Shown in pieces: positions 1-64,000 of a stretch of DNA of 64,000 bases. The stretch comes from an uncultured Lentisphaeraceae bacterium. Lineage in GTDB: Bacteria; Verrucomicrobiota; Kiritimatiellia; RFP12; DVOR01. The first letter of the stretch is position 1. Each line of letters begins with the position of its first letter. A model generated the notes under the pieces. That model was not told where the DNA came from. It worked only from the letters and a program-made list of their open reading frames with translations, and searched no databases. The DNA lies in assembly GCA_949289005.1 (NCBI GenBank), contig CASEMQ010000053.1:7715-71714 (forward strand), read 5' to 3'. Both the position numbers and the translations under genes were made by a program.

Positions 1-2
1 CC

Positions 3-632
3 TTCAACGAGCCCGTCGCCCACTACGACTACGCCCCCTTCGGCGCCCCCGCCGCCACCGGCCCCCGCGCCGCCGACAACCCCTTCCAATTCTCCTCCGA
101 GTTCCACGACCCCACCCTCGCACTCGTCTACTACAACTACCGCCACTACAACCCAAAAGACGCCCGCTGGCTCGGAAGGGATCCCAAAGAAACGGCAGGC
201 ACCAATCCTTATACTTTCACATTAAACACGCCCATGAATTCCTACGACAAACTTGGGGAAGACCGCTATGTTATTCATGTATCGACCCTGCGTTTATTCT
301 TTGGATTAAAGACCGTTGCAATTCATGCTGAGATAGCCGTCGACAGATGGTCATGCGTACATGGCCAATGGGTACATAATGGCGTGACAAAGTTTGGCTT
401 CGTCCCAGAAACTTTTTGGACTTTGGGTATTTCAGAGAGAGGACACGTAAGACGAAATGACTCATTTTACGATGAGTTCATCGCACAAGTCATTCCTTCC
501 ACGCCATGCCAAGACGTTTGCCTCTTTAAGCAATTACGTGAGGTGGCGCGCAATTCACCCCGATACGCTCTTTTTTCGTACAATTGCTATGACTTTGCTT
601 ATGAGTGGGCTTATTGGGGGTTAGGTTTGTGA
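3..632 (+). CDS. Rhs-family polymorphic toxin, 3' end (Rhs core + C-terminal toxin domain); 5' part lies outside the window
   Basis: Frame from nt 3 reads FNEPVAHYDYAPFG...NPFQFSSEFHDPTLALVYYNYRHYNPKDARWLGRDP...NPYTFTLNTPMNSYDKLG, an Rhs-associated core ending in a DxxG-type cleavage motif. It is in frame with ORF 234..632, and GC drops sharply after the core. Confidence 0.9.
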   Translation, partial: FNEPVAHYDYAPFGAPAATGPRAADNPFQFSSEFHDPTLALVYYNYRHYNPKDARWLGRDPKETAGTNPYTFTLNTPMNSYDKLGEDRYVIHVSTLRLFFGLKTVAIHAEIAVDRWSCVHGQWVHNGVTKFGFVPETFWTLGISERGHVRRNDSFYDEFIAQVIPSTPCQDVCLFKQLREVARNSPRYALFSYNCYDFAYEWAYWGLGL

Positions 633-1021
633 TAAAGAATACCTGTTCGATTGGCTTTATTCGATTGCTCTTTCAATCTGTGCAAAAGATTTATTTCTCT
701 TGCCTTCCCCTTTCGCTTTGGTTTATCACACTCGGTTCACTCTATATCCTTAACGTTTATTCGGGTGATTTATTCAGTAGCCCAGAAGAAGCTGCGCTTG
801 TGAATCAATTGATTGAAACCTATAACGAAACGCATGAGGGGAGCGACTGTTGGATTGGGTTTCTGCGGAACGCGCCAATGACAGATGCAAGAGTGAAGCA
901 TTTGTCTGGTTTATATTTTTTCTCGTTGGCTTATTGGGGTTGGCCTCGTATTCTGCACAAAAAAAGAAAGGCAGAATACAGAGATAACGAGGACGGCTAT
1001 GTCGCAATTGCCCGTACGTGA
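629..1021 (+). CDS. Putative immunity protein, membrane-associated
   Basis: Low-GC ORF whose GTG at 629 overlaps the toxin stop codon; two hydrophobic segments; position directly after the Rhs toxin. The ORF track starts at 605. Confidence 0.55.
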   Translation: MIKNTCSIGFIRLLFQSVQKIYFSCLPLSLWFITLGSLYILNVYSGDLFSSPEEAALVNQLIETYNETHEGSDCWIGFLRNAPMTDARVKHLSGLYFFSLAYWGWPRILHKKRKAEYRDNEDGYVAIART

Positions 1022-1056
1022 AGTTTCTGCCAACGATGGAAACACTTTGAGGATAC

Positions 1057-1347
1057 TTGATGCGCGCGATTTTTGTTTTCTTTTGCTTGCTTGGCATTAC
1101 CATGTTCTCCTGTTCGGCGAGCATGGTGAGTCGTCCATTGAGCGAAAGAGAAACCAGAGTGTTGGACGAGGCCATTCAGACGTTTGCCACAGCCCATGCT
1201 TCAGACGAGGAACTGACAGCGTGTATTCCCTCTGTGTTTCGATTGTCGTTTGTGTTGACCTCAAGTTTTGTTCTGTGGTTGTTTGTCTGGTCGCTGTCGC
1301 TTGCAGGTCTGTTGCTCTACTCGTTTAGGCAAAAAAACACCCCGTAA
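1057..1347 (+). CDS. Second small membrane protein, putative immunity paralog
   Basis: Low-GC 96-aa ORF with two hydrophobic segments; the loop resembles that of the preceding ORF. Confidence 0.5.
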   Translation: MMRAIFVFFCLLGITMFSCSASMVSRPLSERETRVLDEAIQTFATAHASDEELTACIPSVFRLSFVLTSSFVLWLFVWSLSLAGLLLYSFRQKNTP

Positions 1348-1534
1348 TCCGACGAACTCGCCGCATACGTTTCCGGGTCGTTGCGTACGGTCGTACACGC
1401 CTCCCGAAATCTTGGGAAAGATACGTCCGGACATTGTCGAAGTGTAATAAAATGAAAACGCAACCACGGGGCGTGGCTTTTTCCGATTGTCGCGACCGTG
1501 GGGCGAACCATCCCAAGCAGAAAGGAACCGGACA

Positions 1535-2995
1535 ATGGCACTTTCCAGAAGAAGTTTCCTTCAGGCGGCGCTCGCGGCAGGGGCGTTTCCGTTGTTGGCC
1601 AAGGGGGGTGTCGGCGCCAACGGCAAAATCGCCATCGGCGTGATTGGCTACGGGCGCATCGCGCACACGATGGATGTCCCGGGCGTGCAGCGTTTCTCCG
1701 ACCGTTGCGTGCTGACGGCCGTTTGCGATTGCGACGCCCGCCGCGCCGCCTATGGCAAGAAGGTCATCGAGGAACGCTACGCCAAGCGGGGCATCCGCCA
1801 GACGGTGAAGGCATATGGCGATTATCATGAATTGGTGGCGGATCCCGCAATCGACGCGGTGTTGCTGTGCCTGCCCGACCATCAGCACGCACTGATTGCG
1901 ACGTACTGCCTTTTGGCCGGCAAGCACATCTTCCTGCAGAAGCCTTTCGCGCAGACCATCCAGGAGGGGCGCGCGGTTGCCAACCTCGCGACGCTGCGGA
2001 ACCGCGTCGTCCAGGTCGGCGCCTGGCAACGCTCGATTCCCCAGTTCCGGAAGGTCGTGCAACTCGTGCGCAACGGGCGCCTCGGCAAAATCGCCCGCGT
2101 GGAGGTGGGGCTTGGGTGCGACAAGGCGGGCGGGTGCCGCACGCCGGAGCCGATTCCGGAGACATTCGACTTCGACGCCTGGTGCGGCCCGACGGACCCT
2201 TCCGTGCCGTACAACTGGACACGTTGCCACAATCAGGACCTCAAGCGCATCGGCGACCGCCCGGGCTGGATCCAGCTCGCGCCGTACGGGTGGGGCATGA
2301 TCACGAACTGGGGTGCGCATCACCTCGACATCACGTCCTGGGGCCTCAAGCGCGACCCCTCGTCCGTCCGCGGCACCTGCGCCTGGATGGACCTCTCGGG
2401 CACGAAACTCTGGAACGTTCACACCACTTACGACCTGCATTACGACTGCGGCGGCACGGACGTCCACGTCTGCGACAAGTTCCGGATGGGCGTGAAGTTC
2501 ATCGGCGAGAACGGCGACTGGCTGTGGTGCACGCGCGGCGCGATGAAAGTGACGCCGAGCGACCCCGACCCGAAGGTGGCGCCGGGGCAATTGGGTCCCA
2601 TCGCGGCCTCGCGCCCCACGCTCTTGGCCGACCTGACGCCGAGCGAGATTGTCGATGACGCATTGGCGCACGGCACCGAACGTTTCCGATCGACCTCCGA
2701 CCATTACCTCAACTGGCTCGAGGCCATCGCGCGCGAAGACCCGCAATACACCGTCTGCGACGCCGAGGGCGCGCACCGATCGACGGCCTTCTGCTCGCTG
2801 GGGCATATGTGCATGGAGCGGGGGCGCGGCAAGCAGGGCGGCACCACGCTGGCGTGGGATGCCGCGCGGGAAACCACGGGCGACGCCGAGGCCGACAAAC
2901 TCCTGACCCCGCTCGTACGCGGGCAGTATGACCTGCGGCGCGCCTTCGCCGGCACCGCCTATGCCTACGAGAAGATGATCAAACCTTTGTCGTGA
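1535..2995 (+). CDS. Gfo/Idh/MocA family oxidoreductase with Tat signal
   Basis: MALSRRSFL Tat motif; IGVIGYG Rossmann motif; PDHQH, GKHIFLQKP and NWGAHHLD; AAAGGA RBS upstream of ATG 1535. Confidence 0.9.
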   Translation: MALSRRSFLQAALAAGAFPLLAKGGVGANGKIAIGVIGYGRIAHTMDVPGVQRFSDRCVLTAVCDCDARRAAYGKKVIEERYAKRGIRQTVKAYGDYHELVADPAIDAVLLCLPDHQHALIATYCLLAGKHIFLQKPFAQTIQEGRAVANLATLRNRVVQVGAWQRSIPQFRKVVQLVRNGRLGKIARVEVGLGCDKAGGCRTPEPIPETFDFDAWCGPTDPSVPYNWTRCHNQDLKRIGDRPGWIQLAPYGWGMITNWGAHHLDITSWGLKRDPSSVRGTCAWMDLSGTKLWNVHTTYDLHYDCGGTDVHVCDKFRMGVKFIGENGDWLWCTRGAMKVTPSDPDPKVAPGQLGPIAASRPTLLADLTPSEIVDDALAHGTERFRSTSDHYLNWLEAIAREDPQYTVCDAEGAHRSTAFCSLGHMCMERGRGKQGGTTLAWDAARETTGDAEADKLLTPLVRGQYDLRRAFAGTAYAYEKMIKPLS

Positions 2996-3021
2996 AATCC
3001 CCAATCCAAGGAGACGCAGCC

Positions 3022-4608
3022 ATGAAATCGTTCATTGCCCTGGGATGCGCATTGGCGGCGGCCGTCGCGTTGGCGGAGGTGCCCTACGCAATCGGCTTGG
3101 CCGGCTACACCTTCCGCAAGAAGACGCTCGACGAGACGCTGGACATCATGCAACGCGTGGACGCCCACTACCTCTGCGTGAAGGAAGCCCACCTCAAGTA
3201 CGATGCGGACGACGCGGCCATCGCGGCCTTCAAGAAGAAATGCGCGGAGCATGGCGTCATTCCCTACGCCCTCGGCCCGCTCTACACGCAAGACGTCGCC
3301 CAGCTCCGCCCCTACTTCGAATTCGCCAAGCGGATGGGCGTCAAGGTGGTGACCGGCGTACCCTTCGACCCGCCGGCGGGCAAGGAAAGGCATCGGACCT
3401 CTTCGCGCAAGCAATTGGAGGAAATCGACAAACTGGTGAAGGAGTTCGACATTCGCTACGCCATCCACAATCACGGCCCCTCGATGCCCAAACTCTTCCC
3501 GGATGCCGACCACGGCTGGGCGCTCATCAAGGACCTCGACCCGCGCGTGGGCTTCTGCCTCGACATCGGCTGGGAATACGCGAACGGGAAAGACCCCGTC
3601 GCGACCATCCGAAAATACGGCGACCGCATCCACGATATCCACATCAAAAACTTCGACAAGAACAAGCCCAACGGCCACGCCATCCCGTTGCCCCGCGGAA
3701 AAATCGACTATGTCGCGGTCTTCTCCGCGCTCGCCGAGGTCGGCTACGCCGGCGTCTGCGCCCTGGAATACGAACGCGACTTTGACGACAACCTTGCCGG
3801 CATCGCCGAATCCATCGGCTACGCCCGCGGCGTGACAGACGCCCTCCACGTCCCGGCCAAGATGCAACCCGCCCCCGCAGGCGCCAACACCCTCTCCGCC
3901 CAAGAGCGGGCCGAGGGCTACGAACTTCTCTTCGACGGCAAGAACCTCCCCGCGGACAAGTGGGTCGGCGCCAAGGACGAATGGAAGCGCGAGACCTTCC
4001 CCGCCCGCGGCTGGTACGTCCAGGATGGTTGCCTCGCCATGCGCCCGACCAGCGGCATCGCCAACGGCAAATGGTTCCCCCTGCCGCCTGAGGACGCGCG
4101 CCTCGGCGGCGGGGGCGACATCCTCACCAAAAAGCGCTACCGCGACTTCGTCTTCAAGTTCGACTTCCGCCTGACGGAGGCCGCCAACTCCGGCATCAAG
4201 TACTTCTACAACCCCGGCCAACATAAAAACTCCTGCGAGGAATACCAAATCCTCGACCCCGCCCATCCCGACGCGACCAAGGGCCGCGACGGCAACCGCC
4301 GCGTTGCCGCGCTCTACGACATCCTCCCCGCCCAAGGCGCCGACGCCCTCCTCAAGCCGGCCGGCCAATGGAACAGCGGCATGATCGTCGCGAAAGGCAA
4401 CCATGTCGAGCACTGGCTCAATGGCGTGAAAGTCTTGGAATACGAGCGCGGCTCCAAAGCCTTCCGCGACGGCGTCGCCCGCTCCAAATACCGCGCTTGG
4501 CAAGACGCCGGGGCGTTCTGGGGCGAGGCCGAAAGCGGTCACCTGCTCATCCAAGACCACTCGGATTCCTCTGTCGCCTACTGCAATCTCAAGGTCAAGG
4601 AACTCTGA
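3022..4608 (+). CDS. Secreted fusion: sugar phosphate isomerase/epimerase (xylose-isomerase-like TIM barrel) + DUF1080 (3-keto-disaccharide hydrolase/lyase) domain
   Basis: Signal peptide; TIM motifs AIHNHG, LDIGW, DIHIK, ALEYE; C-terminal NTLSAQERAEGYELLFDGK...ANSGIKY...EYQILD...WNSGMI...HWLNG...LIQDH typical of DUF1080; AAGGAG RBS. Confidence 0.85.
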   Translation: MKSFIALGCALAAAVALAEVPYAIGLAGYTFRKKTLDETLDIMQRVDAHYLCVKEAHLKYDADDAAIAAFKKKCAEHGVIPYALGPLYTQDVAQLRPYFEFAKRMGVKVVTGVPFDPPAGKERHRTSSRKQLEEIDKLVKEFDIRYAIHNHGPSMPKLFPDADHGWALIKDLDPRVGFCLDIGWEYANGKDPVATIRKYGDRIHDIHIKNFDKNKPNGHAIPLPRGKIDYVAVFSALAEVGYAGVCALEYERDFDDNLAGIAESIGYARGVTDALHVPAKMQPAPAGANTLSAQERAEGYELLFDGKNLPADKWVGAKDEWKRETFPARGWYVQDGCLAMRPTSGIANGKWFPLPPEDARLGGGGDILTKKRYRDFVFKFDFRLTEAANSGIKYFYNPGQHKNSCEEYQILDPAHPDATKGRDGNRRVAALYDILPAQGADALLKPAGQWNSGMIVAKGNHVEHWLNGVKVLEYERGSKAFRDGVARSKYRAWQDAGAFWGEAESGHLLIQDHSDSSVAYCNLKVKEL

Positions 4609-4609
4609 G

Positions 4610-5998
4610 ATGAACCGCCGATCATTCCTGAAGTCGATGCTCGCGGCCGGCGCCGCGCCCCTCCTCCTGCCCGGCTGCCTCTCGCGCAAAGGATACGTCG
4701 CGAACGCCAAGGTGCGCTTGGCCTTCGTCGGCATCGGCCAGCAAGGCTGGGGCGACATCCGGGAGTTCGGCCGCTTCCCGCAGCTCTTCGAATGCGTGGC
4801 CCTGTGCGACACCGACATGGGCGCCCCCCACACGCGCGCATGTCTGAAAAAATATCCCAACGTGCCGCGCTTCCAGGACTTCCGGAAGATGTTCGCCAAG
4901 ATGGGGGGCAAGATTGACGCTTGCCTCGTCGCGACGCCCGACCACACCCACTTCCCCATCGCGATGGACGCGATGCGCCGCGGCATCGCCGTCTACGTCG
5001 AAAAGCCCCTCGCGCACACCTTCGAGGAATGCGACCTGCTCATGAAAGCCGCCCAAAAATACGGCGTCGTCACCCAAATGGGCAACCAAGGCCACTCCAC
5101 CGTCAAATACCACCAATTCAAGCATTACGTCGAGATCGGCCTCGTCCACGACGTCTATAAAGTCGTCGCGCACATGAACTTCTCCCGCCGTTGGCACAAA
5201 TGGGGCGGCAAACTCACCGCCTTTCCCAAGGCGGAGAAAATCCCCGCGACGCTCGACTGGGACACCTGGCTTGGTCCCGTCGCCTACCACGACTACAGCA
5301 AAGACTTCGTCGGTGGCGAATGGCGCGCATGGTACGACTTCGGCAACGGCTGCATGGGCGACTGGGGCGCGCACCTCATCGACTGCGTCCACCAATTCCT
5401 CCTGCGCGGCGACCTGCCGAGCGCCGTCACCGTCGTCCGACAGACCGGCGCCAACCGCTTCGTCTACCCCATGAGCTCCACCCTCCGCTTCGACTTCCCC
5501 TCCAACCGCCTGCACGGCGACTTCGAGCTCGATTGGTACGAAGGCGCGGACAACCTGCCGCCCCTGCCGCCGGCATTCGTTTACGCGACCCCAGGCGGCA
5601 TTCCCCAAAATGCCGCCAACGACCCCAACGAAAAGGTGCGCCTCTACCCCGGGAAAGAGATGTACCAGCGCGACGGCACCATTTGGCAATCCCTCTCCCA
5701 CAAACATCCCCTCCACGTCGTGGGGGACTACAACCGCAAATTGCCCGACTGCCCCGCCGAGACCTGCACGCACTACGAAGGCTTCCTCCGCGCCGTCCGC
5801 GGCGAGATGGAGCCCCTCTCCCCCTTCAGCGTCGCCGCGCCACTCTCCCAACTCTTCACCCTCGCCTGCATCGCGCAACGCACCGGCCGAAGCTTCGCCT
5901 TCGACAAAGCCACCGGGACCATCCCCGGCGACCCCGAGGCCAATGCCCTCCTGCGCCAGCCCCCGCGCAAAGGCTGGGAGGAGTTCTACACCGTGTGA
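4610..5998 (+). CDS. Gfo/Idh/MocA family oxidoreductase with Tat (possibly lipoprotein) signal
   Basis: MNRRSFLK Tat motif, LPGC possible lipobox, VGIGQQG, TPDHTH, YVEKP, GDWGAHLID. Confidence 0.9.
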   Translation: MNRRSFLKSMLAAGAAPLLLPGCLSRKGYVANAKVRLAFVGIGQQGWGDIREFGRFPQLFECVALCDTDMGAPHTRACLKKYPNVPRFQDFRKMFAKMGGKIDACLVATPDHTHFPIAMDAMRRGIAVYVEKPLAHTFEECDLLMKAAQKYGVVTQMGNQGHSTVKYHQFKHYVEIGLVHDVYKVVAHMNFSRRWHKWGGKLTAFPKAEKIPATLDWDTWLGPVAYHDYSKDFVGGEWRAWYDFGNGCMGDWGAHLIDCVHQFLLRGDLPSAVTVVRQTGANRFVYPMSSTLRFDFPSNRLHGDFELDWYEGADNLPPLPPAFVYATPGGIPQNAANDPNEKVRLYPGKEMYQRDGTIWQSLSHKHPLHVVGDYNRKLPDCPAETCTHYEGFLRAVRGEMEPLSPFSVAAPLSQLFTLACIAQRTGRSFAFDKATGTIPGDPEANALLRQPPRKGWEEFYTV

Positions 5999-6009
5999 GC
6001 CAACGCCAC

Positions 6010-6059
6010 GCGGGAAACGAAGGGCAAGCCGGGCGCCCGGCTTGCCCTTCGTTTCCCGC
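6010..6059. terminator. Perfect 50-bp palindrome between convergent genes, probable bidirectional terminator
   Basis: gcgggaaacgaagggcaagccgggc|gcccggcttgcccttcgtttcccgc has exactly complementary 25-nt arms. Confidence 0.7.
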
Positions 6060-6070
6060 CGTTCGCGTGT

Positions 6071-7987
6071 TTATCGCGCTTGGGCGGGGGAGAAACGGAG
6101 GAGTGCGCCGCCGCCTGAGAGTTGGGGCAAGTCCACGGTGTCAGCGGCGGTTACCGTGGCCTGGCGGCGGGTGAGTTTGCGGCGGTCGGGCGCGGCATCC
6201 TCCAGCGCGTCAAGCGTCCATGCGCCCTCGCCCAGAAAGTCGAGGGAAAGGCGGAGGTCGAGCGGTTCGACGCCGTTGAGGACGGCGACCCACCATTCGT
6301 TGCCGTGGCGGCGGGCAAGGATGGCAAGTTTTCCGATGGCGCTTGGGGCGAGGGCGCGTGTCTCGTCCCACGTCACGGGGAGATCGCGGAAGAAAGGCTC
6401 GAGCGGGTCTTGGGCAAGATCGCGCGGGTCGGCGGCGAGGATGAGCGCGGGGGAGGTGAAGGCCACGGCGGTGGCGACTTGATGGGCATAGGTGGTGGCA
6501 GGGGGGCAACGGCGGCCGAAGCCGACGGGCGTGTAGTCGGCCGCGCCGACGAGCCAGCGGGTGAAGGGAAGCGTCGCGTCATGCACCGGCCAAGGCGCCA
6601 TGTCACGCTCGCCCCAACCGACGCACTCAAGGCCGGAGACGGCTTCCTTGGCCATCAGGTTCGGCCAAGTGATGGAGTCGCCCGTGGGCTTGTTCACGCC
6701 GTGGAAGACGACCATGAGCCGGCGTTTGGCGGCGTCTTCAAGGATGGCCTCCATTGCCTGGACGGTGGGGAGATTTTCGCGGTGGAAGAAGTCGATCTTG
6801 AGCCCCTTGACGCCGGCCTTGACACACGCGTCCATGAAGGCGGCACGCTCGGCGGGGTCGAGCACCTGCCAATCCTTCGCATGGCGTGGCGCACCGGGCC
6901 GCCAGACCCAGACGTCCACGCCGCGCTCGTGGCCGTAGGCGCAGAGTTTCGCGACCATGCCCCACTTGTCGAGTCCTTGGACACGCGGGTTCTTCTTTTC
7001 GCGTTGCGGCCAACGCTCCCATCCTTCGTCAAGGACAACGGCCTCGTAGCCGAGTTTCCGCGCGTCGTCGATAAGCGCTTGGGCAACGTCAAAACCCCGG
7101 CTGTTGGGGCGGTCAAGCATCCAGTTCCAGACCGCGCGAGAAGGGCGGATCCACGGCTCCTTGCCGCCATCGGGGAAAAGGTTGGGGTCGGGCGGATCCG
7201 CGACCTTGGCCAAGATGCCGTTGTTCAGGAGCCCCGTGAGGTCTTTGGCCACCATGAGAATACGCCACGGCGTGACGATTTCCTGCGTGCCACGTTTGCA
7301 CACGGCCTGCCATGGGTGGTTGCGCACCACGACGTTACGATCCTTCGCCGGCATGCCGATCGCAAGCCCCGCATCAAGCGCGCCCTTGCATTCGGCAAAC
7401 AGCACGCGCACCGCGTTGGGGCCGATGCCCTCGAAGACACATCCGTGGAAGTCGCGCAGATTGCCTTCCGTCAAGGCCGCGTACGTGCCGCCGGGCAGAC
7501 GGAAGGTGGCGGGCGGCGCGAGAATCTCCCCCGCGATGTCATCGGTCTTGCGCTCCTGGTAACGCTGCGTGTAACCATATTGGAAGACTGCCGAGGCATA
7601 CCACGCGGTCGTGCCGGAAGGAAAGGTGAAGGTCGTGTTCTCGCGCGTCACCGTGGCCGGCGCGTCGGCCGGGATTCGATACCGCACGGCCACGCCATCG
7701 GGGAACGTACGCGCCTCCACCGTCCAGACGCGCCCGGTCGCATTGCGCAACGTGAGCGTGGTGAGGTCGCCCACCGTCTTGCGCGACACCTCGGCCTCGC
7801 GCTCACCCAACGCCACACCGTCAAGCACAATGCCCAGCGGCGAAGACGCAATCAACACCTCGTCCCCAAGCAGGACGCGTTGGCGAAGCGCCCCCGCCTC
7901 GGTGAGGCTCAGCTCAAGCCGCGGCGTCGCCGCGAAAACACCGGCCGCCACCGCGGCCATTCCCAAAAACACCGTGAGTCTGTGCAT
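6071..7987 (-). CDS. Glycoside hydrolase family 97 protein
   Basis: Signal peptide; DGVAVRY, TPWR, WIRPSRAVWNW, LDEGW, GVKGLKIDF, FHGVNKPTG, ADYTP, LPVTWDET, ARRHGNEWWV match the GH97 layout. Confidence 0.85.
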   Translation of the reverse strand: MHRLTVFLGMAAVAAGVFAATPRLELSLTEAGALRQRVLLGDEVLIASSPLGIVLDGVALGEREAEVSRKTVGDLTTLTLRNATGRVWTVEARTFPDGVAVRYRIPADAPATVTRENTTFTFPSGTTAWYASAVFQYGYTQRYQERKTDDIAGEILAPPATFRLPGGTYAALTEGNLRDFHGCVFEGIGPNAVRVLFAECKGALDAGLAIGMPAKDRNVVVRNHPWQAVCKRGTQEIVTPWRILMVAKDLTGLLNNGILAKVADPPDPNLFPDGGKEPWIRPSRAVWNWMLDRPNSRGFDVAQALIDDARKLGYEAVVLDEGWERWPQREKKNPRVQGLDKWGMVAKLCAYGHERGVDVWVWRPGAPRHAKDWQVLDPAERAAFMDACVKAGVKGLKIDFFHRENLPTVQAMEAILEDAAKRRLMVVFHGVNKPTGDSITWPNLMAKEAVSGLECVGWGERDMAPWPVHDATLPFTRWLVGAADYTPVGFGRRCPPATTYAHQVATAVAFTSPALILAADPRDLAQDPLEPFFRDLPVTWDETRALAPSAIGKLAILARRHGNEWWVAVLNGVEPLDLRLSLDFLGEGAWTLDALEDAAPDRRKLTRRQATVTAADTVDLPQLSGGGALLRFSPAQAR

Positions 7988-8136
7988 AATCCGCTCCTTT
8001 CATCGCCCGTTGCCCAACCTTGTCGCAATCATTCTAGCACGGCATCACGCCAAGCACACACCCCAAAACTCCACTTTCCCCCACCCCGTCACAACAGTAC
8101 GCAGCCACACCTACCCCGAAATCAAACGCCTCAATC

Positions 8137-8172
8137 AAAAAAGCCCCGCAAGTATTTCAACTTGAGGGGCTT
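8137..8172 (-). terminator. Hairpin + U-tract following the tRNA-Thr 3' duplicate
   Basis: Minus strand AAGCCCCTCAAGTTGAAATACTTGCGGGGCTTTTTT; homologous to the hairpin after the intact tRNA at 55115-55146. Confidence 0.65.
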
Positions 8173-8223
8173 AAATCTGGAGCCGACGGTTGGATTCGGA
8201 CCCACGACCCACTGATTATAAAT
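8166..8223 (-). mobile_element. att site: duplicated 3' half of tRNA-Thr(TGT)
   Basis: The reverse complement matches 55064-55121 at 56/58 nt, from the anticodon arm through CCA into the terminator. There is no 5' half, and an integrase remnant is adjacent. Confidence 0.85.
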
Positions 8224-8277
8224 AAAGAGACGGTGTCGATTTTGCAGTTGATTATTCTGTGAGTTACTAAAAAGTCG

Positions 8278-8450
8278 TTAAATATCGGGGGTGATGGCGA
8301 AGTAGGTTTGGCCGGAGCCAGGGGGGGGGGACGAGGCCGCGGTAGTGGCGGAAGATGTCGTGGCCCCAAGCGATGCCGGCGGTGTGTGCGATGGCGCGGA
8401 TATTTTTGCGGAAGCGGTCGAGGGTGATGCCTTGGGTGGTGCCGGTCGTC
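8278..8450 (-). pseudogene. Tyrosine integrase C-terminal remnant
   Basis: RFRKNIRAIAHTAGIAWGHDIFRHYRGLV, then after a frameshift at a G10 run, YFAITPDI*. This resembles a phage integrase C-terminus with an internal deletion, next to the att site. Confidence 0.55.
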
Positions 8451-8606
8451 GCACGACGATATGCTGGACTGCCTGGCGAACCTGCGGCACCCGGAGGTGT
8501 TGCGGACGCTGGAGACGCTGCGCTCGCCGTACGAATGGGCGGGGCGCGAACGCGGCGCGCCGACGAGTTACGCGCAGGCGCGCCGGGAGGACGTCTTCGG
8601 GCGGCG

Positions 8607-8885
8607 TCAGTGAACGGGCTCGGCGGATGCCTTGCCGGTCTGGTGTTCGTAGTAGCCAAGCTCCCAGAGGCGGTCGAGGATATCCTCGGCGAGCTTGCCG
8701 GTGATGCCGCACTTGCGGAGCGCGGCCTTGGCCTTTGCCCAGAAGGCCTGCTCGGCCTCCATTTCGGCCTCGATCCGGGCACGCGTCTCCGCGTAGTCCG
8801 GTCTGCTCCGGATGTCGGCGAACACCTCGTCGGCGGTGTACAACTCGATGGGTTTCCCGGACACCTTCCCGATAATTGTTTTCAT
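8607..8885 (-). CDS. Putative antitoxin (HigA-like N-terminus, HTH apparently incomplete)
   Basis: ATG at 8885 overlaps the toxin stop; ELYTADEVFADIRSRPDYAETRARIEAE resembles a HigA N-terminal region. Confidence 0.5.
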   Translation of the reverse strand: MKTIIGKVSGKPIELYTADEVFADIRSRPDYAETRARIEAEMEAEQAFWAKAKAALRKCGITGKLAEDILDRLWELGYYEHQTGKASAEPVH

Positions 8886-9214
8886 AATCCCAACTCCTTC
8901 ATGATGGCGCGTGCGCGTTTCAGTTCGCGCAACGGCGTTTCCTGTGTTTTCTTGACGAAACCGTTCAGCGTGTAGATGGCGTCCTGGTCGGCGTAGGCGT
9001 AGAAGACGCGCACCTGCCCATCCCACGGCGAACGGACACGGATTTCGAAGAGGTTGTCCTGCCCCTGCATCTTTCGCGCTTCCGGGTAGGCCAGCGTCCC
9101 TTCCTGCTCGAGTTTGTCGACGACAACCTCGAACCTGTCGCGCGTGCGCTTGTCAAGCGTGGCGAGGAAGTCCTCAATCCAACGCGTGACGATTACGGTC
9201 GTCTTCTCTCTTAT
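8882..9214 (-). pseudogene. RelE/ParE (Gp49/HigB-like) toxin lacking a canonical start codon
   Basis: Open frame from ATA at 9214: WIEDFLATLDKRTRDRF...LAYPEARKMQGQDNLFEIRV...RVFY...LNGFVKKTQETPLRELKRA. In-frame TAA at 9235; no ATG/GTG/TTG before the internal Met at 9070. Confidence 0.7.
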
Positions 9215-9253
9215 GTGATTCTTGTGGCACAGTTAGCGGCTAAGCGTGGGCGG

Positions 9254-12200
9254 TTATTCCTCGTCGGCGTTGCGGCGTGCGGCCTCGGCCATTTGTCGGC
9301 GGACGCGGAGGTGTCTGGCCGTCTCGTCCCCCTCCCAGAGGTCGTCGAGGTCGTGGCCGGAGAGGTTGCGGACGGCCTTTTGGATGTCGCGATAGGGGGA
9401 GAGGGCGGACTTGGCGAAGTCGTCGATCTCCGAGGCGGCGTTTCGGAAGTCGAGGGTGCAGAGGTCTTTGGCGATGAGCGCGGGGGCGACGCCGAGGACG
9501 CCCTCGGCCTCGGCGCGTTTGGCCTCGGCGATTTCCTGCGCGTCTCGGGCGAGCTCGCGGGCGGCCCCGAAGCCGCCGGCGACGCCGTGCTCGAAGGCGT
9601 CCTTCTGCGCCTGCGTCCAGTGGAGGTCGTAGTGCCTGCGGAGGTGCTCGGCCTGCTGGAGGATGAGGTCGCGCTGGGAGATGCCCTCCTTGGAGCGCCT
9701 GCCCCAGCGTTCGGCCTTGGCGTTGTCGTTGAGGCGGTCGGCGATGGCGGCGGCGGTCCGGTCGTCGGCGTGGATGCCGAAGTCGGCGTAGGCGTCCTTG
9801 ATGTCCTGGGTGGAGTAGCGTTTGCCGGAGCGGTCGGCCTCGGCCTGGAGGGCGAGCTCGACGATGGCGCCGGTGGCGACGTCGGCGACGGCGGGGCTGC
9901 GCCCGTAGTAGAGCGCGGCGGCCGCGCCCACGCGGCGCGCGCGCTCCACGCCGCCGATGGCCCGGCGCACATTCTCCTTGACTTCCTCCTCCCGGTTTGG
10001 CACAGTACCAATCGAAGGGTCGTCAGGGCCGTTGAAGGAATTAAGGGAGAGCGTAGTCTCCGCCAGCAACGGCATTCGGGCGACCCTTGTTTTGTCTACC
10101 CAGAGCATGAGCTGCGTATTGATGGCCCCGACGTATTTTGTTTCGCCAACGTCGTCCATCCCATATGCCGTTGTGAGCATGGTGTGGTCGCCGTTGGCGG
10201 AGAGGACGACGAGTGTGGAGGCTGCCGGCGCACCGTTTCTGTTCGGCGTCCTGATGTCAAGGATGAGCACCAAGTCCTTCCGTGGCCGCCCACTTCTTCC
10301 TTTGAGCGTCTTACCCTTGCCATCTTCCCGGAACCCGGCGATCGGCCGGGCCATTGCCTCAATCAGGTCGGCGAAGAGCTCGGGCGTGAAGGCGTGTTTC
10401 TTGGCCAGTTTGCGCAGGACGCGGCCGTTGGCCATGAGTGCCGTGGGCAGGCCGTATCGCGACGCCCAGTCGGGCAGGTCGGCGACGTGGATAAGGCGCT
10501 TGGCGTCGATGCCCGTGCCGTTCCCCGGCCTGCGTTGCGCCTCGCGGAAGACGCCGATGCGCGCGGTGCGCGTGGTGGCCTCGATGGGCAACCTCCGCGC
10601 GCTCCCACCGATGGAGAAACGCGTTTGCGCGGCGGCGTCGCGGATTGCGCGGCGTCGGTCGCCCTCGGTGTAAGTTTTGTAGGGGATGCCGCTTTCCGTG
10701 AGCGCGGTGCGAAGCTCGGCGCTGGCGTTTTGGGGGATGAGGGCCATCCGGATTTCGTCGATGCCGACGAGGCGCATGGGCTTCGCCTCGAAGTAAGTGC
10801 CTTCTTCCATCCCGCTCGCGTTGCGGATGTAGCGAAGGAGGGCGTTCAGGGCGCGCTCACCGGTGGCGTACCATTCGTTCTCGCGCGAGAAGAGGTCGCG
10901 AAGCTCGGCCTCGGTGTTGACGAGCGAGAGGTCGGCGGAGAGGTGGCGGAGGCTGTTTTCCGCGCTGACGCCCGGCTTGCGTATGGCACGTTTGAGGGCG
11001 TCGAAGCCGCGCTCCACGTTATAGGGGTGGACGATGACCTTGCGGGTTTCCTCGATGTCACGGAGGGCGAGCATGGCGGAGTCGTGGAATTGGGTCATCT
11101 CGTCGCCGAGCTCCGGGGAGAGGGACGAGAGTTCCTTGAGCGGGGCGAGGCGCATGAGGCGCGTGGCCTGCCGAGGGGTGAGGGCGCGCGTGGAGATTTT
11201 GAACTGCGCCTTCGCCCATCGCCAGAAATCTGGGACCCGCAGGAAGCCGTCTGGGTCTTCGCGTGCGAGGTCGCGCGCGATGTCGCGCGTCCCGTCGGGC
11301 GTTGGCGTTATATCGCCATCGCTGCCCTCAGCAAGATAAAGGGCGTAGAGCGCGTTGGGGACGTCGACGAGGCCGTTGTCCTCGAAGCTCTCGTTTGTGA
11401 CATTGTAGACGCGCATGGCCTCGCGCAGGATCTCCTCGCGCGTCGTGGCCGTCCATTCCGGGCCGAGCGCACGGACGCGCCGGAGGACGGCGTCGACGGA
11501 GGTCTGGGTCGGCCACCTGCGCGGATAGATGGGCGTGCCCGCGTCGCCGGGGAAGATGAAATTCTCGGGATTGGCCTGCGGGTCGACGGCCTCTCTGCGG
11601 AAGAAGAGGAAGCACTCGCCGTATCCGAACGCGCGTGCCTTGCCCGCCTCTGTGACGGCGATGGAGGGTGCCACCAGCCCGCCCTGTCTGAGCGAGCGCA
11701 GAAGCGGTTCCTGCGAGAGCGCGTGGTAGGCCGTCAGTGGCACGCCCCTCGGTGCAACGCCGCCGATGGAGCGGCGAATGTCGGGGTCTGCAGGCGAAAA
11801 TGCGCCGGTGTTGCCAGTGGCGGATTTGATGTTCGCGGCCCCGCCTCTGTCCGTAAGCACGACGTAGTCGTCTGTCAGCGAGCCATCGCCCTCGACGACG
11901 TTACGGACGATGAGTCCGTCCCGGAAGAAGTCGATGGCGTCCTGCGCGAGGTAGTCCGTGCTTTCGCCTTCCGGGAGGTTGTCCCAGTCGTTTCCGTCCG
12001 CGTCGACGATGAGCGGTTTTCGGAGGTTGAGAAAGCAGGCGAGCGGTTCGAGGTCTGGCGAGCCGGCGTTTGCCGCCGCCTCCCGGTTCGAGGCGAACCA
12101 GGCCGTTCCGTAAGGCGCGGTGCTGTTCTTGACGTCGCCGATCCGGTCGTTGAAGATATTGAAGTGCCGCCATCGTCCGTGGTAGACGACGAGAGGTTCG

Positions 12201-13150
12201 CCGTTCCCGTCCAGGACTTTGCTGGCGTTGGCCGGGTCGTTCTCCCAGTCCCCGAACCACGCCTTGAAGGCGGGCGTGCGCACGAGGAGCCACTGCTCGC
12301 GGGTGAGCCTGGTGGGTCTGCCGTTGGGCGCCCTCATCCAACTGTCGGTGCCCTCGTGGCGTTGGCGCGCCTTGTCCATCTCGGCGCGCGCCTCGGGCGT
12401 GAGCGCCGAGCCAATCTTGAGGCGGGGGTTGACATCCGCGCCGGGATATGCGACAGTGTCAGTGGATTCGCGGGTGTGGCGGTGCTGGTCGCTGGTCAGT
12501 CCGCCAATGGAAAGACGCGAATCTTCCAACTCCAGCACTTCGAGCGAGCAGATACGGTTTCCGTTCTGCTCGCTCTCCTTTATGGTGATGTAGGCCGATG
12601 CCTCCTTTTCTCCGAATGCAATCGGCGAGACGTATCGGCGGATAGCGACGATGTTGGGGTCGTCATCCTTGTCCGGGCGTTCTCGATGAGTGTGGCGCTT
12701 TCGTACAATTCGCCGACACGTGCGACCGCTTGGTTGTGTTGAGACATGGAGAAGCCATTGGCTAGGCTTTTGTCCGTGGCTTTTCGTCCCAGCATCTTGT
12801 TGATTTGGTTGCCGCCGAACTTGGCCTCGCGTCCGTCGTCTTGGTTGACGAAGACCTTGCCGCGTTGTGCGTCGAGGATGGCCTTGGCTTCCCTGGCCGT
12901 CATGTATTCGTTGGGGATGGCGATTGGGGTGCGCGGGGCGTTTCCTCCCACGTTGAGGCGTCCTTGTGCGTCGAGGGTGTCGAGGTCGGCGAGGTTCTTG
13001 CGGAAGCGCTCCGCGCCCCAGCGTGCGGCCTGGGCGGTCTCGGCGTCGACGCGGTCGATTTCGCGCTCCTTCCATTTGGAGACGGCGTCGATGTCGCCCT
13101 TCACGGCGTCCCAGAAGGCGTCGACGGTTGGCTCGGGGATGCGGCAAGGC
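9254..13150 (-). pseudogene. Large polyvalent protein fragment of phage/ICE origin (LPD3-like, ART-PolyVal ADP-ribosyltransferase-like, further LPD and MuF-C/PBECR-like domains), frameshifted near 12682
   Basis: MRAPNGRPTRLTREQWLLVRTPAFKAWFGDWE...SKVLDGNGEPLVVYHG...IKSATGNTGAFSPADPDIRRS (ART-PolyVal); NQDDGREAKF...ELYESATLIE|ERPD...AYITIKE (LPD3-like, split by a 1-nt frameshift); GGLVAPSIAVT...YFEAKPMRLVG; KKH...TTAYG. Domain names are recalled, not searched. Confidence 0.75.
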
Positions 13151-13304
13151 GCTCGCGGCGTGCGCGCACGACGATGGGCACATCGCAGCGCATGGCTGCG
13201 TGGTAGATTTCCAGTGCGTCCATACCGCGATCCATGACGCACATAACCTGTTTCCCGGTGCGGCGCTTCAGTTCGCCCACGCGTTCGAGCGCTTGGATGG
13301 TGCA

Positions 13305-13797
13305 TTACGTGGGTGTCAGGCGTGTTTCGTGCAACCGGCAGGAGACGGGGAAGCCTTCGCGCGAGCCCGGCGTGAGCAGGAAGATGGTCGTTGCCGTGTC
13401 CCCCATGCTTGCCACGTGGCGTGAACCGTCCCAAGACGGGAAATAATCCGAGCCTTCCTCCGTCCCGTAAAGGTGGTCGAGATCCGTGTGGTCGATTGCG
13501 CTTGTCGCGCCGTCGGCCATTCGGTCACATGCCTCCCGCAGGCAAAAATCATCGATGGCGTCATCATAGCACGCCCAATCCAATTGGCGGCGCAACCGCC
13601 TGTCCGCGCTGTCCGCACACTCCGAACCCCGCCGGGCCACGCGCGCCAATGCACACACCTGGGGCCGCGAGATTCCGCACACCTGCAAGAAGTCGCAAGC
13701 CTTTTTTCTGAGGCAACGACCACGCTCTACCCTGCTCCACGATTGCCTTTCCAAAAAATGTCCGTCCCGGTCGGACAAAAAAATGTCCGACACCCTG
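13305..13797 (-). mobile_element. Degraded DDE transposase fragment with one IS end (IS4/IS701-like, family uncertain)
   Basis: Minus frame ...SAIDHTDLDHLYG...SWDGS... resembles the first catalytic Asp region. The element starts CAGGGTGTCGGACATTTTTTTGTCCGAC, which contains a hairpin. Confidence 0.4.
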
Positions 13798-13862
13798 GTG
13801 GAAGCGGCGGCCTCGCGCGGGGCGGGGCTTTTTGGTATGCTTGTGGCAAAAGGAATGGACGT

Positions 13863-14810
13863 ATGCGAGTGAGAGCGGGATTGTTGGCGGCGATGGCCGC
13901 GTTGGCGTTCGGGTTGCGGGCGGAGCCGTCGTTTTACGATGGCGTGGCGGCGTACGTGAACGACAAGGTGATCACGGTGGACACGGTGATGCGGGAGCTG
14001 CACGCGAACTTCAATCTGTCGCGTCTGCCACAGGATGAGGTGGCCGCGCGGATGCGGGAGTATTTCCCGGTGATGCGCGATTTGCTGATTGACCGCATCC
14101 TGATTTTGGGTGCGTACGAGGCGTCCGGGGCGCAGCTGCCGAACACGGTGGTGAACCGGCGGGTGCAGGAGATTCTGGCGGATCGTTTCGGCGGGGACGA
14201 GGCAAGGTTGCGCGAGGCGTTGCTGTCCGCGGGGATGACGCGGGACCAATGGGTGAAGGAGGTGCGAGAGGATTTGATTTTGATGGCGATGCGCCAACTG
14301 CAGGTGGAGCGCAAGGTGACGGTGTCGCCCAAGAAGGTACGCGCCTATTACGCCGCCCATGCGAAGGACTTCGCGGAGGAAGCAGGGGTGCACGTGCGCC
14401 TGATCATGATTGACCCGGCTGGGGGCGCGAAGGCCGCGGAGGCGGCATTGGCGGAGCTGAAGGCGGGCAAGCCTTTCGAGGAGGTGGCGAAAGCCCATTC
14501 CAAGGAGTCGCACGCCGCGCAGGGGGGCGACTGGGGGTTCGTGGATCCCAAGGCGAACTTCGCGCCGCAGGTGGTGGAGGCGTTGGAGAAGCTGAAGGAC
14601 GGGGAGCGCTCGGATATCCTGGAGGTGGGCGGCTGGCGGGCCATCGTGCAACGGGTGGCGACGCGCCGGGGGCGGGTGCCGCCGTTGGGCGAGGTGTGGG
14701 ACAAGGTGGAGGCGGCCGTGCGCCGCGAGCAGGGGCAGGCGCGTTACAAGGCGTGGGTCGAGGGGCTGCGTAAGCAGGCCTATGTGCGGTTGGTGGACAT
14801 CACACTCTGA
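13863..14810 (+). CDS. surA: SurA/PpiC-type peptidyl-prolyl isomerase chaperone
   Basis: Signal peptide; DGVAAYVNDKVIT N-domain; parvulin motif FEEVAKAHS...GGDWGF; lies upstream of rsmA. Confidence 0.8.
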   Translation: MRVRAGLLAAMAALAFGLRAEPSFYDGVAAYVNDKVITVDTVMRELHANFNLSRLPQDEVAARMREYFPVMRDLLIDRILILGAYEASGAQLPNTVVNRRVQEILADRFGGDEARLREALLSAGMTRDQWVKEVREDLILMAMRQLQVERKVTVSPKKVRAYYAAHAKDFAEEAGVHVRLIMIDPAGGAKAAEAALAELKAGKPFEEVAKAHSKESHAAQGGDWGFVDPKANFAPQVVEALEKLKDGERSDILEVGGWRAIVQRVATRRGRVPPLGEVWDKVEAAVRREQGQARYKAWVEGLRKQAYVRLVDITL

Positions 14811-15661
14811 TGAATCGGACGGCGCTTGGCGAGGTGCGGGCTTGGTGCCTGGCACGTGGGTTCCACCCCAACAAGACGTTGGGGCAGAACTTTCTTGTGG
14901 ACCGCAACATCCTCGATGCCATCGTGGCCGAGACCGGGGTGGGCGCGGGCGGGCGCGTGTTGGAGGTGGGGCCTGGGCTGGGCGTGCTCACCGAGGCGCT
15001 CCTGCGGCGCGGGGCGCGGGTGACGGCCATCGAGAAGGATCCCGCGCTCGCCGCGTGGCTGCGCGAGAGTCTCTGCGCGGCCTTCCCCGAGACGCTGACG
15101 TTGATTGAGGGAGACGCGCTGAAGGCCGATTGGCCCGCATTGCTGGCCGGCGGCTTCGATGCCTTCGCCTCGAACCTGCCCTATTCGGTGGGGACGCGGA
15201 TTTTGATGGATTTGCTGGCGGAGCCCGCCGCGCCGCCGCGGCTGACGTTGCTGTTGCAGCGCGAGGTGGCCGACCGCCTCGCCGCGCCGCCCGGATCGCC
15301 CGGGCGCGGAACGGCATCGGTCTGGACGCAAATGGGGCACGACGTGCGCGTGGCACGTCCGGTGGGGCCGGGGTGCTTTTGGCCGCCGCCCGAGGTCACG
15401 AGCGCCATCGTCACGCTCACGCGGCACGGACGCTGCGGGCTCCCGCCCGTGGGGCAGGCCGCGCTCCGCGCCTTGGCCAAGTATCTTTTCACCCAGCGCC
15501 GCAAACAGCTTGGCACGGTGTTGCGGCGGGCGCCCGCGCCCTTCGCGGGTATCGACCCGGCTCGCGCGGGCATCGACCCCACACGCCGCGCCGAGACGCT
15601 CACGCTTCCCGAATGGGAGGCCTTGGCCGCGCAGGCCCTTGCGCAGGAGGCAACGCCATGA
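14810..15661 (+). CDS. rsmA: 16S rRNA adenine dimethyltransferase
   Basis: LGQNFL, EVGPGLG, IEKD, SNLPYSV, QREVADRL, FWPPPEVTSA, QRRK. Confidence 0.93.
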   Translation: MNRTALGEVRAWCLARGFHPNKTLGQNFLVDRNILDAIVAETGVGAGGRVLEVGPGLGVLTEALLRRGARVTAIEKDPALAAWLRESLCAAFPETLTLIEGDALKADWPALLAGGFDAFASNLPYSVGTRILMDLLAEPAAPPRLTLLLQREVADRLAAPPGSPGRGTASVWTQMGHDVRVARPVGPGCFWPPPEVTSAIVTLTRHGRCGLPPVGQAALRALAKYLFTQRRKQLGTVLRRAPAPFAGIDPARAGIDPTRRAETLTLPEWEALAAQALAQEATP

Positions 15662-16425
15662 TTCAGGACATCGCCGAACCTTTGACCCTCTTCCCGGACG
15701 TCTCGCCGACGCCGGGCGACCGTATCCTGTCCGTGCGCCGCGACGGCGTGGCCTTGGCGCCGTGGACGCCGGTGTGCGTGGCCGCCGTGCCGCTGGTGCG
15801 CGTGGGTGCGCAAACGTTTTTCCTGGGGGGCGCGCCCGGGATGGCCTTTGGCTCCACGCAGGCGTTGCGGGCGTTGCCAACCGCGACCGACCGCTTCGGG
15901 GCCTTCTGCGCGCTCCATGTGGCCAATTGGTTGCTGGCGCACCGCCATTGCGGGCGTTGCGCCGCGCCGCTCGCGCGCCACGGCGAGTGCCTGCGGTGCC
16001 CGGAGTGCGGCGAGGAATACTATCCCTCCATCGCGCCCGCCGTCATCGTCGGCCTCACCCATCGCGGCCGGCTCCTGGTCACGCGCTACGCCAACCGCCC
16101 CTACAAGGGCCCCGCGCTCGTAGCCGGCTATTGCGAGGTGGGCGAGACCGCCGAGGCGACCTGCCGCCGCGAGGCGCGCGAGGAAACCGGCCTCGAAGTC
16201 GTCTCCACGCGCTATTTCGCCTCGCAACCTTGGGGGTTGAGCGGGTCGCTCCTGCTTGGTTTCTTTGCCGAGGTGGCCGACCCGGCCTTTTCCTTGGCCG
16301 ATGGCGAATTGGGCGAGGCCGCATGGTTGGCGCCCGACGAATTGCCGCCGCCCCCCGACGCCGCCGGCGCGCTCTCCCTCACCGCCGCCATGATCGATGC
16401 CTACGCGAAAGGATCCGTCCGATGA
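15658..16425 (+). CDS. nudC: NADH pyrophosphatase (Nudix)
   Basis: Zn-ribbon HCGRC...CPEC, YPSIAPAVIV, Nudix box GETAEATCRREAREETG, SQPW motif. Confidence 0.9.
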   Translation: MIQDIAEPLTLFPDVSPTPGDRILSVRRDGVALAPWTPVCVAAVPLVRVGAQTFFLGGAPGMAFGSTQALRALPTATDRFGAFCALHVANWLLAHRHCGRCAAPLARHGECLRCPECGEEYYPSIAPAVIVGLTHRGRLLVTRYANRPYKGPALVAGYCEVGETAEATCRREAREETGLEVVSTRYFASQPWGLSGSLLLGFFAEVADPAFSLADGELGEAAWLAPDELPPPPDAAGALSLTAAMIDAYAKGSVR

Positions 16426-17783
16426 AGCCCGAACAAATCGCCCGCTGGGCCTGCGGCACGTGGACGGTGCCGCCAACCTTTCCCATCACCGCCGTCACGC
16501 AGGACAGCCGAGCCGTCCGCGTGGGGGCCCTTTACGTGGCCTTGCACGGGGTCAACCATGATGGGCACGACTTCGTGGCAGCCGCCTTCCGCGCGGGCGC
16601 CACAGCGGCCTTGGTGCGCACCGATTGGGTCGCGCCCGCGGAGGTCGCCGGTCTGCCGCTCCTGCGCGTAGGAGACCCCGCGACGGCGCTCGTGGCGTTG
16701 GCCAAAGGTTATCGCGAGGCGTTGCGCGGCCGCGTCATGGGCATCACCGGCAGCGCCGGAAAGACCACGCTCAAGGAACTTGCCGCCGCCATGCTCTCGG
16801 GCGCGGGGACAACCGCCTCGACGCCGGGCAACCACAACAACGCGGTCGGCCTGCCGCTCTCCCTGCTGGCCGTGCCCGAGGAAGCCCGCTTCGCCGTCAT
16901 CGAGGCCGGCATCAGCCACCCCGGCGACATGGACCCGCTGGCCGACGCGCTCCGCCCCGACGCCGCGGCCATCTCGTGCATCGGCCCGGCGCATATCGCC
17001 AACTTCGGCACCGTGGCGGCCATCGCCGCCGAGAAGGCCAAACTCCTGGCCGCCGTGCGCCCCAAGGGCTTCGCGGTATTGCCCAAGGGCGTCGCGTGCG
17101 AGGGCATTCTCCGCGAGGCATGTCGATGCCGCGTGGTGACGGCCGCATTGGGCGATGCCGCCGCCGACTATGTGGGCGAGCCGCTCGCCAAGGGCGTCGT
17201 GCGCGTCCGCCACGCCAACGAGCCCGCCGTGTTGTTGGAAACGGGGCTCTGTGGCGAGCACAACGCCTCGAACGCGCTCATCGCCTATGCCCTGGCCCGC
17301 GAGGCCGGCGCCACGCCCGCGCAGATTTTGGCGGGGCTGGCCACCTTCAAGGCCCCGCCCATGCGCTGGGAGACCGTCGAGGCCGGTGCCTGCCGCGTCG
17401 TCAACGATGCCTACAACGCCAACCCGCTCTCCATGCGCGCGGCGCTCGAAACCTTTGCGGGGATGGCTGTCCCCGCCGGCAAGGCCGTCTGCGTGGGCGA
17501 CATGCTGGAGCTGGGCGACGCCTCCGATGCGCAGCACCGCGCCGTCGGCGAGGCATCGGGCAACGGCCCGTGGCGGTTGTTGGCCGGCGTCGGCACCGCC
17601 GCGCGCGCCCTGCTGGAAGGCGCCGTCGCGGCGGGGTATCCGGCGTCGCAGACGGTTTGGTTCGCCACGGTGGATGAGGCTGCCGAGGCGTTGCCGCTCC
17701 TCTTGCGCCCGGGCGAGACGTTGTTACTGAAGGGGTCGCGCGGCATGCGTCTGGAGCGGGTGCTCGAGGCCCTGCGCCGCTGA
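16422..17783 (+). CDS. murF: UDP-MurNAc-tripeptide:D-Ala-D-Ala ligase
   Basis: DSR, DGHDF, GITGSAGKTTLKE, NNAVGLP, NDAYNANP, GDMLELG, LKGSRGMRLE. Confidence 0.93.
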   Translation: MKPEQIARWACGTWTVPPTFPITAVTQDSRAVRVGALYVALHGVNHDGHDFVAAAFRAGATAALVRTDWVAPAEVAGLPLLRVGDPATALVALAKGYREALRGRVMGITGSAGKTTLKELAAAMLSGAGTTASTPGNHNNAVGLPLSLLAVPEEARFAVIEAGISHPGDMDPLADALRPDAAAISCIGPAHIANFGTVAAIAAEKAKLLAAVRPKGFAVLPKGVACEGILREACRCRVVTAALGDAAADYVGEPLAKGVVRVRHANEPAVLLETGLCGEHNASNALIAYALAREAGATPAQILAGLATFKAPPMRWETVEAGACRVVNDAYNANPLSMRAALETFAGMAVPAGKAVCVGDMLELGDASDAQHRAVGEASGNGPWRLLAGVGTAARALLEGAVAAGYPASQTVWFATVDEAAEALPLLLRPGETLLLKGSRGMRLERVLEALRR

Positions 17784-17790
17784 GGCCGCC

Positions 17791-19056
17791 GTGTCGCAGA
17801 CGCGCCGTTTCTGGGTCTGCCTGTTGTTGGTCTTTGGCGCCATGCGCTTGGCCGACGCGCTCAACGCGGTCACCGGGCTCTGGGTGGTGCCGAGCCGCCT
17901 CCCCGCGCAGACGTTGGGCGCGCTCCTGCCGCTGACGCAGTTCGGCGCGGTGCTGGCGCTCCCCGTCAGCGTGCTCACCACCGTCTTCGCCCGGCACCTC
18001 GGCGCCTACGCCGCTGCCGGGGACGCCGCCCGCGTCCGCGCGCTCTTGCGCGGCACGCTCGCCGCCACGGGGCTGGCGTTGGCGGCGGCGCTGGCGGTGG
18101 CGACCACATGCCTGCCATGGCTCTGCGACGCGCTCCGTGTCGCCCACTCGCCCGCGGGCTACCTGGCCGTGGCCTATGGGCTGATCGCAGCCTTTCTGCC
18201 GATGGTCACCGCCGCCGCGCAGGCGCTCGAACGCTTCGGGGCGTTGGCCGCCGGGTCGCTTCTGGCCGCGCCGATGCGCCTGGGCGTGATGTTCATGGCG
18301 TTGCCGTTGTTGGGGCTGACGGGCTACTTCATCGGGCAGCTCACCCCGGTGTTGGTCACCGCGGGCGTCACGCTCTGGGCCTTGCGGCGGCTCCTGGCGC
18401 GCGGCGCGGGCGCGGCGCTCCCCGCAAGCGCCGTCTGGCGCGAGGCCTGGCGCCCGATGGCCCGTTACGCCGGCAAGGTCGCCCTGGGCATCGTCGCCGC
18501 CTCGTTGCAGACCTTCGTCGCCACGCTCGTCATCCGCACGCGCCTGGCCGACGATGCCTCGGCGGGCTACTATATCCTCTCGCGTTTCGCCGAGATTGCC
18601 ACCTACTGCGGCTCCACCGTGGCGATGGTGCTCTTCCCCTATGCCGTGGCCGCGCAGACGCGCGGGGAAGGCTCCGCCACGTTGCGCGACGGCGCGCTCG
18701 CGGCCATTCTCGGCGGCGGGCTCCTGCTCGCCGGCGCGCTCTGGGTCTGCCTGCCGTGGTTCTTTCCCTTCATCCCCGGCTACGCGCCCTACGTCGGCAT
18801 CGCGCCCCTCGCGGCCTACCTCACCGTGACCACCACCCTCAACGTCGCCTGCGCCGGCCACTTCGCCCATCAACAGGCTCGCAACGACTTTCGCTACCTG
18901 CGCTATATGCTCCCCTGCGCCGCCCTTGCCTGCCTGGCGCTGACACTCTGCCCCATTCGTACGCTTCCGGCAATCCTCCACCTCCTCTTCGCCTGCGCCC
19001 TCCTCCAAGCCCTCTGCGTCGCCGTGGATCTCTGGCGTTCCCACGGCAGGGCGTGA
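17791..19056 (+). CDS. Multi-pass membrane protein, oligosaccharide flippase/MATE-like
   Basis: About 11-12 hydrophobic segments and an AGYY motif; 421 aa. Confidence 0.6.
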   Translation: MSQTRRFWVCLLLVFGAMRLADALNAVTGLWVVPSRLPAQTLGALLPLTQFGAVLALPVSVLTTVFARHLGAYAAAGDAARVRALLRGTLAATGLALAAALAVATTCLPWLCDALRVAHSPAGYLAVAYGLIAAFLPMVTAAAQALERFGALAAGSLLAAPMRLGVMFMALPLLGLTGYFIGQLTPVLVTAGVTLWALRRLLARGAGAALPASAVWREAWRPMARYAGKVALGIVAASLQTFVATLVIRTRLADDASAGYYILSRFAEIATYCGSTVAMVLFPYAVAAQTRGEGSATLRDGALAAILGGGLLLAGALWVCLPWFFPFIPGYAPYVGIAPLAAYLTVTTTLNVACAGHFAHQQARNDFRYLRYMLPCAALACLALTLCPIRTLPAILHLLFACALLQALCVAVDLWRSHGRA

Positions 19057-19083
19057 GCGTCGGAGGCTTGCCGCCAAGGCTGC

Positions 19084-20334
19084 TCACGCGTCGCGGAGCA
19101 TGGCGGCGGCACGGCGGGCGGCGGCGAGGATTTCGGCCTCGCCGGGGACGCGATGGCCGCGCATGAGGATGCGCCCCGCGCAAAAGACGGTGTCCACGCA
19201 CGCGGAGTCGCCCGCATAGAGAAAGTTGGCATCCGGATCGCCTCCGCCCGCGAAACAAGACGACTCCAAATCCACGAGAATGCCATCGGCCTCCGCGCCC
19301 ACGGCGACGCGGCCGGCCTCGGGGAAGCCGAGCGCGGCGGCGGCCTCCGCGGTGACGGCGCGATCGAGATCGGCCACGCGCAGGGCGTCGGGCGCGCCCG
19401 CGCCGAGTTTGGCGGAGAGCGCGGCGGCCTTGGCCTCGGCAATCATCGAGAGCCCGTTGTTCGAGGCCGCGCCGTCGGTGCCGACGGTGATGCGCACGCC
19501 CGCGGCGGCAGCCTTGGCCCAGGGGAAAACGCCGCTGGCGAGTTTTTGATTGGATTGCGGGCAGTGCGCCACGAAGCACCCGCGCTCGGCGATGCGTGCC
19601 AGGTCGTCGTCGTCCACGTGGCAGCAATGCGCCAGGATGGCGCCGGGGCGAAGAAGACCGCAGGCATCGAGATAGGCGATGGGGCTCGCCGCACCGAAGC
19701 GCTCCTTGGCGATGGCGACCTCGGCGGCGGTCTCGGCGGCATGGATGTGGATGGGCAGGCCGGTCTCGGCGGCTTGCGCGGCCACGCGGCGAAGCAGGTC
19801 GGGCGTGGTGGTGTAGAGCGCGTGGGGGGCGAGGGTGAGGCCGACGGTCGATGGCAGCCGCGTGCGCAACGCCCAGGCGGCCTCGTTCTCGATGTGGTCG
19901 CTCACCTGATCCATGAACATCAGCCCGACGCGGGCGCGAACCCCCATCTCGACGGCGGCGCGAATGACGGCGGGCTGATGGAAATACATATCGTTGAAGC
20001 CCACGCAACCCGACTTCAGCCCCTCCAGGATAGCCAGGCGCGTGCCGGCATAGACGGCCTCGGCGGTAAGGCGCGCCTCGCGCGGCCAAATCGCGCGCGT
20101 CAGCCAGTCCATGAGGGCGCAGTCGTCGTCAATGCCCCGCAAGAGGGTCATCGCCTGATGGGTGTGGGTGTTGTAGAAGGGCGGACGGAGCAGGAAACGC
20201 GTGCCGTCGATTTCCGTTTCGGCCGAACAACCCCTCAACGCCCCTGCCGGCTCAATCGCCGCGTAGCGGCCGGCCGCGATGGCCACATCCACCCGTCGGC
20301 CGCGACACAACACATCCCGGATCGCAATATCCAT
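19084..20334 (-). CDS. Amidohydrolase, MTA/SAH deaminase (MtaD/DadD)-like
   Basis: NTHTH metal motif, LLRG..DD..LMDWL..IWPRE, FNDMYF, APHALYT, HIHAAET, LAHC, HCPQSNQKLASG, GTDGAASNN. Confidence 0.85.
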   Translation of the reverse strand: MDIAIRDVLCRGRRVDVAIAAGRYAAIEPAGALRGCSAETEIDGTRFLLRPPFYNTHTHQAMTLLRGIDDDCALMDWLTRAIWPREARLTAEAVYAGTRLAILEGLKSGCVGFNDMYFHQPAVIRAAVEMGVRARVGLMFMDQVSDHIENEAAWALRTRLPSTVGLTLAPHALYTTTPDLLRRVAAQAAETGLPIHIHAAETAAEVAIAKERFGAASPIAYLDACGLLRPGAILAHCCHVDDDDLARIAERGCFVAHCPQSNQKLASGVFPWAKAAAAGVRITVGTDGAASNNGLSMIAEAKAAALSAKLGAGAPDALRVADLDRAVTAEAAAALGFPEAGRVAVGAEADGILVDLESSCFAGGGDPDANFLYAGDSACVDTVFCAGRILMRGHRVPGEAEILAAARRAAAMLRDA

Positions 20335-20338
20335 GACT

Positions 20339-21376
20339 TCAAGCCTCCTGCTCGGCCTCGAAGGCCTCCAATTCGTCGCGCAACGGTTGCGGCAAGGCCG
20401 CCCAAATCGCCGCCTCGTCCGCCGCCGCGGGCACACAAAGCCCGGGGGGCAAGCCGCCGGCGGCCAGACGCGTCGCCGCGAGATTGTGCAATGCCAGCGT
20501 GGGATCGATATAACGCATCCGCGTGGGATCCTCCAGCGCAAAGTTGAGCGGCGCCTTGGCGTTGAGCACGCGCCCGTCCGGCACGCCCGCCCCAAACTCG
20601 TCTTCCACGCCCATATTCGCCAAGATGGCATGCCCGGCCAAAAGGTCGGCGGCGTACGGCGCGGCGGCGTCCTTGACGCCCGTGGCCGTCACAACCAGGT
20701 CGGCCTCCCGCCGCAACAGGGTGCCAGGCGCCTCCGCCAACGCCACGCCACGTGGCGGGCGCGGCCATGCCGGATCCACGACAAAACACCGCGCCCCCGC
20801 CCGCGCCAGCCGGAAGAGAATCCCGCGCCCCACCTTGCCGCACCCGAAGACGACGGCCACCTTCCCGCGCAGCCCCCCCACGCCGAAATGCCGCAACCCG
20901 CGGACAAGCCCATCGCCCGTGCCCAGCGCGGTCTCAAAGGTCTTGATGCGGCTGGCATCCACGTCAATGACAGGGCACGTCCGGGCGAGCGCGCGATACC
21001 GCACCGCGCCCGAACGCGTCAGCTCCGCGCGCCCCAGGCGCGCGGGCACATCCGCGAAGGCCGCCGCGCAATCCAACACCACGTCAAACCCCCGCGTCAG
21101 GCGCGCCGCATCCGGCACACGCAGGCCAAACTCCCCCAAGCGCGCCGCCACTGCCGGGTCGTGCGGCATGGCGCGGCCATAGCCCACCCAGACCTCCGCG
21201 CCCGCCGCGAGCAGGCAAGCGTGCTTGAGAAGCGTGTTGCGAAACAGCGGCGTCGCGTCCAGCACCGTCAGCCCCGCCAACGGGCGCTCCCGCGCCCATG
21301 CGACCCGCTGACGCGTCAGCGCCGGCCGCCCCGCCTCGGGATAAACCGCCCCGAACACCTCGAATACATCGTCCAT
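20339..21376 (-). CDS. Divergent adenosylhomocysteinase-like NAD-binding protein
   Basis: LDCAA, ELTRSG (cf. ETTTG), DASRIKTFETALGTGDG (cf. DSxxKxxFDNxYG), GKVAVVFGCGKVGRG, VTATG, ANMG; 345 aa. Confidence 0.7.
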   Translation of the reverse strand: MDDVFEVFGAVYPEAGRPALTRQRVAWARERPLAGLTVLDATPLFRNTLLKHACLLAAGAEVWVGYGRAMPHDPAVAARLGEFGLRVPDAARLTRGFDVVLDCAAAFADVPARLGRAELTRSGAVRYRALARTCPVIDVDASRIKTFETALGTGDGLVRGLRHFGVGGLRGKVAVVFGCGKVGRGILFRLARAGARCFVVDPAWPRPPRGVALAEAPGTLLRREADLVVTATGVKDAAAPYAADLLAGHAILANMGVEDEFGAGVPDGRVLNAKAPLNFALEDPTRMRYIDPTLALHNLAATRLAAGGLPPGLCVPAAADEAAIWAALPQPLRDELEAFEAEQEA

Positions 21377-21489
21377 GCGCCCATTGTAGCACACCCGCGA
21401 GTCCGCCACGTCTCCTTGGGCATCGCCGGCACTGTCCGGGAAAATCGAGAGACCGGGAAGGCCGTGGGGGACTTCCCCGGGGGAATGGG

Positions 21490-22560
21490 TCATTTGATGG
21501 ACCAACGGTCGTACCAAGTGAAGTAAGGTTTGCCTTCGGGGTCCCATTGAATAGGGAGCCAGATGTGGCGGGAGTCGATTTGGTTTTTGGGGTTCCACCG
21601 ATCGCCGCAATAGATGTAGGTGTCGGGCTTGGTGGGGTGTTGGAGGACGTAGGTGCTTTGCGAGAAGAAGGTTTTGTTGTCGTTTTCGCCGCGGGCTGGG
21701 TTACCGAGTTCGGTCCAAGGGCCGGCGACGGCGGGGGCTTTGGCGGAGCGTGCGGCGTTGGGGGCCCAGCCGGTGCAACCGGAACCGATGAAATAATAGG
21801 TGTCGCCGCGCTTGAAGAGTGCGGGGGCTTCCATATAGCGGCCTTCGAAGGCGCGCCAGTAGCGGCCGGTGTGTTTGGTGTAGGTATCGTCGAGCTCGGC
21901 AATCTGGAGGGTACTGTTTTCCTCGGAGGCGTAGATGTGGTAGGCAGTGCCGTCGGTGTCGACGTAGAGGGTCATGTCGCGGGCCATTTGGCCGCCGGGG
22001 AGGTCGCGGAAGTAGGTTTTGGCTTTTTCGGAGCCAGGCTCGGGGGCGTTCTGCGCGGGGATGCCGGGATTGACGCGGCCTGAACGGAGGAAGGTGTAGG
22101 GGCCGGCGATGGTGTCGGCGATGGCGACGCCGCTGCGTGCGGAGGCGTAGCCTTGGCCTTTGAGCTCGAGGTGGAACCACATGACGAACTTGCGGGTCTT
22201 GGCGTTGTAGATGACTTTGGGGCGTTCGAGGATGCAACCTTCGGCGATGTCGCTTTTTGGGTCTTTGGAAACGCGCAGGGCGATGCCTTCGTCGCGCCAA
22301 TTCACGAGGTCGTCGGCAGGGGAGGAGTAGCAGTGGACGCCGACCCAGGCTTGGTTACCGGCGGTGCCGGCGACTTTGTGTTCGCCGAACCACCAGACGC
22401 GGCCTTCGTGGAGGAGAAGCCCGCCGCCGTGGGCGTTGATGTGGTTGCCGTTGTTGTCTTCCCAGCGCCCGCCGGGGACGAAGTCCGTTTGCTTGGGGGA
22501 AGGCGCGGCAAACGCGGCAAACGCGGCCAGACAACAGGTGAGGGGGAGCAAGGTCTTCAT
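21490..22560 (-). CDS. Glycoside hydrolase family 43 (Pc3Gal43A-like subgroup)
   Basis: Signal peptide; HINAHGGG, WFGE, ILERPKVIYN...FVMWFH, RDMTLYVD, SEEN, EAPA, SGCTGWAPN, SQST, GDRW, WLP. Confidence 0.9.
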   Translation of the reverse strand: MKTLLPLTCCLAAFAAFAAPSPKQTDFVPGGRWEDNNGNHINAHGGGLLLHEGRVWWFGEHKVAGTAGNQAWVGVHCYSSPADDLVNWRDEGIALRVSKDPKSDIAEGCILERPKVIYNAKTRKFVMWFHLELKGQGYASARSGVAIADTIAGPYTFLRSGRVNPGIPAQNAPEPGSEKAKTYFRDLPGGQMARDMTLYVDTDGTAYHIYASEENSTLQIAELDDTYTKHTGRYWRAFEGRYMEAPALFKRGDTYYFIGSGCTGWAPNAARSAKAPAVAGPWTELGNPARGENDNKTFFSQSTYVLQHPTKPDTYIYCGDRWNPKNQIDSRHIWLPIQWDPEGKPYFTWYDRWSIK

Positions 22561-22741
22561 GAGGGGTTCCTTCTTGGGTTTTATCCTCGTGCGGTGTCGA
22601 TTGCGGCCATTATAATAAGGCAAGGGCAGGGCGCGGATGCCAAACGTACATGGTTTTCGGCCTGCGTCTCGGCGTATGCAGGCGCGTGGAGAGGCGTGTT
22701 TTTAGGTGCGGCGCGGCGGGCGGCGGATAAAATATGGGCGC

Positions 22742-24220
22742 ATGAAAAGCAAGATCCTGACACACGCGCTCTGCGCGCTCGTCCTCTGCGCCGCCGGGCT
22801 TGGCCGGGCCGGCGAGACGACTCCTTTGCCGCCGGGGCTTGATGCCGCCGAGCGCGCCAAGCTGGCGCGAATTGCCCAGGTGTGCCCGGCGCCTCGGCAG
22901 TTGGCCTGGCAAAGGCTGGAGCGGACGGCCTTTTTCCACTTTGGCATCAACACGTTCACCGACCGCGAGTGGGGCACGGGCAAGGAAGACCCCAAACGCT
23001 TCAACCCCACGAAGCTGGACTGTCGCCAATGGATCCGCGCCATCAAGGTTGCAGGATTCAAACTGGCCATCCTTACGGCCAAACACCACGACGGCTTTTG
23101 CCTCTGGCCGAGCAAACTGACGACGCATTCGGTGGCGTCCTCGCCGTGGAAGGACGGCAAGGGCGACGTGGTGCGCGCGTTTGTGGACGCCTGCCGCGCC
23201 GAGGGCATCCGCGTGGGGCTCTACCTCTCGCCGTGGGATCGCCACGAGCCCACCTACGGCACGCCGGCCTACAACGACTTCTTCGTGGGGCAACTGAAGG
23301 AGCTCTTCGACGACTATGGCCCCATCGACGAGATATGGTTCGACGGCGCCTGCGGCGAGGGGCCCAACGGCAAGCGCCAGGTCTATGACTGGGCGCGCTT
23401 CTACACCTACATCCGCGCGCGCAACCCCGCATGCGTCATCGCCGTCTCAGGGCCGGACGTCCGCTGGGTGGGCAACGAATCCGGCCTGGCGCGCGACAGC
23501 GAGTGGAGCGTGCTCCCCGTCGAGGCCGTGAACAACGATGCCGTGCGCCAAGGTTTCGAAGCCTTCCATTTCGATGGGGATGACCAGGCGTCCATCGCCC
23601 GCCGCCAGTTGAGGCAGGCCGACCTCTCGGCGGATTCCCCCACCCTGGGCGCGCTCGGCACCGTGCTCGCCTCCGACGCCTGGGTCTGGTATCCCGCCGA
23701 GTGCGACGTCTCCATCCGCCCGGGTTGGTTCTACCACCCCGACCAAGACGGCCAGGTAAAGAGCCTGGCGCAGCTGATGGACATCCACGACCGCTCCGTC
23801 GGCCGCAACGCCGTCCTCCTCCTCAACATCCCGCCCACGCCCGAGGGGCTCCTCCACGCCAACGACGTCGCCCGCCTGCGCGAGTTCGGCCAAGCCCTGC
23901 GCGACACCTTCGGCACCAACCTCCTCGGCGCGACCCGCCCGGGGCAAACCGAGGTGACCCTGCCCAAGCCCATCCGCCTCGACGTCATCGTCGCACAGGA
24001 AGACATCGCCCACGGCCAAGTCGTCGAGCGCTTCCACATCGACATCCGCCGCCCCGGCGCCGATGCGTGGGAGACCGTCGCGTCGGCCACCACCATCGGC
24101 CACAAGCGCATCCTGCGCCTGAAGGCGCCCGTGGAGGCCACCGCGCTGCGCATCGTCATCGACGAGGCGCGCGCCACCCCGCGGCTCCTCCCGCTGGCCG
24201 CCCATCTCGCACGCCCGTGA
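22742..24220 (+). CDS. Alpha-L-fucosidase (GH29)
   Basis: AFFHFGINTF, TAKHHDGFCLWPS, GLYLSPWD, EIWFDGA, VRWVGNESG, PAECDVSIRPGWFYH, SVGRNAVLLLNIPP. Confidence 0.93.
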   Translation: MKSKILTHALCALVLCAAGLGRAGETTPLPPGLDAAERAKLARIAQVCPAPRQLAWQRLERTAFFHFGINTFTDREWGTGKEDPKRFNPTKLDCRQWIRAIKVAGFKLAILTAKHHDGFCLWPSKLTTHSVASSPWKDGKGDVVRAFVDACRAEGIRVGLYLSPWDRHEPTYGTPAYNDFFVGQLKELFDDYGPIDEIWFDGACGEGPNGKRQVYDWARFYTYIRARNPACVIAVSGPDVRWVGNESGLARDSEWSVLPVEAVNNDAVRQGFEAFHFDGDDQASIARRQLRQADLSADSPTLGALGTVLASDAWVWYPAECDVSIRPGWFYHPDQDGQVKSLAQLMDIHDRSVGRNAVLLLNIPPTPEGLLHANDVARLREFGQALRDTFGTNLLGATRPGQTEVTLPKPIRLDVIVAQEDIAHGQVVERFHIDIRRPGADAWETVASATTIGHKRILRLKAPVEATALRIVIDEARATPRLLPLAAHLARP

Positions 24221-24243
24221 CGCTCCCCTGTCCGCGCCCCGCG

Positions 24244-24276
24244 AAGCCCCGCCGCACCCGGCGGGGTTTTTTGTTT
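24244..24276 (+). terminator. Rho-independent terminator
   Basis: agccccgccg-cacc-cggcgggg followed by ttttttgttt after the fucosidase stop. Confidence 0.75.
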
Positions 24277-24340
24277 GCAACCGGCGGGCGTTTGTGCTAC
24301 CTTTTACGGAGATGATGAACGCTTGCTTCGGAGGCTTTTC

Positions 24341-26029
24341 GTGACGACAAACGATGAATATGCGTTGCAAATCCTGCAGGAGACCGGCCATGTGACGGCC
24401 GAGCAGGTGGCTGCCGCCCTTGCGGCGAAACGCAAGGAGGGGCAGACGCCCCTCGATTGGCTCGTGGAAAGTGGCACGATTTCGGAAGAGGATGTGCTGG
24501 GAACGCTGGCCGAGCAGTTTGGCATGCCCTTCGCCTCGATCGACGGCGACGAGGTGGACGAGGCGGCGGTGCATCTGTTGGACGCGGAGACGGCGCGGAA
24601 GTACAACGCCATCCCGTTGCAGGACGACGGCGACTCGGTGATGGTGGCGATTTGCGACCCGGCGAACTATGACGCGCAGGACGCGATCCGCTATCGGCTG
24701 AACGGGAAGAACGCGGACTTCGTGGTGGTGACCTCGGGCGACATCAAACGCCTGATGGAGAAGTATTACCCGCTGACCTTTGACCCCAACGCGACCGACA
24801 CGGGCGACAACCTCGTGAGCCAGCGCAAGGAGATGCAGGTGGACGAGAGCGGCGAGGGGGACGCGCCGGTCATCCGCCTGGTGAGCCTGATCTTGATGGA
24901 TGCCTGCAAGATGAAGGCATCCGACATTCATCTGGAGCCGATGGAAAAACGGTTCCGCGTACGCTTCCGCATCGATGGCGCGCTGCGGGAGATGGACCCG
25001 CCGCCGAAACGGTTGCAGGGGGCCATCATCTCGCGCGTGAAGCTGATGGCGAACATGGACCTCTCCGAGCGGCGCATCCCGCAAGACGGGCGCATCCAAG
25101 TGAAGATGGCCGAGCGCGACCTGGATCTGCGTGTGAGCACGGTGCCGACCAACTTCGGCGAATCCATCGTCATGCGTATCCTCGACAAGCAAAACCTGGC
25201 GTTGGGCCTGCCGCAGCTGGGCTTCCTCTCCGACGACCAAGCCAAGTTCGAGCGGCTCATCGGCCTGCCCGACGGCGTAATCCTGGTGACAGGGCCGACC
25301 GGCTCGGGCAAGACGACGACGCTTTACGCCTGCCTGGGGCAAATCAACCGCCCGGACAAGAAGCTCATCACCGTCGAAGACCCGGTGGAATACCAGATGA
25401 GCGGCATCAACCAAGTGCAGGTAAACCGCGCCGTGGGGCTGGACTTCTCGGCCGCGTTGCGCTCCATCCTCCGTCAGGCGCCCAATATCGTGATGATTGG
25501 TGAAATCCGCGACCACGAAACGGCCGAAATCGCGATGGAGGCGGCGCTCACCGGCCACCTCGTCTTCTCCACCCTGCACACCAACGACGCACCCAGCGCG
25601 GTGACGCGCCTCACGGACATGGGCATCAAGCCCTACCTCGTGGCCTCCGCCCTGCGCGCGGCGATGGCGCAGCGTCTGGTGCGCTCCATCTGCGAGAAAT
25701 GCCGCGAGGAGCACATCCCCACCGACCGCGAGCGGCGTATGCTCGGCACGATGGCCAAAGACGCCGACAAAATGCGGATGTTCAAGGGCAAGGGATGCCC
25801 CGTCTGCAACAACACCGGCTACAAAGGCCGCAAGGGCATCTTCGAGATTTTCTCGGTGGATGACACCGTGCAACGCATGATTTTCGACAAAGTGCCCACC
25901 ACCGTGCTCCGCGCCCGTGTGCGCGAAATGGGCATGCGCACCCTCCGCGAGGATGGCATGCTCAAAGTGGCCAGCGGCATGACCACCCTTGAGGAAGTGC
26001 TCCGCGCCACGATGGGCGACGAAAACTGA
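24341..26029 (+). CDS. pilB: Type IV pilus/T2SS assembly ATPase (PilB/GspE), copy 1
   Basis: ASDIHLEP, RFRIDGAL, ERRIPQDGRI, GPTGSGKTTTLY, TVEDPVEY, LRQAPNIVMIGEIRD, STLHTND, tetra-Cys; GTG start with GGAGG RBS. Confidence 0.88.
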   Translation: MTTNDEYALQILQETGHVTAEQVAAALAAKRKEGQTPLDWLVESGTISEEDVLGTLAEQFGMPFASIDGDEVDEAAVHLLDAETARKYNAIPLQDDGDSVMVAICDPANYDAQDAIRYRLNGKNADFVVVTSGDIKRLMEKYYPLTFDPNATDTGDNLVSQRKEMQVDESGEGDAPVIRLVSLILMDACKMKASDIHLEPMEKRFRVRFRIDGALREMDPPPKRLQGAIISRVKLMANMDLSERRIPQDGRIQVKMAERDLDLRVSTVPTNFGESIVMRILDKQNLALGLPQLGFLSDDQAKFERLIGLPDGVILVTGPTGSGKTTTLYACLGQINRPDKKLITVEDPVEYQMSGINQVQVNRAVGLDFSAALRSILRQAPNIVMIGEIRDHETAEIAMEAALTGHLVFSTLHTNDAPSAVTRLTDMGIKPYLVASALRAAMAQRLVRSICEKCREEHIPTDRERRMLGTMAKDADKMRMFKGKGCPVCNNTGYKGRKGIFEIFSVDDTVQRMIFDKVPTTVLRARVREMGMRTLREDGMLKVASGMTTLEEVLRATMGDEN

Positions 26030-26043
26030 GGAGTTTGAGAGAC

Positions 26044-27162
26044 ATGGACAAGAACGCGTACGAACTGGCCCAGGAGGCCACCACCGAAATCACCATGGCC
26101 GACCTCATGCAGGCGACGGTCGATGAAGGCGCGTCCGACCTGCACATCCGCGTGGGTGGGCCGCCCTACCTGCGCTGCTCCGGCGCGTTGGAGCCGTTGG
26201 ACGTCCCGCCCTTCACGGAGGCCGATGTCGCCAAACTCGCCCTCGAGATTGCCAACGAGGAGCAAATCGCCGAGGTGGAGAAGAATGGCGGCGCGGATTT
26301 CGGCCTCTACTTCTCCGAGGCGGCGCGCTTCCGCGTCTCCGTCTTCAAGGAACGCCACAACTACGGCCTCGTGCTACGCCAAATCCCCAGCACCATCCTC
26401 ACCCTGGAGCAACTGGGCTTGCCCGAGGCCGTCCACGAGCTGCTCTACAAGCCCCGTGGGCTCATCCTCGTTACCGGCCCCACCGGCTCGGGCAAGTCCA
26501 CCACCCTCGCCTCGATGATCGACATCATCAACCAGGACCGAGACTGCCACATCATCACCATCGAAGACCCGATCGAGTTCTACCACTACTCCAAGAAGTC
26601 CATCGTCACCCAACGCGAGGTCGGCGTCGACGTCCCCTCCTTCGCCGAGGCCATCCGCCGCGCCCTCCGCCAGGACCCCGACGTGATCCTCGTGGGCGAA
26701 ATGCGCGACCTCGAGACGATTGGCGCGGCCATTACCGCCGCCGAGACCGGTCACCTCGTCTTCGGCACCCTGCACACCACCGGCGCCGCCTCGACGGTCG
26801 ACCGCATCATCGACTCCTTCCCAACCAACCAACAGGAGCAGGTGCGCACGCAGCTCTCCATGTCGCTGGTCGCCGTCATCTCCCAAGTGCTCCTCCCCCG
26901 TGCCGACAAAGGCGGCAAGGGCCGCTGCGCCGCCTTCGAAATCATGATGTCCACCCCCTCCATCCGCAGCCGCATCCGCGACAACAAGACCTTCCAGATC
27001 AACTCCGACATCCAAACCGGCGCCAAGTTCGGCATGGTCTCCCTCGACACCTCCCTCCTCAACCTCTACATGGCCGGCAAAATCTCCTACGAAGACCTTG
27101 TCACCAAAGCGCAAGACCCCGAGACAACCGTCCAGAAACTCCGCGAAATGCAAGGGGAATAA
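26044..27162 (+). CDS. pilT: Type IV pilus retraction ATPase
   Basis: ASDLH, GPTGSGKSTTLA, IITIEDPIEF, QREVG, ALRQDPDVILVGEMRD, AETGHLVFGTLHT, IRSRIRDNK. Confidence 0.92.
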   Translation: MDKNAYELAQEATTEITMADLMQATVDEGASDLHIRVGGPPYLRCSGALEPLDVPPFTEADVAKLALEIANEEQIAEVEKNGGADFGLYFSEAARFRVSVFKERHNYGLVLRQIPSTILTLEQLGLPEAVHELLYKPRGLILVTGPTGSGKSTTLASMIDIINQDRDCHIITIEDPIEFYHYSKKSIVTQREVGVDVPSFAEAIRRALRQDPDVILVGEMRDLETIGAAITAAETGHLVFGTLHTTGAASTVDRIIDSFPTNQQEQVRTQLSMSLVAVISQVLLPRADKGGKGRCAAFEIMMSTPSIRSRIRDNKTFQINSDIQTGAKFGMVSLDTSLLNLYMAGKISYEDLVTKAQDPETTVQKLREMQGE

Positions 27163-27165
27163 GCG

Positions 27166-28845
27166 ATGGCCGACCCTACCCTCCAGCTCCCGCCCCTCCT
27201 CGAACTCGTCCGCGACAACGGCTTCCTCGACGATGCCCAAGCCCAGGAGCTCATCCGCCAGCACCTCGAAAGCGGCAAACCCTACAAACAGCTGATCCTC
27301 GACCAGGGCACCCTCTCCGAGGAAGACCTCCTCACCCTCATGGCCGGCAGCCAGGGCACCGACGTGGTCGACCTCTCGGGCATGGAGTTCGACGACACGC
27401 TCAAAAACCTCATCCCCGTCGCCAGCGTGCGCATACACTCCATCGTCCCCGTCGAGGCCGAGGCCGACCACGTCACCTTCGCCACGGCCGACCTCGTGGA
27501 GACCGATGTCATCGACGAGCTCACCTTCCTCCTCTCCAAGGAAATCCGTTTCGTCTTCGCCACCGAGGCGCAAATCAAGGCCGCCATCGACGCCAACTTC
27601 GCCGCCGGCGACGCCTCCGACGCGCTCCTCGAGGAACTCCCCGCCGTGGACGACGCCACCGACGAGAAGGGCATCGAGAGCGCCGCCGCCTCGGCCCCCG
27701 TCATCCGCTTCGTCAATCTCGTCCTCTACCAAGCCATCACCGACCGCGCCTCCGACATCCACATCGAGCCCTTCGAGAAAGACTTCAAGATCCGCTATCG
27801 CGTGGACGGCGCGCTCTACGAGATGAACCCGCCGCCCCTCAGCATGGCCCTGCCCATCATCTCGCGCATCAAGGTGCTCTCCAACCTCAACATCGCCGAG
27901 CGCCGCGTCCCGCAAGACGGCCGCATCGCCCTCACCGTCGCCGGGCGCCAGGTCGACCTCCGCGTCTCCTGCCTGCCCACCGTCCACGGCGAATCCGTGG
28001 TGCTCCGCGTTCTCGACCGCTCGGCCGTCTCCCTCGACCTGGAAAACATCGGCCTGCCCGAGGACATCTACGATGACATCACCCTTGACATCGAAAAGCC
28101 CAACGGCATCTTCATCGTCACCGGCCCCACCGGCTCCGGCAAGACCACCACGCTCTACTCCTGCCTTCGCGCCATCAACCAGGTCGACGTCAAAATCCTC
28201 ACCGCCGAGGAGCCTGTGGAATACGACATCGAAGGTCTCGTCCAGGTCCCCATCAACCCCCAGCAGGGCAACACCTTCGCCAAAGTGCTCCGCGCCTTCC
28301 TCCGTCAGGATCCCGACATCATCATGGTCGGCGAAATCCGCGACCTGGAGACCGCCGAAATCGCCGTCCAGGCCGCCCTCACCGGCCACTTCGTCTTCTC
28401 CACCCTGCACACCAACGACGCCGCCGGCGCCGTCACCCGCCTCGTGGACATGAACGTGGCCCCCTACCTCATCTCCTCCACCCTCCAAGCCGTCCTGGCC
28501 CAACGCCTCGTCCGCACCTGCTGCCAAAACTGCAAGACCTTCTACGACCCGGACGACGACGCGCTCCGCCGCCTCGGCCTCACCCGCGCCGACATCGGCA
28601 CCCGCAAGTTCGCCTACGGCAAAGGCTGCAAAATCTGCAACGCCACCGGCTACAAAGGCCGAAAAGGCGTCTTCGAATACCTCCGCATGTCCAACCCCAT
28701 CCGCGACATGATCAACGCCCGCGAGCCCACCCTCGTCATCCGCGAGAAAGCCCGCGAACTCGGCATGCGCACCATGCGCGAGGACGCCATCCGCAACGTG
28801 CTCGACGCCTACACCACAGTCGATGAAGTCCTCCGCTACACCTGA
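27166..28845 (+). CDS. pilB: Type IV pilus/T2SS assembly ATPase (PilB/GspE), copy 2
   Basis: ASDIHIEPFE, GPTGSGKTTTLY, EEPVEY, LRQDPDIIMVGEIRD, STLHTND, CQNC...CKIC. Confidence 0.88.
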   Translation: MADPTLQLPPLLELVRDNGFLDDAQAQELIRQHLESGKPYKQLILDQGTLSEEDLLTLMAGSQGTDVVDLSGMEFDDTLKNLIPVASVRIHSIVPVEAEADHVTFATADLVETDVIDELTFLLSKEIRFVFATEAQIKAAIDANFAAGDASDALLEELPAVDDATDEKGIESAAASAPVIRFVNLVLYQAITDRASDIHIEPFEKDFKIRYRVDGALYEMNPPPLSMALPIISRIKVLSNLNIAERRVPQDGRIALTVAGRQVDLRVSCLPTVHGESVVLRVLDRSAVSLDLENIGLPEDIYDDITLDIEKPNGIFIVTGPTGSGKTTTLYSCLRAINQVDVKILTAEEPVEYDIEGLVQVPINPQQGNTFAKVLRAFLRQDPDIIMVGEIRDLETAEIAVQAALTGHFVFSTLHTNDAAGAVTRLVDMNVAPYLISSTLQAVLAQRLVRTCCQNCKTFYDPDDDALRRLGLTRADIGTRKFAYGKGCKICNATGYKGRKGVFEYLRMSNPIRDMINAREPTLVIREKARELGMRTMREDAIRNVLDAYTTVDEVLRYT

Positions 28846-29368
28846 TCACGCCCCGGCCGGCGAAGCGCCCCAAGGCGGCGGCCTCCCCGGCGAGACCGCC
28901 GTCTCCCTCCACATCCCCGTCGGCCTTGCGCTCCCGCCGGATCTTCCTCGCGCCCGGCTCCTGCACGCCGCGCGGGCCTGCGTCCGCGCCGCCCAACGCT
29001 TCGCCCCGCCCGCGACGCCTTGGCGCGAGGTCGTCATCCACCTCACCGGAGACACCGCCAACCAAGCCATCAACAAACGCATCCTCGGCCACGACTACCC
29101 CACCGACGTCATCACCCAAGCCTACGAGCCTTTTCCCTTCGAGCCCCCCGGCCTCACCGCCGAACTCCACGTGAACGTCGAGCAGGCCCGTCGCGCCGCC
29201 AAGGCGCTCCGCCGCCTCACCTGGGCCCAAGAACTCCTCCTCTACATCGCCCACGGCTGCGACCACCTCACCGGCGCCGACGACGCCACCCCCGCCCAAC
29301 GCCAAGCCATGCGCCGCCGCGACCTCCGCTGGATGCGCGCCGCCCTCAAAACCGCCGACCGCCCCTAA
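28823..29368 (+). CDS. ybeY: rRNA maturation endoribonuclease (start uncertain)
   Basis: INKRILGHDYPTDVIT and ELLLYIAHGCDHLTGADD...QAM match the YbeY signature. Confidence 0.8.
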   Translation: MKSSATPDHAPAGEAPQGGGLPGETAVSLHIPVGLALPPDLPRARLLHAARACVRAAQRFAPPATPWREVVIHLTGDTANQAINKRILGHDYPTDVITQAYEPFPFEPPGLTAELHVNVEQARRAAKALRRLTWAQELLLYIAHGCDHLTGADDATPAQRQAMRRRDLRWMRAALKTADRP

Positions 29369-29512
29369 GCCTGCCGCCTCCCCGCCGGCGGGCGCCCAAC
29401 CCGCGAAGTTGCGTTTCGATCGCGGGTGCGGATCGTGCCCCGCTTGCCCGGGAAAAGGCACGCGTTCTCGGCAGACCCATCCGCCGAGAACGTGCCGGGT
29501 GCGGCCAAAGCC

Positions 29513-29893
29513 TCAGCCCAAAACGTGTTTGGCCAAAAGCCGCTGCACGGCGTAGACGTCCACCGAACGGTTGAACGTCTTGGAAATCGTCGGCTCAAGC
29601 GACGACGACACCCAGATTTTCAGTTCCGCGTCCAGGTCGAAATGCCCCGCCGTCTCCAGGCTGAACCGCGAGATGGACTTGTAGGGCAGCGAAAGCATCT
29701 CCACCTTCTTCCCCGTCAGCCCCTGCTTGTCCACCAAAATCAGCCGCTTGTTGGTGAAGATATACACATCGCGCACCAACTTGAAGCCGGCCTCGATCTG
29801 CTCATCCTCCAACAGCAACTTCCCGTAATCCTTGCGCAACGCCTCCGCGTCCGCCTCGCCGGCATTGCCCATCAACGCGCCAATCAAACCCAT
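29513..29893 (-). CDS. Bacterial PH-domain protein (DUF1696/bPH_1)
   Basis: FKLVRDVYIFTNKRLILVDKQGLTGKKVEMLSLPYKSISRFSLETAGHFDLDAELKIW. Confidence 0.9.
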   Translation of the reverse strand: MGLIGALMGNAGEADAEALRKDYGKLLLEDEQIEAGFKLVRDVYIFTNKRLILVDKQGLTGKKVEMLSLPYKSISRFSLETAGHFDLDAELKIWVSSSLEPTISKTFNRSVDVYAVQRLLAKHVLG

Positions 29894-30015
29894 CTTCGGC
29901 TCCTTTCGTTCACCGGGCTCCCGCCCGCCATACGACCTTGAAAGACCAAGCCATTATACACCAAGCCCCCAACCCACGGCAACCGCCTTCCAATCACGGG
30001 TCGGCGTCGCCGGCC

Positions 30016-32946
30016 TTATTCCACGCGGACGCGGTAGAAGCCTTGGGTGCCCGCGAGCGGCACGCGCCAGCGGCGACTGTCCGCCGAGGGTGCCTCCGTG
30101 GCCGTCGCCTCGACCTCCGCGAAAGGCGCATCGAACGAAGCCGCCGAGAGGAGGCGCGGCGCGGCGGACGCCTTGAAAGTCGCGCCCGCCACGCGCACCG
30201 TCAGCCAAAGCCCCTCCGCGTCCATCGTTATTCCCGCGATCTCAAGCATGCCCCCCTCCACGCGAAGCGCCTGCACGCCATCGGCCGAAGGCGCGCCCGT
30301 GGCCGTCACCCGCACGCCATCGAAAAGGCGCACACGCTCCGCCGCCTCCGCCGAAACGAAGCGATAGCCCGCGACCGTCGGCCCCGGCGCGGGCAGGGCC
30401 GCCGCCACCTCCGCGGCCTCCGCGCCCGACAACGCCGCGTCGCCGCCCCACAGCGAAAAGTCCCGCGCACCGCCGCCCGAGACCCACAAGTCTCCCGCCG
30501 TCCAAGGGAAGTCCGCGCCCGGCAGGACGCGCAGGGTCATCGCCAAGCCGTCGAGCGCGGGCGCCGTGCCCAATGCCGCGCCGTTACGATTGCCCACGAG
30601 CGGCTGGGTGGCGTGGCCGCCCGGGCCGGAGACCTCGCCGCCCAGCCATGCGAGCGTCAACCCGCGGAGCGTCACGGCGTCCGTCGCGCCGTAGGCGAGG
30701 TTGGCGATGGCGCCCGCCGCGGCGCGATGGTTCCCCAGGCGGCTGCGCACCGCCGCGCCGGGCCGCAGGGTGAGGGCGCAATCCTCGATGACGATGCGCC
30801 CGGTCGCAGGCTCCCAGTTGCACTGGCCCACGAGCAGGCCCACGTCGCCATTGGCCGTGCCCATCGTCACATCGGCGCCCAGCGAGTCCGCGCCGTGGGC
30901 TTGGACGAGCCCCGCGGCATCGATGCGGCAGCCCGTGAGCGTCACCGTGCCCCGCGCCGCCCAGACGCCCGCGGCGAGGGCGCCGACCTCGTGCTGGCCG
31001 CGGATTTCGGAGCCTGGGCGCAAGCGCAGGGAGACGCGCGCGATGTGCGCGCCGTCGCCCAACATGATGGCCAGGAGCGCGGCGGAGCCGCCCGCCTGCC
31101 CCGCGCCCCGCGCGGAGAGCCGCAGATCGTTGCCTTGGCCGGTGCCGACGTCGAACTTCCGGTCGCGACGGCTGACGATGCGCCCCGCAAAGTCGATGTT
31201 CAGGTCGCGCACCGTGCCGGTAAGCGTGCGGAAGAGGGCGGCATCGTCGTAGGAGACGATCCAGACATCCGCGGGGAAGACAAGCGTGTGGCCCGCGCCG
31301 TCGAGCGTGCCGGCGAAGGCATCGATGGGCGCGGGGTCGTGGGCGAAGACGATGTCGGCGGCGAGGCGGACGTCATGCCCCGGGTTGTCCTGGAACCAAA
31401 ACCAATCCTCCTCGCTGTCGAGCAGATAGAAGCCATCCTCCGCGCACGGCGGCGTGGGCCACGCCCAGGCCTTGCGCGGCCAAATGACCTGCGCCTGGTG
31501 GCGGCCGAGGCTCTGCGGATGCGTCCAATCCGCGTCGGAGAAGTAGCCCCAGCTCATGACGCCGCCCGCGCCCCAATCAAGGCACTGGCGCACCTTGCCG
31601 CGATAGGTGGTGGGGCCGGTGAAGGTCTGGAGCACGCCGGTGTTGGGAAAGACCGCCGCGTCGCAGTCAAAACCCGTGTAGCCGGGGAAGCCGACGACAG
31701 AGCCCCAGCCCGGCTGCGACCACTTGGCGCGGTCGTTGCCGTAGATGGCCTGCCCCACGTGCAGGTGCCGCGCGGGCACGCCCATGGCCGTGAGCGCGCG
31801 GAAATCGTTGTCCATCAGCGTGTAGGGTGAATTGAGGTAACCGTCGTAGGCCATGATGTTCGCGTAATCGAGCGAGGCGAAGGCCGCTGCCTTGGGCGGA
31901 AGGTAGCTCGCGTTCACGGCGGCGGAGAGTTCCCAGCCCTTGCCCTTGGCGGCGAAGGCATCCTTCAGCGCCGCCAGCGTGCGCGCGAAGTTCGCGTGGC
32001 GCGCGGTCGTGTCGCAGTATTCCCAGTCCACGTCCAGCCCGTCCGCGCCCAACTCCTCCAAGAGCGCGACGGCGGAGGCCACGAAGGCCGCGCGGTTGCC
32101 GTCGGCCATCGCGTCGTTGGTGGCGTCGCCCTTGTGCGGATTGCCGTTGGTGACGACCTTGATGCGAAGGTTCGGGTTGTGGCGGTCGCGCAACGCCTTG
32201 AGGCGCGCGAAGGCCGCGCGATAGGCGGCGTTGGCGTTGAGCGCGGTCGCCGAGACCGTGCAGGTGGCGTCGCCATTGCCGATGACGTAGAGATCCGTGA
32301 GCGTGGGGAGTCGTTGCGCGGCCTCGCGCTCCCAAATGCCCAACACATCCGCCTTCGCATAGGCGCCGATACGGTCGCGGAAGGGATAAACACGATTGGC
32401 GAACGGCTTCGGGTCCACAATCTCCGCAAGCGGGATGATGCCATCGTCCATCGTCAAATCGCCCGCCACCGTCGCCTCGATGGATGCCTCCGGCGAGATA
32501 CCCTCGTCCACGCAGACCGTCACCCAAATGGAATCCCCCGCCCGCGGGCGCGCCCACGCCTCCTCCGCGTCCGCCCCCGTCGCGAAGTCCACGGTGAAAC
32601 ACCCATCGCCGTCCGGGTCCAGCCCCGCGCCGCCCACGTAGCAGAGGCTGTTGCTGCCCGTCAGCGTCGGCGTGCCCAGGTGCCCCACCGCGAAACCATC
32701 CTTCGTCGCCGGCTGGCGGAAGACCCGCACCCGATCGATGTCCGCCGCCGTGCACCCCGCCAGGCGGAATGCCACGCGGAACGACCGCAAATAGCCCCCC
32801 GGCACGTTCCGTATACCCAAAATCGCCTCGTCGCCCGCCCCGCGCGTCAGCCACGGGCGGTCGCGCACCACCGTCGCGCCCAACGCCGTCCCCGCCGCCC
32901 AAGCCATCGCCAAGGCCAGTGCCATCAATACGTTCATCGCTCTCAT
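30016..32946 (-). CDS. Secreted multidomain glycoside hydrolase family 18 protein
   Basis: Signal peptide; catalytic GADGLDVDWEY (DxxDxDxE), NIMAYD, GGVMSW; then a FAGTLDGAGHT GLUG-like region; C-terminus FYRVRVE. Confidence 0.8.
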   Translation of the reverse strand: MRAMNVLMALALAMAWAAGTALGATVVRDRPWLTRGAGDEAILGIRNVPGGYLRSFRVAFRLAGCTAADIDRVRVFRQPATKDGFAVGHLGTPTLTGSNSLCYVGGAGLDPDGDGCFTVDFATGADAEEAWARPRAGDSIWVTVCVDEGISPEASIEATVAGDLTMDDGIIPLAEIVDPKPFANRVYPFRDRIGAYAKADVLGIWEREAAQRLPTLTDLYVIGNGDATCTVSATALNANAAYRAAFARLKALRDRHNPNLRIKVVTNGNPHKGDATNDAMADGNRAAFVASAVALLEELGADGLDVDWEYCDTTARHANFARTLAALKDAFAAKGKGWELSAAVNASYLPPKAAAFASLDYANIMAYDGYLNSPYTLMDNDFRALTAMGVPARHLHVGQAIYGNDRAKWSQPGWGSVVGFPGYTGFDCDAAVFPNTGVLQTFTGPTTYRGKVRQCLDWGAGGVMSWGYFSDADWTHPQSLGRHQAQVIWPRKAWAWPTPPCAEDGFYLLDSEEDWFWFQDNPGHDVRLAADIVFAHDPAPIDAFAGTLDGAGHTLVFPADVWIVSYDDAALFRTLTGTVRDLNIDFAGRIVSRRDRKFDVGTGQGNDLRLSARGAGQAGGSAALLAIMLGDGAHIARVSLRLRPGSEIRGQHEVGALAAGVWAARGTVTLTGCRIDAAGLVQAHGADSLGADVTMGTANGDVGLLVGQCNWEPATGRIVIEDCALTLRPGAAVRSRLGNHRAAAGAIANLAYGATDAVTLRGLTLAWLGGEVSGPGGHATQPLVGNRNGAALGTAPALDGLAMTLRVLPGADFPWTAGDLWVSGGGARDFSLWGGDAALSGAEAAEVAAALPAPGPTVAGYRFVSAEAAERVRLFDGVRVTATGAPSADGVQALRVEGGMLEIAGITMDAEGLWLTVRVAGATFKASAAPRLLSAASFDAPFAEVEATATEAPSADSRRWRVPLAGTQGFYRVRVE

Positions 32947-33003
32947 CCGCGCCACCCTAACACATCCCGCGCCAAAACGCAAAACACGCTCGCGCGGCAA
33001 GAC

Positions 33004-33042
33004 AAGAAGGCGCCCCGTGCATTCGCGCGGGGCGCCTTTTTT
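33004..33042. terminator. Terminator downstream of groEL
   Basis: aaggcgccccgtgc-attc-gcgcggggcgcctttttt hairpin. Confidence 0.75.
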
Positions 33043-33062
33043 ATAGGCAATCGCCGAAACGA

Positions 33063-34697
33063 TTACATCATGCCGCCCATGCCGCCATCGGGCATCGCCG
33101 GGGCGGGCGTCTTGGGCTCGGGGATCTCGGTGACCATGCACTCGGTGGTGAGCAGGAGGCCGGCGATCGAGGCGGCGTTCTGCAACGCGGTGCGGGTGAC
33201 CTTGGCAGGGTCGAGGATGCCGGCCTTCACCAGGTCGACGAAGGCGCCGGTGGCGACGTCGTAACCCACGTTGCCCTTCTCGCCCTTGACCTTCTCGACG
33301 ATGAGCGCGGCCTCGAGGCCGGCGTTGGCGACGAGCTGGCGCAGGGGCGCCTCCATCGCGCGGCCGAGGATCTCGGCGCCGATCTTCTCGTCGCCCGAGA
33401 GCTCCGCGGCGCACTTCTCGACGGCCTTCTGGCAGCGGACGAGGGCGACGCCGCCGCCGGCGACGATACCTTCCTCGACGGCCGCGCGGGTGGCGTGGAG
33501 GGCGTCGTCGACGCGATCCTTCTTCTCCTTCATGGCGGCCTCGGTCTGGGCGCCGACCTTGATGACGGCCACGCCGCCGGCGAGTTTGGCCAGGCGCTCC
33601 TGGAGTTTCTCGCGGTCGTAGTCTGAGGTGGTGGTCTCGATCTGGTGCTTGATCTCGCCCACGCGCGCCTGGATGTCGGAGCTCTTGCCGGCGCCTTCGA
33701 CGATGGTGGTGTTCTCCTTGTCGACGGTGACGCGCTTGGCCTTGCCGAGCTGGTCAACGGTGACGTTCTCGAGCTTGATGCCGAGATCCTCGGAGATGAC
33801 CTGGCCGCCGGTGAGGATGGCGATGTCCTTGAGCATCTCTTTGCGGCGGTCGCCGAAGCCGGGGGCCTTGACGGCGCAGATCTGGAGCGTGCCGCGCAGC
33901 TTGTTCACCACCAAGGTGGCCAGCGCCTCGCCCTCGACGTCCTCGGCGATGATCAGGAGGGGCTTGCCGCTCTTGGCCACGCCCTGGAGCAGGGGGAGCA
34001 TGTCGTTGAGGTTGGAAATCTTCTTCTCGTAGATGAGCACGTAGGGATTGTCCAACACGCACTCCATGCTCTCGGCGGCGGTGACGAAGTAGGGGCTCAG
34101 ATAGCCCTTGTCGAACTGCATGCCCTCGACGACGTCGCTGGTGGTCTCGGTGGTCTTGCCGTCCTCGACGGTGATGGTGCCATCCTTGCCCACTTTGTCC
34201 ATCGCGTCGGCGATGATGGCGCCGATTTCGGTGTCGCCGTTGGCGGAGACGGTGGCCACCTGGGCGATCTCGTCGCTGGTGGAGACCTTCTTGGCCAGCT
34301 TGGCGATGGCCTCGGTGGCGGCGGCGGCGGCCTTGTCGATGCCGCGCTTGATGGCCTGCGGGTTGGCGCCGGCGGTCACGTTCTTCAGGCCCTCGCGGTA
34401 GATGGCCTCGCCCAGGATGGTGGCGGTGGTGGTGCCGTCGCCGGCCACGTCGTTGGTCTTGGAGGCCACCTCGCGCACCATCTGCGCGCCCATGTTCTCG
34501 AAGGGATCGGGCAGCTCAATCTCCTTGGCCACGGTCACGCCGTCCTTGGTGATCTGCGGGGAGCCGAACTTCTTGTCGATGATGACGTTGCGCCCGGAGG
34601 GGCCGAGCGTGGTGGCGACGGCCTTGGCCAATTTGCCCACGCCGGCCAGGATGGCCTGGCGCGCGTCGCCTTCATACTTCATTTGCTTAGCAGCCAT
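33063..34697 (-). CDS. groL: Chaperonin GroEL
   Basis: [38 protein letters not shown] tail. Confidence 0.98.
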
Positions 34698-34722
34698 TTT
34701 CGTAAATCCTTTCTTTCAATGC

Positions 34723-35019
34723 TTAGCCGAGAATGCCGAGGAGATCCTCGGAGCGGACGATTTGGTAGACCTCGTCGTCCAGCTTGATTTCGGTGCCGCC
34801 GTACTTCGGCAGGAGCACGGTGTCGCCGGGCTTGACGTCAAAGGGCACTTCCTTGCCGTCTTTGTCGCGCTTGATGCCCACCGCGACGACGGTGCCTTCC
34901 ATCGGCTTTTCCTTGGCGGTGTCGGGGATGATGATGCCGCCGCGGGTCACTTCCTTCTCTTCCTTGGGCAGAACGAGCACACGGTCGCCCAACGGACGGA
35001 TTGCAGGTTTCTTGGACAT
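34723..35019 (-). CDS. groS: Co-chaperonin GroES
   Basis: [30 protein letters not shown]. Confidence 0.97.
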
Positions 35020-35109
35020 GGTTTGTCTCTTCCTTTCTTAAAGGGTTGGTCTGAAAATCCCGGCGGGCGGCAATGGGGGGCGAGCCCCCTCCCCCGCCCG
35101 CCGCGGGGG

Positions 35110-37005
35110 TCAGTTCATTTTGAAGTCCGCGTCGACCACGTTGTCGTCGGGCTTCTTCGCGTCGCCCGCGTTGGACTGGGCGCCCGCGTCGCCGCCGGGG
35201 GCCGCGCCCGCGCCGGGCTGTTGGTACATCGAGGCGCCCGCGCCCTGGAGGATCTGCATGAGGGCGTCTTGCTTGGCCTTGATGGCCGCGTCGTCGGTAC
35301 CCTTCAGCGCCTCCTTCAGCTCGTTGGTGGCGGTCTCCACCTTCGTCTTCACGTCGGCGGGGAGTTTGTCGCCGTTTTCCTTGAGAAGCTTTTCGGCCTG
35401 GTAGGCCATCTGCTCGGCCTGGTTGCGGTTTTCGACGGCGGCCTTGCGCGCCTCGTCTTCCTTGGCGTAGCGCTCGGCGTCCTGGCGCATCCGCTCGATC
35501 TCGTCCTTGGAGAGGCCGGAGGAGGCGGTGATGGTGATCTTCTGCTCCTTGCCGGTGCCCTTGTCCTTGGCCGTCACGTTCAGGATGCCGTTCGGGTCGA
35601 TGTCGAAGGTCACCTCGATTTGCGGCACGCCGCGCGGGGCCGGCGGGATGCCGTCCAGGTTGAAGCGGCCGAGCAGCTTGTTGTCCGCCGCCATCTTGCG
35701 CTCGCCCTGGTAGATCTTGATTTCCACACCGGGCTGGTTGTCCGCAGCCGTCGAGAAAATCTCGCTCTTCTTGCAGGGGATGGTCGTGTTGCGGTCGATG
35801 AGCGGGGTGGCCACGCCGCCGAGCGTCTCGATCGAGAGAGTGAGCGGGGTCACGTCCAGCAACAGCACGTCCTTCACGTCGCCCTTGAGGATGCCGCCCT
35901 GGATGGCCGCGCCCATGGCCACGACCTCGTCGGGGTTCACGCCCTTGTGGGGCTCTTTGCCGAAGATTTCCTTGGCCTTCTCCTGCAGGCGCGGCATACG
36001 GGTCTGGCCGCCCACGAGCACCACTTCGTCCACCGAGGAGATGCCCGCGTCTTCCATGCACTTGCGGCACGGCCCAACCGTGCGCTCCACCAGGCTATCG
36101 GCCAACTGCTCCAGCTTGGCGCGGCTCAGCTGCATGTTCAGGTGCTTGGGGCCGGTGGCGTCCATCGTGATGAAGGGCAGGTTGATGTCGCTCGTCTGCG
36201 CGCTGGAGAGTTCGATTTTCGCCTTCTCCGCGGCTTCCTTCACGCGCTGGATGGCCTGCGTGTCCTTGCTCAGGTCGATGCCGGTCTGGTTCTTGAACTC
36301 GGCGAAGAGCCAGTTCATGATCGCCTGGTCCACGTCGTCGCCGCCCAGCATCGTGTCGCCGTTCGTCGCCTTCACCTCGAAGACGCCGTCGCCGATGTCC
36401 AGCACCGAGATGTCGAACGTGCCGCCGCCGAAGTCGTAGACCGCGATCTTCTCGTCCTTCTTCTTGTCCAGGCCATACGCCAACGAGGCCGCCGTCGGCT
36501 CGTTGATGATGCGCAGCACCTCCAGGCCGGCGATTTTGCCGGCGTCCTTCGTGGCCTGGCGCTGCGAATCGTTGAAGTACGCCGGCACCGTGATGATCGC
36601 CTGCGTCACGGGCTCGCCCAGGCGCATCTCCGCGTCCGCCTTCAGCTTCGCCAAAATCATGGCCGAAATCTCAGGCGGGGAGAAGGTCTTGTCGCCCACT
36701 TTCACCGCCGCGTCGCCGTTCGCCGCGCGGACGACCTCATACGGCACCATCGCGATTTCCTTCTGCATCTCATCGAACTTGCGCCCCATGAAACGCTTGA
36801 TGGAGTAAATCGTGCCCTTCGGGTTCATCACGGCCTGGCGCTTCGCGGGAAGCCCCACCAAACGCTCGCCGTTCGCCGTGAACGCCACGATGGAAGGCGT
36901 CGTGCGCTGGCCCTCCGCGTTTTCCAACACGCGAGCCTCGCCGCCCTCCATCACGGCCATGCACGAATTCGTCGTGCCCAAGTCAATGCCAAGAATCTTG
37001 CTCAT
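35110..37005 (-). CDS. dnaK: Chaperone DnaK
   Basis: [51 protein letters not shown]. Confidence 0.98.
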
Positions 37006-37057
37006 AACAAGTCGTTCCTTTCCAGGCGGGGTCACCGCCACTGTTCACGCCATCTTT

Positions 37058-37074
37058 TGCAAGTCCCGTGCCAA
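37058..37074 (-). promoter_or_regulatory. Sigma-54 (-24/-12) promoter of dnaK-groES-groEL
   Basis: Minus strand TTGGCACGGGACTTGCA matches TGGCACG-N4-TTGCW exactly, about 50 nt before the dnaK ATG. Confidence 0.75.
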
Positions 37075-37112
37075 ACGCGCCGACCCGCCCGCAAATCGCC
37101 CCTTCCCCGCCC

Positions 37113-37155
37113 CACCCTGCCAACACCGTGCCATCACCCTGCCAACACCGTGCCA
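37113..37155 (-). repeat. Two exact 21-nt direct repeats, period 22
   Basis: caccctgccaacaccgtgcca at 37113-37133 and 37135-37155; the minus strand contains TGGCACGGTGTTGGCA. Confidence 0.85.
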
Positions 37156-37178
37156 CCCCACCCTGCGCCCCGGGGCGC

Positions 37179-37340
37179 GACACGGCGTGTCTCGGGGCTC
37201 GTCACGGCGCGTCTCGATGTGAGGTACGGCGCATCTCGGAAAATGACCCCTTGTATAGATTGAAAACGTGGATTTGGCCCCGGCACGGCCCGCCCGCATT
37301 CAACAGGTTTTCAACAGCTTTCGCAAAGTTATCGACAAGG
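37179..37340 (+). repeat. Dispersed ~160-bp intergenic element, copy 1
   Basis: ACGGCG(T/C)(G/A)TCTCG units at 37182, 37204, 37226, then CGGAAAATGACCCC, GATTGAAAA, ATTCAACAGGTTTTCAACAG, AAAGTTATCGACAAG, shared with the copies at 47198 and 63824. Confidence 0.9.
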
Positions 37341-37378
37341 CAGACGGGCGGGGGCGGGTTTGTGTTAAAATAAGGCAC

Positions 37379-39208
37379 ATGAGCAGTGATTTCGTGAAAG
37401 ACTTGACCCACACGCGCAACTTTTGCATCATCGCGCACATCGACCATGGCAAGACGACGCTTTCGGACAGGATTCTGGAGTTGACGAAGGCGATCGATCC
37501 GCGCCAGTTGAAGGAGCAGACCCTGGACGCGATGGATCTGGAGCGGGAGCGCGGCATCACCATCAAGAGCCACCCCGTGACGATGCAGTACACGGCGGCA
37601 AATGGGGAACGCTATCGCTTCAACCTCATCGACACGCCCGGGCATGTGGACTTCGCCTACGAGGTGAGCCGCGCGATGGGCGCGTGCGAGGGGGCGATCC
37701 TGGTGGTGGACGCGGCGCAGGGGGTGGAGGCGCAGACGGTGGCGAACGCGTATCTGGCCATCGACGCGAACCTTGAGATCATCCCGGTGCTGAACAAGGT
37801 GGACCTGCCGAGCGCGGACGTGCCGGGGGTCATCCACCAGATCGAGGACGTGCTGGGCATCCCGGTGGATCCGCAATTGTCAATCTCGGCAAAGACGGGC
37901 GTGGGCGTGCCGGAGGTGCTGGAGGAGATCGTCCGCCGGGTTCCGCCGCCGAAGACGGGGCATCCGGAGGGGCCGTTGCGGGCGTTGGTCTTCGATTCGG
38001 TCTTCGACGTCTACCGCGGCGTGATCACCTATGTGCGCGTGGTGGATGGCGCCATCCGCGCGGGCGACGTGCTGCGCTTCATGTCCACGGGGCAGACGAC
38101 GCCGGTCAAGGAGGTGGGCATCTTCTCGCCCTCGCAAAAGCCGGTGGACATCCTGGAGCCCGGCCAGGTGGGCTACATCGTGGGCGCCATCAAGGACCCG
38201 GCGGAAATCAAGGTGGGCGACACGCTCACGAGCCAGCGCGAGGGCGCGCAGGCGCCGCTCCACGGCTTCAAGGAAATCCACCCCACCGTCTTCTGCGGCA
38301 TCTATCCCGTAAGCACGGACGAGTACAACAAAGTGCGCGCGGGGCTGGAAAAGCTGCACCTGAACGACAGCGCCTTCACCTTCCATGCCGAGAGTTCGGC
38401 GGCGCTGGGCTTCGGCTTCCGCTGCGGCTTCCTGGGGCTGCTGCATATGGAGGTGGTGCAAGAGCGGCTGCGGCGCGAGTTCCAGCTCGACATCATCAAC
38501 ACCCACCCCGCCGTCGTCTACCGCGTCACCCTCAAGGATGGCACGGTGCAGGAAATCGACAACCCCGTGCTCCTGCCCGACCCCACGCGCATCGAAACCA
38601 TCGAAGAGCCCATGATCAAGGCACGCATCATCACCATGAGCGGCTGCATCGGCGACATCATGCGCCTGGTCATGGAACGGCGCGGCGTGGTCGACGGCAC
38701 GGAATCGCTCGACGCGCAACGCGTCATCCTCACCTGCATCCTCCCGCTCAACGAAATCCTCATCGACTTCCACGACACGCTCAAATCCATCTCGCGCGGC
38801 TATGCCTCGATGGACTACGAGCCCCACGGCTACCAGGCCAGCGACATCGTGCGGCTGGACATCCTGCTCAACGGCGAGCCGGTGGACGCCTTCTCCTGCA
38901 TGGTCCACCGCGACCGCGCCGTCGCCCGCGGCAAGCAAATGTGCAAAGCGCTCAGCGAGACCATCCCCCCGCACATGTTCAAAATCCCCGTGCAGGCGTG
39001 CATCGGGCGCACCATCATCGCCCGCGAGGACATCCGCCCCTTCCGCAAAGACGTCACGGCCAAACTCTACGGCGGCGACGTCACGCGCAAGCAAAAGCTG
39101 CTCAAGAAACAAGCCGAGGGCAAAAAACGCATGAAAGAGTTCGGCACCGTCAACGTCCCCCAATCGGCCTTCATCGCCGTGCTCAAAGGCTCCTCGGAGG
39201 ACAAATGA
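37379..39208 (+). CDS. lepA: Elongation factor 4 (LepA)
   Basis: [57 protein letters not shown]. Confidence 0.97.
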   Translation: MSSDFVKDLTHTRNFCIIAHIDHGKTTLSDRILELTKAIDPRQLKEQTLDAMDLERERGITIKSHPVTMQYTAANGERYRFNLIDTPGHVDFAYEVSRAMGACEGAILVVDAAQGVEAQTVANAYLAIDANLEIIPVLNKVDLPSADVPGVIHQIEDVLGIPVDPQLSISAKTGVGVPEVLEEIVRRVPPPKTGHPEGPLRALVFDSVFDVYRGVITYVRVVDGAIRAGDVLRFMSTGQTTPVKEVGIFSPSQKPVDILEPGQVGYIVGAIKDPAEIKVGDTLTSQREGAQAPLHGFKEIHPTVFCGIYPVSTDEYNKVRAGLEKLHLNDSAFTFHAESSAALGFGFRCGFLGLLHMEVVQERLRREFQLDIINTHPAVVYRVTLKDGTVQEIDNPVLLPDPTRIETIEEPMIKARIITMSGCIGDIMRLVMERRGVVDGTESLDAQRVILTCILPLNEILIDFHDTLKSISRGYASMDYEPHGYQASDIVRLDILLNGEPVDAFSCMVHRDRAVARGKQMCKALSETIPPHMFKIPVQACIGRTIIAREDIRPFRKDVTAKLYGGDVTRKQKLLKKQAEGKKRMKEFGTVNVPQSAFIAVLKGSSEDK

Positions 39209-39708
39209 TGGCAACGGACGACGTGCGCCTGGCCTGGGACTTCTGGGCCTACTTCATCAACCCTTACTTCTGGAGCGGCTTCATGGGCTGGTGCGTGGCA
39301 CAGGTCATCAAAATGACACGCGGCGCCATCCGCACCAAAAGCCTCGACTTCACCTACCTCACCAGCACCGGCGGCATGCCCAGCGCACACTCCGCGCTCG
39401 TCACCGGCGTCTTCGTCAGCCTCGGGCTCGGACAAGGCTGGGCTGCCCCCGTCACCATCGTCGCCAGCGTCGTCGCCGCCATCACCATGTTCGACGCCGC
39501 CACCGTCCGCCGCGCCGCCGGCCAACAGGCACGCCTGCTCAACAACATCACCCGCCAATTCTTCCACGAACGCCGCTTCTCCGCCAAACCGCTCAAGGAA
39601 ATGCTCGGGCACACCCGCACCGAAGTCTTCGGCGGCATGATCGCCGGCACCCTCGTGGCCATCCTGGTCATGAACGTCTGGGCGCGCTCCGGCTGGCCCA
39701 ACCTCTGA
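39205..39708 (+). CDS. Divergent PAP2 family protein (DUF212)
   Basis: AQVIK, TGGMPSAHSA, MFDAATVRRAAGQQA, LKEMLGHT..EV. Confidence 0.9.
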   Translation: MMATDDVRLAWDFWAYFINPYFWSGFMGWCVAQVIKMTRGAIRTKSLDFTYLTSTGGMPSAHSALVTGVFVSLGLGQGWAAPVTIVASVVAAITMFDAATVRRAAGQQARLLNNITRQFFHERRFSAKPLKEMLGHTRTEVFGGMIAGTLVAILVMNVWARSGWPNL

Positions 39709-39719
39709 ACGGACACCAC

Positions 39720-41291
39720 ATGGACACCGACCGCGACACGCACGCGACAGCCGACGCGACCGCCCTGGCCCAGGCACGGCGCCCCTACGACACCGCCATC
39801 TCCGTCGTCCGCGACATCAGCGCCGCCATCGGCAAAGAACGCGACCCCCAACGCCTGCTCGGCGAAGTGCTCGCCGTCCTCGACCGCCGGATGGGCATGC
39901 TCCGCGGCACCTTCACCCTCCTGCACGATGGCACCCTGACCATCGAAGCCTCCCACGGCCTGGGCGACGCCGCCCGCCTGGGGCGCTACCGCCTCGGCGA
40001 AGGCATCACCGGCGCCGTCGCCAAAACCGGCAAGCCCGAAATCATCCCCGACGTCCACGCCGACCCCCGCTTCCTCAACCGCACCGGCGTGCGTGGCGCC
40101 GACGAGCCGGTGGCCTTCATCTGCGTCCCCGTCGTCAGCCACGGCCAAATCATCGGCACCCTCAGCGTCGACCGCCACACCGGCCCCGGCGGCGACCTGG
40201 CGCACGACGCCGCCATCCTGGAAATCGTCGGCGCGCTCACCGCCGGCGCCGTCGCCGCCCTCCTCCAAGGCCAAGAGGAACGCCGCGCCCTCGAAGAAGA
40301 AAACCAACGCCTCCGCGACCTCTCCGCAAACCCCGGCGAACTCATCGGCGGCAGCCAAACCATGCGCCGCGTCTACGCGCAAATCCGCCAAGTGGCACGC
40401 TCCGACGCCACCGTCCTCCTCCGCGGCGCCACCGGCACAGGCAAAGAACTCGTCGCGCGCGCCATCGTCCGCCTCTCCGCACGCGCCAACCGCCCCTTCG
40501 TGGCCGTCAACTGCGCAGCGCTCCCCGAGGCGCTCGTCGAAAGCGAACTCTTCGGGCACGAACGCGGTGCCTTCACCGGCGCCGTCGAACGCCGGATGGG
40601 CCGCGCGGAAGAAGCCGACGGCGGCACCCTCTTCCTCGACGAAGTGGGCGACCTCACCCCGCAAACCCAAGTGAAGCTCCTCCGCTTCCTCCAAGAACGT
40701 ACCTTCTCGCGCGTGGGCAGCAACAAAGAGCTCCACGCCGACATCCGCTTCATCGCCGCCACCAGCCGCGACCTGGAGGCGCTCATCCGCGAAGGCCGCT
40801 TCCGCGAAGACCTCTACTACCGCCTCAACCTCTTCCCCATCCTCCTCCCCGACCTGGCCAAACGCCGGGAAGACATCGTCCCCCTCGCCGAGCACTTCAT
40901 CGCCGCGGCCAACGTGAAATACCGCAAGCAAGTCACGCGCCTCTCCTCCGCCGCCATCGGCAACATCCTGGCCTACCCCTGGCCCGGCAACGTCCGCGAA
41001 CTGGAAAACTGCATCGAACGCGCCGTCCTCACCTCCACCGACGGCATCATCCACACGCACAACCTCCCCCCCGCCCTCCAAGCCATCGAGGCCGACGCCC
41101 CCACCCCGGCCGCCCTCGGCGAAGCACCCCTCCACACCCTTGTCGGCGACTACGCCCGTAGCCTCATCGAAGAAGCCCTGCGGCGCACCCACGGCAACCT
41201 CGCCGCCGCCGGCCGCCTCCTCGGCGTCTCCCCCCGCATGATGAACTACAACGTCAAACGCTACGGCATCACCCCCGCCCTCTACCGCTAA
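39720..41291 (+). CDS. NifA-like sigma-54 enhancer-binding protein (GAF-AAA+-Fis HTH)
   Basis: GAF (YRLGEGITGAV, DPRFLNRTG, FICVP), GATGTGKE, ESELFGHERGAFTGA, FLDEVG, FREDLYYRL, WPGNVRELEN, C-terminal HTH. Confidence 0.92.
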   Translation: MDTDRDTHATADATALAQARRPYDTAISVVRDISAAIGKERDPQRLLGEVLAVLDRRMGMLRGTFTLLHDGTLTIEASHGLGDAARLGRYRLGEGITGAVAKTGKPEIIPDVHADPRFLNRTGVRGADEPVAFICVPVVSHGQIIGTLSVDRHTGPGGDLAHDAAILEIVGALTAGAVAALLQGQEERRALEEENQRLRDLSANPGELIGGSQTMRRVYAQIRQVARSDATVLLRGATGTGKELVARAIVRLSARANRPFVAVNCAALPEALVESELFGHERGAFTGAVERRMGRAEEADGGTLFLDEVGDLTPQTQVKLLRFLQERTFSRVGSNKELHADIRFIAATSRDLEALIREGRFREDLYYRLNLFPILLPDLAKRREDIVPLAEHFIAAANVKYRKQVTRLSSAAIGNILAYPWPGNVRELENCIERAVLTSTDGIIHTHNLPPALQAIEADAPTPAALGEAPLHTLVGDYARSLIEEALRRTHGNLAAAGRLLGVSPRMMNYNVKRYGITPALYR

Positions 41292-41315
41292 TCCCCGCCA
41301 CCCCGCCTTACCCTG

Positions 41316-42677
41316 TCATGGGGCGAGGTGGGCGAGGAGGGCGTCGGCGGCGCGGCGGGCGTCGGCCAGGGCGCGGACGACGAGCGAGGGGCCGGAGACG
41401 CAGTCGCCGCAAGCGAAGAAGCGTTGCTCAGGGGCCTCGGAGCGCAGGAAGGGGCGTTCTTGGCGCGGGAGCACGGCGAGCAGGCTTTCCGGCACGCCAA
41501 TGAAACCCATCGCCAGCAGGACCAGGTCGGCGGGGAGCGTACGCGTCGTGCCGTCGATGGGACGTTGCGCCTGGGGCTTGCCGAGCGGCGAGAAGGTCCA
41601 GCCCACATCACGCACGCGGACGCCCGTGACGTGCCCTTCGCCCTCGAAGGCGAGGGTCTCGATCGACCACAGGCGTTCGCCGCCCTCCTCGTGCGAGGAG
41701 GAGGTGCGGAGCCGCCACGGCCAGCGCGGCCACGGCGTGGAGGGCGAGCGCATCTCGGGCGGGCGCGGCAAAATCTCGATTTGGGTGACGGAGCGGGCGC
41801 CTTGGCGGATGGCGGTGCCGACGCAGTCGCTGCCGGTGTCGCCGCCGCCGATGACGACGACGCGCAGCCCTTTGGCGGAAATCGGGGGCGCGGGGAGTTC
41901 GCCGGCCAGGGCGCGGTTCTCGCCCTTGAGGAAGTCGAGGGCGAAGGCCACGCCGGCAAGGTCGCGCCCAGGGACGCGGAGGTCGCGCGGGACGCCCGCG
42001 CCAACCGCCCAGAGGACGGCGTCGTAACGTTTGGCGAGGTATTCGGGGGCGATGTCGCGGCCGATTTCCGCGCCGCAGACGAAGCGGATGCCTTCGGCCT
42101 CCATGAGGGCGACGCGGCGGGCGACGATGCTTTTGGCGAGTTTGAAGTCGGGGATGCCGTAGCGCAGGAGTCCGCCAGGGGCGCGATCGCGTTCGTAGAG
42201 GGTCACGGCGACGCCGGCGCGGTTGAGCCTGTCGGCCGCGGCGAGGCCCGCCGGGCCGGAGCCGACGATGGCGACGTGTTTGCCGAGGCGGCGGGCGGGG
42301 GGCGTGGGGCGGACGCGCCCGGCGGCCCAGGCCGCGTCGCTGATGTGGCGCTCCAGCGCGCGGATGTCAACGGGCGCGCCGCCATCCATGCCGCGGGTGC
42401 AGGAGCCTTCGCAGAGGGCGGGGCAGACGCGGGAGGTGAACTCCGGGAAGGGGTCTGTCTGGGCGAGCAGTTCGTGGGCCAGGGCATCGTCGCCCGCGGC
42501 GACGGCGGCGTTGGTCTCGGGGATAGGGTTGGCCAAGGGGCACCCCAACCCATGGCAGAAGGGCAGGCCGCAGGCCATGCAGGCTTGGGCGCGCTCGCGG
42601 CAGGCCTCGGCGGCGAGGGGAATCTCGACCTCGGCCCAGTCGCGGCGGCGTTCTTCGATGGGGCGATACTCACTCAT
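41316..42677 (-). CDS. gltD: Glutamate synthase small subunit
   Basis: CMACGLPFCH..GCP, FPEFTSRVCPALCEGSC, GSGPAGL, GGLLRYGIPDFKL, IGGGDTGSDC, GPSLVVRA. Confidence 0.93.
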   Translation of the reverse strand: MSEYRPIEERRRDWAEVEIPLAAEACRERAQACMACGLPFCHGLGCPLANPIPETNAAVAAGDDALAHELLAQTDPFPEFTSRVCPALCEGSCTRGMDGGAPVDIRALERHISDAAWAAGRVRPTPPARRLGKHVAIVGSGPAGLAAADRLNRAGVAVTLYERDRAPGGLLRYGIPDFKLAKSIVARRVALMEAEGIRFVCGAEIGRDIAPEYLAKRYDAVLWAVGAGVPRDLRVPGRDLAGVAFALDFLKGENRALAGELPAPPISAKGLRVVVIGGGDTGSDCVGTAIRQGARSVTQIEILPRPPEMRSPSTPWPRWPWRLRTSSSHEEGGERLWSIETLAFEGEGHVTGVRVRDVGWTFSPLGKPQAQRPIDGTTRTLPADLVLLAMGFIGVPESLLAVLPRQERPFLRSEAPEQRFFACGDCVSGPSLVVRALADARRAADALLAHLAP

Positions 42678-45600
42678 GGGACTGTGCCTCCAAAACACGG
42701 CGATACTCAACGGGGAAGACGCGGACGAAGCGTGGGATCCACCCGGCCAGGTCGGCCAGGATACGCGTGGCCTTGGGGCTGCCGGTGGCGGCGACGTGGG
42801 CCTCCAGGAGGGCGCGGAGCTCGTCGGCGGCCGCGGTGCCGGGCTCGATGCTTTCGAGATCGACGTCGCCCAGGTTGCACCGCAGGTCAAAGTCGCCTGC
42901 CTCGTCCAGCACATAGGCCAAGCCGCCGGTCATGCCCGCGGCGAAGTTGTCGCCCGTCGGCCCCAGGATGAGGACGCGGCCGCCGGTCATGTATTCGCAG
43001 CCGTGGTCGCCCGTGCCCTCGCAGGTGAGGGTGGCGCCGGAGTTGCGGATGGCGAAGCGTTCGCCCACCTGCCCGGCGATGTGGATGCGCCCGGAGGTGG
43101 CGCCGTAGCCGATGACGTTGCCGGCCGCGACGTTCGCCTCGGGCGCGTAGCCCGGGATCGCGGGCGGGCTCACGGCGATGACGCCGCCTGAGAGTCCCTT
43201 GCCCACATAGTCGTTGGCCACGCCCTCCAGGGAGAGGGTCACGCCGCAGGCGAGGAAGGCGCCGAGGCTTTGCCCGGCCACGCCATGCAGACGCACGCGG
43301 AAGGTGCCGTCGGGGAAGCCTTCGCCACCCGTCGCGGCGACAATCTCGCCCGCGAGACCCGTGCCGACGGAGCGGTCGACGTTGTGCACGGGCAGATCGA
43401 CCGTGCGGGGTTCGCCGGCGCGCAGGGCTTCAAGCCCGCCGAGGGCGGGGAGGAGCGCCTCGCGGTCAAAGCGGCCGGCGGGCTCCTTCGCGGGGAGGGG
43501 TTCGTCCGGGTCCGGGGCGACGCGGCCGAAGAGCGCGGCGAAGTCGAGCGTCGCGGCCTTGCCTTGGGCGGCAGCCCCGTCCGTGCGGAGGAGGTCGGCG
43601 CGGCCGCACGCCTCGTCGAGGGAGCGCAGGCCGAGGGCGGCGAGCCACTCGCGCGTCTCGCGGGCGATGAAGGTGAGGAAGTTGATGATGTATTCCGGCT
43701 TGCCGGAGAAGCACTTGCGGCGCTCGGGGTCTTGCGTGGCGACGCCGGCCGGGCAGGTGTTGGCGTGGCATTGGCGCATCATGACGCAACCCAGGCAGAC
43801 AAGGATGGTGGTGGCGAAGCCGAACTCCTGCGCACCGAGCAAAGCGGCGACAACCACGTCGCGCCCGGTCTTGAGCTGGCCATCGACTTGGAGGCGGACG
43901 CGCCGGCGCAGGTGGTTGAGCGTCAGCGTGCGGTGGGTCTCGGAGAGGCCGAGTTCCCAGGGCAGGCCGGCGTGGTGGATGGAGGAGAGGGGCGAGGCCC
44001 CGGTGCCGCCATCGTGGCCGGCCACGAGGATGACATCGGCCTGGGCCTTGGCGACGCCCGCCGCGACGGTGCCGACGCCGGCCTCGGAGACGAGTTTGAC
44101 GGAGATGCGCGCGGCGGGGTTCACGGTGCGGAGGTCGTGGATGAGCTGCGCGAAGTCCTCGATGGAATAGATGTCGTGGTGCGGGGGCGGGGAGATGAGG
44201 GTGAGCCCAGGGAGCGCGTGGCGGATGCGCGCGACGAAGGCATCCACCTTGTGCCCGGGGAGTTGGCCGCCCTCGCCGGGCTTCGCGCCCTGGGCAATCT
44301 TGATTTGGATGTCGCGGGCGTTGCGCAAGTAGGCCGCGGTGACGCCGAAGCGCCCGGAGGCGATTTGCTTGATGGCGCTCGCGCGGTCGGTGCCGAAGCG
44401 CTCGGCGTTTTCGCCACCCTCGCCGGAGTTGCTCATCGCGCCGATGGCGTTCATGGCGCGGGCGATGGTCTCGTGCGCCTCGGGGCTGAGCGAGCCCAGG
44501 CTCATGGCGCCGGAGACGAAGTGCCGCAGGATGGACGCCTCGCTCTCCACCTCCTCGATCGGGATGGCCTGCGTGGGCTTGAAGGCGAAGAGCCCGCGCA
44601 AGGTGCACAGATGGCGGGCCTGGCCGTCGATGGCCCGGGAGAAACATTTGAAGCGCCCATAGTCGCCCTCGCGGACGGCTTGGCGGAAGTCCGCCAGGTT
44701 TTGCGGCGTCCAGAGGTGGCGTTCGCCGTCCGCACGGAAGACGTGTTCGCCGCCTGCCGGCAGGAGCGGCGTGGGCGCGACGGCGGAGGCGTTGCGGCGG
44801 TTGGCATCGCGCGCGATTTCGTCCAACCCAATGCCGCCCACGCGGCTGACGGTACCCGGGAGCCACCGCGCCACCAATGCCTCGCCCAGGCCGACGGCCT
44901 CGAAGATTTGGGACGAGCGGTAGGAGCGGAGCGTGGAGACGCCCATCTTGGACATGACCTTGAGGAGGCCCTTGTCGAGCGCTTGGACAAAGTGCCCCGT
45001 GGCGGTCACGGCGTCGCAGCCGGTCTGCCCCCGCGCGGCGAGGTCGGCCACCGTGGCCAAGGCCAGCCAAGGGTTCACGGCGGTGGCGCCGTAGCCCAGC
45101 AGAAGCGCCACGTGCATCACCTCGCGCACCTCGCCGGATTGGACGACAAGCCCGGTCTCGGGACGAACGCCACATTCGGCGAGCGCCCGATTGACGGTGG
45201 CGACGGCCAAGAGCGAGGGGATGGGCGCCTCCTCGGGCGTCAGGTCGCGGTCGGAGAGGATCAGAAGGCGATGGCCGCCCTCCTGCGCCAAAGACACGGC
45301 CTCCTGCGCGAGGCGTTCAAGCGCGACCGCCAACGCCGCGCCGTCGCCCCCCGCGGGGAAGGCCAGGCGCAACGTGGCGGGACGGAAGGCCGAGGTGCCG
45401 ACCCGCCCCAAAAGCTCCACCTCGGCATCGGTGAGGATGGGGCGTGTGAGTTTGATGAGACGCGCGTGGGCGGGGGTCTCCGCGAGGATGTTGGCGCGGT
45501 TGCCCACATAGGTCATCAGGCTCATCACCGACCGCTCGCGAATGGGGTCGATGGGCGGGTTGGTCACTTGGGCGAAACGTTGCTTGAAGTAATCGAAGAG

Positions 45601-47094
45601 CAGGCGCGGGCGCCCGGAAAGCACGGCAAGGGCGGAGTCGTCGCCCATCGAGCCGACCGGCTCCGCCCCCTGGCGCGCCATCGGCAAAACAATGGCCGAG
45701 ACATCCTCGCGGGAGTAGCCGAAGCGCCGTTGGAGGGCGACGAGCCCACCGGGCACGGCGGCGGGCGCGGTCTCGCGGAAAAGCCCGTTGACGACGATGC
45801 GGTTTTCCTCGACCCAGCGGCGATAAGGGCGCAGGCGAGCGACGTGCGACTTGATCTCGGCATCGCCCAGCAGACGATGGGCCTTCAGGTCGAGCCAGAG
45901 CATTTCGCCGGGGCGAAGGCGCCCGCGGCGCGCGACCTCGCCCGGCTCCAGGTCGAGCACGCCGGCCTCGGAGGCCAGCACGAAAGTGCCGTCTTTGCAC
46001 AGGGCGTAACGCGCGGGGCGCAGGCCGTTCCGGTCAAGGGCTGCACCGGCGTGCACGCCGTCCGAGAAGACAATGGCGGCAGGGCCGTCCCAAGGCTCCA
46101 TCAACGCGGATTCGTATTCCAGGAAGCCGCGGACGTCGCGCCCCATGCGATGGGTCGGCCCCCAAGCCTGCGGCATGAGCATGAGCATGGCGTGCGGGAG
46201 GGAACGCCCGGCGCGGACAAGCAACTCCAACATGTTGTCGAGGCAGGCGGAGTCCGACTGCCCCGGGGGAATGAGCGGCAGGGCGGTGGGCAGGTCGGGG
46301 AGCAATGGGCTCGCGAGCGCGGGCTCGCGGGCGGCAAGCGCGTTGAGGTTGCCGCGCAAGGTGTTGATCTCGCCGTTGTGGGCCAAAAGGCGGAAGGGTT
46401 GCGCGAGCGACCAGGTGGGGAAGGTGTTGGTGCTGTAGCGCTGGTGGACCACGACCAGGGGCGCGGCAAAGTCGTCCGCGCGCAAGTCAGGGTAAAAGGC
46501 GTCCAGCCGTTGCGCCAAGACGAGCCCCTTGTAGACGATGCTCCGCGCGGAGAGCGAGCAGACGTAAAGCCGCTCGCCCAACGTCTTCTCCAAATGCCGC
46601 CGCAGGATAAACAGCCGCCGCTCCAGGGCCTCCCCCTCAAGCCCTTCCGCCGCCGGCGCCAAGAAAAACTGGCGGATGCACGGGCAAGTGGCGCGCGCGG
46701 AGCGGCCGAGCGCCGTGGGGTCGGTGGGCACCTCGCGCCAACCCAGCGTACGGAACCCATCGTGACCCACACATGCCTCAATCTCGGCCTCCGCGCCTTC
46801 CCCGCCGAAAAGCATGGCCACGGCGTAACGCCCCGGCGCAGGCAACCCCGGCACGCGCGCACGAAAGAATCCGTCCGGAAGCGTCGCCAAAATCCCCGCG
46901 CCATCGCCCGTCTCCGGATCCCACCCCGTCGCGCCGCGGTGCGTAAGCCGCCGCAAAACGGTGAGCCCTTGCTCGACAATGCGATGCGACGGACGATTGT
47001 TGAGGTCGGCCACAAGCCCGACCCCACAGGCATCGTGCTCGAAACGCGGGTCGTACAAACCCTGGCGCGCGGGCAATCCGGAAAATGCATTCAT
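42670..47094 (-). CDS. gltB: Glutamate synthase large subunit
   Basis: EHDACGVG, HQRYSTNT, HNGEINT, EPWDGPA, FAQVTNPPID, AQGAKPGEGGQLPG, GDHGCEYMTGG; AAGGA RBS before ATG 47094. Confidence 0.96.
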   Translation of the reverse strand: MNAFSGLPARQGLYDPRFEHDACGVGLVADLNNRPSHRIVEQGLTVLRRLTHRGATGWDPETGDGAGILATLPDGFFRARVPGLPAPGRYAVAMLFGGEGAEAEIEACVGHDGFRTLGWREVPTDPTALGRSARATCPCIRQFFLAPAAEGLEGEALERRLFILRRHLEKTLGERLYVCSLSARSIVYKGLVLAQRLDAFYPDLRADDFAAPLVVVHQRYSTNTFPTWSLAQPFRLLAHNGEINTLRGNLNALAAREPALASPLLPDLPTALPLIPPGQSDSACLDNMLELLVRAGRSLPHAMLMLMPQAWGPTHRMGRDVRGFLEYESALMEPWDGPAAIVFSDGVHAGAALDRNGLRPARYALCKDGTFVLASEAGVLDLEPGEVARRGRLRPGEMLWLDLKAHRLLGDAEIKSHVARLRPYRRWVEENRIVVNGLFRETAPAAVPGGLVALQRRFGYSREDVSAIVLPMARQGAEPVGSMGDDSALAVLSGRPRLLFDYFKQRFAQVTNPPIDPIRERSVMSLMTYVGNRANILAETPAHARLIKLTRPILTDAEVELLGRVGTSAFRPATLRLAFPAGGDGAALAVALERLAQEAVSLAQEGGHRLLILSDRDLTPEEAPIPSLLAVATVNRALAECGVRPETGLVVQSGEVREVMHVALLLGYGATAVNPWLALATVADLAARGQTGCDAVTATGHFVQALDKGLLKVMSKMGVSTLRSYRSSQIFEAVGLGEALVARWLPGTVSRVGGIGLDEIARDANRRNASAVAPTPLLPAGGEHVFRADGERHLWTPQNLADFRQAVREGDYGRFKCFSRAIDGQARHLCTLRGLFAFKPTQAIPIEEVESEASILRHFVSGAMSLGSLSPEAHETIARAMNAIGAMSNSGEGGENAERFGTDRASAIKQIASGRFGVTAAYLRNARDIQIKIAQGAKPGEGGQLPGHKVDAFVARIRHALPGLTLISPPPHHDIYSIEDFAQLIHDLRTVNPAARISVKLVSEAGVGTVAAGVAKAQADVILVAGHDGGTGASPLSSIHHAGLPWELGLSETHRTLTLNHLRRRVRLQVDGQLKTGRDVVVAALLGAQEFGFATTILVCLGCVMMRQCHANTCPAGVATQDPERRKCFSGKPEYIINFLTFIARETREWLAALGLRSLDEACGRADLLRTDGAAAQGKAATLDFAALFGRVAPDPDEPLPAKEPAGRFDREALLPALGGLEALRAGEPRTVDLPVHNVDRSVGTGLAGEIVAATGGEGFPDGTFRVRLHGVAGQSLGAFLACGVTLSLEGVANDYVGKGLSGGVIAVSPPAIPGYAPEANVAAGNVIGYGATSGRIHIAGQVGERFAIRNSGATLTCEGTGDHGCEYMTGGRVLILGPTGDNFAAGMTGGLAYVLDEAGDFDLRCNLGDVDLESIEPGTAAADELRALLEAHVAATGSPKATRILADLAGWIPRFVRVFPVEYRRVLEAQSHE

Positions 47095-47123
47095 GCTCGG
47101 TTCCTTCATGGTTTTCCCCTTTT

Positions 47124-47140
47124 TGCAAACACCGTGCCAA
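47124..47140 (-). promoter_or_regulatory. Sigma-54 (-24/-12) promoter of gltBD
   Basis: Minus strand TTGGCACGGTGTTTGCA matches TGGCACG-N4-TTGCW, about 30 nt before the gltB ATG. Confidence 0.8.
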
Positions 47141-47197
47141 TCCCACGCCGCCATCGCAAAAACCCTCCCGCACGGCCCCGTCGGCAACACCACCCCG

Positions 47198-47360
47198 GCT
47201 TGTCGATAACTTTACGAAATCTGTTGAAAACCTGTTGAATGCCGACGGGGCCGGAAGGGGCTCAAAACCCTCTTTTCAATCTATACAAGGGGTCGTTTTC
47301 CGAGACGCGCCGTACCTCCGGTCGAGACACGCCGCATCCCAAGATGAGAGACGCCGCATC
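47198..47360 (-). repeat. Dispersed ~160-bp intergenic element, copy 2
   Basis: Reverse complement carries the same blocks as copy 1; repeat units at 47308, 47330, 47352 (period 22). Confidence 0.9.
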
Positions 47361-47630
47361 CCGCCAAGACCCCCATCGGGGCGTTCGTGACCGTCCAACC
47401 GGAAATTGCCCGGCCAAGACCGCCGAAGACCCACCGGGGCGACAAAGGCAATCGCGTACCTGCCGGCCGGGCAACCGCCACGCCCCGTAAAACGCGGCGC
47501 GTTACACAAATGTGTCGCCCGGCGCCCAAGCGGATTACATTCCTTGCAGAATAGTCACAATATTTTGCAAAGGAAACCGTTAAAGCATTAAAGGCCGCCA
47601 GCGCGGCGAACGCGACCGGAGAAAAGTGTA

Positions 47631-49170
47631 ATGTACGGCGGGGTGTTACTCCGTTTCAACGGGGAGAACGGGGCGACCACGGTGCGTTACGTCCAGCAAA
47701 TCAAAGGCGACGAGGCTATGGAAAAGCGCGGCCTGTTCGAGCCGGGGAGGGTCTTCGTGCAGAAGCGGTGGCGGAAAATACGAGGAGGCGAAAAAGGCGG
47801 ATGGGCAGAACGAGAGCAAATCGCACACCGAAGCCGTGGTGAAGGCGCGAGCGAAACAAGTTCTCGGGAAGGAGTTTAAATATCTTTTCGAGGTCTATCA
47901 CGGCACGCCGCACGCGGGGTGGACGCGTTGGGAGCGTGGGTACGGCGGGACGACGGGGCTGGGCTATGCGTATTTCGCGCCGCGCGTGATTACGGCGGCG
48001 GAATATGCCGATACGTATGGCACGCCGAACAATGGGCTGGCGGACATCAGCGACATGCAAAGGTTCGGCATCTCGGAGGCGGTTTACCACATGGTGGTGG
48101 GGATGAACAATCCGCTTATTGTCGATTGCCGCAGGGCGAGCTGGAACAATATCCGGGTGAAGAACAGGCGGACGGTTCGCACGGACGAAATCCTGAACGT
48201 GCTGAGGTTTGGCGAACTGGGTTACGATGGGGTGATTTTCCTGAACGTGCACGACAGCCCGCTGAACACGAAGGTGCATGGTTATGATGTTGATGTGGTG
48301 CCGCTCGGGCCGGTTGGGAAGAATGGGAAGAACGGCGACGTGTCCCGACAGATGAAGTCGCTGGACGGCGTGACGGTGAGCGACGTGAACGTGCCGGAGT
48401 TCTTCGGCGCGATTGACATCCTCGACCGTTTCGACGTGCGCAACCCGGACGTCCGCTGGAGCACGGAAGACGCGGGTGCGCCGCGTTTTTCGGAGACGCG
48501 GGAGGGGAAGCGGATTGTGGCGGCGTTGGTGGACAACCTGATTGCGCACCAGGCGGACTTGGCGTTCGGGAACGAGGCGGTGGCGGAGCGTCTGGCGCAG
48601 AAGGGGAACGCGGGCGTGGGGAAGTGGAACAAGGTGACGCGGGCCTCGGAGAACGGGGCGGTGTTGCCAGGGAGCGCGGAGGAGCTGGCGCGGGAGGAGG
48701 CGTTCAGGGCGTGGCAGTTCGGGCGGCCGGGGGGCGAAGACCTGAAGGGCTTGGTGCGTGCGTGCGGTGGGGCGGCAAACTGGCTGGACGTGGTGGGGAC
48801 GGCGTACGAGGTGCTGTCGGCGATACGTTCGGGGAACCTGCTCGGTGGGCTGAACAAGACGGTGGCGGAGCGTTTCGGGAAGAACGAGAAGGAGGCGGTG
48901 GGGTGGTACGTGCAGAGGATTGTGTCTGCGCGTGCGACGGACTACGGACAGAAGTGCTACCTGATGGGGCGGAAGTTCGCGATGGACCTGATGAAGGAGG
49001 CGAACAGAAGCGCGGCGGCGTCGTTGCGGCGTGAGTACGAGGGGAAACTCTCGGAGGAGCGCGGGAAGACGCGGAAGGCGAAGGAGCGTGCGCGTGGGCT
49101 TGAGCGGACGGCGGAGCGGCGCAAGGCGAACCTTCGCGCGGCGGAAGCGAAGATCGATTTTATCAAAGCT
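47631..49170 (+). pseudogene. Second polyvalent-protein fragment with ART-PolyVal-like domain (ends approximate)
   Basis: EVYHGT...YAYFAP...AAEYA...MNNPLIVDC..ASWNNI...GYDGVIFLNVHD...QMKSLD...RFDVRNPDVRWS parallels the ART domain at ~11780-12350. There is a frameshift near 47775 and no credible start. Confidence 0.7.
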
Positions 49171-49197
49171 GAAGCGGATTTGCTATACTCCGAGGCC

Positions 49198-49590
49198 ATG
49201 AGAAAGATTTTTAGGAGCGGTTTGGCGTTGCTGTTGGCGGCGTTCGCGGGGGGCGGGTGCATTTGGAACCGTGCCAAGGTGAACGACGCGGGGGTGGCGG
49301 CTCGCGCGGCGGCCATCGTGCCGGGCGAGACGCGCGTGGAGGCGTTGCCTGCGTTGATGGGGTGTGAGCCGAGCGCCATCGTCCCGTTGCGCGATGGGCG
49401 CGTGGTCCACGTCTTTGGCTATGGCGATGCCAAGACCGAGGGGTTCACGCTCCTGCTGGTCACTTTCACCAAGACGAACTCCGCGTTTTCGGCGGTCTAT
49501 GTCTTTGCCGACGCGGAGGGGGTGGTTCGCCGCGTTTCCGCCGCGCCGGCGCCGGGGGTGGCGTGGGAGACGTGGCCTTTCGGGGAATGA
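49198..49590 (+). CDS. Lipoprotein, SmpA/BamE-like fold (1 of 3)
   Basis: MRKIFRSGLALLLAAFAGGGC lipoprotein signal; IVPGETR...MGCEP...VFADAEGVV; its own TGCTATACT -10 at 49181. Confidence 0.7.
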   Translation: MRKIFRSGLALLLAAFAGGGCIWNRAKVNDAGVAARAAAIVPGETRVEALPALMGCEPSAIVPLRDGRVVHVFGYGDAKTEGFTLLLVTFTKTNSAFSAVYVFADAEGVVRRVSAAPAPGVAWETWPFGE

Positions 49591-50024
49591 CCATGCGCCG
49601 CCCCCGCCCGCCGTTTGCCCTTGCCCTGCCGGCGCTCCTGCTCGCGCTCGGCGCGGGATGCACCGTCTCGCGCGTCCGCGTCAATCCGCACCTGGCGGGG
49701 CTCGACGCCACGTGGATCGCGCCGGGGCGCACCACGCGCGCCGAGGTCATCGAACGCCTGGGCATGCCCCCGCCCGTCGGCCGGGTCGAAAACGCCCCCG
49801 CCTATGTCTCCGACGACACGCTCCGCTGGCTCGCCACCGACACCCGGATCTGGGAACTCCGGGTCGGCTACATCGTCACGCCCATCTTCCGCCACGCGCG
49901 CACGGTGGCCGCGGACGATTTGCTCGTGCGCTTCGACGCGCGCGGGGTGGTCCGCGGGCTCTCGCGCGTCCGCCGGCGGGGCGGCCGCGTGGAGGTGCTC
50001 GACTTCCGGGGGGCGCTGCCATGA
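49587..50024 (+). CDS. Lipoprotein, SmpA/BamE-like fold (2 of 3)
   Basis: LALGAGC lipobox; IAPGRTTRAEVIERLGMP...LVRFDARGVV; ATGA overlap with the previous gene. Confidence 0.72.
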   Translation: MTMRRPRPPFALALPALLLALGAGCTVSRVRVNPHLAGLDATWIAPGRTTRAEVIERLGMPPPVGRVENAPAYVSDDTLRWLATDTRIWELRVGYIVTPIFRHARTVAADDLLVRFDARGVVRGLSRVRRRGGRVEVLDFRGALP

Positions 50025-50425
50025 GCCGGGTCGCGGGCGTGTGGCGGCCGTGCGCGCTTGGCGCGGCGTTGCTCTGGCTTTGCGCCGGGTGCATTTCCGA
50101 GCGCGCGTGGTTTGCCGCCGCGCCGGATGCCGCCGTGCCGCCGCCCGGCGCCACCTTCCGTGAGGCCGTCGCCCGCCTGGGCAATCCCGACGCGACGCGC
50201 CCGTTGCCGGGCGGCGGGTTCGAGGCCGTCTGGGTCGGTGTCGCCACCCGGGGCGGTGCGTTCCAGGCGGCGTTCTGGGGCGTGCGGCTTCTGCGTGTGG
50301 GGCGCGTCCGCACGCGCACCGAGGGGCGGCGCCTGCGTTTCGACGGGACGGGGCGCCTGGTGGCGTCCCGTCCCGTGGGCGAAGGCGCGCCGCCTTGGGG
50401 CATTGTCCCCTTCGGCAAAGAATGA
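50021..50425 (+). CDS. Lipoprotein, SmpA/BamE-like fold (3 of 3)
   Basis: LCAGC lipobox; PGATFREAVARLGNPD...W...LRFDGTGRLV; ATGA overlap. Confidence 0.68.
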   Translation: MSRVAGVWRPCALGAALLWLCAGCISERAWFAAAPDAAVPPPGATFREAVARLGNPDATRPLPGGGFEAVWVGVATRGGAFQAAFWGVRLLRVGRVRTRTEGRRLRFDGTGRLVASRPVGEGAPPWGIVPFGKE

Positions 50426-50533
50426 ACCGCGTTTTTAACCAAAGTCTCGCCAAAGGGATTTGCGCATTGGCGCGGGGTTTTGCTAGAATGGCCTGACTTT
50501 TTACACCCAATGGCTTTCAAGGAGTAAGCACCC

Positions 50534-52639
50534 ATGGCACGGAAAATCCCCCTGGACCACATGCGCAACATCGGCATCATGGCCCACATCGACGCCGGCA
50601 AGACGACGACGTCGGAGCGTATCCTCTATTATTCCGGCAAGAACCACAAGATCGGCGAGGTGCACGACGGTGGCGCCACGATGGACTGGATGGTGCAGGA
50701 GCAGGAGCGCGGCATCACCATCACCTCCGCCGCCACCGCGGTGATGTGGGGCGACTACATGATTTCGTTGATCGACACCCCCGGCCACGTGGACTTCACG
50801 GCCGAGGTGGAGCGCTCGTTGCGCGTGCTCGATGGCGCGGTCGCCGTCTTCTGCGCGGTGGGCGGCGTCCAGCCCCAGTCGGAGCAAGTCTGGCGCCAGT
50901 CCGAGAAGTACAAGGTGCCGAAGCTGATTTTCGTGAACAAGATGGATCGCATCGGCGCGAACTTCTTCTCGGTGATGGAGCAAGTGAAGAACCAGCTTGC
51001 CGCCCGCCCCGTGCCGATGGTCTGCCCCTACGGCGCCGGCGAGACCTTCGAGGGCGTGGTCGACCTGCTCGAGGAGCGCCTCGTCACCTACGACAAGGCC
51101 TCCCAGGGCATGAAGCAGATCTACTCCGAGATCCCCGCCGAGCTCAAGGAAAAGTGCGAGGAGATGCGCCACGAGATGATCGAGGCCGCCGCCGAGCAGG
51201 ACGAGGAACTGATGAACAAGTACTTCGAGGAGGGCACCCTCTCCAAGGAGGAAATCATCCGCGGCATCCGCAAGGGTTGCATCAGCCGCTCCATCATGCC
51301 CGCCTTCTGCGGCACCGCCTTCAAGAACAAAGGCATCCAAATCCTCCTCGACGCGGTGGTGAGCTACCTCCCCAGCCCGCTCGACATCCCGCCGGTGACC
51401 GACGAGGCCGACCCCTCCATCGTGCGCCGCGCCGACGACAACGAGCCGCTCTCGGCCCTCGCCTTCAAGATCATGGCCGACAAGAACATGGGCAAGATCA
51501 TCTTCACCCGTGTCTACTCCGGCACGCTCAAGGCCGGCGAGGAAATCCTCGACAGCACCATCAACAAGAAGGCGCGCATCTCCCGCCTCTTCCGTATGCA
51601 CGCCAACCACCAGGAGAAGCTCGAGGAAGCCTACGCCGGCGACATCGTCGCCGTCATCGGCCTCCCCAACACCCGCACCGGCGACACGCTCTGCGACCCC
51701 GAGCACCCCATCCACCTGGAATCCATCGACTTCCCGGCGCCCGTCATCTCGATTGCCGTGAAGCCCGTCTCCCGCGGCGACAACGAAAAGCTTGGCAACG
51801 CCCTGCACACCTTGGCGCAGGAAGACCCCACCTTCACGGTGGCCTTCGACCAAGAGACCAGCGAGACCATCATCTCGGGCATGGGCGAGCTCCACCTCGA
51901 AATCATCGTCGACCGCCTGAAGCGCGAGTTCAACGTCGAGTGCGAGGTCGGCCGCCCCGAGGTCGCCTACCGCGAATCCATCGCCATCGAGGGCGAGGGC
52001 GAGTACAAGCACAAAAAGCAATCCGGCGGCCGCGGCCAGTATGGCCATGTCTGCATGAAGTTCGCCCCGCAGGAGCCCGGCAAGGAGTTCGAGTTCATCA
52101 ACGACATCAAGGGCGGCGTCATCCCCGGCGAGTACATCCCCGCCGTCGAGAAAGGCATCCGCGCGGCGATGGAATCCGGCCCGCTCGCCGGCTACCCCGT
52201 GCTCCCGCTCAAGGCCACGCTCTTCTACGGCTCCTACCACGACGTCGACTCCTCCGAGTTCGCCTTCCAGACGGCCGCGCGCCAGTGCTTCAAGGAGGTC
52301 TTCCTCAAGAGCCAGCCGCAGCTCCTCGAGCCCATCATGAAGGTCGAGGTCGTCGTCCCCGAGGACTACATGGGTGCGGCCACCGGCTCGCTTTCCCAGC
52401 GTCGCGGCCGTGTCGAGGGCATGGAGGAGCGCGGCGGCGCCCGCCTCGTCCACGCCTTTGTCCCGCTCGGCGAGATGTTCGGCTACTCCAACACCATCCG
52501 CACGCTCACCCAGGGCCGCGGCTCCTTCACCATGGTCTTCGACCACTACGAGCCCGTCCCCAAGAACCTGCAGGACGAGATTGTCGAGAAGCGCCGCAAG
52601 GCCGGCAAGGTTCACGGCTACTCCGAGGCCGACGAATAA
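50534..52639 (+). CDS. fusA: Elongation factor G
   Basis: [66 protein letters not shown]. Confidence 0.96.
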
Positions 52640-52661
52640 GCCTCGTCGCGGCCCGGTAAAG

Positions 52662-52701
52662 CAAAACGTGGTGGGCGCCGTTTGGCGCCCACCACGTTTT
52701 T
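52662..52701. terminator. Bidirectional terminator
   Basis: aaaacgtggtgggcgcc-gttt-ggcgcccaccacgtttt, a 17-bp stem between convergent genes. Confidence 0.8.
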
Positions 52702-52790
52702 GTTATGGTCGTTTGGGAATTGTGGTCGGTTCGCGAAGTGGTTACGCGCGAGTATGGTGCGCGGCAATGTCCGGAGGTGCTCGTTTCGGC

Positions 52791-54197
52791 TCACAGGCCT
52801 TTGTAAATGGCGCCGGGGGCGGGGGCGACGGGATTGGCGTACCCTTCCTCGCGGAGGATTTGGCACATCGCCGTGACCTTGTCTTCCTCGCCATGCACGG
52901 CGAAGGCGTGGCGGATGGTCTTCTTTTCGTTGACGGCGCGCACCCAGTCGCGCAGGGCCTTGCGGTCGGCGTGGGCGGAGAGTGCGTTGATGGTGTGGAC
53001 GCGAGCGCGGAGCTCGAAGGCGTCGCCGAGGATTTTGAGCGGGCTTTTGCAGTCCACGATACGGCGGCCGAGGGTGCCTTCGGCCTGGTAGCCCACGATG
53101 AGGATGATATTGCGGGGGTCGCCCACGCCGTTTTGCAGATGGTGGAGGATGCGGCCGCCCTCGCACATGCCGCTGGCCGCGATGATGATCATGGGGCCTT
53201 GGGCGTGGTTGAGCGCCTTGGATTCGTCGGCGGTGGCCAGGAAACGGAGACCGGGCATCTTGAAGAGCTCGATGCCGTGGCGGAGCAGTTCGCTGGCGGC
53301 CTCGCCGTAGCACGCGGTGTGCTTGGCGTAGATTTGCGTGGCCTTGAGGGAGAGGGGGGAATCCACGTAAATGGGAATCTGCGGGATTTTCTTCTGGCGG
53401 AGCAGGGCGTTGAGGTAGAAGAGGATTTGCTGGGTGCGCCCGACGCTGAAGGCCGGGACGATCAGCTTGGCGTGTTGCTGGACGATGTCGGCGATGTAGT
53501 CGCGCAGGCGCCCGGCCACGTTCGCGCGCGGCGGGTGCTCGCGGTCGGCATAGGTCGACTCCACCAGCAGGATGTCCGCGCCCGTGGGCGTTTCGGGCGG
53601 CGGGATGATGGGTTGCCCGGGCTGCCCCACGTCGCCCGAGAAAAGCAGGCGCCGATAGACGCCATTGGGCTGGCGGGCAACGAGGTCGACCAACGCCGAG
53701 CCCAGGATGTGCCCCGCGTTGTGGAAGACGGCCCCCACGCCGTTGCCCAGGTCGATGGCGCGCTTGTAGGGCACGCCCTGCATCAACGCCAACGTACCCT
53801 CCACATCCCGTTCGTCGTAGAGCGGCTCGAAAGGTTTGCGCCCCTCGGCGATGCGGCGGCGATTGACGATCTCCACGTCGTGCTGCGTGATGTAGGCGCA
53901 GTCGCGCAACATGGGGTCGCACAGGTCGCGCGTGGCCTCCGTGGTGTAAATGGGGCCGCGCCAACCCGCGCGGATGAGCGAGGGCAGGTTGCCGCTGTGG
54001 TCGATGTGCGCGTGCGACAACAAAACGCAATCCACCGTCTTCGGATCCACCATCAGGCGGCGGTTCCGATCGAACGCCTCCTTGCGATGCCCCTGATAGA
54101 GCCCGCAGTCCAGCAAAATCCTCAGCCCGTTCACGTCTACGATGTGCATCGAGCCCGTGGTGGTGCGCGCCGCGCCTTGAAACGTAATCGTATACAT
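52791..54197 (-). CDS. Metallo-beta-lactamase/beta-CASP fold RNase
   Basis: GAARTTTGS, LDCGLYQG, SHAHIDHSG, AGHILGS, FSGD, ESTY, PAFSVGRTQ, ASGMCEGGRILHHL, LSAHAD, VHGE. Confidence 0.92.
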   Translation of the reverse strand: MYTITFQGAARTTTGSMHIVDVNGLRILLDCGLYQGHRKEAFDRNRRLMVDPKTVDCVLLSHAHIDHSGNLPSLIRAGWRGPIYTTEATRDLCDPMLRDCAYITQHDVEIVNRRRIAEGRKPFEPLYDERDVEGTLALMQGVPYKRAIDLGNGVGAVFHNAGHILGSALVDLVARQPNGVYRRLLFSGDVGQPGQPIIPPPETPTGADILLVESTYADREHPPRANVAGRLRDYIADIVQQHAKLIVPAFSVGRTQQILFYLNALLRQKKIPQIPIYVDSPLSLKATQIYAKHTACYGEAASELLRHGIELFKMPGLRFLATADESKALNHAQGPMIIIAASGMCEGGRILHHLQNGVGDPRNIILIVGYQAEGTLGRRIVDCKSPLKILGDAFELRARVHTINALSAHADRKALRDWVRAVNEKKTIRHAFAVHGEEDKVTAMCQILREEGYANPVAPAPGAIYKGL

Positions 54198-54337
54198 CGC
54201 CAACCGCTCCTTTCGCCTTTATTTTCCCACAACCCCGCCCCCACCGTCAATCCCCCACCCCCGTGCGCCTGCGTTTCGGGCGCCCCCGTCGCCCAAACGG
54301 GGTGCCCTCGTAATGTGTCAATTGAAAAGTGTACCGA

Positions 54338-54385
54338 CCCTCTCTTTCCCTCGGGGCGGCATGCCGCCCCGAGGGAAAGAGAGGG
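54338..54385. repeat. Perfect 48-bp palindrome
   Basis: ccctctctttccctcggggcggca|tgccgccccgagggaaagagaggg has exactly complementary 24-nt arms. Confidence 0.85.
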
Positions 54386-54400
54386 GGAAGAGGTCAGGGG

Positions 54401-54985
54401 CGTTGCGTCATAAAGAACCTCCGGGGTTCTCTCGCACTGTTGGCGGAGGAGCGATGGCATTGAGGTGGGGTGGCGGCGATTGGGGAAGGAGGGCGTTGAG
54501 GCGTTGCCAGGGTGTCTGGGGCGCGGCGAATCTTGGCGATTTGACGGGTGCAGGGGATGGTGGGGTTATTGAGGAGGCTCCAGTGGTCGTAGAGTCGTGT
54601 GATGGTGGAGACGCTCATGCGGCGCAGTTCGTCGGCGATGGGGCCCGGGATCGGCGCTTTCGCCTCACTGTAGTCCCGAATGGCCGCGTCCATGACGGCG
54701 TGGAGATAACGCGGGAACATTTGGCCCATCGCCAACCAAAGGCGGACGAGGGTTTTCCTGGGTTCCGGCGAATAACTTGATGCGCGGCCGCGATGGGGGC
54801 GGTAGCGATAGGATCCGTTGAGTAGAGGGATGACGAACTTACTCGACAAGCCGCACATCGCCTCCGTCTCGTCTGTCCGTGCTTTGGCGTAGCGCCGTTT
54901 CATTCTGTCCATGCAGTCTTTCCTAAAAGCGTGCTCCAAGTCGCCTCCTTCGCTGCAATTCACTAGGAAACATCACGATTCAACG
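54401..54985 (-). mobile_element. Internally deleted IS (ISNCY-like transposase remnant) with both ends
   Basis: RRYAKAR...CGLSSKFVIPLL...RGRASSY...LVRLW...ELRRMSVSTITRL (N-terminus) is joined directly to YDHWSLLNN..IP...TPQR (C-terminus), with no DDE core. Imperfect terminal inverted repeats begin CGTTG at 54401 and 54985. Confidence 0.55.
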
Positions 54986-55034
54986 ATTTCGCGCTGACGT
55001 CAGTGCCGGAATGTGTTACACTATGCGCACTTTC

Positions 55035-55109
55035 GCCGATGTAGCTCAGTGGTAGAGCTACTGATTTGTAATCAGTGGGTCGTGGGTCCGAATCCCACCG
55101 TCGGCTCCA
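55035..55109 (+). tRNA. tRNA-Thr(TGT)
   Basis: GCCGATG/CGTCGGC acceptor stem, D arm GCTCAGTGGTAGAGC, anticodon arm ACTGA-TTTGTAA-TCAGT, T arm GTGGG-TCCGAAT-CCCAC, encoded CCA. Confidence 0.95.
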
Positions 55110-55114
55110 GATTT

Positions 55115-55149
55115 AAGCCCCGTAAGCTGAAAGGCTTACGGGGCTTCTT
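55115..55149 (+). terminator. Terminator hairpin after tRNA-Thr
   Basis: aagccccgtaagc-tgaaag-gcttacggggctt, a 13-bp stem. Confidence 0.75.
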
Positions 55150-55390
55150 AATTGGAAATGTGCGATGTTGGATGGCGGGGAAAGTGACGGAAAATGACGT
55201 ATCTTTACGTGTTTTTCAGTAACTTTTTGGCAACTGGCGAGACGGTGCGCGGAGGCTGCGCGAGTGTGGTGGAAAGTGTATGATGTGTTTGCGCACCTTA
55301 TGAGAATCTATCATGAAGCGAGAGAAGAAGCGTATCCCGCCCCCGGGAAGCCGGGGACGGGCTTTTGGCTGCCATATGGGCGCGGAGGGC

Positions 55391-58300
55391 TCAATAGACG
55401 ATGGAGGCGTGGTATTCCTGGATGGATTCCACGGCGCCATCGCCTTCCTTGCGGCGGGCGGCGATGCCTTTGACGGCCATCTCGGCGGCGGCGAGGGTCG
55501 TCATGTAGGGCACGCGGTATTTGAGGGCGGCCTTGCGGATGGAGGAGCCGTCGGCCAAGGCATCGCGGCGGGGACTGGGCGTGTTGAGCACCAGGCTCAC
55601 CTGCTTGTTGACGATGAGGTCAAGGACATTCGGTCGGCCCTTGCCGATTTTGGCGACGGATTCGCTCGGGACGCCGGCGGCATCAAGAAAGCGCTTGGTG
55701 CCGGGGGTGGCGTAGAGCGTAAAGCCGAGGTCGGCGAAGGCTTTGAGCGCCTGGGCGGATTCTTCGTTCTTGACGGAGAGGGAGGCCAGGACGGCGCCGT
55801 TTTCGGGCAAGGGGGCGTTGGCGGCCTCTTGGCTCTTGCAGAAGGCAAGCGCGGGGTCGCGCGCCAGGCCAAGCACTTCGCCGGTGGAGCGCATCTCGGG
55901 GCCGAGCACGGGGTCGACCTCGGGGAACTTGTCGAAGGGGCAGACGGCTTCCTTGGCACCGTAGTAGGGCAACTTGCCGTGGCGCAGCCCCAGCCGGGCC
56001 ATCGGCTGGCCGAGCATAAGGCGCGTGGCGGCGGCGGCCATCTGGATGGCGCAGACCTTGGAGACAAGCGGGACGGTGCGGGAGGCGCGGGGATTGGCCT
56101 CGAGCACGTAGACCTTGCCGTTCTCGATGGCGTACTGCATGTTCATGAGGCCGCAGACTTTGAGGGCTTTGGCGATTTTCTGCGTGTAGTCGCGGATGGT
56201 GGCCAAGCAACTCTCGGGGATATTGGCCGAGGGAATGATGCAGGCGGAGTCGCCGGAGTGGACGCCGGCCAGCTCCACGTGTTCCATCACGGCGGGGATG
56301 AAGACCGTCTCGCCGTCGCTCACCGCGTCGGCCTCGCATTCCAGCGCGTGCTGGAGGAAGCGGTCGAGAAGAAGCGGGCGGTCCTCGGTGACGCCGACGG
56401 CCTTGGCGACGTATTCGCGGAGCATGTGCTCGTCGTAAATCACCTCCATGCCGCGGCCGCCCAGCACAAAGGAGGGGCGGATCATCAGCGGATAACCGAT
56501 GGTATTGGCCACGGCGATGGCGTCGTCGATGTTGGCGGCCATGCCGCTCTCGGGCATCGGGATGCCGAGTTTGTCCATCATGTGGCGGAAAAGGTCGCGG
56601 TCTTCGGCCACGTCAATGCTGTCGATGGAGGTGCCGAGGATGCGGCAGCCGGCATCGGAGAGCTCGCGGGCGATGTTCAGCGGCGTCTGCCCGCCGAACT
56701 GCACGATGATGCCCTGCGGGTTTTCCTTGCGGTAAATCTGGAGGACGTCCTCGACGGTGACAGGCTCGAAGTAGAGGCGGTCGGAGGTGTCGTAGTCGGT
56801 GGAGACGGTCTCGGGGTTGCAGTTGACCATCACCGTCTCGTAGCCCATCTCGCGAAGCGTGAAGGCCGCGTGGCAGCAACAATAGTCGAACTCGATGCCT
56901 TGGCCGATGCGGTTGGGGCCGCCGCCCAGGATCATCACCTTCGTGGGGTTGTGGTCGAGTTTCAGCTCGTCGGGCGCGTTGTAGGTGGAGTAGTAATACT
57001 CGCGATCCTCCACGCCGCTCACCGGCACCGCGTGCCAGCCCTCGACGCACCCCAACGCCTCGCGACGCTCGCGGATGGCCTTCTCGCGAATGCCCAAAAT
57101 CTTGGCCAGGTAACGGTCGGCAAAGCCATCTTTCTTGGCCTGGATGAGCAAGTCGTCCGGCGGCATCGTGCCCTTGTGGGCCAAAATCTTCTCTTCCAGT
57201 TGCACCAGCTCGCGCATCTGTTGGACAAAGTAGGCCTTGACCGCGCACGCGTCGAAGATTTGCTCGTCGGTCGCGCCCTTGCGGAGCGCCTCGTACATCA
57301 GGAAGTGCGTCTCGCTGCTCGGCGTGCGCAGGCGCTCCAGGAGCTCCTTGAGCGAGAGTTTCTCGAAGCCCACCCAGCCCAAGCCGTAGCGTCCCTTCTC
57401 GAGGCCGCGGATGGCCTTTTGCAGGGCCTCCTTGTAGGTTTTGCCGATGCTCATCACCTCGCCCACAGCCTTCATCTGCGTGCCGAGTTTGTCCTCCACC
57501 GCGCGGAACTTCTCAAAGGCCCAACGCGCGAACTTCAGCACCACATAGTCGCCCGAGGGGGTGTACTTCTCCAGCGAGCCATCGCGCCAGTAGGGCAACT
57601 CGTCCAGCGTCATCCCCGCCGCCAGCTTGGCGGAAACCAGCGCGATGGGGAAGCCCGTCGCCTTCGAGGCCAACGCGGAAGAGCGCGAGGTGCGCGGGTT
57701 GATCTCGATGATCACCACGCGACCGGTCTTCGGGTCGTGCGCGAACTGCACGTTCGTGCCGCCGATCACGCCGATGGCCTCGACAATCTTGAAGGCCATC
57801 TTCGTCAGGCGGTCGATGAGCGGCTGCTCGATGGTCAGCATCGGCGCCGCGCAGAAGGAATCGCCCGTGTGCACGCCCACCGGGTCGATGTTCTCGATGG
57901 TGCAGACGCAGACCATCTGGTTCTTCGCGTCGCGCACCACCTCGATTTCCAGCTCCTCCCAGCCCTTGATGGATTCCTCCACCAGAATCTGGTGCGTCAT
58001 CGAGAGATCCAGCCCCTTGCGCGCGATGGCGTCCAGTTCCTCGATGTTGTAGGCGAAGCCTCCGCCCGCGCCACCCATCGTGTAGGCCGGGCGGATTACC
58101 ACGGGGTAGCCGATCTCCTCGATAATCTTCTCGGCCTCGGCCACGCTGTTGGCAATGCCCGAGCGCGGCGTCTCGATGCCCAGCTGCTGCATCGTGTGCT
58201 TGAAGACGTCGCGATCCTCGCCGCGCTCGATGGCGTCCAGGTTCACGCCGATGACCATCACGCCATACTTGTCGAGAATGCCCGCCTTGGCGAGCGCCGA

Positions 58301-58594
58301 GGACATGTTCAGCCCCGTCTGCCCGCCTAGGTTCGGCAGGATCGCGTCCGGGCGCTCCTTCGCGATGATTTGCTCCAGGCGCTTCAGGTTCAGCGGCTCG
58401 ATGTAGGTGGCGTCCGCCATCGCCGGGTCCGTCATGATCGTGGCGGGGTTCGAGTTCACCAACACAATCTTGTAGCCCAACGCCCGCAACGCCTTGCACG
58501 CCTGCGTGCCCGAATAGTCAAACTCGCACGCCTGCCCAATGACGATGGGTCCCGAGCCGATGATGAGCACCTTTTTGATGTCCGAACGCTGCAT
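55391..58594 (-). CDS. carB: Carbamoyl-phosphate synthase large subunit
   Basis: GSGPIVIGQACEFDYSG, NSNPATIMTD, GVHTGDS, GPNRIGQGIEFDY, NPETVSTDYD, GPEMRSTGEV, MGS domain. Confidence 0.97.
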   Translation of the reverse strand: MQRSDIKKVLIIGSGPIVIGQACEFDYSGTQACKALRALGYKIVLVNSNPATIMTDPAMADATYIEPLNLKRLEQIIAKERPDAILPNLGGQTGLNMSSALAKAGILDKYGVMVIGVNLDAIERGEDRDVFKHTMQQLGIETPRSGIANSVAEAEKIIEEIGYPVVIRPAYTMGGAGGGFAYNIEELDAIARKGLDLSMTHQILVEESIKGWEELEIEVVRDAKNQMVCVCTIENIDPVGVHTGDSFCAAPMLTIEQPLIDRLTKMAFKIVEAIGVIGGTNVQFAHDPKTGRVVIIEINPRTSRSSALASKATGFPIALVSAKLAAGMTLDELPYWRDGSLEKYTPSGDYVVLKFARWAFEKFRAVEDKLGTQMKAVGEVMSIGKTYKEALQKAIRGLEKGRYGLGWVGFEKLSLKELLERLRTPSSETHFLMYEALRKGATDEQIFDACAVKAYFVQQMRELVQLEEKILAHKGTMPPDDLLIQAKKDGFADRYLAKILGIREKAIRERREALGCVEGWHAVPVSGVEDREYYYSTYNAPDELKLDHNPTKVMILGGGPNRIGQGIEFDYCCCHAAFTLREMGYETVMVNCNPETVSTDYDTSDRLYFEPVTVEDVLQIYRKENPQGIIVQFGGQTPLNIARELSDAGCRILGTSIDSIDVAEDRDLFRHMMDKLGIPMPESGMAANIDDAIAVANTIGYPLMIRPSFVLGGRGMEVIYDEHMLREYVAKAVGVTEDRPLLLDRFLQHALECEADAVSDGETVFIPAVMEHVELAGVHSGDSACIIPSANIPESCLATIRDYTQKIAKALKVCGLMNMQYAIENGKVYVLEANPRASRTVPLVSKVCAIQMAAAATRLMLGQPMARLGLRHGKLPYYGAKEAVCPFDKFPEVDPVLGPEMRSTGEVLGLARDPALAFCKSQEAANAPLPENGAVLASLSVKNEESAQALKAFADLGFTLYATPGTKRFLDAAGVPSESVAKIGKGRPNVLDLIVNKQVSLVLNTPSPRRDALADGSSIRKAALKYRVPYMTTLAAAEMAVKGIAARRKEGDGAVESIQEYHASIVY

Positions 58595-58977
58595 GTTTCC
58601 TGCCTTCCCAAATCATCACGGCTCCATGCCGTAAATCGGGCTTGTATGTTACCAAATCCGCCCCGCCCCCGCAACCAATCGCCGATGCAACGTGATGTGT
58701 GAATCGTCCACAATGTAATTGCGCAGATGGAAGAAAGAAGAGAAAGCGGAAAGAAGGTGGACTGGCAGAGGTCGAGGCAAAGCAGAAGCACGCTCCGACA
58801 GACCCACCACCCCATCGTCCACTACCCCCGCTCACCCCGAAAGGCCCCCTGACCCATGCAAATCTTCCACGCCATCCCACGCCCCCTGCGCAATTCCATT
58901 GACATTCTACAGGATTGCGCCGGGGCCGAAAGTTTGCTATATAATAGCAGGAAAGCAGAGCAGAAAGGATTTCACGG

Positions 58978-60474
58978 ATGAAGAACGAATACTTGGATCG
59001 CTTCATGGCGCAGTTCCCCTTCGAAGGTTTGACGTACGACGACGTGACGTTGGTGACGCAGTACGCGGACTTTCTGCCGGACGACGCAAGCCTGAAGACG
59101 CGCCTGACCAGCCGCCAAGAGATGAACATCCCCTTCATGTCCGCGGCGATGGACACGGTGACCGAGGCGCCGATGGCCATCGCGATGGCCCTGGCCGGCG
59201 GCATCGGCTGCATCCACAAAAACCTGGACGAGGAAGAGCAGGCCGCGCAGGTCGCCCGCGTCAAGCACTACCTCAACGGCCTCATCGAGCGCCCCGTCTG
59301 CTTCCACGCCAACGACGAAGTGGCCTACCTGCTGGCCGAAAAGCGCCGCCGCGGCCTCAAGTTCGGCGGCTTCCCCATCCTCGACGACCAGGATCGCCTG
59401 GTGGGCATGATCTCCGGCAAGGATTTGCGCTATTCCGACTGCGGCAGCGAGAAACTCTCGGCCGTCATGACCAAGGCCACCGTCACCGCCGCCCCCGGCA
59501 CCTCGCTGGAAGAGGCCTACAAAATCATGCGCGCACACAAAATCGGCAAACTGCCGCTGGTGGACAAAGACGGCCGCCTCGCCGGGCTCTATTCCTTCAC
59601 CGACGTGCAGCAGCTCATCGAGAACCAGAACCCCGCCTACAACCGCGACGCCAAGCACCGCCTGCGCGTCTCGGCCTCCGTCTCCGGCGGCTCGGGCGAT
59701 TACCGGCGCATGGAGCGCCTGGCGCAGGAGGAGGTGGACGTCGTGGTCGTCGATTCCGCCCACGGCCACACCAAAGGCATCATGGACATGGTGCGCTGGA
59801 TCGCCAAGCATTACCCCGACATCGACATCATCGCCGGCAACATCGCCACCGGCGAGGCCGCCATCGCCCTGCGCGACGCCGGCGCCCACGCCGTCAAGGT
59901 CGGCATCGGCCCCGGTTCCATCTGCACCACCCGCGTCGTCTGCGGCGTGGGCATCCCCCAGCTCACCGCCATCTACAACGCCCGCAAAGCCCTCGAAGGC
60001 TCCATCCCCGTCATCGGCGACGGCGGCATCAAACTCTCCGGCGACGTCCCCAAAGCCATCACCGCCGGCGCCGACAGCGTCATGCTCGGCTCCGTCCTCG
60101 CCGGCTGCGAGGAATCCCCCGGCGAGAAAATCCTCAACGGCGGCCGCCAATACGTCGTCTACCGCGGCATGGGCTCCCTCGCCGCCCTCAAAAACGGCAA
60201 AGGCTCCCGCGCCCGCTACTTCCAGGACAACGAGAGCGACGACGACCTCGTGCCCCAGGGCATCGAAGGCATGGTGCCCTACTCCGGCCCCGTCCACCGC
60301 ATCATGACGCAATTCTGCGGCGGCCTGCGCAGCACGCTGGGCTACTGCGGGTGCCGCACCATCGCCGAGCTCCAGGCCCGCGGCAAGTTCTACCGCGTCA
60401 CCGCCAACGGCGTCCGCGAGGCCCACCCGCACGACGTCACCATCACCAAGGAAGCCCCCAACTACCGCTCCTGA
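58978..60474 (+). CDS. guaB: IMP dehydrogenase
   Basis: [19 protein letters not shown] pair, [32 protein letters not shown]. Confidence 0.96.
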
Positions 60475-60497
60475 TCCCCGCCGCAAGGAGGCGCCCC

Positions 60498-61424
60498 ATG
60501 GCCGTCGAGCAAAGCAACCCCTTCGGGCAAAAAGACCCACGCGTGATCACGGTCAAGCCCCCCGTCCCCCCCGCCGCCCCCGCGGCGGGGGCCGGGGCGG
60601 GCGCCGCCGCCCACCCCACCCCACCCCTCCTGGACGTCGCGGGCCTCTGCACCTGGTTCCCCATCAAACGCGGCATCTTCGCCCGCACCGTCGGCTACGT
60701 CAAAGCCGTCAACGGCGTCTCCTTCACCATGCGCGCCGGCGAAACCCTCGGCGTCGTCGGCGAATCCGGCTGCGGCAAAAGCACCCTCAGCCGCACCATC
60801 CTTCGCCTCGAAAAGCCTCACTCCGGCACCGTCCGCTTCGAAGGGCGCGACGTCTTCGCCCTCCGCGGCAACGACCTCCTCCAATACCGGCGTGACATGC
60901 AAGTCGTCTTCCAAGACCCCCACGCCACCCTCAACCCCCGCCACTCCGTCCTCGACATCCTCACCGAGGCCATGCTCGTCCACGGCCTCATCAAACCCGC
61001 CGAGGCCCAAGACGTCGCCGCCGAGCTGCTCCGCGACGTCGGCCTCCAGCCCGACGCGATGCACCGCTATCCCCACGCCTTCTCAGGCGGCCAACGCCAG
61101 CGTATCTGCATCGCACGCGCACTCGCCCTCAAACCCAAGATGATCATCTGCGACGAGGCCGTCTCCGCGCTCGACCTCTCCATCCGCGCACAAGTCCTCA
61201 ACCTCCTCATGGAGCTCAAGGACAAATATCACCTCGCCTACCTCTTCATCACCCACGACATCGGCGTCGTCGAACACATCGCCGACAACATCATCGTCAT
61301 GTACAAAGGCGAAATCGTCGAACGCGGCCCCGCCGAGCAAGTCCTCCTCCACCCCCAAGAACCCTACACCAAACGCCTCATCGCCGCCGTCCCCCGCGTT
61401 GGCGGCGCCGCCGTCGGCGCCTGA
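60498..61424 (+). CDS. Oligopeptide/dipeptide ABC transporter ATP-binding subunit (OppF/DppF-like)
   Basis: [53 protein letters not shown]; AAGGAGG RBS. Confidence 0.92.
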
Positions 61425-61446
61425 CCCCGCCAACACACACCTTTCA

Positions 61447-61507
61447 AACCGCAGATTGCGCGGATTGTCACGGATTATTGGCGGGCTACCGCCCGCAGGA
61501 CTGCCAG
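61447..61507 (+). repeat. Left arm of 61-bp inverted repeat flanking the GxxExxY gene
   Basis: Matches the reverse complement of 62002-62062 at 50/61 positions without gaps (30/34 in the outer part). Confidence 0.85.
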
Positions 61508-61563
61508 GATTTTCTATATTTGCCATGACGCTCACAACGCCGTACGCCTAACGGAAACGCATC

Positions 61564-62034
61564 ATGCCAACCTTGCAAGACGACCAAACCTTCGCCATCA
61601 TCGGTGCCGCGTTCAGGGTTCACCACGCCTTGGGTTGCGGTTTCTTGGAAAAGGTCTACCAAGATGCCCTCGAAGTGGAGTTCCGATACGTCAAGATCCC
61701 ATACGAGCGCGAGAAAGCCATCGCGATTCACTATCGTAATGTTCGCTTGGGAGAGTCTTATTATGCAGACTTCCTCTGTTATGGGGATGTCATTGTGGAG
61801 TTGAAGGCCATTCGCAACCTCAACAAAATAGAGGAGGCCCAAGTGATGCATTATCTGCGTGCCACCAAATGTACCCGAGCGCTCTTGATAAACTTCGGAC
61901 AGCCCAGTTTGCAAATCGTCCGCTTTGTGAATGGATACAAACAAACCTTTGACGAAGCGGAAGTGCGTGATTTGGCGGCGCAAGCCGCCACCAAAAGCAC
62001 GCTGGCAGTCCCCTCGGCGGTAGCCGAGCAATAA
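61564..62034 (+). CDS. GxxExxY protein (PD-(D/E)XK-like)
   Basis: IIGAAFRVHHALGCGFLEKVYQDAL, YADFLC, IVELKA, AQVMHYLRAT, LLINFG; visibly lower GC than its neighbours. Confidence 0.92.
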   Translation: MPTLQDDQTFAIIGAAFRVHHALGCGFLEKVYQDALEVEFRYVKIPYEREKAIAIHYRNVRLGESYYADFLCYGDVIVELKAIRNLNKIEEAQVMHYLRATKCTRALLINFGQPSLQIVRFVNGYKQTFDEAEVRDLAAQAATKSTLAVPSAVAEQ

Positions 62035-62062
62035 TCCGCAACAATCCGCGCCATCCGCGGTT
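62002..62062 (-). repeat. Right arm of 61-bp inverted repeat flanking the GxxExxY gene
   Basis: See left arm; it overlaps the last codons of the ORF and ends 8 nt before the alr ATG. Confidence 0.85.
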
Positions 62063-62070
62063 CCCCCACC

Positions 62071-63180
62071 ATGCAACATCGCGTCATCCTCACCATCGAT
62101 TTAAGCAAACTGGCCGCCAACTACCGCGCCGTCTGCGGCGTGGCCGCGCCGTGCGCCGTCATGCCCGTGCTCAAGGCCAACGCCTACGGCCTCGGCGTGG
62201 GGCCCATCGCCCGCGCGCTCGTCGCCGCCGGCGCCCCCCGCATCGCCGTGGCCGAGCCCTACGAAGCCCTCCGGCTCAGCGACCTCGGCGTGCCCATCCA
62301 AATCCTCTCCGCCATTTTGCCCGACGAGATCGCCCCGATGGTCGCGCACGGCGTCACCCTCCCCGTGACCGACCTCGCCACCGCCCGCCTCATCTCCGCC
62401 GAGGCCCTCCGCCAAGGCCGCCGCGCCCCCTGCCACCTGGCGCTCGACACCGGCATGGGCCGCGCCGGCGTGCGTTGGGACGACGCCCCCGCCCTCCTCC
62501 CCGCCCTCCTCGCCCTGCCCGGCCTCGACCTCGAAGGCATCCTCACCCACTTCCCCCTGGCCTACCAAAGCGGCTCCGCCTTCACCCGCGAGCAACTCCG
62601 CCGCTTCCGCGCCGTCCTCGACGCCGCCGGCGCACTCGGCCACACCTTCCGCTGGATCCACGCCGCCAACTCCGACGCCATCAATAACGCCCCCGAGGCC
62701 TGCCGCCCCCCCTTCAACCTCGTCCGCAGCGGCATCAACCTCCACGGTGCCTTCGACGCCGCCGGCGCGCTCCGCGTCCCCCTCGAGCCCGTCCTCACCC
62801 TCACCGCCCGCCTCGCCCAGATCCGCGACCTCCCCGCCGGCACCCCCCTCGGCTACGGCCACACCTACCGCACCCCCCGCGCCATGCGCGTGGGCACCGT
62901 CGCCGCCGGCTATGCCGACGGCCTCCCCCTCGCCCTCTCCAACCGCGGCGCCGTCCTCATCCACGGCACCGCCGCCCCCATCCTCGGCCACCTCTCCATG
63001 GACTACCTCACCGTCAACCTCGACGACGTCCCCAACGCCGCCCCCGGCGACCCCGTCACCCTCCTCGGCCGCGACGGCGACCTCGAAATCCCCGTCCAGG
63101 ACTGGGCCAACCTCAAAGGCACCCACGCCTACGACATCATCTGCTCCATCGGCTCCCGCGTCGCCCGCGCCTACCGCTGA
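62071..63180 (+). CDS. alr: Alanine racemase
   Basis: VLKANAYGLG (PLP lysine), DTGMGRAG, THF, HAANS, GYGHTY, AGYADG, SMD. Confidence 0.95.
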   Translation: MQHRVILTIDLSKLAANYRAVCGVAAPCAVMPVLKANAYGLGVGPIARALVAAGAPRIAVAEPYEALRLSDLGVPIQILSAILPDEIAPMVAHGVTLPVTDLATARLISAEALRQGRRAPCHLALDTGMGRAGVRWDDAPALLPALLALPGLDLEGILTHFPLAYQSGSAFTREQLRRFRAVLDAAGALGHTFRWIHAANSDAINNAPEACRPPFNLVRSGINLHGAFDAAGALRVPLEPVLTLTARLAQIRDLPAGTPLGYGHTYRTPRAMRVGTVAAGYADGLPLALSNRGAVLIHGTAAPILGHLSMDYLTVNLDDVPNAAPGDPVTLLGRDGDLEIPVQDWANLKGTHAYDIICSIGSRVARAYR

Positions 63181-63243
63181 AACCCATCCCGACCACGATC
63201 GCGGCGGTTGGGGAACGAAACGTAAATGCACTAAATCCGCGGC

Positions 63244-63747
63244 ATGGAAGACACACAAGACAACCAGAGGCCGGCAAACGACGCCACGCCGGGGCAACGG
63301 TTGTTGGCGTGGGCGGCGCGGCGCTTCCAATGGCTTGTCGCGCTTGAGTTTGCGGCATGGATGGCCGCGCTTGTCCACGTTTTCGGCGTGATTTGCCCCC
63401 ACGCGACGCTCTTCCTGATTTTGGAAGGCTACTTTGTCCGCGCGGCGCTGACCTGCTGCCTGCGACCCGGCCTGTGGCGCCGACTGCTTGGCCTCCAATT
63501 CCTGATCGGGCCGCTCTGGCTCATGATGGGTGCCACGCTCATCGCCAACCCGTCCACACTCTGGGCAGAAATGCAAAAGCACGTTGATGACCTGATACTC
63601 GCCAGTCTCCTTTACGCCCTGTGCGCCCCTTGGGCCATCGCGGCCGCCGGCCTGCGCAAGGAATGGCCACGCCTCTCGGCAGCAATGCTCCTGGCCGACC
63701 TCCTCAAAACCGCCGCCTTCGCGATAATCCTCCCCCTCACACGCTGA
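63244..63747 (+). CDS. Hypothetical membrane protein
   Basis: 167-aa ORF with several hydrophobic segments; no motif recognised. Confidence 0.55.
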   Translation: MEDTQDNQRPANDATPGQRLLAWAARRFQWLVALEFAAWMAALVHVFGVICPHATLFLILEGYFVRAALTCCLRPGLWRRLLGLQFLIGPLWLMMGATLIANPSTLWAEMQKHVDDLILASLLYALCAPWAIAAAGLRKEWPRLSAAMLLADLLKTAAFAIILPLTR

Positions 63748-63823
63748 CCGCCCACACCCTCGCCATCCTCTTCCCCACATCGCCTCCGCATCGTCCCCCC
63801 CTGTCAAGAACGCCCCGCGGGGA

Positions 63824-63986
63824 AACGCGCCGCGCCGCGCCGCGGGATGCGCCGTGCCGCGACCCGAGGTACGGCGCATCCCGGAAAATGACCCCGCTCC
63901 CTGATTGAAAAGTCGCTTCCGAGCCCCCTCCGGCCCCGCTCGTATTCAACAGGTTTTCAACAGATTCGCGAAAGTTATCGACAAGG
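63824..63986 (+). repeat. Dispersed ~160-bp intergenic element, copy 3
   Basis: Same invariant blocks; more degenerate 22-bp-period units at 63827, 63849, 63871. Confidence 0.88.
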
Positions 63987-64000
63987 TCGCAAGGACGCCA

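What the first reader, a model, noticed from the sequence alone, without database searches (positions are those of the whole stretch)
37179..37340. Dispersed origin-like element: three 22-bp-period repeats plus helically phased DnaA-box-like 9-mers, three copies in 27 kb
Seen: a ~160-bp intergenic element at 37179-37340 (+), 47198-47360 (-) and 63824-63986 (+). Each copy begins with three CG(G/C)CG-centred units spaced exactly 22 bp apart. These are followed by GAGGTACGGCGC, CGGAAAAYGACCCC, GATTGAAAA, an invariant 20-mer ATTCAACAGGTTTTCAACAG and an invariant 15-mer AAAGTTATCGACAAG. Spacers differ in sequence but keep their length (core 119-120 bp), which points to selection on protein-binding geometry rather than recent transposition. 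I see no terminal inverted repeats or target duplications. The 9-mers YATTCAACA, TTTTCAACA and TTATCGACA start 11 and 21 bp apart, on the same helical face. Established: the DnaA box consensus is TTATCCACA/TTWTNCACA; iteron origins combine ~22-bp repeats with DnaA boxes; datA and DARS are non-origin DnaA-box clusters. Inference: a multi-copy DnaA/initiator or nucleoid-protein loading module (auxiliary origins, DnaA titration or chromosome organisation). Alternatives: an enhancer for sigma-54 promoters (two copies lie roughly 60-270 bp upstream of one), a structured ncRNA (TTGAAAA can pair with TTTTCAA), or an old IS21-type end derivative.
Basis: partly seen in the sequence, partly recalled or inferred. 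Interest (0 to 1): 0.85.

Follow-up and report, generated by a model that had tools for sequence, protein, structure and literature searches.

The report
Dispersed repeat carrying DnaA-box arrays
The three "origin-like" elements belong to a family of about ninety short intergenic repeats in this one bacterium, each joining palindromic units to a phased set of the organism's own DnaA-box sequences, so the genome holds about five times more such boxes than four related species searched.

Summary
The sequence features are real at the stated coordinates. However, the element is not a three-copy module. A profile of the element finds 89 near-full-length copies in this 2.36-Mb genome.

The element is a composite:
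- Left part: an array of 22-bp degenerate palindromes. These also occur without the rest in congeners (53 profile matches in G009), so they resemble REP units, not iterons.
- Right part: a tail, GAAAAYGACCCC-N7-GATTGAAAA-~30 variable nt-box-box-N12-box.

The 9-mers are most likely true DnaA boxes:
- The same variants (TTTTCAACA, TTATCGACA, TTATCAACA) cluster around dnaA and dnaN here.
- They sit at conserved positions beside dnaA in five congeners.
- The two-box 19-mer lies next to dnaA in 8 of 80 fetched metagenome contigs.

G000 has 258 boxes, against 31-61 in four congeners.

I found no RNA covariation, no Rfam match, no target-site duplication, no cognate transposase and no long AT-rich unwinding region. 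Sigma-54-like sites lie within 500 bp of only 2 of 76 copies.

Best reading: a BIME/MITE-like repeat family that spreads non-origin DnaA-box clusters, probably acting as a distributed DnaA sink. DnaA binding and any effect on initiation are inferred, not shown. Auxiliary origins are unlikely.

The parts
37176..37340 (+). Copy 1 of the repeat family, between a divergent Hsp70/DnaK-like ORF and lepA
   Evidence: Profile R1 match C53:44890-45054, E 1.7e-36.
37177..37238 (+). Copy 1: three 22-bp degenerate palindromic units (37177-37194, 37199-37216, 37221-37238), REP-like
   Evidence: In the 76-copy alignment the unit region folds with mean z -3.7 (plus strand) and -3.0 (minus strand). No covariation was found. 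Arrays of the same units occur alone in congeners.
37239..37266 (+). Copy 1: central conserved block GAAAATGACCCC, a 7-nt allele (TTGTATA) and GATTGAAAA
   Evidence: Mean pairwise identity among 76 copies is 0.87 for GAAAAYGACCCC, 0.54 for the 7-nt slot and 0.98 for GATTGAAAA. The slot has three main alleles: GCTCCCT 31, GCGTATA 24 and TTGTATA 15.
37267..37296 (+). Copy 1: GC-rich spacer, variable in sequence but constant in length
   Evidence: Mean pairwise identity is 0.54 and there are almost no indels. Folding z is only -0.8 and -1.3 on the two strands.
37297..37337 (+). Copy 1: three direct DnaA-box-type 9-mers (37297-37305, 37308-37316, 37329-37337)
   Evidence: Box 2 and box 3 have identity 0.92 and 0.94 among 76 copies, and variation sits at box positions 3 and 6. 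The same 9-mers cluster at dnaA and dnaN.
47198..47364 (-). Copy 2 (boxes at 47241-47233, 47230-47222, 47209-47201 on the minus strand)
   Evidence: R1 match C53:54912-55078, E 8.5e-41. A contig of run X3 spans 46354-47919, so this copy is present in a near-identical strain.
63821..63986 (+). Copy 3 (boxes at 63943-63951, 63954-63962, 63975-63983)
   Evidence: R1 match C53:71535-71700, E 2.3e-39.

Best explanation
The finding is three members of a species-restricted family of about 90 composite intergenic repeats of roughly 170-220 bp, built in a BIME/MITE-like mosaic.

Each copy has these parts:
- An optional left edge with 1-2 inverted DnaA-box-type 9-mers.
- An array of usually three (range 2-5) 22-bp degenerate palindromes, GRGAYRC-GSC-GYRTCYC.
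- A conserved centre, GAAAAYGACCCC-N7-GATTGAAAA.
- A spacer of about 30 bp that is variable in sequence but fixed in length.
- A right edge with direct DnaA-box-type 9-mers whose starts are 11 and 21 bp apart. This edge ends sharply at ...ATCGACA.

Shown:
- The architecture.
- The copy number.
- The block-wise conservation.
- The identity of the 9-mers with those clustered at dnaA and dnaN in this genome, in five congeners and in fetched metagenome contigs.
- The roughly five-fold excess of such boxes in this genome over four congeners.

Inferred:
- DnaA binds the phased boxes of each copy as it binds box arrays in an origin.
- With no sizeable unwinding element, each copy is a non-origin DnaA-box cluster.
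- Together the copies act as a distributed sink for DnaA (datA-like titration) that doubles as the chromosome is copied.
- The palindromic units and GATTGAAAA probably bind other factors.

How the family spread is unknown. I found no target duplication and no partner transposase.
For: Family and architecture:
- The core pattern gives 76 hits.
- The R1 profile gives 101 matches in G000, 89 of them near full length by my count.
- The 76-copy alignment is almost gap-free.
- The right boundary falls exactly after ACA in seven copies of two subfamilies.

The boxes are DnaA boxes:
- TT[ATG]TC[GA]ACA occurs 258 times. About 23 are expected from composition, and the reversed control pattern gives 34.
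- Of 89 boxes lying away from the elements, 19 form three clusters flanking dnaN and dnaA.
- The DnaA assignment is backed by a PF08299 match at C1:62436-62630, and each of 5 genomes has a single such protein.
- In five congeners (DnaA 64-80% identical) the same box variants lie at matching offsets. For example: -180, -115, -79, -41 in G009; -195, -130, -94, -56 in G016; -179, -114, -78, -40 in G000.
- The two-box 19-mer lies beside dnaA or dnaN in 8 of 80 fetched metagenome contigs (DnaA 27-38% identical).
- Both box variants fall within the two-mismatch range from TTATCCACA stated for known origins (PMC4285127, passages read).

Constraint on the motifs:
- Mean pairwise identity is 0.92-0.94 for boxes 2 and 3 and 0.98 for GATTGAAAA. 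It is 0.54 for the variable spacer and 0.38-0.59 for the other spacers.
- Substitutions inside the boxes fall at box positions 3 and 6, the same positions that vary among the dnaA-region boxes.
- The 13 divergent members keep 2-4 boxes at 11-12 bp spacing, or two boxes about 23 bp apart, but use other box variants.

Box load: G000 has 258. G009 has 31, G016 61, G004 51 and G007 49.

Stability: near-identical strains in runs X2-X4 hold copies 1 and 2 at the same places. No joint that skips an element appears among those shown.
Against: - No binding or replication data exist. DnaA binding rests on sequence alone.
- The most conserved motif, GATTGAAAA, is not a DnaA box, so another factor may be the main binder.
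- The congeners searched have at most one full copy (the single G016 copy lies in a segment that looks recently exchanged), so the family cannot be essential to the genus.
- A five-fold rise in boxes could equally be a tolerated side effect of a selfish repeat.
- Conservation of the ends could reflect what mobilisation needs rather than a host function.
- No orthologous empty or filled sites could be compared. The lepA upstream region is not syntenic in five congeners.
- The variable spacer might simply mutate faster.
- The assembly is fragmented (71 contigs), so positions relative to the origin are unknown. GC skew on C1 gave no clear origin signal.
Confidence: 0.5

Rival explanations
1. Purely selfish miniature transposon. 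The repeated 9-mers at the two ends would be binding sites for a transposase (multi-site ends starting TGT and ending ACA, as in Mu, Tn7 or IS21), and they only resemble DnaA boxes. A variant: DnaA is used as a host factor for transposition, as at Tn5 ends.
For: - Small, non-coding, high copy number and restricted to one species among 151 genomes of the order.
- Inverted boxes on the left in 34 of 76 copies.
- A sharp right end at ...ACA.
- Two subfamilies at 92-97% identity.
- Contigs break at copies.
- The Tn5 outside and mosaic ends each hold a DnaA site (PMC3347997, passages read).
Against: - No target duplication: 0 of 34 at 4 bp or more.
- No RAYT (PF01797) and no DDE_Tnp_1 (PF01609) match. 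The single rve hit has ends unlike the element.
- No multi-copy repeat longer than 1.6 kb in the assembly.
- No presence/absence at two loci in three near-identical strains.
- The left end is missing or degenerate in 42 of 76 copies.
- Both box variants match the clade-specific boxes beside dnaA.
- Divergent copies swap one box variant for another.
- Caveat: the genome is 94% complete and mobile genes are often left unassembled.
Confidence: 0.2
2. Binding-site module for another DNA-binding protein or proteins (nucleoid-associated, chromosome organisation, or a dimeric regulator on the palindromes and GATTGAAAA). The resemblance of the boxes to DnaA boxes would be secondary.
For: - GATTGAAAA (0.98) and GAAAAYGACCCC (0.87) are as conserved as the boxes, or more so.
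- The palindromic units keep 22-bp phasing.
- The fixed spacer lengths suggest a protein-DNA geometry.
Against: - No candidate protein was identified.
- The units occur without the tail in congeners.
- The boxes match those at dnaA in six genomes of the genus.
- Orientation shows no bias with GC skew (32 of 76) or with the local majority gene strand (40 of 76).
Confidence: 0.15
3. Auxiliary or plasmid-like replication origins: 22-bp iterons plus DnaA boxes plus an AT-rich patch.
For: - Formal likeness to iteron origins (my recollection of RK2, P1 and F origins, not from any call).
- One family member lies inside the box cluster downstream of dnaN (C1:59771-59917).
Against: - There are 89 copies in 2.36 Mb.
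- The units are palindromes that occur alone in congeners.
- No initiator gene was noticed beside the copies I read (no search was run for one).
- The AT-rich part is only 9 nt in the 31 of 76 copies with the GCTCCCT allele and 16 nt in most others.
- No similarity to 72,556 plasmid or 50,697 phage records.
- Orientation is unrelated to GC skew.
Confidence: 0.03
4. Structured non-coding RNA or a transcribed REP-type RNA element.
For: - The unit region folds well below shuffles (z -3.7 on the plus strand and -3.0 on the minus strand).
- G-U-compatible variation appears on the plus strand.
Against: - RNAalifold gives -9.4 kcal/mol with a covariation term of -0.06.
- The named hairpins pair in 76.7% of cells against 76.0% in shuffles. 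The covariation score is 0.200 against 0.188, reached by 29 of 500 shuffles. The alternative register is no better.
- The central and variable part folds with z about 0.
- No Rfam match, even at E up to 1.
- No promoter-like or terminator-like site within copies 1 and 2.
Confidence: 0.04
5. Upstream enhancer for sigma-54 promoters.
For: Two window copies lie near TGGCAC-N5-TTGCA sites: copy 1 is about 100 bp from the site at window 37058-37073, and copy 2 is about 60 bp upstream of the site at 47124-47139.
Against: - Only 6 strict sites exist in the genome, and 2 lie within 500 bp of the 76 copies.
- By a crude gene call, copies sit in every kind of intergenic context, including 7 between convergent genes.
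Confidence: 0.02

Closest known systems
REP / BIME elements of enterobacteria (mosaics of palindromic units, some with an IHF site)
   Same: - Extragenic and high in copy number.
- Built from short imperfect palindromes in arrays with a variable number of units, plus other conserved motifs.
- Mosaic of alleles: the three alleles of the 7-nt slot do not define clades (identity 0.538 within groups, 0.518 between).
- Carries binding sites for a host DNA-binding protein.
   Different: - The sequences are unrelated.
- No RAYT gene was found in this genome or in five congeners.
- The host-factor sites here are phased DnaA boxes, not IHF sites.
- The tail has a fixed polarity.
- The BIME properties named here are from my recollection, not from a call.
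Non-origin DnaA-box clusters: E. coli datA, DARS1 and DARS2; the B. subtilis DnaA-box clusters
   Same: - Several DnaA boxes close together, outside the origin and in intergenic DNA.
- Such loci bind DnaA and modulate initiation (abstracts of PMC4585315 and PMC2533591, seen in the listing).
   Different: - Those are a few single-copy loci with conserved positions. In B. subtilis there are eight stable DnaA-binding intergenic regions.
- Here a repeat family supplies about 90 near-identical clusters in one species and at most one full copy in the congeners searched.
- No IHF site was recognised.
- Binding has not been tested.
Tn5 / IS50 ends with a DnaA box
   Same: A mobile-element terminus that contains a DnaA-binding site, with DnaA listed among the host factors of transposition (PMC3347997, passages read).
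   Different: - Tn5 has one box per end, a known transposase and 9-bp target duplications (the last point is my recollection).
- Here there are 2-4 phased boxes, no transposase and no duplication.
Iteron-type plasmid origins (RK2 oriV, P1 oriR, F ori2)
   Same: Direct repeats of about 22-bp period, combined with DnaA boxes and an AT-rich patch.
   Different: - The units are palindromes that exist without boxes in congeners.
- No initiator gene was noticed (no search was run for one), and the AT-rich part is very short.
- There are about 90 chromosomal copies.
- No similarity to plasmid records.
- The plasmid features named here are from my recollection.
Correia elements of Neisseria (MITEs carrying an IHF site and promoter parts)
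   Same: A miniature dispersed repeat that spreads binding sites for a host DNA-binding protein through intergenic DNA.
   Different: - Correia elements have clear terminal inverted repeats and a TA target duplication (my recollection).
- Neither feature is present as such here.

Membership tests
MITE (non-autonomous DDE transposon) | Terminal inverted repeats | tested here: inconclusive
   34 of 76 copies have 1-2 inverted boxes (up to 1 mismatch) at fixed positions on the left, and 42 do not. None of the three window copies has one.
MITE (non-autonomous DDE transposon) | Target-site duplication flanking the element | tested here: not met
   0 of 34 copies with definable ends have an adjacent direct repeat of 4 bp or more. 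The longest shared k-mer averages 2.65, against 2.59 +/- 0.25 for shuffled pairs.
MITE (non-autonomous DDE transposon) | Autonomous partner with the same ends | tested here: not met
   PF01609 gave 0 matches. PF00665 gave 1 match (C19:32948-33244), and its flanks do not resemble the element. No repeat over 1.6 kb was found. Only three Pfam transposase families were searched, and the genome is 94% complete, so absence is not proven.
MITE (non-autonomous DDE transposon) | Presence/absence polymorphism between close strains | tested here: inconclusive
   Two loci were examined in contigs of three runs that share 71-74% of the sampled words. Copy 2 is bridged in X3, and contigs of X2 and X4 run into the copies. 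No element-skipping joint appears among those shown, and 48 joints were not shown.
REP / BIME | Short imperfect palindromes, extragenic, many copies, in arrays | tested here: met
   The 22-bp units fold with z -3.7. The midpoints of 70 of 76 copies lie outside my crude gene calls. Arrays hold 2-5 units. Arrays without the tail occur in congeners.
REP / BIME | Associated RAYT (Y1 transposase) gene | tested here: not met
   PF01797 gave 0 matches in G000 and 0 of 5 in congeners, while 6 of 14 control genomes gave a match.
Non-origin DnaA-box cluster (datA / DARS / DBC type) | Several boxes of the organism's own DnaA-box type close together, outside the origin | tested here: met
   Each copy has three direct boxes whose starts are 11 and 21 bp apart. 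The variants equal those clustered at dnaA and dnaN here and in five congeners.
Non-origin DnaA-box cluster (datA / DARS / DBC type) | Bound by DnaA, with an effect on initiation | not testable with these tools
   No binding or replication data exist. No RNA run was listed, and the only DNA data are contigs.
Non-origin DnaA-box cluster (datA / DARS / DBC type) | Single-copy locus conserved in position among relatives | tested here: not met
   There are 89 copies in G000. The full element was found elsewhere only once, in G016, among 27 congeners and 123 other genomes of the order. That single copy lies in a segment 95.0% identical to G000, against 81-90% for dnaA and lepA.
Chromosomal or plasmid-type replication origin | AT-rich unwinding element next to the boxes; initiator gene or dnaA nearby | tested here: not met
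   The AT-rich stretch is 9-16 nt. Only one of 89 copies lies near dnaA or dnaN. No plasmid or phage similarity was found.
Structured RNA family | Conserved secondary structure with covariation, or a match to a known family | tested here: not met

The most novel reading that the evidence does not exclude
A repeat family has been co-opted as a distributed, datA-like DnaA sink. About 90 phased DnaA-box clusters are spread over the chromosome and kept intact by selection at each site. They would set the amount of DnaA needed for initiation and re-titrate it as forks pass. This would be a natural case of the initiator-titration principle built from mobile DNA, in an uncultured Lentisphaerota lineage.
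Probability: 0.3. Interest if true: 0.8.

Novelty: new variant of a known kind. Interest (0 to 1): 0.6.

Why it matters
Dispersed repeats that carry host-factor sites are known, and so are non-origin DnaA-box clusters. I found no report of a repeat family that carries arrays of origin-type DnaA boxes. The searches were made, and they cover the held open-access library only.

If DnaA binds these copies, one species has raised its chromosomal DnaA-box load about five-fold over its congeners. Comparing it with those relatives would then be a natural test of how box number shapes initiation control, and of how mobile DNA can rewire a core cell-cycle circuit.

It also warns annotators against origin calls based on clusters of DnaA boxes alone. 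In this genome such clusters occur about 90 times outside the dnaA region.

Tried and rejected
- The genome search does not accept DNA alignments. I built a sequence-only profile instead.
- The first folding script timed out. I repeated it with mononucleotide shuffles, 40 per sequence, so the z-scores do not control for dinucleotide content.

Pattern scans of public collections:
- The exact 38-bp core pattern gave 0 hits in genome contigs and 0 in metagenome contigs.
- The central pattern gave 22 loci in genome contigs. All looked like chance except L024, an uncultured Lentisphaeraceae record that is the same locus as the G016 copy, and three Collinsella loci that remain unexplained.

Alternatives tested without support:
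- Rfam at gathering score over the whole window found only a tRNA. Rfam at E up to 1 on copy 1 found nothing.
- Plasmid and phage collections gave no match.
- Orientation against GC skew or against the majority gene strand showed no bias.
- Cumulative GC skew on C1 gave no usable origin signal.

Comparisons that were uninformative:
- The orthologous site upstream of lepA has different upstream genes in all five congeners.
- No RNA holder was listed among the sequencing runs, so expression could not be examined.
- Read laying used contigs only. Parts without cover, and contig breaks inside the copies, were not interpreted beyond presence.

Ideas considered and dropped:
- A hairpin in the variable spacer: z is only -0.8 and -1.3 on the two strands.
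- A DnaA-trio or unwinding reading of TATAGATTGAAAA: the distance to the boxes is about 30-40 bp and 31 copies lack the TATA part.
- parS-like or matS-like readings of the motifs. These rested on recalled consensus sequences and were not tested.

Limits:
- Supplementary files of papers were not consulted.
- Gene contexts rest on my own crude GC3-based ORF picker (1385 calls, 77% coverage), not on a proper gene finder.
- The names DnaN, MnmG/GidA, LepA and Hsp70/DnaK come from my reading of the translations. Only DnaA has a family match.
Full report
**Observation**

Each has:
- three units centred on CGGCG or CGCCG, exactly 22 bp apart;
- GAGGTACGGCGC;
- GGAAAAYGACCCC;
- GATTGAAAA;
- a spacer of constant length but variable sequence;
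- an invariant 20-mer and an invariant 15-mer.

In copy 1 the three 9-mers start at window 37297, 37308 and 37329, that is 11 and 21 bp apart.

**Copy number**

The window lies in a 2,357,542-bp assembly of 71 contigs with 66.6% G+C.
- The 20-mer with up to 2 mismatches occurs 61 times and the 15-mer 73 times.
- A fuzzy pattern for the 38-bp core finds 76 places.
- A sequence-only profile built from these 76 (alignment A2, model R1) finds 101 matches in this genome. By my count 89 of them span most of the model at E <= 1.5e-18.

So the element is a high-copy dispersed family, about one copy per 26 kb. It is not a three-copy module.

**Anatomy of the family**

The 76 copies align over 173 nt with almost no gaps. 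Conservation comes in blocks:

| Block | Mean pairwise identity |
|---|---|
| GATTGAAAA | 0.98 |
| Box 3 | 0.94 |
| Box 2 | 0.92 |
| GAAAAYGACCCC | 0.87 |
| Unit 3 | 0.82 |
| Unit 2 | 0.75 |
| Unit 1 | 0.63 |
| Variable spacer | 0.54 |
| Short spacers | 0.38-0.59 |

- Random expectation for the unconstrained parts is 0.29.
- A 7-nt slot has three main alleles: GCTCCCT 31, GCGTATA 24 and TTGTATA 15. These do not define clades. Unconstrained-region identity is 0.538 within allele groups and 0.518 between them. The family is therefore a mosaic.
- The right end is sharp. In seven copies from two subfamilies, similarity stops exactly after ...ATCGACA.
- On the left, 34 of 76 copies carry one or two inverted boxes (TGTYGAWAA, up to 1 mismatch). 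They sit near -155, -145 and -135 relative to the core. Only 1 of 76 has an inverted box in an equal window to the right.
- None of the three window copies has a left box.
- No flanking direct repeats were found.

**The 22-bp units are REP-like palindromes, not iterons**

- Each unit is a degenerate palindrome, GRGAYRC-GSC-GYRTCYC.
- The unit region folds far below shuffles, with z -3.7 and -3.0 on the two strands.
- The pairing is explained by column composition. Paired cells are 76.7% against 76.0% in shuffles, and the covariation score is 0.200 against 0.188. The alternative inter-unit register behaves the same way.
- In the genus search (28 genomes), G009 has 53 matches, G015 17, G001 2, G006 2 and G008 1.
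- The matches listed for those genomes cover only the unit part of the model, apart from a few in G009 that run on into the centre. They are followed by a different tail.
- The element in this genome is therefore a composite of a genus-level palindromic repeat and a special tail.
- No RAYT gene was found in this genome or in five congeners.

**The 9-mers are the DnaA boxes of this clade**

- TT[ATG]TC[GA]ACA occurs 258 times. About 23 are expected from composition, and a reversed control pattern gives 34.
- Of the 258, 169 lie in or beside the 76 copies.
- Of the other 89, 19 form three clusters on contig C1, at 59670-60127, 61644-61940 and 63769-63953.
- These clusters flank two ORFs that read as DnaN and DnaA, with an MnmG/GidA-like ORF next to them.
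- The DnaA call is backed by a Bac_DnaA_C match at C1:62436-62630. Each of five genomes has exactly one such protein.
- Five congeners have DnaA 64-80% identical to this one. In them the same box variants sit at matching offsets upstream of dnaA, and again downstream.
- The exact two-box 19-mer TTCRACAGGTTTTCAACAG occurs in more than 119 metagenome contigs. In 8 of the 80 fetched it lies beside dnaA or dnaN of bacteria whose DnaA is only 27-38% identical to this one.
- The variants are 1-2 mismatches from TTATCCACA. That is within the range stated for known origins (PMC4285127, passages read).

Within the element:
- Substitutions in the boxes fall at box positions 3 and 6, the positions that also vary among the dnaA-region boxes.
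- The 13 divergent members keep 2-4 boxes at 11-12 bp spacing, or two boxes about 23 bp apart, while swapping one variant for another.

This is the pattern expected if the box function, and not the exact sequence, is what is kept.

**Distribution**

- The full element was found only in this genome and once in G016, among 27 congeners.
- Nothing was found in 123 other genomes of the order at E <= 1e-6.
- The G016 copy lies in a 1.5-kb segment that is 95.0% identical to G000 C62:1-1512. By comparison, lepA is 89.7% and dnaA 81.1% identical at nucleotide level. That copy therefore looks like a recent exchange.
- A public record with the same locus is titled uncultured Lentisphaeraceae bacterium.
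- Box counts are 258 in G000, against 31, 61, 51 and 49 in G009, G016, G004 and G007.
- One family member sits inside the box cluster downstream of dnaN (C1:59771-59917). It is a divergent member, and nothing shows it to be the source of the family.

**Context**

- By a crude gene call, copies lie in all kinds of intergenic region: co-directional 40, divergent 19, convergent 7, and 10 with a missing flank.
- Orientation is unrelated to GC skew (32 of 76) or to the local majority gene strand (40 of 76).
- Only 6 strict sigma-54-type sites exist in the genome, and 2 lie within 500 bp of copies.
- No promoter-like or terminator-like site falls within copies 1 or 2.

**Mobility**

- No target duplication was found.
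- No long multi-copy repeat was found.
- PF01797 and PF01609 gave no match. The single rve hit has ends unlike the element.
- In contigs of three runs holding near-identical strains, copies 1 and 2 are present at the same places. No element-skipping joint is among those shown.
- Two subfamilies at 92-97% identity carry extra shared sequence on the left only.
- The way the family spread is therefore unknown.

**Interpretation**

Shown: a composite, mosaic, species-restricted repeat family whose best-kept parts include phased 9-mers identical to the clade's dnaA-region boxes.

Inferred from established knowledge of DnaA-box arrays, datA, DARS and the B. subtilis box clusters: each copy binds DnaA without being an origin, and together the copies form a large sink for DnaA.

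I put about 0.8 on DnaA binding and about 0.5 on the whole statement. The rivals are ranked in the Rival explanations section. The main ones are a purely selfish miniature transposon, possibly using DnaA as a host factor as Tn5 does (PMC3347997), and a module for another protein that binds GATTGAAAA and the palindromes.

**Novelty**

Searches for DnaA boxes together with REP, MITE, interspersed-repeat or repeat-family terms found no report of such a family in the held library. The nearest known things are BIMEs carrying IHF sites, the single-copy DnaA-box clusters, and the DnaA site in Tn5 ends. I rate this a new variant of known kinds.

Noticed in passing
window 37058-37073 (-) and 47124-47139 (-): Two sigma-54-type sites (TGGCAC-N5-TTGCA). 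One lies ahead of the Hsp70/DnaK-like ORF (35110-37041, minus strand). The other lies ahead of the 1507-aa ORF (42670-47193, minus strand). Only 6 strict sites exist in the whole genome.
   Followed up: partly
window ~37110-37165: A short tandem repeat (ccaacaccgtgcca...) lies just left of copy 1. Contigs of runs X2 and X4 carry an 11-nt insertion behind 37139, so the repeat number varies between strains.
   Followed up: no
G000 C16:24330-24651, C40:1357-1636, C35:16749-17048, C19:321-651, C42:1497-1824; also C67 ~92390-92717: A second, unrelated intergenic repeat family of about 330 bp (88-92% identity). In C67 it lies directly next to an element copy.
   Followed up: no
L013, L015, L026 (uncultured Collinsella MAG contigs): The motif GAAACGACCCCGTCCCCAGATTGAAAA, present in L015 and L026 as an inverted pair, closely resembles the central block of the element (GAAAACGACCCCGCTCCCTGATTGAAAA). 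It could be chance or a shared mobile-element end.
   Followed up: no
L264 (G000 C62:1-1512) and L111 (G016 C16 end): A 1.5-kb segment is 95.0% identical between two species whose lepA and dnaA are 89.7% and 81.1% identical. It includes an element copy flanked by a 27-bp direct repeat that contains a palindrome (GGACAATCTAGAGGTACGTCTAGATTGTCC). This looks like a recent exchange.
   Followed up: partly
L137, L139 (G004, G007 upstream of lepA): Other palindromic intergenic repeats (GAGACCCTATAGTGGTC...) occur in arrays. The genus seems rich in different REP-like families.
   Followed up: no
L011 1-2605 (G000 C1:57000-59604): A DNA-methyltransferase-like ORF and a large ORF that together may form a restriction-modification pair lie directly beside the box cluster downstream of dnaN. 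This is my reading of the translations only.
   Followed up: no
G000 C41:26243-26397 (-): This divergent family member has a canonical TTATCCACA at its left edge, in direct orientation, preceded by several GTCCAC repeats.
   Followed up: no
window 55035-55106 (+): A tRNA gene, the only Rfam match in the window.
   Followed up: no
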